Shown in pieces: positions 1 to 64,000 of a stretch of 64,000 nt of DNA. A program made the translations under genes and the position numbers. Numbering within the stretch: position 1 is the stretch's first letter; each line of letters begins with the position of its first letter. The notes beneath the pieces are model-generated. The model was not told the DNA's origin. It did not search any database and saw only the letters and a list, made by a program, of their open reading frames with translations. The DNA lies in assembly GCF_048593235.1 (NCBI RefSeq), contig NC_133617.1:524500958-524564957 (forward strand). Reading direction: 5' to 3'. The stretch is from Sminthopsis crassicaudata. Lineage: Eukaryota.

Positions 1-489
1 TTTATTCTAAAGTGATCACTGATGCCCCCTGTTGAGTTCTACTCGTTTCAATGAGTCAGAGTTCCTCCTTATGGGCACTTTTCTACTAGATTCACAGTCT
101 CCCCTGGTAACCTCATTGCTTCAGAGCCAGCTCAGCCATTTCAGATTAAGTCTAATAGGGTAGAACGGTTAATCTTCTGCCTCATAAAGCAGACTGATAG
201 TATTTAGCCATGATTCTTGACAAACCATCGCCACTAGGTAACAAAAGCCAAGAAGACTTCACTATAAAGATAAAAATTGTTTAAAACTAAGTCTTTATTT
301 TTTTGACCTTATGGATTGGGAATCAGAGTTTTCTGTTAATCATAATTAGTAATTATAATTAATTATCTAGATTATTTATCAGATAATTATCGAGCTTCAG
401 ATTCAGTTTAATACACTTCCAATATCCTTTCTGACCTCACTTCAAATGAATTGGGTCAGAAACAAAGGCAGGCTAAAGAAACAAAATCA

Positions 490-648
490 GGGGCAGCTAG
501 GTGGCGCAGTGGACAGAGCACCAACCCTGAATTCAGGAGGACCCGAGTTCAAATTTGGTCTCAGACACTTAACACTTCCTAGCTGTGTGACCCTGGGCAA
601 GTCACTTAACCCCAGCCTCAGAAAAAGGGGAAAAAAAAAAAAAGGGAC
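490..648 (+). mobile_element. Young marsupial CORE-SINE (WSINE1-like) with A-tail
   Basis: GGGGCAGCTAGGTGGCGCAGTGG head, GAGTTCAAAT B-box, CTGTGTGACCCTGGGCAAGTCACTTAA core and poly(A). Candidate TSD ACAAAATC at 481-488 and 649-656. Confidence 0.85.
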
Positions 649-832
649 ACAAAATCGGTGGCTTCTACCCACCTAGACTGAATTCTTGTCTACAGTTGTA
701 ATGACCAAACTTGGCTTCTACCTTTCATTGAAGACATTGGAAGTATAGGTGTGGGATATTGCATAAATTATCTAATAAAATTGATGTGTTGGGTTTCAGG
801 AGAAGGGCATACTTGTAAAAAGAAGTGAGACA

Positions 833-930
833 TATATGTTTGTGTGTGTATACACACATATATATACATGTGTGTTTATACACATATATGTATATATTAT
901 ATATGTATATTTACATACATATATATATAA
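833..930. repeat. Mixed (TA)n/(TG)n/(CA)n low-complexity tract
   Basis: Alternating TA/TG/CA dinucleotides read directly. Confidence 0.8.
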
Positions 931-1079
931 CAAAAATTTTTTTAAAAGCATAGTTGAGTTCATCTGGACTGGCAGAGGGTAAAGGTTACCCGAATTCTCA
1001 GAATCAGAGGTATGAATAGCAAAGACTTGAAGAATCTGGGTGCTTAGCCAGCAGTCTCAGTTTCCTCTTTCACTTTCAG

Positions 1080-1543
1080 GATTCTTCACAAAGCGCATGT
1101 TTGCTTCTGTAAAGACTCTTCCTACAATGATGTGGAAACGCCTCTCAACTAAGAAAAATACAATCTTGGATAATCTCAAAGAAACTTTGAAAAGCCCAGC
1201 AAAGAGTCAAGTTTTAAAAAACTTTGAGGAAGAGATTCAGAAGAAAGTCAAGGATTTCCAGGATTCCTATAAAAAGCGTTTCTGTGGGCATACTACTGCC
1301 CTGGGTGGACTTGTGGGGGCTGGAATTTTGGCATTGGCTGGTGGTATAGTGGGAGTTGGTGTGGCAGCCAGTGTTTTGAGTGTGGAGGCTGCAGCTGTGG
1401 CCACAGGAGCCACTGTAGGTGCCACAGTGGCTGGAGGTGGCATAGGGGCTGGCATTGGGGCTGCTGTGGGTAAGGCCGAGGGTAGGGGAATAGCTCCTGA
1501 AGAGGAAGAGAAAGATCTTCTTCTCAAGGATGATGATGAATGA
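1080..1543 (+). CDS. Terminal coding exon of an RNF112 (neurolastin/ZNF179)-like GBP/atlastin-family GTPase; upstream exons lie outside the window
   Basis: Pyrimidine tract plus CAG acceptor at 1077-1079, phase 1. Translation ..FFTKRMFASVKTLPTMM...DSYKKRFCGHTTALGGLVGAGILALAGGIVGVGVAA...GGGIGAGIGAAVG...EEEEKDLLLKDDDE* aligns with the recalled RNF112 C-terminus (ATKRIFSALRVLPDTM...DSYTMRFCGHLAAVGGAVGAGLMGLAGG...GGGVGAGLAATVG...REPLLQEE). Stop TGA at 1541-1543. Confidence 0.85.
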
Positions 1544-2861
1544 ACCCTGAAAACCAGATAGAAGAAAGGAGGGAGAGAGAGCGAGCAATGCAGTATCTTG
1601 TTTAATAGAATTAGGGAAATGGGATGGTGTCTAAGGTACTTTTGGGTATTTGAATCAGCAAATAAGAAGTGGACCCAGTTTTAATGACATAGCAGAAGGA
1701 AGCAGTGCTTAGGCCACATAAGATAAGATAGTTTTAGGGCCCATTTCATGGGCCTGCGTGGTCTGTCACTGATTTTATGACTTCTAGATTTGGTCTTCCT
1801 TGGTCTCCCCTCCTATTATTTACTGATAATTGATCCTTCCTCCTCCAAACTCAGGAGACGAGTTCACCTCTCCTCAGAAACTGACCACAGAACATTGTCC
1901 TGTATCAACTTGACTCCCTGAGGCCAGATAGGTCTTGACTGAAACAGGAATGTATGAATGGTCCACCTGACATCCAGCTGGATGAGCTTGGTCTGAGCTG
2001 AATGATTCCTAAAAGTACAAGATAGAGACTAGCCCCCAAATCCCAGGGAAATTTACTGATCACCATTAGCCTAGATCAGATAAAATCCCCAATCTAAATT
2101 TCATTGCTGAGGGATCAGGGAATCTATAGCATTTAGCTCACTGAAGAGTGAATGAAACCTACAATGGACTAAAGTGGGATGTCTATTTAAGAGAGAGGAA
2201 AGACAAAAATGATGGGCCAAATTATAGAGAGAGGGTGCCTCCTCCTACATAGTAACTGCCAGAGGACCATTCCAGCTCCTTCTCCTTAGCATTAAAGTAG
2301 CACATAGGGAGGCTAAAATCCTTGGTTTCAAATCCCATCTTTGTCATTAATCAACTGTGTGACTTTGAACAAAGCTCTTTATTTTTCTTAAATGACAAAT
2401 GAGGATCCTTCTCTTATCTGCTTCACAAGACTATTGTAAAGAACAAATATGAAAGAGCTTTATAAACTGTAGCATTCTAAGGAAGTGTCAAATCCACTTT
2501 GGTGGATTTTTCAGGTTGGGGTTAATTCAACTAGGAACAATAGCTATTGGCCGGTATTAGAGATCAAAGAATAATGGACTGAGTTTTGATCTGCAAGGAA
2601 TTGATAAGTAATTTGTGTGTTAAATATAAATAGAAACAAAATGATACAGTAGGGGGAAAAGATGACTTTGGATTCAAGAGATCTGAGATCAAATTCCACT
2701 TCTGATACTTATCTGTAATTTTAGCAAGAGTTATTTGACTTCTCTAAATTTTCTTAATAGTAAAATTAAGAGATTGGGATAGACGGCTTTCTAAGATTCC
2801 TTCCAACTCTAGATCTTTTATTCTATATTCAACATTGAACTGGATGTCTATGATATGAATG

Positions 2862-2867
2862 AATAAA
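2862..2867 (+). terminator. Candidate poly(A) signal of the RNF112-like gene
   Basis: AATAAA about 1.3 kb after the stop codon; use not verified. Confidence 0.3.
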
Positions 2868-2986
2868 TTTAAAAGCAGTACTTATTACATGCAAAATGCT
2901 GTGCTATGTTTTAGGATTAGAAACAGAAAAGCAAGAAAGGCTTGCATTTATTGAAATAGGCTATAGTGTCAAGAATTAGTCCTACT

Positions 2987-3130
2987 GAGGCAGCTAGGTG
3001 GCACAGTGGATAGAGCACCATCCCTGAAACCAGGAAGACCTGAGTTTAATTCTGGTCTCAGACACTTCCTAACTGTGTGATCCTAGGCAAGTCACTTAAT
3101 CCCAATTGCCTCAGCAAAAAGCAAAAAAAT
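2987..3130 (+). mobile_element. WSINE1-like SINE
   Basis: GAGGCAGCTAGGTGGCACAGTGG...GGCAAGTCACTTAATCCCAATTGCCTCAGC plus A-tail, flanked by AATTAGT(C/G)CTACT repeats. Confidence 0.85.
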
Positions 3131-3143
3131 AATTAGTGCTACT

Positions 3144-3370
3144 CAACATGACAAGTTTGGAAATATTTTTTAAAAGGATTGCATATATTTAAACCATGTC
3201 AACGTATTTGCTGTTTTGGGGAAGGAAAGGAGGGGAAAATTTTGGAAACAAAGTCTTATAAAAAAGAATGTTGAAAAATTACCTTTCTTTGTATATGGAA
3301 AAATAATATGCTATTTTAAAATAATATACTATTTTAAAAAATAAATATTGGTAAAGCTTTAAAAAAAAAG
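3144..3370 (+). mobile_element. LINE-1 3' tail fragment
   Basis: GGGGAAGGAAAGGAGGGGAAAATTTTGGAAAC...AATGTTGAAAAATTACC...A-rich tail, same motif set as the other L1 3' ends in the window. Confidence 0.65.
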
Positions 3371-4084
3371 AATTAGTGCTATTTCTTTAGATTCTCAGTG
3401 TACTGGCATTCACACTTTCTCTGTGCTTGCTCACTCTTCCCAATATGCTTTCATACTGGCAGATTTGTTTTGTTTTCCCAAAATGAGAAGGCTAGCCATG
3501 GCCTCCACTACATTGCTAGGTTCACTTTCAGGGAAAGGAAACTAAGAGTAACTTTGGTATACAGTAAAGACGCTCATGTTCATTCATCATTAAAGTTCCT
3601 TAGCCCCCACTAATGTTCTTTTCATTTGCACAAAATAACTCTTGGTTATTAAACATGAGATATTTACTAAATGAGAAAGCAAGAGTAACAATAATCATAA
3701 CATTTATTTTAAAAATCAACAGCAAGAGTAAGCCAAATATAATAGTCTACCTTTTAACCTGGATGATCCTCTCCAACCAATGCAAATAGTGTCCACAGTG
3801 GGAGTTGGCACATATTTATATAGATGAGCTTATATGCATGGGCAACTTATAGCTGGGGCTTTGATCACCTATATCTCTTTAGGGAATAGTGCACTAACCC
3901 AATACCTCCTGAATAAAACCAAAATCATTTCTCTCCTAGCTGTTCCCTTTTTATTCTTCACAACTATTCTGCTGGGCAGTTACTTCTTTGCTTCTCATGG
4001 GTCACTGAAGCTGTGTCACATTCTTTTGGCACATGATCAAATTCGACAGGATTTCACAAGTAGTATGCTTGTTTAGCAAAAATA

Positions 4085-4455
4085 TCTGCACAGTTCCTAA
4101 AAAATAGTTCTAAAGCAGCTGATGGTGCTATGAACTGATCCAACCATTTTGGAGAGCTATTTGGAACTATGCCCAAAGAGCAATCTAATTGTGCATACAA
4201 TACCACTCTAGGTCTGTGTTCTAAAGAGATCACAAAAAAAAGAAGAGATCCTACATGTACTAAAATATTTATAGCAGCTCTTTTTGTGGTAGCAAAGAGT
4301 TGGAAGTTGAGATGTCCATCGATTGGGGAATGGATGAACAAGTTGGGAATTTAATAGAACATTTCTGTGCTATAAAAAATAACAAGCAAATGGATTCCAG
4401 AAACACTTAGAAAAAACTTACATGGACTGATGCACAGTGAAATAAATAAAACCAG
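4085..4455 (+). mobile_element. LINE-1 ORF2 C-terminal fragment
   Basis: Translation CTKIFIAALFVVAKSWKLRCPSIGEWMNKL is typical of the L1 ORF2 C-terminus. Confidence 0.8.
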
Positions 4456-4544
4456 TGTCTTTCAAATCCTTAGACAAGTCTGTGTCTTCCTCAAATCTTT
4501 ATTTCTTCTCTTTTTCCTTTCCTTTTCTTTTTTTTCCTTGTTTG

Positions 4545-4848
4545 TTTGCTGAGGCAATTGGAGTTAAATGACTTGCCCAGGGTCACACAGCTAGGAAGTG
4601 TTAAGTGTCTGAGGCCATGGGGCAGCTAGGTGGCGCAGTGGATAGAGTGCCAGGCTTGAACTCGGGAGGACCAGAGTTCAAATCTAGTCTCAGAAACTTA
4701 ACACTTCCTAGCTGTGTGACCCTGGGCAAGTCACTTAACCCCAGCCTCCGCAAAAAAAAAAAAAAAAAAGTGTCTGAGACCAGATGTGAATTCAGCTCCT
4801 CCTGATTTCAGGGCTGGTACTCTAGCCATTACACCACCTAGCTGCTCC
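4545..4848 (-). mobile_element. Older antisense WSINE1-like SINE split by a nested SINE
   Basis: Antisense 3' half at 4545-4617 and 5' half at 4770-4848 join into one element when the insert is removed. Confidence 0.8.
4619..4769 (+). mobile_element. Young WSINE1-like SINE nested in a SINE
   Basis: Full head, core and poly(A). 15-bp TSD AAGTGTCTGAG(G/A)CCA at 4603-4617 and 4768-4782. Confidence 0.9.
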
Positions 4849-5399
4849 AGATCTTTGTTTCTTCTCAAGCAAATTTTGTTCTTCACACAAATGTTAATTT
4901 TCTTCCTCCTTTCCAATAACCAAAATGACTCTATTATAAAGGGATAGAATTTCCCATTAGTTTTTTCATCTTTATGTAGGCTGACTGGTTGGCCCAAGTG
5001 AGCAAGATAGGCTTACCTATTAGGCAAAAAAGAACCTTTCACCTCCCTAGATTGAGGCCTGACTCTCAGTTAGTTTCTATTTCAAGTTCTTTGCTTTACT
5101 TTTCCCATTAACTCACTCCAGCTCCAAAAGAGAGGAGTTGGGAGAACTTTGTTTTCCTTCTATTTCCATTCCTCCCTTAAGCATAGCTCTAAGATTTGAA
5201 AAGGAAAGTAAAAACTGCATTTCACCTACATAACCATTTCACCTACATTTCATTGCTGAAGGCTTTTTATCAGACTCTTGTCTTTAAGGAATCTGTCCCT
5301 GAACATTTTCTTTTCTTCTAAATGTATTAATTAAAAAGTTCCTACTTCATAAAAGTTTTAATTGGTCATTCAAAATGAGTTAATAAAGTCTCTATAGTT

Positions 5400-6420
5400 T
5401 ATTTTATTTAAATTTTTTATTGTTAAAAGCTTTTTATTTTCAAAACATATGCATAGATAATGTTCAACATTTACCTTTGCAAGACCTTCTTCCTCTCTTC
5501 TCCCCTAGACAATAAGTAAGCCAATATATGTTAAACATGTGCAGTTCTTCTATACATAGTTCCACAATTATCATGCTGCACAATAAAAATCCTTTTTGAG
5601 AAAAAAAGGACAAAAATGAGAAAAAACAAAATGCAAGCAAACAATAACCAAAAAAGTAAAAGTATTATGTTGTGATCCATACTCAGTTCCCACAATCCCC
5701 TCTCTGGGTGCAAGATGGCTCTCTCCATCACAAGATCTTTGGAACTGGCCTGAATCATTTCATTGTTGAAAAGAGCCATATTCATCAGAACTGATTATTG
5801 TATAATCTTGTTGTTGCTGTGAGCAATATTTTCTTGGTTCTACTCAGTTCACTTAGCATCAGTTCATGTAAGTCTCTCAAGTCCTCTTTGAAATCATCCT
5901 CCTGATCATTTCTTACAGAACAATAATATTCCATAACATTCATATGCCATAACTTATTCAGCCATTCTCCAAATGATGGGTATCCACTCAGTTTTCAGTT
6001 CCTTGATACTACAAAAAGAGCTACTACAAACATTTTTGCACATGTGGGTCTCTTTTTTTCTTCTCTATAATCTCTTTAGAATACAAGCCCAATAGAGACA
6101 CTGCTGGATCAAAGAGTATGCACAATTTGATAACCTTTTGGGTACAGTTCCATATTGATCTCCAGAATGGTTGAATCAGTTCATAACTATACCAACAATG
6201 CATCAGTGTCCCAGTTTTCCCACATCCCCTCCAATATTCATCATTATCTTTTCCTGTCTTCTTAGCCAATCATAGAAGTGTGTAGTGGTACCTCAGAGTT
6301 GTCTTAATTTACATTTTTCTGATCAATAGTGATTTAGAGTATTTTTTCATGACTACAAATAATTTTAATTTCTTCATCTGAAAATTTGTTCATATCCTTT
6401 GACCATTTATCAATTGGAGA
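5400..6420 (-). mobile_element. LINE-1 3' end (ORF2 C-terminus plus 3' UTR)
   Basis: Minus-strand ORFs 6024-6269 (EYWRGCGKTGTLMHCW..QPFWRSIWN..DPAVSLLGLY) and 5531-5785 match the L1 ORF2 end and 3' UTR; T-rich tail on the left. Confidence 0.85.
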
Positions 6421-7191
6421 ATAAGGCTTCTATAATTTAAATCAGCTTTCTTTCTCTGTTTGTTCTCCACCTCACTCAATCTCACCCTTCACATTTAAAT
6501 GAGCAGAACTAATACATATTTGATTTGGCCTAACTCTGTGGGTAACTATCTTGCTAAACATTAGCTTTCCAGCCGCAACTCAAAGACTTTCTCTTAATTA
6601 GCCAGTAGGTTTAATTCTTTTGCATTTTTATCTAGGGGCCTTAACAAACCCTGTAGTTATAAAGCATTTACCCCAAAAACATATTCTCCCATAAACTCAC
6701 TTAGAGACCAATACTGGCAAGAGTGGGTCTAAATTTAAAAGTACAATGTTAAGTGAGGCATTACATAGAGTGGATGAATAGGACCAAACCAATTCATGAC
6801 TGCAATATTACAAGGCTTTTATCTCCTTTCTCTTTTCAGAGGGTCCTCACAAAGCACATGGAGGCTTGTTTTTCAAGGAACAACTTTCCCTTCAGTCACT
6901 AAGCTGGTGGAGAGATTGTGCTCTCTTTAGTTGGAGTGTTACTTATATCTTTCAGCTAGGGCAGTCACTCTTAGTAAGGAACTGAGAGAGATTTCTTTCA
7001 TTTGCCTCTCTCAGAGCCTCAGATTTAAAACTGTTTGTCATCTCCATGCAGAAAAGATGAGAGAAGCTTGCCTCTCCTTTTGGCAAATCCTTCCTTCTCA
7101 AAATTTCATTCCCTTTTATGCCATTCTAAGATGCTTTAGGGTAATTAGTTTTAATTTGTCATTTTTTACCTCTTAGCTGTCTTTGAAAATC

Positions 7192-7237
7192 GTGTGTGTG
7201 TGTGTGTGTGTGAGTGTGTGTGTGTGTGTGTGTGTGT
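7192..7237. repeat. (TG)n microsatellite
   Basis: Read directly; one GA interruption. Confidence 0.95.
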
Positions 7238-7759
7238 ATTAAGAGACAAAGAGGTGAGTAAAGTTTTGTTATATTTTAAAATGTAAAAAATAGTGGCTTG
7301 TGAGCTGTACAAAAATAATAGGTATAAAAGAACCTAATTGTCTCTTGATCATAGTTTTCTAACCCCTGCCCTAGATGTGGATTCATTTTCTTGTTGACCT
7401 CTCAGACTCTTTCTAGCATGGGAAATATTTATTTTGTAACAGAAAGCTTTCTTTTTTACCTTCCAAAATATATCTTTTACCCTCCCTAGGCCTTGAGATT
7501 TTGCTGAAGTCTCACTGGGGCACTTTTCCTCACATTAATATAGTTTCTCATGAACACTGAAAAATCTTAAAACAATACTATGTAAAGAAATTAGAGTTCT
7601 ATTGGAAGGAAGGAGTCCTCTCAGCAAAGGGATTTATTGGAAAAAGAGACAAATGGTTGATTTCCATTTTGTCCCATCTTTTACATAAGGGATCAGTTAA
7701 GACAGAGAGCAGTTGAAATGAACGATCAGGGAGTGAACTTCTCCCTATAAGATTGGGAA

Positions 7760-7760
<1 letters not shown>

Positions 7761-7799
<39 letters not shown>
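7761..7799. repeat. (TG)n microsatellite
   Basis: Read directly. Confidence 0.95.
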
Positions 7800-7802
<3 letters not shown>

Positions 7803-9079
7803 CCTGTGCTTGAAAATTCCAAGTCAACCTCATCAACAAATTCTGATCTTACATCTTAGAAAGATGCTGGAATTTCCAGATCCTCTGATCCAGATCTTCT
7901 GGCTCCCCTATTATTGAGGAAAAGCCACTGGCCAATAGCTCAAAGTATGGAAAAGTTCAGCATGAGGAAGACACCCACTGGGATGCTGCACTCTCCCCTA
8001 TTGCTTCATTCTCAAGCACCCTCAAAGTCAAGTCTTTGATCATCATTATGTTTCTCAATGCCAACTTGAACCCAAAAGCTAGCCAAGTTTGTCTGAATTG
8101 CAACTGTCTGATTTCTTTAAAAGGGATACTATGCATAAAAGGAACAGAAGAATTGGTTAAGTTCTGTTCATTTTAATTCCTATATTTGGTGGCAAATACC
8201 TCTCCAAGTGAATGTTTCTGGAAAAGGACAAAGATCTGACACACAAAACTTATTTATCCAAATGAGATCACAAATATAGATTTGGGAGGGACCCAAGAAG
8301 CTAACTAGTTCAACCCACTCATTTCACTTAAAGTTATTTTTTTAAATAGCCAACCTATGGTCTCCTATTTTTAGGTGTAGAAACAGGGATTCTGCAAATT
8401 TCCAAGTCTGTATTCATTACAATGAGTATGGGGGGGGAAATTGGGGTGGCAGAGTGTTGCAGTTCACAAAGATGGTTTTCTATCTTCCCCCTACTATATA
8501 GAAGAGGCACTATCTTTGGTAAATTGGACTATATTAGAGACACCAAAATGTATTTGATGGAAAATCAAGTCATTACACATTATGTCTGATTCTAGGCCTA
8601 TGTTTTGCCATCTTTTAACATTGTAATTGGATTAGGAAGCAAAGGAGAGAAAAGGAAAGGGGAAGACAATCTGATTTACTTCCATGCCTGATTTTGGATC
8701 TGTTCTCATAAAGATAGAGACCAAAGTTAACTCTCATGGCTTCTATTGGATAATGAGAAACTTCTCCACAGATAATCATGAGCTCACACAAGGAGCAAAA
8801 GTATTAAAGTTTCTTCATGGCCTGAATTTTGATTCACTTCAAATCTCCTGAACCAGTCTCCAGATCCAAAAGCATGGGCTTTTTCCCTTTTGTATGTCAT
8901 GAATTGCTTTGGTTATCTAATGAAAACTTTTTCTCAAAATAACTTATTAAAAAATCATATTTGAAGGAAAGAATTAAATTCCAGTTAGAAATTAATGAAC
9001 TTTAAAATATAAATTTTCCCCAAGTTTGCTGAGCCTTAGAAAACTACCCACAAGTGTTTGGGGTCTACTTTCATGTTCA

Positions 9080-9930
9080 TGAACTCTGAAATTCCCTTAT
9101 TTGCTGGAAATCTGTTGTCAAAACCCTTCTCCCTCTTCATTGTAATCCCAAATTATTTTTCATTCTCACCATGACCTCCAATCCTTTTACCTCTCAATTC
9201 TTTACTGTACTATCACTCATGAATTAGCCATATTTCCTCCAATCCTCCTATTGACATCTTAATGGATCAATTCAACTCCAGACTATTTTCTTCTCTCAAG
9301 TCCCTTGCCCCCTTCATCCTATCACTGATTTTGACTTACAAAACCTTAGCCTTGAATAACTCCCACAATTTTCTGCCTTTGTCCCTCGCTGGGAAGTCAC
9401 CTAACTTGTTTGCCTCAGTTTCCTCATCTGTAAAATGAGCTGGAAAAGGAAATGGCAAACCATACAGCAAAGTATCTTTTCTGAGAAACCCCGAATGAGG
9501 AACTGGACATGACTGAACAATTAAACTGGAGAAAATCACAAAGCTATGCTGACTGTTTTTGTTTTGTCATATCCAACTCTTTGAGACTCCATTTGTGGTT
9601 TTCTTGGCAAAGATATTGCTGTGATTTTCCATTTCCTTCTCCAGCTGACTGAGTCCAACTACAAATTTGTTACATTATATCAACTGAGACCACACTGTAA
9701 CAAGACAATTCTTTTATATAAGCCTCCTTGATTGAATCAGTATTCCATTCACCACAGTAGCTTTTCCAAAACTTTTCATCCATTCTCAAATCTTCCATGA
9801 CTTCTCTTCGCCCCCTCCACCTTCTCAGCTTTCACTTCACTGAAAAAATATTGAGATCATTTGCAAAGAGCTCCCTATTCTCCCTGCTTCATTTCACACC
9901 ACTGCAATACTCTCTTCTTCATCCCTGTCT
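9080..9930 (+). mobile_element. Degraded L2 LINE segment interrupted by MAR1-type SINE pieces (about 9390-9660)
   Basis: CT-rich L2-like text (TCAATTCAACTCCA...CCCTTGCCCC, CTTCACTGAAAAAATATTGAG) around the MAR1 tail GCCTCAGTTTCCTCATCTGTAAAATGAGCTGGAAAAGGAAATGGCAAACCA. Recognised by eye. Confidence 0.55.
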
Positions 9931-19930: not shown

Positions 19931-22900
19931 CTCAGGAGGAGAGTATAGAAAGATATACCTCCCACTCTGTAGAAGGAAGTGTAAAGAGACCACTCCAAGA
20001 GGGGAAAGTGCGGAGACCCCTCCTTTAGGGAGGAAGTACCTCTGGAAGGTTCTAAGGAAACCCCCACATTATGAAGTAACTTAGAGAGAAGAAACCAGAA
20101 ACACTTCCTCCCCCCAAAATAAGGGGTGGGAGGAGGGAGGGGAGGGACAGGTCCTCCAAATAGAGACAGGCAGAACAGAGATGGTCCCAAGCAGGAAGAG
20201 AGGCAGAGATAACCTTCATCCCAGACTTCTGTAAGAGAGAAAACTCACTTCCTTCTCTCCTTCCTCCCCTCCCCCCAGGCTGTGTTCCTGCCCCTTGGCT
20301 TCCCTGACAGTGTCAGCCCAGACTACCTGCCGTACCAGCTGTGGGACACAGTACAGGTTATTATCAGGCCCCCTAAGGGGGAGGGAGAGGGATGGGAGGA
20401 TAGAACATCAGGAGGTCATCTAGGTCAGACTTCTCTTTTTCCAGAGGAGGAACTTGAGGCCCAGATTGGTCCACTTGAATCCGGGTCTCTTTTTCTTTTC
20501 CCCAGTGTTCTTTCCATTCTTTACTTTGGGGCGTTATGACAGGACTGGCAGCTTGATGTAGTGGAGCGAGCCCTGGGCTGTAAGTCAGAAGACCTGTTCT
20601 AGTTTTAGGCTTGCCCTGCTTATTCCTGGTCTTTTTCTGGGCCTCTGTAAAGGGAGGGGGTTTGACTAAATGATCTCTAAGAAGGTCCTTTTAAACTGTG
20701 ATGACAAATTCAAAGCTGGGAGAACGATGACATTTCTCTTACCAGATATCCTTTCACCATCCAGGCTTTTGCCTCCAGCCTCACAGGCTCCTTGGCGACC
20801 CAAGCTGTCCTTCAGGGGGTTGGGGTGGGGGATGCAGCTGCTTCTGTCTCAGCTGCCACCATCACTTGGCTCTTAAAAGGTGAGCTATGATCGATATGCC
20901 AGTCGCCAGTGGCTTTTATCTTTTTAGCCTTGTGTTTCCAAGTTGATGCTTTCTTTTCTCTTCCCCCAAATGCCTGCCACACTTTCATAACTAAGTCCCT
21001 TTCCCCCACCTGGTATTCTGGGTTCTTGTCACTAAGGAAAGGAACTCATTCTGCTGTGAATTTCCCCCCTCTAATCCATTCTGCATGAGTCTACTCAATT
21101 TTTACCTAGCCTTAATCAGAATGGATATTGCCTCAGTCACACTGAATCCTGGTTTAGTTCAAAAAGGCCAAGGTCTCATACTGCATCCAGGGCCAACTTG
21201 TCCTGATCTGTATCTGGTCACTGGACTCTAATGGCTCTGGAGAAGCAATTGAAGTAGGGGACCTTGAATAGCTCTCCCTCACTTAAATCAATTCACTTGC
21301 AAGTTATGATGCTTCTCTGATGTGGTGGTCCTTTTCCAGAAAGGATAAACAATACCAAGCTGGTCTTTCTAATGCACAATTCTGACAAGGTCATTCCCAG
21401 TCTTATTTGAAAATCTTCAGTGTCTCCTCATTGCCTTCAAGGCATGAGTTCTTAACTTTTTTCTGTATTAAGGACCCCCTTTGGAAGTTTGGGGAAACTA
21501 TGGACCTCTATTCAGAGTAATGTTTTTAAATGCATAAATTCACAGGCCACTGATTTAGAATGATATACAGATCTATGGCTCAAAGCTTCCACACTCCCAT
21601 CATTCCAATTTTGCCATTTTGATTAATTCTGGTTTTTGTACCTACTTTCCAGCTCATGCTAAACATTCATTCCCACTTTTTCCTTGAACATTTTACTCCG
21701 CTTGGAATTCAATTCAGTGTATATTAATCGCTTACAAATATCCAAGGCATTGCACTCATTGCTAAAGGTTTTTGTGGTGGCTAGAAACTGGAAATTGAAG
21801 GGATGCCCACCAATTGGAGAATGGTTGAATAAATTGTGGTATATGAATCTTATGGAATATTATTATTCTATAAGAAATGACTAGCAGAATGAATACAGAG
21901 AGGCTTGGAGAGATTTACATGAACTGATGCTGAGTGAAATGAGCAGAACCAGGAGGTCATTATACACTTCAACAATAATACTACATGATGATCAATTCTG
22001 ATGAACATAGCTCTCTTCAACAATGAGAGGATCCAAATCAGTTCCAATTGATCTGTAATGAACAGAACCAGCTATCCCCAGAGAAAGAATACTGGGAAAT
22101 GAATATGGACCACAACATAACATTTCCACTCTTTCTGTTAATGTTTGTTTACAGTTTTGTTTTTTTCTTTCTAAATCCGATGTTTCCTGTGCAACAAGAT
22201 AACTGTATAACTATGTATACGTATATTGTATCTTGTATCTAACATATACTTTAACATATTTAACGTGTATGGGACTACCTGCCACCTAGGGGAGGGGGAG
22301 GGGGGAAGGAGGGAAAAAATTGGAACAGAAGGTTTTGCAAGGGTCAATGTTGAAAAATTGCCCGTGCATATGTGTTGTATATTAAAAGCTATAATAAAAA
22401 AAAAAACTAAAAAAATGCCACAGGAGAGGTGAAGATAAATTAGACCAAGCCATTAAGGAGTTTATATACTTTCTTCTACTGTTTCCACCTGTCAAAAATC
22501 CTTATTTAATCACCAGCAAGAAGTCATTCCTCCCTTTTCCATATTCCTGTAGCATTGTTTGTACTACTCTAAGGCATTTATCATTTTTAATTTTTTATAA
22601 AAGTTACTTGTAAGTTGCTGATCTCAACTATCCAACTGTTTCATGAGAACAGTCATTGTGTTTTAATTATTTTTCATCTCCTTTCCTGTCCTCTCCCCAA
22701 ACAATTTACACATAATAGATGAGAACCAATTACTTGCTAAATTAATTAACAAACATTGAATTTGGAGATCTTTTGGCCTCATTTGTCCTCTCTTCTACCA
22801 TAGATGGAACTGGAATGCTGGGGCGAATTGGTTTTGCCTGGTTGATGGGGTAAGTTCATCTTTCTTCCAAATCAGGTCTGATTAAATCAAGAGCTTTCAT

Positions 22901-25900
22901 AGATAATCATTGTGTCTTTTAACTCTTCGTGGCCACCATAACCTGGCAGAGCTGACCTTCATCAAACTGTGAAGTTTGATTTTTATAGCTTCCTATTTCC
23001 CCCCAACCTTTTTGCAGTTAATGAATCAGTATTCCTTGAAAGCAGTTGTAATATCAGTCTTTCTCTTTCTACCTTCCTTTTCCCTTTTTCTAAACCACAG
23101 AAACCACTCAGTTTTTTTAAGAATGTTAGAACATGGAGATAGAAAACCTTAGAAGAGGAAACTGAAGCCCAAGGGGCACTCCCCTGAAGCCACAGATAGT
23201 TAATGATGGAGCTAGGACTAGACTGCCAGTTCATGACGCTTCCACTACAGTATGTTGCCTTGCATTGTTCCATCTCTCTTGTCCATGGAGAAAAGATTTG
23301 ATATCAAATACGTTGAGGGTATTGAGGGACCAAATGTATTCCTTCTCCCAGTGCTACTTAGATTTTAAAATAAAGCCTAGAATAATAGGTTAAACCAGAA
23401 TAATAAATCTCTAATGATGGGGTTTTAGGTATAATTGATGAGTCAGATGAAAGATTTTTGGGAAGAAAGGGTCTTCCTAGGGCCCTTTAGATCACTTCAT
23501 ATATTCTGCCTCTATGTGAAACTGACTGCCACATAGTAAATGCTTTCTTCTTGATTCCAACGTAATAAACTCTCTCCTACAGGAGCAGACTGGATTGCGA
23601 TGCCAAGAAATGGAGGTGATGAGGGTGTAGTGGGGAGTCACAGAACTGGTGGGAGTTAGAGGGCACAAGGTGAATCTTTTGTAATGGAAATACAGGACCT
23701 CTGCCCTCTGACCTCAGGCTCTTTGCTGATGTTCTCAATGATGCAGCCATGTTCCTGGAGATTGTGGCCCCAGCATTCCCATCCTGCTTTACTCTCATTG
23801 TTTGTGTCAGCAGCTTGGCCAAGGTACTCGTCTTGAGAAGAAATGGGGGACCAATCAATCACGGTCATTTGCTCATTGCTTATTGTAGGCATAATTCTGT
23901 GTTCCTTAGAAGATTAAGAGATGCATAAGACATAAGACCAGCACCCGGGAGGAGTTCAGCAGGAGCAATAAAAGACTTTTTCCTGAGTTCAAATCTAGTC
24001 TCAGATATTTACTAGCTATGTGACCCTAGGCTAGTCACTTAACCCTGATTGTTTCTATTTCCTCATCTGTAAAATGAGCTAGGAGAGGAAATGGCAAACC
24101 ACTTCAATGTTTTTGCCCAGAAAACCCCAAAAGGGATCACAAAGAGTCAGACATGACTATAAAACAACTGAAAAAATCCAATCTAACTGTATGATAATTA
24201 GTCTTTGGAATATGATATTGCTGTATGGACATTGAGCTTTTCTTACTTCTGTAATATTTCACTCTTAGTGCATTGTGGGAGTAGCAGGGGGAGCCACACG
24301 GGCAGCACTGACCATGCACCAGGCCAGGAGAGACAACATGGCTGATGTTTCCGCCAAAGATGGAAGCCAGGTGAGAGACCTGAGAAGAGCTGTGGAGTTG
24401 AGGCATAGGGATTTGAGCTTGAATTGCAAGGGCTGAGTTGGGATCTGTGGGAAGATAACCTAACCCTCCTTTCAGGAGGAGCAGAATTTAAGTAGATACC
24501 CCAGTGTCTGTGAGTAGGTCTGATAAGCTAATCTAGACATAGCCAAATGAGCTGGTTTCTTTCAATGACCCAGAGGAACCACTTAGCAGATTAACAGCTT
24601 GTCCTCCCCAATTTTTTGCCATGTGAAAATTGCTGGAGAATAGAGGAAAGGGTTAGTACATGTTAGGGCTAAACCTGGAAATTTAGATTGAGAGCCCATT
24701 CTCCCCAGTCTTAGTGGAGGGTTAGTATGTTAGTGGTATTTGGAGATAAATTGACTTCCCATCCAGGTCTGAAGCTGCTCCATACAATACTCTTGTATTG
24801 CTTGAGGACAGGTAAACTTCGTTTGATACCCAAAGTAATTAAACTCCTGTTAACACTTCTTTGTTACTTTTTTTTTTTTTTAGTTGTCTAAACTTAGAAA
24901 ATTTTATGAAAAATTTATCATCTCCCTTCCTAGATTGTCAGCTCTCCAAAGCTATATCCTAAGGAGTCAATTGGTTTGAATAAAACATAGTCTCTTAGAT
25001 TTAAAACTAAAAGGGATTGTCTAGAAGCATGTTTAAAGGGGTGATAGAGGTGGGAAGACAACTTATAGCCAGATTTTTTTTAAAGATCCTTGAATTGCAA
25101 TTTAAGAAATTTGGACTATATTCTGTAGAAAATGGAGAACTGTAGGGAGTTTCTTGAGTTGGAGAATAATATGGTAAAAGTTCTGTTTAAGAAAGATTAA
25201 TTTTGCAGTGGCTCCATGATGTCAGAACTGCTGGACTGACATTTTTCCTTTCTACCAACTTCTTTCCCAATTCAGGAAACTTTAGTGAATTTGGCAGGAC
25301 TGCTGGTCAGTCTTTTACTTCTTCCTCTTGTATCTGAACGTCCAAGGTGAGATTTTAGGGGAAGTCACGAAGGAGGGGTTTTGAATTCCTTGTTTTGTCT
25401 GCCTTGCCTTCCACTTCTGATCTCATTTGTTCTCTAGACTCAGCCTTCTTGCCTTCTTCCTTTTCACCGCCCTTCATCTCTATGCCAACTACCGAGCAGT
25501 TCGGGCTGTCATCATGGAAACCTTCAATGAAGCTCGACTTTACCTTGTCCTAAAGCACTTCATTCAGTGGGGAGAGGTCTTAACACCTCCCTCAGCCAAT
25601 CGTATGGAACCACTGTGGACAGGTGACACTGCCTTTCAGTTTCCCCCATACCCTAAATCTAGTCCCTGCTGAATGTCTTGACTCTGGCTCTCCATAGGTT
25701 GCCTCCCTGCCCTGTCATTGTCCCTGGGTGTAGCCTTGCACAGCCTGGTCTCCAGGTGAGTGACACCTTCTCTCTCTTTCCTTATCCTCTCCCCCCATGC
25801 ATTCCTTGGGCACCTGTTAACTCCATATGAAGACCTTGCACTTCCTTACCACAAAAAGCCTTTGCCCCATCTTCTCTTTTTTTGACATCCTGGCATATCC

Positions 25901-28578
25901 CTCACCCACAGCCTCCCTACCATTGCTGCCTTCTCCTCTTCCATATATGTCCTGGTTTTGTTTCTCTTTCTCTAGTGCCTTTGAACTGCAGCAGGTGAGT
26001 GAGGGACATCAACAACCCTACCTCCTGCGCTGGGACCAGTGCCGAGGTGAGAGGGGTAGAAAGCAAGATAAGCTAGGGGAGAAAGAGGAAAGGTAATGGA
26101 ATTTTATGGAAAACCCTTTCCTTTAGACAATTTATATAAGAACATTAAAATTTTCTTTTAATTCCCTTTAATAAGAGCTTAGACAAAAGTAATGTTGACT
26201 ACATGATATAGGTAGGTAGATCTGGTTGAACAATTCACCCCAGAGACTTTTAAAGTCACTGTCAACTTGGATGGAAGCTTCTGATGCTATAGGGCTTTCT
26301 AATCTAATCAACATTTTTATCTTCAATTTAAAAGAAGTATGTGGCAGAGTATACACCACATGGCCAGATAGCTGGTGTAGTGGATAGAGTGCTAGGCCTC
26401 ATCTTCCTGAGTTTAGATCTGACATCAGACACTAGCTAAATGGCCCTACTAGATTTTTGATCCTGGCCAAGTCACTTAATCCTATTTGTCTCAGTTTCTT
26501 TATCTGTAAAATGATCTAAAGAAAGAAATGACAAACCACTCCAGTATCTTTGTCAAGAAAATCTCCAAGTGGGGTCACAAAGAGTTGGACATGACCGAAA
26601 ATGACTAAACAACAACCACATCACATTTGGTGATATTCTAAAGCTAAAAATGATAACTTTATTGGATGACATCCAGAATTCAAAAGATTTCAGTTGTTGA
26701 AAAATGGACTGAAATGATTCTCAAGTGACCTTGTGATATTAATGTGGATGTTCCTGTCAGTGATGTAGATAGCAGCCTATCAATGCCTATTTATCCTGAG
26801 CTGTTGTTGACTGTGTCCTTCCATATAAGGTTTTTACATTGAGCCCTAACCAATATTCCAGGAACTTTCTTTACTTTCTCCCTTCTTCATGAGTATGCCA
26901 GTAGAGCAAACAGGTGGTTCATTAAGTCATCAGCCTATCTCTATTGTTGTTTTTTTTTTTTAATTTATAAATTCCCCTAGCGACATATATTGTTCCAGTC
27001 TTTCTTCAGCGTTCCTTATTTGCTATATGTTATAATCTGCTTCTTCTCATTGTGTCTCTGTTGCCCTCTGAGTGATAGTATTTCAAAGACTGTTAGTGTT
27101 CTGTACCCAAAGCCATAGGACTAACTGAAATGGAAAAAAGTGAATAAGGATAGATGTAAAGGCCTCACCTGCATGAATACAAGCTTAGGGAGACCTCCCT
27201 GGACAGCAATTTATGTGAAAGTTTTGTTTTACCATAAGTTTGACATTAATATGTCAACAGCCTTTGTGAGCTCATGATACATGAGCTCATTAAGGATTCT
27301 TAAAAGTCCTTGTTAGGCATGATTGTATGGAGATATAAATTCCTCTCTAGCATTTACATAGATATGTATATATAGAGTGGTTTTCCTCTCCATTATAATC
27401 TGGGATTTGTGAAAGAAATCTGCCTTTTTCTTCATGAGTTAGATGGTTTTCATTATATTTTCTCTCAATCGTCATCTTTTCAGGTGAAATAATTCTAATT
27501 CTTCTATATAATAGTCATTCATTTCTCTTTTTCTCCCCATCCCCACCCCGTGATCTCTATAATTGTTCTAAGGATCTTTTTCAGTTATTATCAGACATGT
27601 ATTTAAAAAATATTTATTAAGCACCTGTATAAGATACTAGGGTGTATAACATTCCTATCCTCAAGGAACTTACATTGGGGAGATATGATATGCGCACACC
27701 AAAACAAACCTAATGATTCAGAAAATGTAAGCTAAAGGACAAATACTAGGATAGACTTTTTAATGGAGATTTCTGGAGTTCAAAGAAGAGAGAGTAGAGT
27801 TTAAGATAAGGCATTCAGAATATAGAATCTTAGTAAAGCCATGAGGGGTGAACAGGATAGAAAAGAAGGCATTCCAAGAGCAAAGACAGGTAGGGGAATG
27901 CATAAGGTATGTCCTAGGGATGAGACCAGTGTGCCACGCTAGTATGCCCATCTCTCTAGGCAAGATACAGGTGACGCTGGGCCAGGAAGCAAGTGCTGGG
28001 GTCATTCTGAGGGCAGCAACACATGGACTTTTGCTGGCAGCACTATTGGAGGATGTACCTCTTACAGAGGAGCTGGAGACCCTGAGAGGCCAAATCAGGG
28101 CAGGTGAGAGCTGAGGGGGAAGGGGAAAGGGTGGTGAAGTGGACAGCAAGAAGAGAGGCTAACCTTGGTTGTTGTTTTGGTCCACAGCCCCTGAAGGAGA
28201 CAGTTGGACCATTGTCAAGGAAACTTACCAGATTCTTGATAGGTTGTATCCCAAGTTCTTAAAAGGTAATAAGATCCACACTCCTTTCTTTAATCATCCT
28301 ACACTGAACTGGAAATTTGAGCATGCTGCATTCTAATATGGGATCTTCCACTTACTCATCATGTGATGTGGCAAATAGCTTCTTTTTTCTGAGCTTGTCT
28401 CCTTGGCTTTAAAATGGGGGAGGAGGGAGCAGTGCCAACCAGATGAAGAGCATGTAAGATTAGGAGGAAATCTTCCCTACCAGAGTTACAAGCTGTGGGC
28501 TGGGAGACAGAGCACCATCTGTTGGAGGTGGATGAGTGGCGAGCTGCATGGCCCCATCGGGAAAAGAAGATTTTGTGA
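19753..28578 (+). CDS. RUSF1: RUS family member 1 (C16orf58), 14 coding exons
   Basis: Exons: 19753-(19899, 19935 or 20007; donor unresolved), 20279-20356, 20765-20879, 22804-22849, 23583-23615, 23718-23823, 24269-24370, 25276-25346, 25438-25622, 25698-25755, 25976-26046, 27960-28103, 28188-28265, 28484-28578. Peptides AVFLPLGFPDSVSPDYLPYQLWDTVQ, LFADVLNDAAMFLE, NMADVSAKDGSQETLVNLAGL, HLYANYRAVRA and LEVDEWRA match RUSF1; phases from exon 2 onward are consistent. Confidence 0.96.
21750..22420 (+). mobile_element. LINE-1 3' end in a RUSF1 intron
   Basis: VFVVARNWKLKGCPPIGEWLNKLWYMNLMEYYYSIRND followed by L1 3' UTR and poly(A). Confidence 0.88.
23975..24175 (+). mobile_element. MAR1-type SINE
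   Basis: GAGTTCAAATCTAGTCTCAG core plus RTE-derived tail (GAGGAAATGGCAAACCAC...CACAAAGAGTCAGACATGACT). Confidence 0.75.
26365..26615 (+). mobile_element. MAR1-type SINE
   Basis: GGTGTAGTGGATAGAGTGCTAGG head, core, and tail CACAAAGAGTTGGACATGACCGAAAATGACTAAACAACAA. Confidence 0.8.
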
Positions 28579-28935
28579 GTGCTGCTGCCATCACCTGGGC
28601 CTAGGCCAGACAGGGACCAGGAATGCTCTGAAATCGGATCAAAGGAACAAGGATGAGCTGTTCTCAGTGGGAAAACTTTCTCCCTTGGCTGTCCCTTCTC
28701 CATTTTCTTTGGGTGGGAGAGCCTTCTCTGTGCTACCTTTTTATAAATGATTATTGGACTCTCCATGTCTCTGATAAGATTTGTTTTTAGTCCATTCCAA
28801 AGTAGCCATGTTTTAAACTGACACAACAGTATAAATGATATATGTATTCACTAAGTACAGTAATTATGTGAAGTTGACAAATGAGGAAGCTGATAAAGAT
28901 AAAAATGAGCCACAGTCATCATGCTAGGGCTTGTT

Positions 28936-28941
28936 TTTATT
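28936..28941 (-). terminator. Candidate SLC5A2 poly(A) signal
   Basis: AATAAA on the minus strand about 140 nt after the SLC5A2 stop. Confidence 0.55.
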
Positions 28942-29081
28942 CCTCTTAGATTGTTCATCCTAGATTCCAGCAGTATCAGTGCTATAGTTGCCCAGTTTCT
29001 TCCTCTCCCCCACCCCCCCCAGTTCCCAACAGCAGAGAGCCAGGACAGCACTGGATCACCAATGCTCCCTTATTAAAGGTC

Positions 29082-35563
<6,482 letters not shown>

Positions 35564-35642
35564 GATGCCTCAGCTCTGCCTCTAGTCCTATCTGGGCACT
35601 GGCCTCCCCCTAACTCCGGGAAAGGTGGCTCCACCCTCCAAA

Positions 35643-35657
35643 GGTTTAATGGTTACC
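35643..35657. promoter_or_regulatory. HNF1-like site in the SLC5A2 proximal promoter
   Basis: GGTTTAATGGTTACC (reverse GGTAACCATTAAACC) resembles GTTAATNATTAAC, about 80 nt upstream of the ATG. HNF1A is a known SGLT2 regulator. Confidence 0.5.
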
Positions 35658-35789
35658 TTGGGGGGCACTGAGCCAAGAAGTCCCCACTTGGCACTCTCAG
35701 ATAGCCAGTACCCCTACCCTCACCCTGGGTAAGATAGTTTGCGGTGGGATTCATGCTGATGGCAGGTTCTGGAGAGGAGATAAAAGTAT

Positions 35790-36130
35790 AAAGTGGATCT
35801 ACAAAGAAGATTGAGTCATTCAAAAAACTGGGAAGTAAGTGAAAATCCATTGATTGGAGAATAGCTAAACAAAGTGTGGCATATTAGTGTAATGGAATAC
35901 TAATATACCTTAAGAAACAAGAAATATGAGGAATTTAGAGAAATGTGGGCAGACATAAACTACTACAAAGTAAAGTTAGCAGAACCAAAAAAAACAAAAT
36001 ACCAAATGACTATTATGATGTAAATGAAAAGAACAATATGTAATTCAAATGACTAATCTCAGTCCCTAAAAAAGATGAGGAAATTCACTTCGTTTCTTTC
36101 ATTGGGAAGGTGGGGAGTGAGTATGAGTGA
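35790..36130 (+). mobile_element. L1 ORF2 end / 3' UTR fragment
   Basis: CCATTGATTGGAGAATAGCTAAACAAAGTGTGGCATATTAGTGTAATGGAATACT, the L1 'IGEWLNKLWY..MEYY' region, degraded. Confidence 0.7.
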
Positions 36131-36439
36131 ATGTATTATATATGTTCTCTAATAGACTGATGTCCAGTTGTTTAGGTCATTGTGGCTCCTTTTGGGGAGG
36201 CTTCTTGGCAAAGATAATGGAATGGTCCTTTACACATGAGGAAACTGAGGGAAACGGGGCCAATGACTTGTCCAGGATCACACAATTAGGAAATGTCTGT
36301 AAACACAGGAAATGAGTCTTCCTGTCTCCAGGTCCAGCACTTTGTGCACTATGGCACCACCTAGCTACTTAGATTTGATGTATTAATTGGTTTTGTCCCC
36401 TAGTTTTTTTTATAAAATAAGTTGCACAAAGGTGGGAAG

Positions 36440-37200
36440 GGGTAGACTTTCTAGAAATGCCTGTGATGGACTTCTCTACCCAAATATTACAATCACTCTT
36501 AAAATTCAGCATAAACAAAATTCATCTTTCCCTCCTAACCCCTCTCTCCCTGTTTTCAATTACATAGACTGATAGACTCAGATTCATTATTATATCTTTT
36601 CTCTTCCTCACCCCACACATAAGTCGTCACATCACTAATATCTCTCTGGTCTTTAGGATCTCTCACTTGTCTCTAATATCTTTCAAGTTGTCTCTTCCTT
36701 TCTATTCCTATGGAAAGGATAGCCTAATCCAAGCTCTCATTACTACTAGAATTTTTCTAACAGCTTCCTATTTGGTTTTTTTCTTCCATTCTCTTCCCCA
36801 ACCTCTCCTACCAATCATTGCCACATTAAGCTTTCTAAAAGCACATCTCTGCCTCTTTCTCAGGTGACGTCAGTGATTTAGTGATATAAGGGACAGAGCA
36901 TTTGGACTTGAAGTTAGGAAGATTTGAGTTCACATCCTACCTAAATACTAATTATATGATCTTAGGGAAGTCGACCTCTCCGAGCCTCAATTTTCTCTTT
37001 TGTAAAATGGAAATAATAATGATGGCACTTATGTCATAACCCTGTACAAGGTTATTGTACAGATCAAATGAAAGTCTGTGTGTATGTATAATACTTTGCA
37101 GTCTTTAAAGTGTTATATAAATGTTATCCATTACATTTATTATCTACAAGCTATACAGTTTAGCTTTCAAGGCCTTGCATAGTTTGGCCTTCCACTAATA
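36440..37200 (+). mobile_element. L2 fragment with an inserted MIR-like SINE (about 36870-37130)
   Basis: CT-rich L2 text interrupted by GATTTGAGTTCACATCC...GAGCCTCAATTTTCTCTTTTGTAAAATGG...GGTTATTGTACAGATCAAATGA. Confidence 0.55.
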
Positions 37201-40200
37201 TTTCTACCTCTCTCTTCTACAAATACCTCACATTACATAAAAGTTGTTCATTTTATTATATCCTAGACACATCTTACATTAGTCAGTTGCTATAACTTTG
37301 TTCAGCCTGCCTTTGTTCCTGAGTTTGTACCCTGCCCCCTTTGGCTGAGGGAGACAGCAATAAATTTAGAGTCAGACAATTAAAATGCTGGCTTTGCCAT
37401 GACCTTGCCTCCTGTTTTGCTGAGCAAATGAGTATTCCCTTAAGAATAACAACCAAACCCCAAATGCTTTGTAATCCAATCTTGACTTCAGAAAGGATTG
37501 AAGACAACTTTCTATCCCTTTATGCAGAAGTGGGGGACTATGGATATGGAATATTGTATATATTGCCAGATTCAATCTGATGGTTAATTATGTTGAGCTA
37601 TTTTTTTTAAAATTTTCCTATTAAAAGAATGTTTTTTGTTTTTTGTTTTTTTAATGAGAAATGGATTACTGGGTAGGGGAAAGGGGAAGATTTTACTCAG
37701 AAATTGATGGATAAAGTAAAAGGTATTAATAAAAGGAAGATACTGAAATATTCCATGTTGGTGATGATAAAAGCCTATTAAGTACTCAGGTGATATCAGT
37801 GGTAATATAGGGATGGACGTGGATGAGACACCATAGCAGTGTGATCCTGGACAAATCACTTAATGTCTCAGAAACTCAGTTTGATCAACTATAAGAGAGG
37901 AGGTCCTGAATAATTAGGTAGAGTTGACAGAGAAAAACTGAAGTATTGCTGGAATTACTCCTTGAGGCAAGCAGGGAAGGGCATTGATAGGGATCGCTTC
38001 AATCTTATAGTCCTCTGTGAAGGCTGTGGGTAGCCCACCTTGCTATATCCAGTCAGAAATCAGAGTTATGTCAAACCTTCAAGATTAGATTTCCCCTATA
38101 AATCTGTCCATGCTTCATGCCATATTTGCTGAACCCCATTCTGGTTCAGTCTGGTACTCTGCCTCTGGTTGTCTTTCTCCTCCCTCACCCCTCATGTCAC
38201 ATGGAATCGTTCCTTTCATCCTCCTACCATGCCTTATGGTGTCTTTTTCCTTTTTATAATTAACTCTTTTAAGGTGCTAAACTCCTCTATAAATTCTGTC
38301 TATTAAGGGCATATTCCCACATCATAGGGTATATATCCTTTCTCCTGTTTATTTTTGTCTCCTGGTGAGTTCTACTAAGGAGCTTCCATCTTTAATTGTT
38401 AAAAACAAACAAACAAACAAACAAAAAAACCTTTGCTAACTATATGCTATCCCAACTCCATTTTTATTATTCTTGGTATCTATTGTATCTTTTCATTTTG
38501 ATTGTAATTCTTCTCACAAATTAACCTACTTTTTGTCAAAGAGAATGGCTATTGTGAATTCTTCACATGACTGTACCTCAACATTTGGTGCCTACATAAA
38601 TCTCATCTTTTGGTGCTAAATCCCACATTATTTGGTTAGAGATTGCAATCTAAATCACATCATAAGAAAGCCTCATTTCATACACTGGCTCTGTGATATT
38701 GAATACATAGAATCTACAAAACTGGTGATGAAAAACAAGTTAAAGAAAACACTAAAGTTATAAATTTGGGGGAAATTGGGTGAATCCTGGTTGTAGAGAC
38801 AGAAATAATCAAGTCAAAATGAAGCACAGGTTTAGGGAAAAAGATAATGATTTGATACACACAAATAAGTTTGAGGTTGTTATTGCTAAAACTGTGTAGA
38901 GATAACAAATAGTTGGAGATATACATCTAAGGTTTGGAACCTGGGTGATTGTAAATAGGGACCAGGAGGAATACATTTTTTTGGTTAGTGGGGAAACCCA
39001 GCCCAGATGTAGACATGTTTAATTTGAGGCTTTGTTAGGGCATTCAGAGGCAGGATGACTTTAGTGGGTAAAGAATGTTAGATTTGGAATCAGGACCCTG
39101 AATTTGAATCCTTAATTTCACATTTTCTGGCTATATGATTATGGGTAACTTATTTAAACTCAGTAAACTTCAAATTCAGAGGCATAGTAGCTAGAATGTT
39201 GGTATTGAGGCTAGAAAAATCTGAGCTCATTAGGTACATAAAGATTATGCAATCCTGGGCAATTCACCTAATTTCTCTGTGTCCTATGCAGCTAAGTAAG
39301 ATGATGAATTGTAAAGAAGATCCTGATATGCAGGTAAGGGACTTGTCTCATAATGGGAGTTTCTCAAATCATTGAAATCATAGGTCTATCCTTACCCTAA
39401 AATGGATGATGGGATTGATGAGTAAACTGAGGTTCTAAATCGAGATGGGTCAGTTCCTTTTCTCCTGGGTCTGATTATCTTTCTCTCCTTCCTTCCCCAA
39501 AGTAACCACCACGCAGATTCGGTTAGCGAATAAATTTGCTACTCAATGCCATATGGAAACAAAGTCTTTATTGATAGTAAAGGGATAGACAGGCATTTGG
39601 CTTTAGGAAGGCCAAGCTGCCTGACAAGGGGATGCCAGTTGGCGGACACTAGGCTGGTATGAACCAAGTGCAAAGATTCCATTTTTCACCTTCCTTTTAT
39701 ACATAACTAGAGTCATCAAAACAACTTTGCACAGAGATGTTATCCAAGAGGTTCCAGAGATATTTGTAAATAAGATAGGAAATCTCTTGTTGTTGTAAAT
39801 AAGACAGGAATTCTCTGTTATCTTCTTCTGTCTCTCCCCAAAAAGGAATTTCAGATCATTAGAATAGGGGCTGAAAACCTAAACTAGCCCAAAGGAAGTT
39901 GGAGATCAAACAAGGAATATCAAAGGGGGCTACGCCTGCATCAGGATCATAAATTCAGAATTTAAAGGAATCTTAGAGGTCATCTAATCCAACTCCTTCA
40001 GTTTACATTCCCAGAGACTCGGGGAAATCAAGATATTTGCTCAAGTCCACATAAAAGATAAGTAGAAGGGCAGACATTTGAATTGACATCCTCCAACTCT
40101 AGATTACCAAGCTCTTTCTACTACATTTCATTGCCTTTCCTATCATTTTTCCAGTCTTGTGATCAATTTCTCAAATGTCATCTGTTTCCTTTCTGTCTTG

Positions 40201-40944
40201 ATAGTCTAAAAATTACTCCCAAGACAAAATCTCTTTTGTTTCTTTCTTCATTGATCTTTGATTGATTATTTCTACCTCTTGTTCTTGGACTTCCCCACAA
40301 GACCATCAATCTTTTGAATGCTAATGAATTTGATGGTTATATTACAATTATTAGTTCCATCCCATTAAGTCTCAGAGATATCAGTGATTCTGAAATTATC
40401 TCTTGGAATTATACTCTCCAGTTCATTTTGCTTTTTACTCATACTTTGTTGTTTCTTTGTATATACATCTGGAATTATGGGTTTTAATTTTGGTTACATT
40501 CTTAGGTTTTCTCTCCTATGAATTCTGAGTGATGTCATTTCTTACCTGGTCACATTACTCAAAGATCTCTCTGACTTTTCCATCAAGACCCAAGTCAAGT
40601 ACTTTCTCCAGCCATCCTTTTCAATTTACTTTTGTGTTTTGTCTTTCCTCATTAGATTTTTAAGCTCCTTCAGTGCAGTAACAGTTTCTTTTATTATATT
40701 CATATTTCCATCTCATTTTTTCCTATTTTTTTGTTTCACCTAGTTATTTTTGTTAATTAGATGCTAAGCTCTATTGTTTTTATGATATTCAAAGACTGAA
40801 AGGGTTGCTAATGACTTATTAACTTTGTGCCCTTTAAATTTAGCTCCCTGGAACAAAGCCCCTACCACAAGCTCCATGGCTTTCTCCTTTCAATCCTTTT
40901 CAAACCTTATTTGATCATCATGATCACCTGAGGCACTTTGTTGC

Positions 40945-41170
40945 TCAGCTGTTTTTCAGTCCTGTCTGATTATGATCCTAGTTGGAGTTTTTGTGGCAAA
41001 GATATTGAAGTGGTTTGCCATTTCCTTTTCCAGTTCTTTTTCACAGTTGAGGAAACTGAAGTAAACAAGGATAGCTTTCCCAGGATCACACAATTAATAA
41101 GTGTCTGAGGTCAGATTTGAACTCAGGAAGATTCCACCTCTGAGTGATCTGTTCACCTAATTGCCCATAA
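40945..41170 (-). mobile_element. Antisense MAR1-type SINE
   Basis: TGGCAAAGATATTGAAGTGGTTTGCCATTTCC...GAGGAAACTGAAG...GTGTCTGAGGTCAGATTTGAACTCAGG. Confidence 0.7.
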
Positions 41171-41521
41171 ACTGAGGTATTAAGTTTCCTGAAATCCTTG
41201 TTCCCTTACTTAAATCAGAGATCTATTATGATGTGAACTATCTTCCCGAGTCAAGAAGAAGCCCATCTGACTATTATGAGATAAAGCCAATTCCCATACT
41301 ATCCGGTCTGTATAGGATGGGATCTTTATCAACCTCTATTATCTATTCTCCCAATCTATTTGCTTGTTTTTCTATACTTGCTACTACTTCCTTTTCCCCT
41401 CTTTTACTCCTGTCTACCACATATTTCAAGCGACAAGAGTTGTTTACTGTTTGTACACTAGAGAAAAGAGAATGTGTGTGTGTGTGTGTGTGTGTGTGAC
41501 TCAGAAATAATACCATGGGGA

Positions 41522-41681
41522 GGGGGCAGCTAAGTGGTGCAGTGGATAGAGCACCAGTCCTGGAGTCAGGAGGAACCGAGTTCAAATGTGATCTCAGACA
41601 CTTAACACTTCCTAGCTGTGTGATCCTGGGCAAGTCACTTAATCCCAATTGCCTCAGCAAAAAAAAGAAAAGAAAAAGAAA
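41522..41681 (+). mobile_element. WSINE1-like SINE next to a (TG)n tract
   Basis: GGGGGCAGCTAAGTGGTGCAGTGG...CCCAATTGCCTCAGC plus A-rich tail; (TG)n at about 41473-41498. Confidence 0.85.
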
Positions 41682-41938
41682 AGAAATAACATAGTAGGGA
41701 AAAGTAATTAGAAATGAATACAAAGGAAAATTACTTGATACCAGACCAGGTGAAACTTAAGCTTTCTAGCTATTCTCAAATCTTCAATCCATCCTCTCAA
41801 CAAAGATGAAGATCTTTGCTGCCAGTCTCTTCCATAACTTTTTTTTTCTTCAGAGTGAGCTTCTTGGTCCATTGGGTTTAGACCTATCGATTAAGATTTG
41901 TTAGCCTCAAGATAATGATACAAAAAGTGCTTCCTTGG

Positions 41939-41993
41939 CAAAAAAAAAAAAAACAAAAACAAAAACAAAAACAAAAACAAAAACAAAAACAAA
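41939..41993. repeat. Poly(A) / (AAAAAC)n tandem repeat
   Basis: Read directly. Confidence 0.9.
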
Positions 41994-44677
41994 ACTTAAC
42001 TATTAATGAGAAGAGGGTTGAAGACAAAAGGGATGTTGCACTAGGAATACCTTGTATATTGCTTCTCGATACAAGTTAAAGGAGACAGAACAGGAGAAAC
42101 TCTAAAGAAAGTTTACTTTAGGAATTGGGGCTTAGAAGACCTCTGCCACTTGAAGAACATTTCTTGTTCTGAAGAGCCCCAGGCTGAGAAATGTGGTTTC
42201 ACAGCTGGGGTTTACTTTTTCATTGAGCTTCAAAGAATGTTTGTTTGTTTATCATCAAGGGTGGGATAGGATGGGGTGGGATAGAGGGGGATGGGTATTG
42301 AGGTGAGAATCTAAACCACATGGTGTCATTGTACTTCTTGGGCGGCCTGGTTCTTTGTGGGAAAGACTTAATAGAATATAAGGATTGTCTTGGTGGCAAT
42401 CCTTACATTCAGTCTGCATCAAGAGAGAGCTTCATAAGCTCTTAAAAGGCCTTCCAGTTTACATATTTTCTGTAAGGCAAAAAGGCTGTCATATATATAA
42501 ATTGTATATTGCCTGTATGTGACTTAGGGTTGACATTCCCATTTAGGGAAACCTGCACAGAGCTATACTTAAACTTTATTTTTGAAGAGGATCATGGATC
42601 CAAGTGGAGGCAATGAGACAGAGAGAAACAATCATTTTGGAGAGCAGACTTTCCAAATTAAAATAAGTATATATGAGCCATTCAGTTTGAGGAACTAGGC
42701 TATGGATTACATATAGGTAACTGAGATCCAGCATCACAGAGACCTTGACCTTGGCTACTTAGGTGTAGCCTAAGGGTTGAAGGGGTTGACAGAAACTTTG
42801 GAGAACTTCCCTGGAAAATCCTTGGGCTAAACAGTGTTGTTTACTTTAGGGTTCCAGTGGCACTTAGAGATTTTCTGCTAAATTTGAGGGGACACTACTC
42901 AAGAAAGTGAAAGGATGAAAGCAAAATGCAAATAGATGAGGACCAGCAAACCAGAGGGGGGGGGGGAAAGGGATGAATGGACTGGCGCTGAGGCTACCTA
43001 CACAAAACCATCAATTCCATTTGGGAGGTTATCTTTTTCCTGTTTTCCCAGAGCACAGAAATGACTGGTTTTGACCTCCATTGCAGTCTTGTTTTAAGTG
43101 TTTATTATTTGATATTGGTAATAAATTACATGGCCAACAACAGTGATTTCTCTAAGTCTATAAGTTTGTGATTTGAGAGAAGGGAAGTGAAATTATGGAA
43201 GAAAAGTCTTCTCGAGTGGGGCAAGCCTATTAAAGACTGAATTTCTGCAATTCTGGCAACTAAAAAACCCCATGACATTCCCAAATACAATCTGGAGTGG
43301 GTGGTATATTTCTTCTTAAGATAGCACCTGAGAGATAAACTGCCTGTATCACATAGCCACAGTTCTCTACATTTATAATAAGGACCTGTGGGTTCTTCAT
43401 AACCACAGAAGGATCCTAATTGGACAAGGAGTAAGAGCTACAGATTACAGATATATACAGCATATACTTAGTGCTCGGAAGTGTGTTGAATTAATGAATG
43501 GATAGGCAGAAAGCAAAGACCTACAGAATTGGATTTCCAAATCTGCCATCCACTTTAGCTTTGAGTTTAGCCTTGAGTAAATCTGTTCTTTCTCCCCTGT
43601 AAAAAGGGGCCAAAATGATCTTTAATGAATCTTCCAGCTAGAACTAATTCATGAAGGTTATTTCTGGCTTTCCGTGGTTCCATAGAGCCACACAATCAAA
43701 ACTTAAGCACTAGGTTTGGAAAGAGAGCGAGCCTGAGGATTCTTTCATTTCCATTGCAGGCCAAAGCCTGTGTTTCCGGGTTCAGAATAAGGGTGTGTAT
43801 TCCAGAAGTAAAAGAATCAGAATTGGCAAAGGCTGGAGGGCCAGGCACCTGACTTCCCCTGCTAAAACACAAACACAGGAAGCCAGTTCGTGAAAAAGTG
43901 TTTATACAGAGATAGGTGAGGGTAGCAGTGAGGGAAACCCAGAGTTCTCACAAAATACCCTGAGGCAGAACCTGGATCCTCAGTTTTCTTGGACCTGGTC
44001 CCATTCCCATAAGCTTTCCCTTCTCAGTAAAATCCAAGTGCTTTGAAACTTAAAAGGGTTCCCCCATTTGGGAAAATCTAGCAGAGCCCCATAACTGAGT
44101 ATCCTCTGAAAGCCTATTCCTGTGAGTAGGCTTGAGTCAGCCAGAATAAGGTTAAGACCCTGCTCCTTCCCACGAAGAGAGGCACGGACTCACTATACAC
44201 TCCTATGCCTTTCTCCACATTGCCCAGGGAGATGGAGCTTCAGAGATAACTGGGCTGCTTCTGGGCGAGACTTTCCTCCTGAAAGCCGCGTTTTTTGAAG
44301 AGACCATCTCCCCAGGGGTCGTGATAGATATGGACCTCCTGGGACTGGGCTGTATTTACCGAGCACTCGGACCGGAAGGTCCGGACCTTTCTTTGGGAAC
44401 GGGTCTAGTTAAGGGGCGGGAGTCGGCCGGCACTCTAATTAAAAGGCGAAGTGCGCTGGGGATGCCTTCTCTCCTGGAGTCAGGGTCTCGAGGAGGGCAA
44501 GGACCTCTCTTTGGGCCGGGGTCCCCGGCGGAGGCTAATCAAGAACCGGGTTTGGGAAGGGGAGAAGGGGGGGCCTCCCCGCGCAGTGCGGCCTCTCCTC
44601 GTACCGCGCTCTTTTGAAGGGAAGAGGCCTTAGAACGGGGGTCTATCCTTGCGGTTGGCCTTTCTCGGGGGGGAGGC

Positions 44678-46319
44678 TCAGCCGAAGAGCTTGAGGAAGC
44701 AAGGCTGACAGTAAGGCTTGTCCGCGCGCTCCTGGAAGGAGCCCTTGGTGAGCGGGCGCAGGCAGAAGGTGCAGGTGAAGTGATCGGGGTGGAAGCGGCG
44801 CCCCAGCGCGGAAACGCAGCGGCCGGTGACCGGCAGCCCGCAAGTGGCGCACAGGGAGCCCCGACGAGCGTGGAAGTGGCTCTCGCAGAGCGGACGTCCT
44901 TCGTGCTCGAAGAAACTGCCTCCCGAGAAGGGCGTAAAGCATTCCTGGAGGAAACGACACGAACCACACACCGGAGCGGGATTAGGGACCGAGCCGGGGA
45001 GTGCCCGGCAGCTTCATTCTCCCCGGCTGCCCCACCCACCCTCCTCGGCCCCTCCTCACCCTGCACACGAAGCAGTCCGGGTGCCAGAGTGCGCTCAGCG
45101 CCGAGATGTAGTTCTCCAGAATAGGACCCTGGCAACCTTGGCAGCGCGGGGCGAACAGCTGCAGAAAATCTCGGCGGCAGTACGGGCGGCCCTCCCGCTC
45201 GTGGAAGCCTGCGGGTCCGGGGAAGGTGGGGTGCAATGAGGGGAAAGATCGGAAGAGAGGAGGGGAATGGGTACCCAAAAGTTGTAATGGGGCAGTCCGG
45301 GAGGGAAAAGATAACTAGAGGGTGAAATCATGATCAAAGGTGGCAGGGGTCAGAGGGAAATGTCTCAGGAGTGGGACTAGGGATTAGGGGGACCGGACTC
45401 CGCTGCAGGGTACCCCGGGTGCTTTCTCACCCTCTTCCCCGAAGGGCTCCCCGCAGCTGACGCAGCAGAAATGTTCCGGATGCCAATGGGTGTCCAGGGC
45501 GGTGACCATCTTCTGTAATAGTAACAACAAAACACTTTCCTACACCGCTTTCAGGTGTCCAAACCACTTTATATCTGCTATCTGATACCGAGAAGGGGAC
45601 GCCCGGTCCGGGTGACTGGAAGAAGGGTAGTACTCCTTGGAGTTGAAAGACTGCTGGAGTTGGCGGGGCGGGGGCGGGATGGAGGGAGAAGAGAAGAAGG
45701 GCTAAGGGTGTGGAAGGGCGCTTCCAAGCTGTAAGGCTCACATGGCGAATGGGCTGATTGCAGAGACCGCAGCGCGGGGAGAAGCGCTCGAAGTAGCATT
45801 CAGGGCAGTAAGGGGCACCGTCCTTTTCAAAGAAGCTGCTACCTCCCAGAGCCACGGAGCACCCTCCGCATAAAAAGTGCTCTGGATGCCAGGTCCGGCC
45901 TAGAGCTGTCACCACCTGCAGGGAGGAAGCGGGTCAAGTGGTCACTCAGACACATGAGAGCGTAGCTGAAGCTTCTCCTTGGATCTATATGTTCATTTAC
46001 CAACTAGATCCTAAATTCTGGCTTCTGGTTTCTTCTGAATACCACCTGGATGGTTCCCCGCCTACCCTCCATTCCCCACGCATCTCAAACTCCAAATGCC
46101 TCAAACTGAGCTTATTATAACAACACAGGATTACAGCTAAAATGAATCTTTAAATTGCACATGTTTAATATTAGATCACTTGCTGTTTAGGGGAGGGAGG
46201 GAGAAAAACGTGGAACACAGGATTTTGCAAGGGTGTTGAAAACTATCTTTGTATGTATTTTGAAAAATAAAAAAGCTGTTATTATTAAAAATGGATCTTT
46301 ATTTTAAGCACAGTCTGCT

Positions 46320-46389
<70 letters not shown>

Positions 46390-49300
46390 AAATTTATTTA
46401 AAGGTTAATCTTTCATCCTAAACACATTCTTCCTTCCGACTTCACACTTTTTATGTAGTGTTATTCTACATTATTCTACATATTTATGTAGCAGTGTTAT
46501 TCATCCTAATGGTTTTCTAGTTTAATAGGGGAGAAACTTTGGTGTAATCTTTGATTCTTCTTTCTCACCTTTAGCTCTCATATTCAGTTAATTACCAATA
46601 CCTCTCAGTGCCACCTTTTCTTGCAGCAGTCCTCTCCTGTATATTATTGTCACTCTGATACAGGACCTCATTGTCATCCTTCAATGTGTTGGTCATTCTG
46701 GATTTCACAATAACCAACTCTTTCCTGTCTCCCTCCAGCCTTCACACTATTGTCAGGATCCTTTTTCCTGCACAAAGATTTGGTTATACTATTCCCTTCT
46801 CCCTCCCACCTCCCTATGATATTATCCTTTTCACAGCATTAAAAAAAAAAAACAAAACACTCCCTATACTTAGATATAGTTTTATATTGAGGTTATATGT
46901 CACATCTCCCCTCCTGGTCTGTAGGTTTTCTAAAGACAAATGTTATATTTTATCTAAAATGACTCTCCCTGTGTTCTCTGCAAACAGTAATACTTCGATA
47001 GATCTGAGATCTCCCTCTCTCCAAGGATCTTGCAGATCACAATTTGATAGTCAACAGAAATGTCAAGGACAATTGAAAGAAAGCCACTGGATTTGGGGGA
47101 AAAAAAAGTCATTTGTGGCCTCTGAGAGAAGAGTTTCAGTAGAGTGGTAGGAACAGAAGTCAAAATGGAAAGGGCTAAAAACTGAGTGGGGGATGAGAGG
47201 AAGGGAAGGCAAAGAATGCAGACTGTTTACTTTTTGGCAATGTAGGAGGGGAGAGAGGACAGTTTAAGGGGAAAGGGTGAAGGAAAATTTTTAAAGGAAT
47301 AATATGAGAATATACAGAGTGTCCCAAAAATTTTAGTGAAGTTTTAAGTGCAAATATATTTCTCACACACATATCAAAAACATATATCACAAATGCCATT
47401 AAAGCTTAAAACTATATTGGAAAAAAAAGTATATTGAGATTTTTTGGGGACTCTGTATATGAGAATGAGAAAGCCAGAACCAGGGAAATATACACAGGCT
47501 TGAGCGCGTGCACACGCACACACGCGCACACACATACACACACACACATATTTTATATATATAAACATGTCAATGAGATTGAAACAATATATCATAAAGC
47601 TATAGATCTAGATATGCACATATATATTATAAAATATATAAAGATTCAAGAGAATGGATCATTAATGGAATTAGGGTCCCAGATGGAGGGGACAGTCTTA
47701 GTCAGAATAATAACTTATCTTTGCCCCCCAAAAGGCAGAAAGTTAATAGCTAATATTTCTATATCTCTTTAAGGTTTGAAAAGTACTTCACATATACTAT
47801 TCTCACTTTTATCCTCACAACAACAATATGAGGTAACTGCTATTTTATCCTCCACTTTACAGATGAGGAAATTTAAGCTTATATAAGTTAAGTGACTTAC
47901 CCAGGCTCATACAGATAGGAAATATCTGAGGTAAGATTGGAACCTGAGACTTCCTGATTCCCAAGTAGTAGGGCCTACACATTCTGCCTCTAAAGACAGG
48001 TTTTGAGATGAAGATGACCTATTCTCAATGAAACAGGAGGTAAGATCATCTGCTGAATGTGGGGAGAGGTTGGGGTGTTGTTAAAAGATGTGTCTGATTA
48101 GAAAGAAGGTCTAGAATAAATATTGTGGGGAATGGGAAAGTAGTAGGAGATAAATGATATTTAAAAGATTTGCTAAACAGTAGTGAGAACCTAATGAAAA
48201 TATTTTAAATATCTACTATAAAAAAAAAAAAAAACTGTAGCAAGGCCTCCACTGAAGTTGCACATGTCTATAATAAATTTAACACTTTTATCACTCTCCA
48301 AAAGGAATTCATAGCCTAGTTTGTCTGTATCTTAATGTCTCTATATGTCTTTCTTCCCTCCTCCCCTCTTCTACTCGGGGCCTTACTCACCTGCCCAGCA
48401 ATGGGTTTATTGCAGGAACCACAAAGGCCCTTGGCCTGGGTGGGGACTCCCTGTCGACTGAGATCTGACTGCAGCAACCCCAGCATGGTGTCCAGGCTGC
48501 CCTCAGTGGTAGACCCTGAGGTGGGTGGTGGCGTGGTATCACTCACTGAGCTCAATTCTGGTTTGGGGGTAGGCCCGGAAGCAGGAAGCTATTAGGGTAT
48601 AAAACAGAGGCATCTGCCATTGGGCCCCCATCTGCTTCGCTGAGCCGAAGGGAGTAGAGTTGGAGACAGGGGAAGAGATGACAGTTGGGTGGGTTCAAGA
48701 TCGCAGCTACTGGGACTAACCAACACCCTCCCTGGAGACCCTTGACTCTTTCATTCAGCTCACATGGTTCTGGACACGGAAATCAGAAAGGGAAGCCATC
48801 AGCTTGTCCAATTCCAGCGTAGCTGAGGTGGCTGAAGGTTTGGGCAGTTGCGGCGTCGGGCTAGGGGGGCTGAGAGAAGAGAGTTTGGGTCAGCAACCTC
48901 CCCCTTTTCTCAGTCCTTCCAGATCCCAGACAAAAGAACCCTAGCTCTCAGTCCTCCCTCTTACCAGACCCTCAACCCCAAAGAAGGCAGGCATCTGGAT
49001 CTGTGGCTTCCCACTTCTAGCCCAGACCTGGGATCCAGCTATCAGGCTGTAACCCTTCCAACCCTGTCTCCAAGAACCTCACGTGGTGGGCCTTTTCTTT
49101 TCCTCAGATTGCTCTTCCTTTCGTTCTCCATCAGCTGCCTTGCTGGATGGGAACTGGGACATGATTTCATCTGGTTGGAAGGAGGGGTTGTTAATCTCAT
49201 TATTACTTGCCTTTTTTTGCTGCTTCTTCCCATTATCTTTAATTCTCCCTCTCCTCTTACCTGTGATATTGAATTGGGTGGCATTGAGCTCCTGCAGAAG

Positions 49301-51756
49301 GCGATCCAGCTCACAAAGGCCAGCACCAAGCACACCACTGGAGGAGAATGGGGGTGCTGCTGGTTTTGGGGAACGAGGCTTACACACAGTGCTAGAGTAA
49401 AGAGGGGGGAAGGCTCATAAATAAAAAAAAAAAAGACTCAGACCAGAGCTCAAGTGCCATGAGAGGGAGCAAGCCCCTTGCATTTGGAGAGTTCATTCCC
49501 ACCAGCCTCTAAAGGACATTCCCACTTCTTTTACCTGTATAAATGGTCTTTGTCTCCTGAGGCCCCAGAGGTTTCCCTGGCCACCTTCTGCAGGGAGAAG
49601 CAATAATCTGAGGCTGCAGTGGAGTTTCAAAGTCAGGGCCCTTCCCCTACAACCTTAGCTCAGCTCTTCTTACCTGTTGTTGCTGGCTATAGGGAGGAGG
49701 AGCAGTGGTGGCTTCTTGGGGCTGGTCCCTAAGAGCCCCAGTCCGGGGTATGTGGGATGTTGTAGACTCCAGGTCAGACAAAAGAGCATCTGCAAGAGGA
49801 CTTTGAATGAGTAGACTAGGGGGTAACTTAAAGATTAAGGAGCTAAATTGCTTTAGATTAGAAGAGGTGAATGTTTGAAATGGATCTGAAGTCAGTTAGG
49901 GTCAGAAAGCAAATGTTAGACAATTGCAGAGTCAAAGAGACTCCAGAGAAACGATACAAGGATAAAGCTGGGAACAACACAGTATGGCCAAGCTGTTTCG
50001 TCTTTGGTCAGTCCTGGGAGCTCTGCCAATTTGAGTGTTTTATTCCAACCCGAAAGCTCTTGTATTTGTATAGCAATTATGTCAACTAATTCTCAGAACA
50101 GCTTCTATGAGGTCATAGGATTATAATCTGTAAGAGACATCATAGGCCATCCAATCCAATCCCTTTATTATTCACCACAACCCACTCATTTTATAGAATA
50201 AAAAATTGAGACCCTGAAAAAATTAGTGATGCTAACTGACATTCATAGAGCATCTTAAGATTTATAGAATATTTTCCAGTTATTTCATTTGGCCTTAGAG
50301 GGAGGAAACTGAAGCTCAGAGAGGTGGTGACTGGCCAATGGTCAGGCAGGTAGTAACAGCTGAGATTCTGATTCAGATTATATTATTCAGTCGAGCCTGG
50401 CTCTCTCTAGCCCTTGTGAGGTTTTTTGGTGTGTGTGTGTTGTTGTTGGTTTTTTTCCCCAAAAATTCTGGAATGTTTTTCCATTTACTTTCCTATCTCA
50501 TTTTGTAGATGAGGAAACTAAGACAAACTAGGTTAAATGACTTGCCATAGGTCACCAGGCTAGCAAATATCTTAGGTTAGATTTGAATTCAGGAAGCTAA
50601 GTTCCTGATTCTAAGCCTCATGCTCTATTTACTCACCCCCAGCTGTTCATGGGAGTTAGAGGTTTTAGCTTCAAACCCACTCTGACATTTACTATGTGAC
50701 TTAGGACAAGTCATTGGAATATGCCCAAGCCTCAGTTTACTCATCTGGAAAATTGGACAATGGTCTCAGAGATTTCTCTAGATCTATTATTCACAAAGAA
50801 ACAAGTGGAAATTAAAGAGGCAACTATGTATGTGATGGGTAGAGTTGGGTTAAATCTTCAATTCAACTTCACAATTGGCCTTTTCTCAAATTTTTTAATG
50901 TACATTTTTGACCTCTTTCCAATTGGCAGATCTATTCCCCAGTCCCTTCTTCCTTGGGAGAGGCGGCTTATCCTTCTCAGTTCTCTCATTAAATAATCTG
51001 TCATTCTCCCACACTTTTCTGAATGGCTGGTTCCCCCAACTAGGACCCCTGGATTGGGTTACCTACCAAAGACCACAATACGTGGTTCAAGAGGGAATAA
51101 GGGGGAGGCAGAGTCACCTGGCAGGGGAAAGAGAGAGAGTCACCGGGGGAGAAGTGTACCTCCTGGTGGCCTGAACTCCCCCTTTCAGCCCCCCTCCCCC
51201 TCCCCCCCCTCCCGCCAGGCATCTTGCTCTCCAGCTCGAGGCTTTCTTCTGCAGACCCACAACCCAGGAGTCCTCTTTAGCACCAACCTAACGCGGCCCC
51301 CTCCCTCCCCCCAGAACCCAGGTATCCGGTCCCTTCCGCTCATTCCCTGGTCGCGCCAGCCTTTTGAGCAGCGGACCGCTGCTCCTCGGGACATTAGGGG
51401 AAGGACCGAAGAAAAATGAAGGGAGAGACAGGAAGGGAGACGTGGAGCTGAGCTGGAGAGAGCGGGAGGGGAAGAGAAAGATGAAGAAAGAGAAGAGGAA
51501 TGAGCGAAGCAGGGAGAGGCGGGGAGTGGCCGAGAGAGAGAACGAAGACCGAAATGAAATGGAAGAGAGTACTCAAGGCAGAGAACAGAAATAAGGAAAG
51601 AAGAGAGGGGGTGCGGTGCAGGGAAGTAGAAAACGAGCTTCAGGGAGAGCGGACGGTGGGATGGGGCTGGGAGAGGCAGATGGAAAGGAATCTGGGGTTG
51701 GAAGGGAGCGGCTCGTAATCCCTGGGCTTCTAGCCCCACTCACCCAGGTCCTCCAT
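44678..51756 (-). CDS. TGFB1I1: TGF-beta1-induced transcript 1 (Hic-5, paxillin family; LD motifs plus 4 LIM domains), 11 exons, 458 aa
   Basis: Exons: 51756-51744 (ATGGAGGACCTGG), 49789-49674, 49587-49535, 49391-49261, 49170-49083, 48869-48764, 48588-48391, 45915-45742, 45512-45431, 45208-45060, 44944-44678 (sum 1377 nt). All GT-AG and phase-consistent. LD motifs ([38 protein letters not shown]); LIM domains end ...[12 protein letters not shown]. Confidence 0.98.
46141..46295 (+). mobile_element. L1 3'-tail fragment in TGFB1I1 intron 7
   Basis: GGGAGGGAGGGAGAAAAACGTGGAACACAGGATTTTGCAAGG...; flanks AAAATG(A/G)ATCTTTA look like a TSD. Confidence 0.7.
46325..46387. repeat. (TA)n microsatellite, about 31 units
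   Basis: Read directly. Confidence 0.95.
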
Positions 51757-51877
51757 GGCTGGGGTGCCGGGCTGGCTGGCTGAGGGGTAGCAGTAGGGCG
51801 GGGGCTGTGTCCGGTTGGGGGGGCGGGAGAGAGAGGGAGGAGGGGGGACGTCCGGGAGAGGGAGGCCCCAGCCGTGA

Positions 51878-51887
51878 CCATGTAAGG
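51878..51887. promoter_or_regulatory. CArG-like (SRF) element in the TGFB1I1 promoter
   Basis: CCATGTAAGG, one mismatch to CC(A/T)6GG, about 120 nt upstream of the ATG in a GC-rich promoter. Hic-5 is a known SRF/myocardin target. Confidence 0.55.
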
Positions 51888-53220
51888 AAGCGGGGACCAG
51901 ATGGGATGGGGGGCGGGATAGGAATTAGCGGATAGAGAGGCTGGAGAAGGGGGCCTGAGGGGAGTCCAAGGGGGTGCCAGACAAGAATAGGGATGGCGGG
52001 ACACACCCGCATTACAGCCACACCCCAGCCAGACACTCCCGAATGGTGAGAGCTTAGGCTTGGAGCAGAAAACCATCCACCAACAGCACTGGCTAAGGCA
52101 AGAGCAGCAGAAAGCCAGTGTGATAGACGGGATTAGACTCAGACAGAAATCCAAGGAAACCCTCTCAGGACTACAGAAATACCTCCAATTCAGACACACA
52201 GAGATGAAAGTGAAAAGGCAGAGGAAGACACAGATCCAGAGGGACAGAGATATTCATTCAAAAAAGCTTAAGGGAGGGTGATGCAGAACCCTGAAGTATG
52301 CAATTCTAGAATCCTGGGCCATGTATAGAGCCACATACACGAAGACCCAACTCCCTCACTCTAGGAAGGACTCTAGGCAACGCTTGCTTTCCTTCCAGTT
52401 GTGTAAAGCCATTAAAAAAAAAAATAATAAATAAAGTATTTGGTCATTGTTTGGACCATTCTCCCCCCCCTCACTCTTTTCCCCCATTTAGCATGCCCAC
52501 TTCCTCTACAAGGAGAGACAATTGGGTGCCACAATTCTTTTGAAGCCTTTTCTAGAACTGGGGTGGATCCCCTTCATAGAGATCTGCTCTGGGTGTATGG
52601 GAGAGCTCTAAGGTTAACCACAACCTCATACCATATACACAGAAAACCTCAAGTCAGCCCAGGTTTATGATCTCACCCATCTCTGAGTACATGACTCTAG
52701 CTTAGACCTCTACAAATGAAATAAGGATGGAAATGGGAACTGGCCACTGGGTGGAGGTAAAGGAAAATTTGAGAAAAGATCCTTTGGAGTCAAAAAAGAA
52801 CCACATACTACATGAGGTAATCAACTCTGATGTCTTTAATTTCAGTCTGGCCTTTGCAAGTGGCGCCTTTTGGATGCAGAGGGCTTTCTTTCCCTTTAGT
52901 CCTTGTAGGTCTGTATTGTCCATATTTCATTCTTGAGACCTTTGGCCAAGTCCCATTTTGCTTCCCTAGGCCATTCTCATTCCTCTTCCTCTATCATATC
53001 TCCCCCTCTAGTTTCGGTACTTTCCATGGCTCCTCTTCCCTGGAAATCTGGCCACTCGCTCTCTCTTCCCCCCCCCCCCCCCACCAAGTCCCCCCAGGCA
53101 ACAGTTCTTCTTTTCCAGAGAAGCCTCCTTTTCTGGTTCCTGGGCCAGACTAAGGTCCTACAGGGCATCTCCTCTGTCCTGGTGCCAGGGCTCCTCAGAG
53201 TCCTGAGGCTGTGGCCCTAG

Positions 53221-58633
<5,413 letters not shown>

Positions 58634-58646
<13 letters not shown>

Positions 58647-58895
58647 CTTGGCCTGGGCCTGAGGCCCCACCCCCCTTTTTCGTGGCTCCGCAAAGAACTG
58701 GACTGGAAGATTGGGGCGTGACTATGCACGTCTTCTGGAGGACGCCTTTTAAATGGCCCCGTCGCTGTGATGCACACTGGGAATTGTAGTTCACAGGTCT
58801 TCGGTTCCACTTCCTGCGAGACTCCCGATCACGTGGATGGTGGGCTATGACCAACGGCCGTTCGAAGCACGCGAGGGATGACGGAAGTGGTAGTT
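58634..58895. promoter_or_regulatory. CpG-island bidirectional promoter between ARMC5 and the zinc-finger gene
   Basis: ZNF143/SBS-type ACTACAATTCCCAG (reverse strand, 58777-58790), ETS/GABP-type GGAAGTG at 58808-58814 (reverse) and 58883-58889, E-box CACGTG at 58830-58835, YY1-type GCCGCCATCTT over the ARMC5 ATG. The CpG-rich region spans about 57890-59700. Confidence 0.75.
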
Positions 58896-59549
58896 CTTTG
58901 TCAGATTCTCCGTGCTGGAGACTGGGGCGCGGTGGACGCTGGGATACGTAGTCCGTGATTATCGTGTATAGTCTATCGTGGGACGAGCGGAGAACTCCCG
59001 CTCCCAGGGGACAACGCGCGGCTCCTTCTCGAGAACCCAGGTGTCCGACCATGGAGTCTCTGGCGTATACGGTTCTCGGTGCCCAGGACGTCTCACTCCC
59101 CAGAGCGGTCCCGGCCCTCTGGCATTCTCGGACGTCGCTGCTCCCTCTGGAGCTGATTGCCCCTCAGACACGCCCTTGTAGGCTCAAGGGTCGCAGCGCC
59201 AGCCCCTGGGGTCCCACCCCGCGGGCTCACGGCCGCAGGGGGCCAGGGAGCCTTATCCAGGTCTGTCGAGGCCAAGAGGCCTGGCAAGCCTCTACCTTTT
59301 ATCCCGACGCGGTGAGTTAAAGGGTTAAGCCCACAGAGGATCGCTACGGTTTGGGTCCTAGAGAGGCCAGGCTGGGGGGTTTCCGGTTCCGGTGCTTGGA
59401 CACCTGGAATCTTAGTGGCCCACCCTAGCTTTAGTCTGTGCACGGGTGAGTTTTAGCTCCGTGGTCCCCTGGCCTCTCCTTCCCACCGGCTTTCCCTTAA
59501 GAACGGGCGGGCTCTTCCCTTCCTTCCTCCTCCTCCTCTCCTCTCCAGG

Positions 59550-61172
59550 ATGGAGGGAGAGTTGGAGCCGGGGAACCCGGGTGTCCAGGTACACGAAGAG
59601 GAGGGTCCGAGAAGTGACGAGTCCCGGGATGAAGGAGAGAAACAAGCAGGGGTCGGAAGGCTGGAACGCCCGAGCCCCAGGAGGGGCCTAGAATGCCCTT
59701 TTGTCCCCCTGGGGCACAGAGCTAGGGAAGATAGTACTTTTCAGCCGGGAGTTCTGGAGGATGAGAGGGCTCCTGGGCTGGCTTCTGGAGATCTACCCCC
59801 CAGCCCTGTCTTCAAGTTCCCTTCTGGACCCCCGCCTGAAAGGCCCTTCCTTGTCTGGCCGGGCCAGCCAGCTGCCTGTGAAGTGATGTTGGGGCTCCAG
59901 AGGCTGTGTGGAGCAGGCCACGGCGAGGGGGAGGAGAAACTTGCTGGAAGAGGTCTCAGGTCAGTTCTCCCGGGCTCCAGAGCCTTTGGTTGCCTCCAGT
60001 GCGGACTGACTGTGGCTAGTCTTCCCGATCTGATTCACCATCAGAGTACCCACCCAGGGGAGAAGCCATATAGGTGTCCTGAGTGTGGGAAAGAATTTCG
60101 AAGGGGCTCAGACCTAGTGAAGCACCACCGGGTGCACACCGGAGAAAAGCCTTACCCCTGCCCAGACTGTGGCCGTTGCTTCAGCCTTAGCTCCAACCTG
60201 ATCCAGCACCGAAGATCACACACCGGCCACCGGCCCCACAAATGCCCCGATTGCGGGGAAGGATTTGGCCGAAGTTCAGACTTAGTGAAGCACCAAAGAG
60301 TCCATACAGGTGAAAAACCATACACTTGTTCTGAATGTGGCAAGAACTTCAGTGTCAGCTCCAACCTCATCCAGCACCAGCGAACTCATACAGGAGAAAA
60401 GCCATATAAGTGTGCAGACTGTGGAAAGAGCTTCAGCCTGAGTTCTAACCTGCTGCAGCACAGGAGATCACACACTGGTGAGAAACCCTATAAGTGTGCT
60501 TGGTGTGGAGACAGCTTTGGCCGAAGCTCTTATCTGCTCAAACACCAGCGTTCCCATACAGGTGAGAAGCCCTATAATTGCTGTGAATGTGGCAAGAGTT
60601 TCACTAACAGCTCAGACTGTTTACGCCACCAGCGGACCCACAATGGTGAAAAGCCCTTTAAGTGCCCTGATTGTGGGAGAGGCTTCAATGAGCGTTCCCA
60701 GTTCACAGATCACCAGCGAATTCACACGGGAGATCGGCCTTATTCCTGTGCAGATTGTGGCAAAAGCTTCTATCACAGCTCTAAACTTATCAAGCACCAG
60801 CGTTCTCACACAGGTGAAAAGCCCTACAAGTGTCCTGAATGTGGCAAGAGCTTTGTGGATAGTTCAAACCTTCTCCGGCACAGACGGACCCACATTGGGG
60901 AGAAGCCATATACTTGTAGTGTCTGTGGAAAGGGTTTCAGTCAGAGTTCACACCTTCTTATCCATCAGGCAGCCCATAGTGGTGATAAGCCTTATGTTTG
61001 TCTGGAATGTGGGAAGGCTTTTGCCCGAAGTTCTAATCTGGTCCAGCACCAGAGGACCCATCAGGCTGGGCGCCCCTATAAATATCCTATCTTTGGCCAA
61101 AACTTTGGCCTTGGCCCTGAATTTGTTCAGGACTTGAGAACTCTTCAGGAGCTGGCTTCCTCTGACACCTAG
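59550..61172 (+). CDS. C2H2 zinc-finger protein (540 aa; 13 intact fingers plus 1 degenerate; no KRAB/SCAN recognised), positional counterpart of human ZNF843
   Basis: Uninterrupted ORF with repeated CxxC-x12-HxxxH and TGEKPY-type linkers. Strong acceptor (pyrimidine tract plus CAG at 59546-59548) one nucleotide before the ATG. Upstream donors GCG|GTGAGT (59311/59312) and CGG|GTGAGT (59445/59446). Confidence 0.92.
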
Positions 61173-62224
61173 AAACTAACAATGACAGAGCCCAGGTCAG
61201 ATATAGTTTGAGGTGTGAACTCTGGGTCTTGTTGGAGTATTCTCTGTGTCCTGGAACAACATACCTTCTTCTTTGGATAGGGACATAGATTCTGAGTTTC
61301 TACCATACTTCTATCCTAGTACATAGGCTTTAAGGACTAAGGCATACAGGACTAGAAAAAAAAGACTGAGGGAACTAATGTAGAAAAAGTTACAGACTCA
61401 TTGGTGTAGCTCCTGGTGGCAGAACTAGGACCAGTGAAAAGTTATAATTAAAGATAACTGTTTTTAAAAATTGACTGAGTCAGAACTTTTAATTTCCTGT
61501 TACTTGTCTTCTCCAGGTGACACAGCAATTTTGAAGTATCGTAGAGTGGATTCAACACTAGGAAACAGTTTGGAATAGATTACCTAAAGATCTTTTCCAC
61601 CTGTGTGTTCTGTGATTCCATGGTTCTAAGGCTGTGTTAGGATTGATAGTTCACACACCTAAGTTAAGGCTAAGCTGTCAGGAGACTTCACTGATATTAT
61701 GGGAAGAGGCTATGTGGCATAAAAGGAAACAGGATTGTGCCTAGGCCCAACTCTAGAGGGCAAAGAATGGATCACATACTTATATATTCAGCACCTGAAG
61801 GCTTAGGGAGATATTCTTGGAGTTAAGAAAAGATGGGTAACTTTGAATGTTCCCAACTAATATCCCTTAGTCAAACCACATGAAATTTTTTTTTCACTCC
61901 TAGTGTCCTTCCAAGTTCTTAAGTTGCTACCCAGTCACAGTAAGACTGGAGCCTTTTGTGTTTTATCTCCTAGGAGTAAGTATAGAGCTTGGGGAAAACT
62001 AGTGTTTAATTCAACGTGATTAATTGCTAATTTAATCTTGCAGTGTGAGAGAGATTTGGGGGCTTGGTGGAGAACCATTTCTAAGGCTTCCCAAGGAACA
62101 GTTGTAGGTCCAGCTATCTTTAATTCTTGATATCTTCCCAACCCTCATCCCCCAAGGTGCCCTATATCTTTGGGGAAAGGTAGGGACTAGTTGCACTGGG
62201 GCTGATTGTCTTTCTCCAACCCCC

Positions 62225-62230
62225 AATAAA
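62225..62230 (+). terminator. Candidate poly(A) signal of the zinc-finger gene
   Basis: AATAAA about 1 kb after the stop. A tandem pair of AATAAA at 63356-63361 and 63366-63371 is an alternative. Confidence 0.35.
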
Positions 62231-64000
62231 GATAACTGTAAATGATTATTCTTGCCTCAAACTCTCATCCTGTTCGTTTTTACTCCAGAGGCTTCTCCCT
62301 GTGTTCCAGCAAAATATGTTAGTAGGGCAGGATATCGAAGGAGACAATCACCTTTGTCAGTTGTTCTTCCTCTGACTTCACTGTGTATGTTCCTGTAAAA
62401 CAGGAAAAGAATATGGGTGACTACTATCCTCTGTGCTTCTTAGTCTCTATAAGAGCATTCTCTTCCACAACTGTTTCACTTACATTATTTGACTTGCCCT
62501 CCTAAGTGCTCAGTGGGAAGGAGTAGTGTCTTCATTTTATAGTTTAGAAAGCTTTTTGTTTAATCGTTATTTGGATTTTTTTGTCATATTTCTTAGTTGA
62601 AGGGGGTATAATTCTGGAAGAACAAAAACATTAGATTGGGAGTCTGACCAGATTTCTAATCTCCCTTAAATTTTAATGAAACCATAATCTCTTATTCTCC
62701 GTTTCCTTATCTGTTAAGTGAGGGATAATCTAGACCTCACTTCCTCGGATAGCATCAAATAAGATGATCAGAAGATCTTCCTTAGCTGTTAATATACATT
62801 AATTGAAAAGCGTAAAGGTGCTATATACTTTATCCTTGTTTGTGTAATACTTAATGCTACTCATGAGGATTACACAATATACTTTCTCAGGGCAGACATT
62901 TCTCCTTTGTAGAAGTATGGAACTATACAGAATGGTTGGGAAGCAGTTTAATTTGTATGTTTTAGGTTCAATGGGCAAACTCTTAACAGTATTAATAGAA
63001 TATCTCTTTCAATATTTTTTAGAGTAAGGGTCTTCTTTTCCTCCATGTCTTCATGGGAGGAAAAGAGTATGAGACTGGAGAGTCTGAAATTCTGTATGTT
63101 AGGCTCTTGCTGGTAATGAAAGAGTTTTGGATTTATGAGAATATATCACTACACAAGACATTATCTATAGTCCCTCTAGCCCAGAATTTTGTATGGAGAG
63201 GGAGGATTGGATAGGTAATGAAGTATTCAATTAGTTATTCTCATTGATATCAACATCAAAAATACAGTTGAACTTCATTTATTAAATATCTTACATAATA
63301 ACTAAAACTGTAAATCTATATTTAATTTATATTTTTATTCTTCACTGTCCCATGAAATAAACTTTAATAAATCTACTACCTGGCTTGTAAAGCAGGATTT
63401 CCTTTGTTTTAAAATGGCCATTAAGCATAAAGGTAGTTTTAAATTTGGTGTTCCAGGATTCAGAACACACAGAATTTTAGCTTTTATTGATTCTGCATTT
63501 GTATCATTTTGCATTCAACAACAAACATTTACTAAATGCCTATTATGTGTCAAGTATAGTGAGATGTTTGTCCTTTCAGTCTTTAAACATTTGGTCTCAT
63601 GATGACTTTCCTGTCACTAGGTCTTATTGTTGGATTTCTTCCTCTGGAGATTTTTAAGTTCTAAAATGCCTCCCATGAGATATGGAAATAAGAAGGGGAT
63701 AGAGTACTCCAGATGCTGGTTTCTCAATTTACACAAGGACAGGAGCAATCATTCATGTTTTGTATCTCTTATATAGTTATCTGCAGTAATGATATTTACA
63801 ATAACAACAAAGTTTCAATTTCATCTTCAGATATTTATGCTAAAACATTGATGATACTGACCTACCTGTCATTTTTTTAGCTTTCTGGTTTTTCAGTAAA
63901 TTGTTTTTGTTAATTTAGATTTTACTAGCTGGAATATCTTTGGCATTTAGAATTTAGAGCTTAAAGAGATTTTAAAAGATTATGTTGTCTAATACTTTCG

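What the first reader, a model, noticed from the sequence alone, without database searches (positions are those of the whole stretch)
1080..1543. RNF112/neurolastin-like membrane GTPase gene next to AHSP, outside the canonical RNF112 neighbourhood
Seen: an intact terminal exon with a good acceptor, an RFCGH motif, a long Gly/Ala zipper hydrophobic segment and an acidic tail. Known: human RNF112 lies at 17p11.2 near MFAP4/SLC47A1, not in the AHSP-RUSF1-SLC5A2 block, and I know of no such gene beside human AHSP. Inference: this is a divergent paralogue retained or expanded in marsupials, or a relocated gene. It could be an uncharacterised dynamin/atlastin/GBP-like membrane-remodelling or innate-immune GTPase. 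The helical part is clearly diverged from RNF112 while the membrane anchor is kept.
Basis: partly seen in the sequence, partly recalled or inferred. Interest (0 to 1): 0.8.

Follow-up and report, generated by a model that had tools for sequence, protein, structure and literature searches.

The report
RNF112 last exon; AHSP's parent gene
The stretch is the last exon of the fat-tailed dunnart's already annotated RNF112 (neurolastin) gene, not a new GTPase, and its neighbour AHSP, the red-cell chaperone of alpha-globin, looks like an old truncated copy of this gene's last two exons.

Summary
The open reading frame, RFCGH motif, Gly/Ala hydrophobic hairpin and acidic tail are real. The peptide is 100% identical to residues 465-617 of NCBI's "RING finger protein 112 [Sminthopsis crassicaudata]" (617 aa, RING plus GBP-type GTPase). 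In a 38-protein tree, marsupial, eutherian and monotreme RNF112 form one mammalian clade. So this is the marsupial counterpart of RNF112, not an old paralogue or a new immune GTPase.

But the dunnart has lost one base at about 1088, so that acceptor now reads into a stop at 1110-1112. NCBI's model keeps the frame with a weak acceptor at 1050-51. I could not check which site is used.

The location differs from the lizard, where a fibrinogen-domain, MFAP4-like gene follows RNF112. Here AHSP lies 11.4 kb downstream on the opposite strand.

Unexpected result: AHSP aligns end to end with RNF112's three-helix middle domain. A profile scores 26.2 bits, above all 2,000 shuffles. Pfam's AHSP model hits 19 of 37 middle-domain units. 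Both have the same 25-codon exon and the same phase-0 intron. AHSP structures rank just after RNF112 crystals. AHSP is probably a truncated duplicate of RNF112's last two exons. I found no paper saying so. The scan had not noted this on other DNA.

The parts
1052..1543 (+). Last coding exon of dunnart RNF112 as in NCBI's model (acceptor AG 1050-51; stop TGA 1541-1543)
   Evidence: P0053 reads ...FVEEQ|QSQFPLSLSGFFTKRMF...; tblastn of P0053 on L001; window position = L001 position minus 16346
1078..1079 (+). Conserved (ancestral) splice acceptor AG. An exon starting at 1080 in phase 0 reads DSSQSACLLL then a stop.
   Evidence: Same site in devil DNA. 17/20 pyrimidines upstream. Other marsupials, eutherians and echidna read D/N-x-x-TK directly after the intron.
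1087..1088 (+). Site of the dunnart-specific one-base deletion (TTCC to TTC)
   Evidence: blastn alignment with two devil assemblies; protein alignment
1110..1112 (+). TAA stop reached if the conserved acceptor is used
   Evidence: Read directly from the sequence; donor phase from L001 15993
1088..1291 (+). Codes helices 2-3 of the three-helix middle domain, ending in RFCGH (residues 467-534)
   Evidence: Profile A1 on the six-frame translation, E 3e-23. AF2 model of the devil domain, pLDDT 91. Matches Xenopus RNF112 crystals at Z 12.4-13.0.
1292..1471 (+). Gly/Ala-rich hydrophobic hairpin, two segments around a conserved Glu (residues 535-594): the membrane anchor
   Evidence: Hydropathy, and 62% identity to orang-utan; alignment. 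The RNF112 structure paper describes a C-terminal hydrophobic region.
1472..1540 (+). Acidic tail with a conserved E-x-x-x-L-L motif (residues 595-617)
   Evidence: Alignment across mammals. Reading the motif as an acidic dileucine sorting signal is my inference.
1544..1900 (+). 3' untranslated region, at least this far. Candidate poly(A) signals are ATTAAA at 2291 and AATAAA at 2862.
   Evidence: Word shares in RNA runs; motif scan. The end of the transcript was not determined.
13353..13431 (-). AHSP first coding exon. Inferred acceptor AG 13433-32, ATG 13427-25, 25 codons, ends ...LLDQQ|gt in phase 0.
   Evidence: Aligns without gaps to RNF112's 25-codon penultimate exon.
12980..13183 (-). 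AHSP last exon (67 codons plus stop)
   Evidence: Pfam AHSP 108.5 bits, E 2.3e-31. It is the only other hit of the RNF112 middle-domain profile in the window, E 1.5e-5.

Best explanation
Window 1052/1080-1543 is the last coding exon of RNF112 (neurolastin) of the fat-tailed dunnart. RNF112 is a RING E3 ligase fused to a GBP/atlastin-type GTPase. The exon supplies helices 2-3 of the three-helix middle domain, the hydrophobic hairpin that anchors the protein in membranes, and an acidic tail with a dileucine motif.

By analogy with the solved Xenopus protein, GTP hydrolysis releases the middle domain from the GTPase domain and drives dimerisation. Because the protein is membrane-anchored, this can tether or remodel membranes. 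That step is inferred, not shown here.

The gene is the marsupial counterpart of eutherian RNF112, not an ancient paralogue. It lies tail to tail with AHSP. AHSP is itself an old truncated copy of RNF112's last two coding exons: the 25-codon exon plus the helical part of the last exon, cut off before the anchor. That would make the adjacency a parent-daughter relation rather than a coincidence.

In the dunnart alone, a one-base deletion just inside the exon breaks the frame from the conserved acceptor. The annotated full-length protein needs a weak acceptor 28 bases upstream, which puts 12 new residues in place of DSS in the loop after helix 1.
For: Identity of the gene. 100% match to P0053 residues 465-617. 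P0053 has RING and GBP domains. Its 11-12 exons map on L001 with no gaps.

Family tree. Mammals form one clade at 100/100. Marsupial, eutherian and monotreme subclades are each 100/100, and sauropsids are sister.

Constraint. Dunnart versus devil over 453 nt gives dN/dS 0.43, 93.6% identity and no indel. The flanking intron is 84% identical and the UTR 89%, with 5 gaps each.

Expression. RNA-run word shares fit exon plus UTR without the intron.

AHSP link.
- The profile of 37 middle-domain units hits human AHSP chains in PDB at E 0.00085-0.0014, directly after Xenopus RNF112.
- It aligns to the dunnart AHSP end to end at 26.2 bits. The best of 2,000 shuffles scored 18.5.
- The signal survives without turtle repeats (21.6 versus a shuffle maximum of 14.8) and with mammals only (15.7; 1 of 3,000 shuffles reached it).
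- hhalign gives 80% probability, E 1.5e-5.
- Pfam AHSP is the commonest family among the units, 19 of 37, with the next family at 5.
- AHSP M1-Q25 corresponds to RNF112's 75-nt penultimate exon, and the following intron is phase 0 in both. The lizard and echidna genes have the same intron.
- AHSP chains score Z 11.6-12.1, TM 0.72/0.79, ranking just below the RNF112 crystals.
- The opossum has an annotated 176-aa gene made of exactly these two exons, starting at a Met in the first codon of the 25-codon exon.
Against: - Which acceptor is used is therefore unknown.
- The word shares fit a start near 1080 slightly better than 1052: 0.82 observed against 0.815 and 0.844 expected, and 0.27 observed against 0.30 and 0.35. 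That would mean a truncated product.
- A second, MFAP4-linked RNF112 in marsupials was not excluded. Only the best 120 of 238 hits were listed, and 50% clustering could hide one.
- The branching order of the three mammalian groups is unresolved. A duplication in the stem mammal followed by reciprocal loss is therefore not excluded.
- The PDB-wide E-value for AHSP is borderline. An unrelated TetR regulator scored the same, 0.00094.
- Z of about 12 is common among helical bundles (note).
- Only one AHSP sequence of my own, plus the human PDB chains, was available.
- The AHSP adjacency was seen only in the dunnart. In the devil and echidna the 10 kb flanks did not reach any AHSP.
Confidence: 0.8

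Rival explanations
1. Hidden paralogy. A stem-mammal duplication gave one RNF112 copy beside MFAP4 and another beside RUSF1, and the second spawned AHSP. Eutherians kept the first copy and marsupials kept the second. On this view the dunnart gene is a paralogue of human RNF112, though not a divergent extra copy.
For: The lizard RNF112 is followed 3.3 kb downstream by a convergent 260-aa fibrinogen-domain gene, which I read as MFAP4-like. That matches the human neighbourhood known from the human genome map, so that position looks old. The three mammalian subclades form an unresolved trichotomy with long stems of 0.34-0.66. Local duplication is frequent in this family: 3 tandem copies in echidna, at least 5 genes in opossum and a tandem pair in Gracilinanus.
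Against: No marsupial protein of the eutherian type appeared among the hits. NCBI names the gene plainly 'RING finger protein 112' in six marsupials. This history needs two independent losses.
Confidence: 0.3
2. In the dunnart the gene is freshly disabled. Splicing still uses the strong conserved acceptor, so the mRNA encodes a 463-residue protein (RING, GTPase, helix 1) without helices 2-3 or the membrane anchor. The long ORF is a not-yet-decayed remnant that the annotation pipeline rescued with a cryptic site.
For: The one-base deletion is absent from the devil and from all other marsupial proteins. The conserved acceptor is much stronger, 17/20 versus 9/20 pyrimidines, and an AG lies 4 bases before the upstream site. 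RNA word shares fit a start at 1080 slightly better. A stop in the last exon would not trigger nonsense-mediated decay, by the established rule, so expression would persist.
Against: The 453 nt after the deletion show no indel or stop and dN/dS 0.43, while the flanks carry several indels. A further 2-base difference in the 28-nt stretch makes the upstream site exactly in frame. NCBI's model is not flagged low quality.
Confidence: 0.3
3. The one-base deletion is an assembly error or a rare allele. The real dunnart gene reads DSS-TK from the conserved acceptor, like every other marsupial.
For: The missing base lies in a CC dinucleotide. Everything downstream looks like a constrained exon.
Against: The assembly is a recent chromosome-scale one (GCA_048593235.1), and errors in 2-base runs are rare in such assemblies (general knowledge). 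The RNA runs hold the exon's sampled words at the expected share, although only about one sampled word would cover the site.
Confidence: 0.12
4. The AHSP resemblance is convergence. Both are elongated antiparallel three-helix bundles of similar length and composition, and the adjacency is chance.
For: Helical bundles reach Z of about 12 without being related (note). One shuffle in 2,000 reached 18.5 bits, and an unrelated TetR protein matched the PDB E-value.
Against: Convergence does not produce the same 25-codon exon, the same phase-0 intron after ...Q, and a start codon at the first codon of that exon. The match holds in both search directions and in independent subsets. AHSP is the only other hit in the 64 kb window.
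Confidence: 0.1

Closest known systems
Eutherian RNF112 / neurolastin (ZNF179)
   Same: Same architecture: RING, GBP-type GTPase, three-helix middle domain, RFCGH, Gly/Ala hydrophobic hairpin, acidic tail with PLL/LL. Same exon-intron layout at the 3' end. One mammalian clade.
   Different: Only 43-47% identity overall. It lies beside AHSP-RUSF1-SLC5A2 instead of MFAP4/SLC47A1. The dunnart copy has a one-base deletion and, in the annotated model, a 12-residue replacement after helix 1.
Xenopus laevis RNF112 crystal structures (9jju, 9jjv, 9jjw, 9jjx; PMC12012479)
   Same: The middle domain encoded partly by this exon superposes at Z 12.4-13.0, rmsd 1.6-2.1. The profile hits it at E 1.3e-7.
   Different: The crystals lack the RING, the hydrophobic region and the tail, which are what most of this exon encodes.
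AHSP (alpha-haemoglobin stabilising protein; 1Y01, 1Z8U, 1W09, 3OVU)
   Same: A three-helix bundle of the same length, aligned end to end with the RNF112 middle domain. Same 25-codon exon and same phase-0 intron. Structural rank directly after RNF112 itself.
   Different: No RING, GTPase or anchor. It is a soluble erythroid chaperone, by established knowledge. It ends at a stop where RNF112 continues into RFCGH and the hairpin. It has a 6-residue shorter loop 1 and lies on the opposite strand.
Atlastins (ATL1) and GBPs
   Same: GBP-type GTPase domain (Pfam PF02263) followed by a helical middle domain. The ATL1 middle domain matches at Z 10-11.7. Atlastin also has a two-segment membrane hairpin, by established knowledge.
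   Different: No RING. No sequence-level match of the exon to either family. No evidence here for interferon-type immune function.
Opossum 'RING finger protein 112-like' XP_007498030.2 (P0036, 176 aa)
   Same: An annotated two-exon gene made of RNF112's 25-codon exon (starting with Met) plus the last exon. This is the layout proposed for the ancestor of AHSP.
   Different: It still carries the hydrophobic hairpin and tail. No DNA or expression data could be fetched.

Membership tests
RNF112 / neurolastin | N-terminal C3HC4 RING finger | tested here: met
   Pfam zf-C3HC4, E 2.4e-8, on P0053 residues 34-77. The exon is identical to the C-terminus of P0053.
RNF112 / neurolastin | GBP/atlastin-type large GTPase domain | tested here: met
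   Pfam GBP PF02263, E 1.6e-30, residues 140-388 of P0053
RNF112 / neurolastin | Three-helix middle domain followed by RFCGH, a hydrophobic hairpin and an acidic tail | tested here: met
   Alignment; AF2 model and match to RNF112 crystals; hydropathy
RNF112 / neurolastin | Groups with RNF112 of other mammals in a family tree | tested here: met
   Mammalian clade 100/100. The order of the three mammalian groups is unresolved.
RNF112 / neurolastin | Conserved neighbourhood (MFAP4, SLC47A1) | tested here: not met
   No MFAP4-like sequence in the window or in 10 kb upstream. The downstream neighbours are AHSP, SLC5A2-type, TGFB1I1-type and ARMC5 genes. The lizard does have a fibrinogen-domain neighbour. 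Synteny is not a defining feature of the protein family, so this does not remove membership.
RNF112 / neurolastin | Open frame reachable by splicing from the preceding exon | tested here: inconclusive
   Broken from the conserved acceptor and intact from AG 1050-51. No junction reads could be laid.
RNF112 / neurolastin | GTPase and E3 ligase activity, endosomal membrane localisation | not testable with these tools
   Known for mouse, human and Xenopus proteins only (PMC12012479)
AHSP as a derivative of the RNF112 middle-domain module | Significant sequence similarity in both search directions | tested here: met
AHSP as a derivative of the RNF112 middle-domain module | Shared exon size, intron position and phase | tested here: met
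   75-nt phase-0/0 exon at L001 15919-15993 and in the lizard at L007 27321-27395. AHSP codons 1-25 at 13427-13353, with the intron after Q in phase 0.
AHSP as a derivative of the RNF112 middle-domain module | Same fold with residue-level correspondence | tested here: met
   AHSP residues 1-91 match model residues 7-101, Z 11.6-12.1, TM 0.64-0.79. This is weak evidence on its own for helical bundles.
AHSP as a derivative of the RNF112 middle-domain module | Parent and daughter adjacent in lineages other than the dunnart | tested here: inconclusive
   The 10 kb flanks in devil and echidna hold no AHSP. In the dunnart the gap is 11.4 kb, so the flanks were too short.
   The C-terminus is an RNF112-type hairpin and not a GBP helical domain. 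Expression context is unknown because the run labels are coded.

The most novel reading that the evidence does not exclude
AHSP, the erythroid chaperone that protects free alpha-globin, was born at this locus by an inverted partial duplication of the last two coding exons of RNF112. A stop before the membrane hairpin then turned a dynamin-superfamily lever domain into a soluble three-helix chaperone. Marsupials still keep parent and daughter side by side, while eutherians retain RNF112 only at the MFAP4 locus.
Probability: 0.5. Interest if true: 0.75.

Novelty: new variant of a known kind. Interest (0 to 1): 0.6.

Why it matters
On its own the exon is ordinary. It belongs to an annotated orthologue of a known brain GTPase and E3 ligase.

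Two things make it worth more.

First, it gives a concrete and testable origin for AHSP, a medically studied gene that modifies thalassaemia. I could find no published ancestry for it: no paper in the library holds both AHSP and RNF112 or ZNF179. The proposal is exon-level descent from the middle domain of the neighbouring RNF112. This suggests experiments, such as testing whether the RNF112 middle domain binds alpha-globin and finding which changes created the binding. It is also a clean example of a new soluble protein arising from part of a membrane enzyme.

Second, the dunnart copy is a natural case of a frameshift next to a splice site. It has either been rescued by a cryptic acceptor or has just truncated the protein before its anchor. 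That bears on how far annotated "intact" models can be trusted.

Tried and rejected
- Searching the 153-aa fragment in the word-indexed protein database found nothing, because its length filter excludes full-length relatives. A second attempt with P0053:440-617, meant to catch transcript-derived dunnart peptides across the junction, returned only wombat proteins.
- Pfam, PDB sequence search and the ESM Atlas on the fragment alone gave only noise.
No junctions were seen.
- I first read the Pfam AHSP hit in turtle 'RNF112' models as gene models fused with a neighbouring AHSP. I rejected that: the hit lies inside their repeated middle-domain units, and the genomic locus shows tandem two-exon modules.
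- A tblastx search for an MFAP4-like gene found nothing in the window or in the flanks of the dunnart, devil, echidna and guinea-pig loci.
- A search for AHSP in the 10 kb flanks of the devil and echidna RNF112 genes found nothing.
- Opossum and Gracilinanus DNA could not be fetched because the files were too large. The coelacanth protein was not on record.
- The scan's earlier notes hold nothing on RNF112, MFAP4 or AHSP.
- A bacterial promoter/terminator scan was irrelevant to this genome.

Full report
1. What is at 1080-1543

The + strand carries an ORF in frame 1040..1543. Downstream of 1082 it reads FFTKRMF...KKRFCGH. A 60-residue Gly/Ala-rich hydrophobic stretch follows, split by one Glu, and then an acidic tail ending ...EEEEKDLLLKDDDE. 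Alone, the 153-residue peptide matches no Pfam family or solved structure.

An exhaustive HMMER search of 1.84 billion representatives gave 32 hits, 13 of them below 1e-10. The full-length hits carry a RING finger and a GBP-type GTPase domain, and the match sits at their C-termini. Their sources name them RING finger protein 112 or 112-like, from wombat, opossum, echidna, guinea pig, bat, gecko, turtle and frog.

A second search, seeded with the opossum protein, returned P0053, NCBI's 'RING finger protein 112 [Sminthopsis crassicaudata]' of 617 aa. Residues 465-617 of P0053 are 100% identical to the window peptide. The window is therefore from the fat-tailed dunnart, and the exon belongs to a gene that is already annotated.

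2. The gene and the splice problem

The genomic locus L001 (GCA_048593235.1) holds the gene at 10001-17889. Window position equals L001 position minus 16346. All coding exons map, and there is no assembly gap.

The penultimate coding exon is 75 nt (L001 15919-15993). It is phase 0 at both ends and finishes ...TTT GTT GAA GAA CAG|gtaagc.

In every other marsupial, in eutherians and in echidna, the protein continues D/N-x-x-T-K directly after this Q. Devil DNA reads tttcag|GAT TCT TCC ACA AAG. The dunnart reads tttcag|GATTCTTC-ACAAAG, so one base is missing (two devil assemblies). From the conserved acceptor (AG 1078-79) the dunnart frame is therefore DSSQSACLLL followed by TAA at 1110-1112.

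NCBI's model instead starts the exon at 1052 (AG 1050-51). This gives QSQFPLSLSGFF in place of DSS and then rejoins the conserved frame. That upstream site is weak. It has 9 of 20 pyrimidines upstream against 17 of 20 for the conserved site, and another AG lies four bases before it. A further 2-base difference from the devil within the 28-nt stretch makes the upstream site exactly in frame.

The 453 nt downstream of the deletion look constrained. There are 29 differences from the devil, no indel, dN 0.051 and dS 0.119, a ratio of 0.43. The adjoining intron is 84% identical and the 3' UTR 89%, with five gaps each.

Indirectly, seven RNA-type runs from three studies hold 0.82 of the sampled words of 900-1900 and 0.27 of 680-1280. 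A transcript holding only 1080 onward predicts 0.815 and 0.30. One starting at 1052 predicts 0.844 and 0.35. Two very large runs also hold intron words. So the exon is transcribed and its upstream intron is removed. The numbers lean slightly towards the conserved acceptor, but the difference is about three sampled words and is not decisive.

Three readings remain open: rescue by the cryptic acceptor, a recently truncated protein without helices 2-3 and the anchor, or an assembly error.

3. Orthologue or paralogue

I built a maximum-likelihood tree of 38 full-length proteins: 11 marsupial, 7 eutherian, 3 echidna, 3 lizard, 11 turtle, 2 frog and 1 coelacanth. It follows the species tree. All mammals form one clade (100/100). 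Marsupial, eutherian and monotreme subclades each have 100/100 support, their order is unresolved, and sauropsids are sister.

All marsupial RNF112-type proteins retrieved belong to the marsupial subclade. None of eutherian type was seen among the listed hits. NCBI uses the plain name RNF112 for this gene in six marsupials. The gene is thus the marsupial representative of RNF112, not an ancient extra paralogue.

A stem-mammal duplication with reciprocal loss cannot be excluded, for two reasons. The three mammalian groups are unresolved, and I could not search marsupial genomes directly.

4. Neighbourhood

Downstream in the window lie AHSP (minus strand, 12980-13431), then genes with SSF (SLC5A2-type), LIM (TGFB1I1-type) and ARMC5 domains, and a 12-13-finger ZNF gene. 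No gene was called in the 10 kb upstream of RNF112.

In the lizard Elgaria, RNF112 is followed 3.3 kb downstream by a convergent 260-aa fibrinogen-domain gene, which I read as MFAP4-like. This agrees with the human RNF112-MFAP4 neighbourhood known from the human map, so that arrangement appears old. Nothing MFAP4-like is in the window or in the flanks of the dunnart, devil, echidna or guinea-pig genes.

5. AHSP is related to this gene

Three turtle 'RNF112' models carry a Pfam AHSP hit. In Chelonia the hit lies inside a five-fold repeat of the C-terminal helical unit, not in a fused AHSP gene. The locus shows tandem two-exon modules.

I aligned 37 such units from marsupials, eutherians, echidna, lizards, turtles and coelacanth, without the hydrophobic part (A1). 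The evidence is as follows.

- Searched against all PDB sequences, the A1 profile finds Xenopus RNF112 first (E 1.3e-7). Seven distinct AHSP sequences come next (E 0.00085-0.0014). One unrelated TetR protein scores alongside them.
- Against the dunnart AHSP assembled from the window, the profile aligns positions 9-98 to residues 3-86 and scores 26.2 bits. The best of 2,000 shuffles scored 18.5.
- The signal holds in subsets: 21.6 bits without the turtle repeats (best shuffle 14.8), 25.9 with sauropsids only (best 11.5), 15.7 with mammals only (1 of 3,000 shuffles reached it), and 10.2 with the coelacanth sequence alone.
- hhalign against AHSP's last exon gives 80% probability, E 1.5e-5.
- In the reverse direction, Pfam's AHSP model is the family matched by the most units, 19 of 37. 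The next family matches 5.
- In a six-frame scan of the window, the profile hits only the RNF112 exon and the AHSP exon.

Gene structure agrees. AHSP's Met1-Gln25 occupies exactly the positions of RNF112's 25-codon exon. The intron that follows is phase 0 in both, after ...EEQ in RNF112 and ...DQQ in AHSP. A likely AHSP acceptor lies 4 nt before the ATG. Lizard and echidna RNF112 have the same intron, and a eutherian transcript with that intron retained shows it too.

Structure agrees as well. An AlphaFold model of the devil domain (pLDDT 91, three helices) matches the RNF112 crystals at Z 12.4-13.0. AHSP chains come immediately after at Z 11.6-12.1 (TM up to 0.72/0.79), level with the atlastin-1 middle domain. 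For helical bundles this is only supportive.

The opossum has an annotated 176-aa gene consisting of just these two exons. It starts at a Met that is the first codon of the 25-codon exon. This shows how such a fragment can become a gene.

I conclude, with about 85% confidence, that AHSP descends from a partial duplicate of RNF112's last two coding exons, cut short before the hairpin. RNF112's middle domain is shared with atlastins and is present in coelacanth and frogs, so the direction is RNF112 to AHSP.

That the duplication happened at this locus, with marsupials preserving the original pair, is the simplest reading of the adjacency. But the old RNF112-MFAP4 linkage means at least one further move or loss is needed. 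I put this at about 50%.

I found no paper that mentions AHSP together with RNF112 or ZNF179. A review of AHSP does not discuss its ancestry.

6. How the product should work

This is by analogy with Xenopus RNF112 (PMC12012479). In the empty state the three-helix middle domain docks on the GTPase domain. [quoted passage not shown] When the protein is anchored in a membrane this remodels or fuses membranes. The RING adds ubiquitin ligase activity.

The exon studied here supplies two of the three helices, the anchor and the tail. The conserved acidic E-x-x-x-L-L in the tail fits an endosomal sorting signal; that is my inference. None of this was tested for the marsupial protein. If the conserved acceptor is used in the dunnart, all of these parts are missing.

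7. Verdict

The gene itself is known. What appears new is its parent-daughter relation with AHSP and the dunnart-specific frameshift at the splice site.

Noticed in passing
L001 15604-15816 (minus strand; about 530-740 nt upstream of window position 1) and devil L002 15562-15762: An inverted copy of about 254 nt of the last exon's 3' part (second hydrophobic segment, tail, stop and start of the UTR). It sits in the intron just before the 25-codon exon, is 86% identical to the exon and has its ORF still open. It is shared by dunnart and devil. It could pair with the exon in the pre-mRNA as a long double-stranded stem.
   Followed up: partly
P0036 (opossum XP_007498030.2; no DNA obtainable): An annotated 176-aa two-exon gene made only of RNF112's 25-codon exon and last exon. 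The opossum has at least five RNF112-like genes on one chromosome, and Gracilinanus has a second copy 7.4 kb downstream in tandem.
   Followed up: partly
L010 21667-27320 and 62528-65020 (green turtle): Tandem arrays of the two-exon middle-domain module inside one 55 kb gene model. Turtles also have proteins made of middle-domain repeats alone, annotated as 'apical junction molecule-like' or 'trichohyalin-like'.
   Followed up: partly
L004, L005, L006 (echidna, three tandem RNF112-like genes about 37 kb apart); positions about 250-680 of each: About 9.5 kb upstream of each copy lies a frameshifted relic of a last exon, with middle-domain and hairpin parts in two frames.
   Followed up: no
window 1050-1079 and devil L002 17052-17083: In the devil, the same upstream AG would add 30 nt in frame with no stop. 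An alternative longer isoform may therefore predate the dunnart deletion.
   Followed up: no
window 487-620: A tRNA-derived marsupial SINE with an A-rich tail, in the last intron. A similar copy lies near 41400-41650. Part of it (570-615) triggered the read-laying filter.
   Followed up: no
window 835-940: A TG/TA-rich simple-sequence tract in the intron about 150 nt upstream of the exon.
   Followed up: no
P0003 (Logan transcript-derived, 239 aa): A eutherian RNF112 transcript that retains the short in-frame intron between the 25-codon exon and the last exon.
   Followed up: no
   Followed up: partly

What the first reader, a model, noticed from the sequence alone, without database searches (positions are those of the whole stretch)
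59550..61172. Intact 13-finger transcription factor at the locus where human ZNF843 appears degenerate
Seen: a clean 540-aa ORF with 13 canonical C2H2 fingers plus a decayed 14th, head-to-head with ARMC5. Known: human ZNF843 occupies this position. From memory it has only one or two recognisable fingers and stretches that read like frame-shifted finger sequence. Inference: an ancestral therian DNA-binding protein kept in marsupials and eroded in at least some eutherians, so its targets are probably undescribed. No KRAB or SCAN exon was recognised, so the roughly 140-aa acidic/Pro-rich N-terminus may be an atypical effector region.
Basis: partly seen in the sequence, partly recalled or inferred. 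Interest (0 to 1): 0.7.

Follow-up and report, generated by a model that had tools for sequence, protein, structure and literature searches.

The report
Old zinc-finger gene beside ARMC5
This marsupial keeps an intact, strongly conserved 13-finger DNA-binding gene head-to-head with ARMC5, and the same gene lies broken in different ways in cow, dolphin and elephant, so several placental lineages lost an old mammalian regulator independently.

Summary
Window 59550-61172 (+) is a clean 540-aa ORF with 13 canonical C2H2 fingers and a decayed 14th. It starts 880 bp from ARMC5 exon 1 on the opposite strand.

The gene is functional in marsupials. Tasmanian devil has the same intact ORF at the same place. 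Finger dN/dS is 0.025 (3 non-synonymous against 30 synonymous changes). The finger stretches that the wombat model holds differ at only a few residues.

Placentals carry the same gene at the same spot, in decay:
- Cow and two other ruminant-like contigs hold a colinear relic with 8 frameshifts and 3 stops in the array.
- Dolphin has no frameshift and 74.6% protein identity, with recognition helices of fingers 2-5 identical, but one TAG stop and three lost zinc ligands.
- Elephant and donkey models are broken or fragmentary.

The cow and dolphin lesions are not shared, so the losses were late and independent.

No intact placental protein shares the finger fingerprint; ZNF629, the closest, is only a paralogue. 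There is no KRAB or SCAN domain. The N-terminus is disordered, with one conserved ~30-aa motif.

The link to human ZNF843 was not tested. No protein named ZNF843 surfaced in any search, and human contigs were off-limits.

This is a new member of a known kind, with a clean story of recurrent loss.

The parts
59550..61172 (+). Complete 540-aa ORF of the zinc-finger gene (the end coordinate includes the stop codon)
   Evidence: An intact 538-aa counterpart lies at the same position in the Tasmanian devil locus L001.
59991..61061 (+). Array of 13 canonical C2H2 fingers (residues 148-504)
   Evidence: Regex and Pfam. 13 beta-beta-alpha units in the AF2 model. dN/dS 0.025 against Tasmanian devil. 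Helices of fingers 2-5 are 7/7 identical to dolphin.
61077..61145 (+). Decayed 14th finger (cysteine ligands lost), followed by a non-conserved tail
   Evidence: It is also decayed in Tasmanian devil and dolphin. A 1-nt indel near codon 528 gives this species a different tail.
59550..59990 (+). N-terminal region (residues 1-147), acidic and Pro-rich, predicted disordered, with no known domain
   Evidence: 0 Pfam families at E<=10. pLDDT below 50 for residues 1-144. dN/dS 0.33. 83% identical to wombat.
59832..59909 (+). Conserved N-terminal motif (residues 95-120, [14 protein letters not shown]...LGLQ.L), the only non-finger part shared with eutherians
   Evidence: phmmer hit to the donkey fragment, 60% identity. 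Alignment A1 has invariant columns L101, V102, G105, Q106, P107 and L116. The motif is also present in dolphin.
58671..59549 (.). G+C-rich interval shared with ARMC5, a likely bidirectional promoter and 5' leader. It has consensus donors (GGTGAGT) at 59313 and 59446 and a polypyrimidine-AG acceptor ending at 59548, directly before the ATG.
   Evidence: Sequence read. GC 0.634. No KRAB or SCAN in its ORFs. The contigs laid on it run through unspliced, so use of the intron is not shown.
58882..61884 (+). Extent of the longest single contig, of probable RNA origin, that covers the gene
   Evidence: read laying: one contig per run in three studies, covering 58882-61884, 59004-61469 and 59324-61521. 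Depth is 16-28 against 2-7 in the flanks, with no joints. The runs are only guessed to be RNA. An ATTAAA lies at 61447.
57969..58670 (-). ORF that contains ARMC5 coding exon 1, the head-to-head neighbour
   Evidence: Pfam ARM_ARMC5. 99% identical to the Tasmanian devil ARMC5 exon in L001.

Best explanation
This is a functional gene for a sequence-specific DNA-binding protein of the Krueppel (C2H2) poly-zinc-finger type. It has 13 working fingers and no KRAB, SCAN or BTB domain. The gene already existed in the common ancestor of marsupials and placentals, at this same spot, divergent from ARMC5.

Marsupials (dasyurids and wombat) keep it under strong purifying selection. Placental lineages have lost it repeatedly and independently: ruminants by many frameshifts, dolphin by a recent nonsense mutation plus lost zinc ligands, and elephant by broken fingers.

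Likely mechanism, which is inferred and not shown: the central fingers wrap the major groove and read a long, fixed DNA site. Fingers 2-7 carry alternating RSSDLVK- and LSSNLIQ-type helices, and those of fingers 2-5 are unchanged between marsupial and dolphin. The canonical recognition code gives GCG and AA(N) triplets in alternation. The disordered N-terminus, through its one conserved ~30-aa motif, would recruit a partner. Transcription would start in the CpG-rich interval shared with ARMC5.
For: Shown:
- The ORF and its 13 fingers.
- The same intact ORF beside ARMC5 and TGFB1I1 in Tasmanian devil.
- Finger dN/dS of 0.025, with 3 non-synonymous against 30 synonymous differences. The binomial probability under neutrality is 2e-17.
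- The wombat model shares the start codon and is 83% identical over residues 1-147. The finger stretches it holds differ at only a few residues.
- Cow genome: the only ZNF-like sequence in the 10 kb upstream of ARMC5 is a colinear relic, 67% nucleotide identity over 1244 bp, less than 1 kb from ARMC5 exon 1.
- Dolphin genome: marsupial residues 95-515 align in one frame at 74.6% identity.
- Divergence by codon position, marsupial against dolphin, is 0.16, 0.12 and 0.90. This is a coding pattern kept over the whole therian split. Cow against the second ruminant-like contig is flat at 0.09, 0.12 and 0.09, which is neutral.
- The cow and dolphin lesions are not shared.
- No protein among the top 120 hits shares a colinear fingerprint. 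ZNF629 has 0 exact matches and 4 of 13 partial matches.
- One long contig per run in three studies covers the gene at higher depth than its flanks.
Against: - DNA binding, target sites and effector function are inferred from family membership alone. No binding data exist.
- The runs laid on the gene are only guessed to be RNA, so expression is probable but not proven.
- The full-length protein is absent from the databases searched. NCBI's Tasmanian devil model (372 aa) splices out of the array after finger 7. The Ensembl wombat model (361 aa) skips fingers. The main product could therefore be shorter, and I could not check the wombat DNA for lesions.
- Opossum, other marsupials and monotremes were not sampled.
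Confidence: 0.8

Rival explanations
1. One reading: the annotated human gene ZNF843 is the human relic of this same gene, a residual ORF with one or two fingers followed by frame-shifted finger sequence. This would extend the best explanation rather than oppose it.
For: - Relics with exactly that anatomy exist at this position in other placentals. The cow ORF of 207 aa has three finger-like units and then reads frame-shifted fingers.
- Papers place human ZNF843 next to COX6A2 (PMC8788487).
- Papers also place it in the same eQTL block as ARMC5, TGFB1I1 and SLC5A2 (PMC7390941). That matches the gene order in the window.
Against: - Not tested on sequence.
- No protein named ZNF843 appeared in four searches. 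Two of them had length windows that should admit a 348-aa protein; that length is from my memory.
- The donkey and elephant models carry no ZNF843 name.
- From memory only, the human ZNF843 gene body lies some 15 kb or more from ARMC5. The cow, dolphin and marsupial copies lie less than 1 kb away.
Confidence: 0.6
2. The ORF is the marsupial orthologue, or a recent duplicate, of another placental zinc-finger gene that is still intact, such as ZNF629 or another 16p11.2-type gene. On this reading nothing was lost in placentals.
For: ZNF629 proteins give the highest identity among non-orthologues, 57-59%.
Against: - The ZNF629 alignment scores equally in several registers, and the fingerprint match is 0 exact and 4 of 13 partial.
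- A marsupial (bilby) has its own ZNF629.
- The dolphin and cow relics at the ARMC5 locus match in a single register at 74.6% protein identity and 67% nucleotide identity respectively.
- The N-terminal motif occurs nowhere else among 1.84 billion representative proteins.
Confidence: 0.03
3. The working product is a shorter isoform, with about 7 fingers and an alternative 3' exon as in the NCBI Tasmanian devil model. Fingers 8-13 would be dispensable.
For: - NCBI isoform X2 leaves the array after finger 7, at a GTGAG that lies inside the linker codons, and ends in an exon about 10 kb downstream.
- The dolphin stop also falls in finger 7.
Against: - Fingers 8-13 have no amino-acid difference between the two dasyurids except one linker residue.
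- They keep a coding pattern out to dolphin.
- The contigs in three runs pass through the putative donor without a joint.
Confidence: 0.12
4. The ORF is open by chance, or is a very recently dead gene, and has no function in this animal.
For: None, beyond the absence of the exact protein from the databases.
Against: - A 540-codon open frame is kept in two species with dS of 0.15-0.18 and finger dN/dS of 0.025.
- All 52 zinc ligands are intact.
Confidence: 0.02

Closest known systems
ZNF843 (human 16p11.2, uncharacterised)
   Same: Same chromosomal neighbourhood according to papers: next to COX6A2 and in a block with ARMC5, TGFB1I1 and SLC5A2. By recollection it is a short protein with few fingers, like the cow relic ORF seen here.
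   Different: The marsupial protein has 13 intact fingers and is under strong constraint.
ZNF629 (a KRAB-less 19-finger protein of 16p11.2)
   Same: A KRAB-less poly-C2H2 protein and the best non-orthologous match, at 57-59% identity.
   Different: The fingerprint is not colinear, with 0 exact and 4 of 13 partial matches. Marsupials have a separate ZNF629. It has no shared N-terminal motif.
'Zinc finger protein 501-like isoform X2' of Sarcophilus harrisii (NCBI automatic name) and wombat A0A4X2KT74
   Same: True orthologues. They share the start codon, N-terminus, fingers and position beside ARMC5.
   Different: Both database models are truncated or skip fingers, at 372 and 361 aa. The continuous 538-540-aa ORF is not in the protein collection. 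The ZNF501 name is only an automatic similarity label.
ZNF568 finger array bound to DNA (PDB 5v3m, 5wjq, 5v3j)
   Same: The best solved relative by sequence, at 360 bits over 11 fingers. It serves as a structural model for how a long array follows the major groove.
   Different: ZNF568 is a KRAB protein with unrelated recognition helices. The similarity lies in the generic finger scaffold only.

Membership tests
Krueppel-type C2H2 poly-zinc-finger proteins | Tandem C-x2-C-x12-H-x3-H units with all four zinc ligands | tested here: met
   13 units at residues 148-504, with all ligands present. Pfam zf-C2H2 scores 265.6 bits against a cutoff of 25.2.
Krueppel-type C2H2 poly-zinc-finger proteins | Conserved TGEKP-type linkers between fingers | tested here: met
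   Linkers are TGEKPY or close variants between nearly all fingers. zf-H2C2_2 scores 315.5 bits.
Krueppel-type C2H2 poly-zinc-finger proteins | Beta-beta-alpha fold of each unit | tested here: met
   The AF2 single-sequence model shows 13 strand-strand-helix units with pLDDT mostly 64-82. This is a prediction only.
Krueppel-type C2H2 poly-zinc-finger proteins | Sequence-specific DNA binding | not testable with these tools
   Inferred from the family and from recognition helices that are frozen between marsupial and dolphin.
KRAB zinc-finger proteins | KRAB A/B box (PF01352) encoded upstream of the fingers | tested here: not met
   No Pfam hit at E<=10 in residues 1-147 or in the ORFs of the 880-bp upstream interval. 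The laid contigs show no spliced upstream exon.
SCAN zinc-finger proteins | SCAN domain (PF02023) | tested here: not met
   Searches give no SCAN hit.
Orthologue of human ZNF843 | Conserved position, divergent from ARMC5 on the side away from TGFB1I1 | tested here: inconclusive
   The position beside ARMC5 and TGFB1I1 is shown for the window, Tasmanian devil, cow and dolphin. For human, only the neighbourhood is documented, by papers. No human coordinates were checked.
Orthologue of human ZNF843 | Sequence homology between the ZNF843 coding exon and this ORF | not tested
   No sequence named ZNF843 was returned by any tool.
Orthologue of ZNF629 | Colinear match of recognition residues (-1, 2, 3, 6) across the array | tested here: not met
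   0 exact and 4 of 13 partial matches. Several registers score equally.

The most novel reading that the evidence does not exclude
This would be a transcription factor of the therian ancestor whose DNA-reading helices have stayed fixed for roughly 160 million years, which implies a fixed set of genomic targets. Placental mammals discarded it at least three times independently (ruminants, cetaceans, elephant, and perhaps primates). On this reading, human 'ZNF843' is a relic ORF and not a working factor, and marsupials are the only practical animals in which the ancestral function can be studied. The function may be coupled to ARMC5 through the shared promoter.
Probability: 0.45. Interest if true: 0.55.

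Novelty: new member of a known kind. Interest (0 to 1): 0.45.

Why it matters
**Annotation.** The full 13-finger protein is missing from the protein collections searched. Marsupial models are truncated. In cow and dolphin, no protein-coding gene is called in the 10 kb upstream of ARMC5, where the relic lies.

**Origin of an uncharacterised human gene.** The finding offers a concrete, testable origin for human ZNF843: the remnant of an old, once strongly conserved factor.

**A natural experiment.** A DNA-binding protein with frozen recognition helices was dispensable several times in placentals but not in the marsupials sampled. Finding its targets in a dunnart or opossum would show which regulatory task was given up or taken over.

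It is not a new kind of molecule.

Tried and rejected
**Searches that did not surface ZNF843**
- A word-index search with the whole ORF was swamped by generic zinc-finger proteins. Only Tasmanian devil and wombat were orthologues.
- The same search restricted to residues 1-147 found only those two.
- Exhaustive phmmer of the N-terminus against 1.84 billion representatives added one donkey fragment.
- A search with the donkey protein found cow-type ORFs, two ORFs of unknown species and an elephant model, but nothing named ZNF843.
- Two ESM Atlas searches gave only generic zinc-finger clusters.

**Look-ups that failed**
- Locus look-ups failed for the wombat, donkey and elephant proteins.
- Exact look-ups failed for the Tasmanian devil full-length ORF and for the ORFs of L013 and L016. 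The species of L013 and L016 therefore remain unnamed.

**Literature**
- A search for 'Zfp843' found 0 papers.
- The papers that mention ZNF843 give only its neighbourhood, not its sequence.

**Hypotheses rejected**
- A hidden KRAB or SCAN exon.
- ZNF629 orthology.
- A single stem-eutherian loss.

**Contigs and human sequence**
- No fetched contig was taken for human.
- L002-L009 and L017-L020 are cattle, by an exact ARMC5 match. L021 is dolphin.
- L016 is 92% identical to cow.
- L013 carries an ORF seen in only 3 contigs of one study, and is about 78% identical to cow and dolphin over ARMC5 exon 1 and the interval up to the relic.
- I did not scan metagenome contigs, to avoid pulling in human host DNA.

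Full report
**Observation**

The window holds an ORF at 59550-61172 on the plus strand. It is 540 aa long and starts with ATG. A pattern search finds 13 units of C-x2-C-x12-H-x3-H between residues 148 and 504, almost all joined by TGEKP-type linkers. After the array comes a stretch with finger spacing whose cysteines are gone. Pfam scores zf-C2H2 at 265.6 bits and the double-finger model at 315.5 bits. A single-sequence AlphaFold2 model shows 13 strand-strand-helix units and a disordered N-terminus, with pLDDT below 50 for residues 1-144.

The minus strand just upstream carries ARMC5. The ORF 57969-58670 matches the first positions of the ARM_ARMC5 profile, and the ORF 55836-56900 matches the rest at 284.7 bits. 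LIM-domain exons of the TGFB1I1 type lie at 44.6-45.9 kb.

**Gene structure**

Directly before the ATG lies a long polypyrimidine run ending in AG (59548). Two consensus GGTGAGT donors lie at 59313 and 59446, so a short intron in the 5' leader is plausible. Pfam finds nothing at E<=10, neither in residues 1-147 nor in the two upstream ORFs of that interval. No KRAB or SCAN exon is hidden there.

Contigs from three runs of three different studies each cover the gene with one long piece: 58882-61884, 59004-61469 and 59324-61521. Their depth is 16-28, while the flanks hold only short pieces at depth 2-7. No joints appear. This looks like an unspliced transcript of 2.2-3 kb ending near the ATTAAA at 61447 or further on. 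The runs are only guessed to be RNA, and contigs cannot show rare spliced forms. Expression is therefore probable, not proven.

**The gene is alive in marsupials**

The best true relatives in the protein collection are a Tasmanian devil model (372 aa, named 'zinc finger protein 501-like isoform X2') and a wombat model (361 aa). Both begin with the same methionine.

The Tasmanian devil locus (L001) has ARMC5 and a paxillin/LIM gene in the same order, and a continuous 538-aa ORF with all 13 fingers. Codon comparison with the window gives:

| Region | dS | dN | dN/dS |
|---|---|---|---|
| Fingers | 0.145 | 0.0036 | 0.025 |
| N-terminus | – | – | 0.33 |

The finger figures rest on 3 non-synonymous against 30 synonymous differences. 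The binomial probability of so few replacements under neutrality is 2e-17.

The wombat protein is 83% identical over residues 1-147 and differs at only a few residues in the finger stretches its model includes. Both database models leave out fingers. The Tasmanian devil one uses a GTGAG inside the linker codons after finger 7. The full-length proteins are not in the collection. I could not obtain wombat DNA, and I sampled no opossum or monotreme.

**The same gene lies beside ARMC5 in placentals, in decay**

Exhaustive phmmer with the N-terminus against 1.84 billion representative proteins found, apart from wombat, only a donkey fragment. It is 60% identical over residues 95-176, covering the motif [14 protein letters not shown]...LGLQ.L and finger 1. 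Searching with the donkey protein gave a 207-aa ORF seen in over a hundred contigs, two further ORFs, and an elephant model of 291 aa.

*Cow and other ruminant-like contigs.* The contigs with the 207-aa ORF also carry an ARMC5 ORF that is letter-for-letter the Bos taurus protein. They are spliced for ARMC5 but colinear with the genome through the finger region, so the relic is transcribed in cattle.

In the cow genome (L017), the only finger-like sequence in the 10 kb upstream of ARMC5 is this relic. It lies less than 1 kb from ARMC5 exon 1, and no protein-coding gene is called there. It aligns colinearly with window 59849-61077 at 67% identity over 1244 bp. Read in the marsupial frame, the cow array has 8 frame-shifting indels and 3 stop codons. 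Fingers 1 and 2 have each lost a histidine ligand. A second bovid contig (L010) has the same lesions. A more distant ruminant-like contig (L016, 92% identical to cow) shares 7 of the 8 frameshifts and adds many of its own.

*Elephant.* The elephant model shows recognisable but broken versions of fingers 1-5, 8, 12 and 13. Its lesions sit at places that differ from the cow's; finger 3, for example, is intact in cow and scrambled in elephant. Its zf-C2H2 score is 34 bits.

*An unidentified placental.* The transcript contig L013 keeps the N-terminal motif and then jumps over the whole array.

**Dolphin changes the story**

In the Tursiops genome (L021), marsupial residues 95-515 align in a single frame at 74.6% identity, again less than 1 kb from ARMC5 exon 1 and again with no gene called. 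There is no frameshift in the array.

- The recognition helices of fingers 2-5 are 7/7 identical to the marsupial. Those of fingers 6, 7, 11 and 13 are 6/7 identical.
- The lesions are one TGG-to-TAG change at the tryptophan of finger 7, Cys-to-Arg changes in fingers 1 and 8, and His-to-Leu in finger 13.

Divergence by codon position in the finger region:

| Comparison | Position 1 | Position 2 | Position 3 | Reading |
|---|---|---|---|---|
| Marsupial vs dolphin | 0.16 | 0.12 | 0.90 | Coding pattern over the whole therian split |
| Dolphin vs cow | 0.14 | 0.14 | 0.22 | Mostly neutral |
| Cow vs L016 | 0.09 | 0.12 | 0.09 | Flat, neutral |

With the marsupial as outgroup, most of the second-position change since the cow-dolphin split lies on the cow branch. 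None of the cow frameshifts occurs in dolphin, and none of the dolphin lesions occurs in cow.

The gene was therefore still constrained in the ancestor of cetartiodactyls. It died separately in ruminants (early, since cow and L016 share the lesions) and in the dolphin line (late). The elephant lesions, inferred from a protein model only, suggest a third loss. An intact placental copy may yet exist in an unsampled order. None is present among annotated proteins of 297-945 aa.

**Is it another gene's orthologue?**

ZNF629 proteins give the highest identity among non-orthologues, 57-59%. The alignment, however, scores equally in several registers. A colinear comparison of the recognition residues (-1, 2, 3, 6) gives 0 exact and 4 of 13 partial matches. 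The Tasmanian devil model gives 7 of 7 and the wombat model 4 of 5. A marsupial, the bilby, has its own ZNF629.

**The link to human ZNF843**

I could not test this link. Papers place ZNF843 as the upstream neighbour of COX6A2 (PMC8788487) and in one eQTL block with ARMC5, TGFB1I1 and SLC5A2 (PMC7390941). That fits the window's gene order.

Against this:
- No protein named ZNF843 came back from four searches.
- The donkey and elephant models carry no such name.
- My own recollection, not checked, is that the human ZNF843 gene body lies 15 kb or more from ARMC5 instead of under 1 kb.

Human contigs were not to be used, so the decisive alignment is left as the first next step. I put the link at about 0.6.

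**How it most likely works**

What is shown: an intact, constrained 13-finger array; recognition helices frozen across therians; a disordered N-terminus with one conserved ~30-residue motif; and a shared G+C-rich interval with ARMC5.

What is inferred: the protein binds a long, fixed DNA site. By the canonical recognition code, RSSDLVK-type helices read GCG and LSSNLIQ-type helices read AA(N), so fingers 2-6 would read alternating triplets. The conserved motif would recruit a partner. Transcription would start in a bidirectional promoter. The closest solved array by sequence is ZNF568 on DNA, which is a scaffold model only.

The conservation of the helices argues for stable host targets. It argues against the fast arms race with transposons that is typical of KRAB zinc-finger genes.

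**Species, and verdict**

The window is about 93% identical to Tasmanian devil over 58671-62214. Another note of this scan calls the genome the fat-tailed dunnart. This is consistent with my data, but I did not verify it.

Overall, this is a new, unannotated full-length member of a very well-known protein kind, with a clean and moderately interesting history of recurrent loss in placentals.

Noticed in passing
L013:2409-4128 (unidentified placental transcript contig): The contig keeps ARMC5 exon 1, the shared interval and the N-terminal motif of the zinc-finger gene. It then jumps from the equivalent of dolphin L021 position 9015 to position 7074, leaving out the entire finger array. This is either a genomic deletion or a splice that removes all fingers.
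   Followed up: partly
window 59031-59062: A 32-nt element in the ARMC5/zinc-finger intergenic interval is 90.6% identical to L013:2234-2265, a placental contig. It may be a conserved core element of the shared promoter.
   Followed up: no
L002:2604-6751 against L017:10478-6331 (cattle): Cattle RNA-type contigs join a fully spliced ARMC5 message to 4.1 kb of unspliced sequence running through the dead zinc-finger relic. The relic is therefore still transcribed, and the two divergent transcripts overlap or are merged by assembly. The ORF appears in over 100 contigs.
   Followed up: partly
window about 61133 (codon 528); L001:11584: The window species lacks one nucleotide that Tasmanian devil, cow and dolphin all have near codon 528. 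Its last 12 residues are therefore read in another frame. The tail after the decayed 14th finger is evidently not constrained.
   Followed up: partly
window 59770: Contigs of two runs from different studies read T instead of C. This changes Ala74 to Val in the disordered N-terminus and is probably a polymorphism.
   Followed up: no
L001:10001-21639 (Tasmanian devil): The NCBI model 'isoform X2' leaves the finger array at a GTGAG formed by the Gly-Glu codons of a TGEKP linker and ends in an exon about 10 kb downstream. Every such linker is a potential cryptic donor, which may explain why database models of this gene skip fingers.
   Followed up: no
window 60548-60565 and 60831-60853: Contigs from three runs touch only these two short stretches and continue into unlike sequence. 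They most likely come from paralogous zinc-finger transcripts that share linker-helix words.
   Followed up: no
Residues 54-94 of the ORF (window 59709-59831): All placental copies lack about 41 residues that the three marsupials have between the PRRGLEC-type stretch and the conserved motif. This is either a marsupial insertion or a single in-frame deletion in the placental stem.
   Followed up: no
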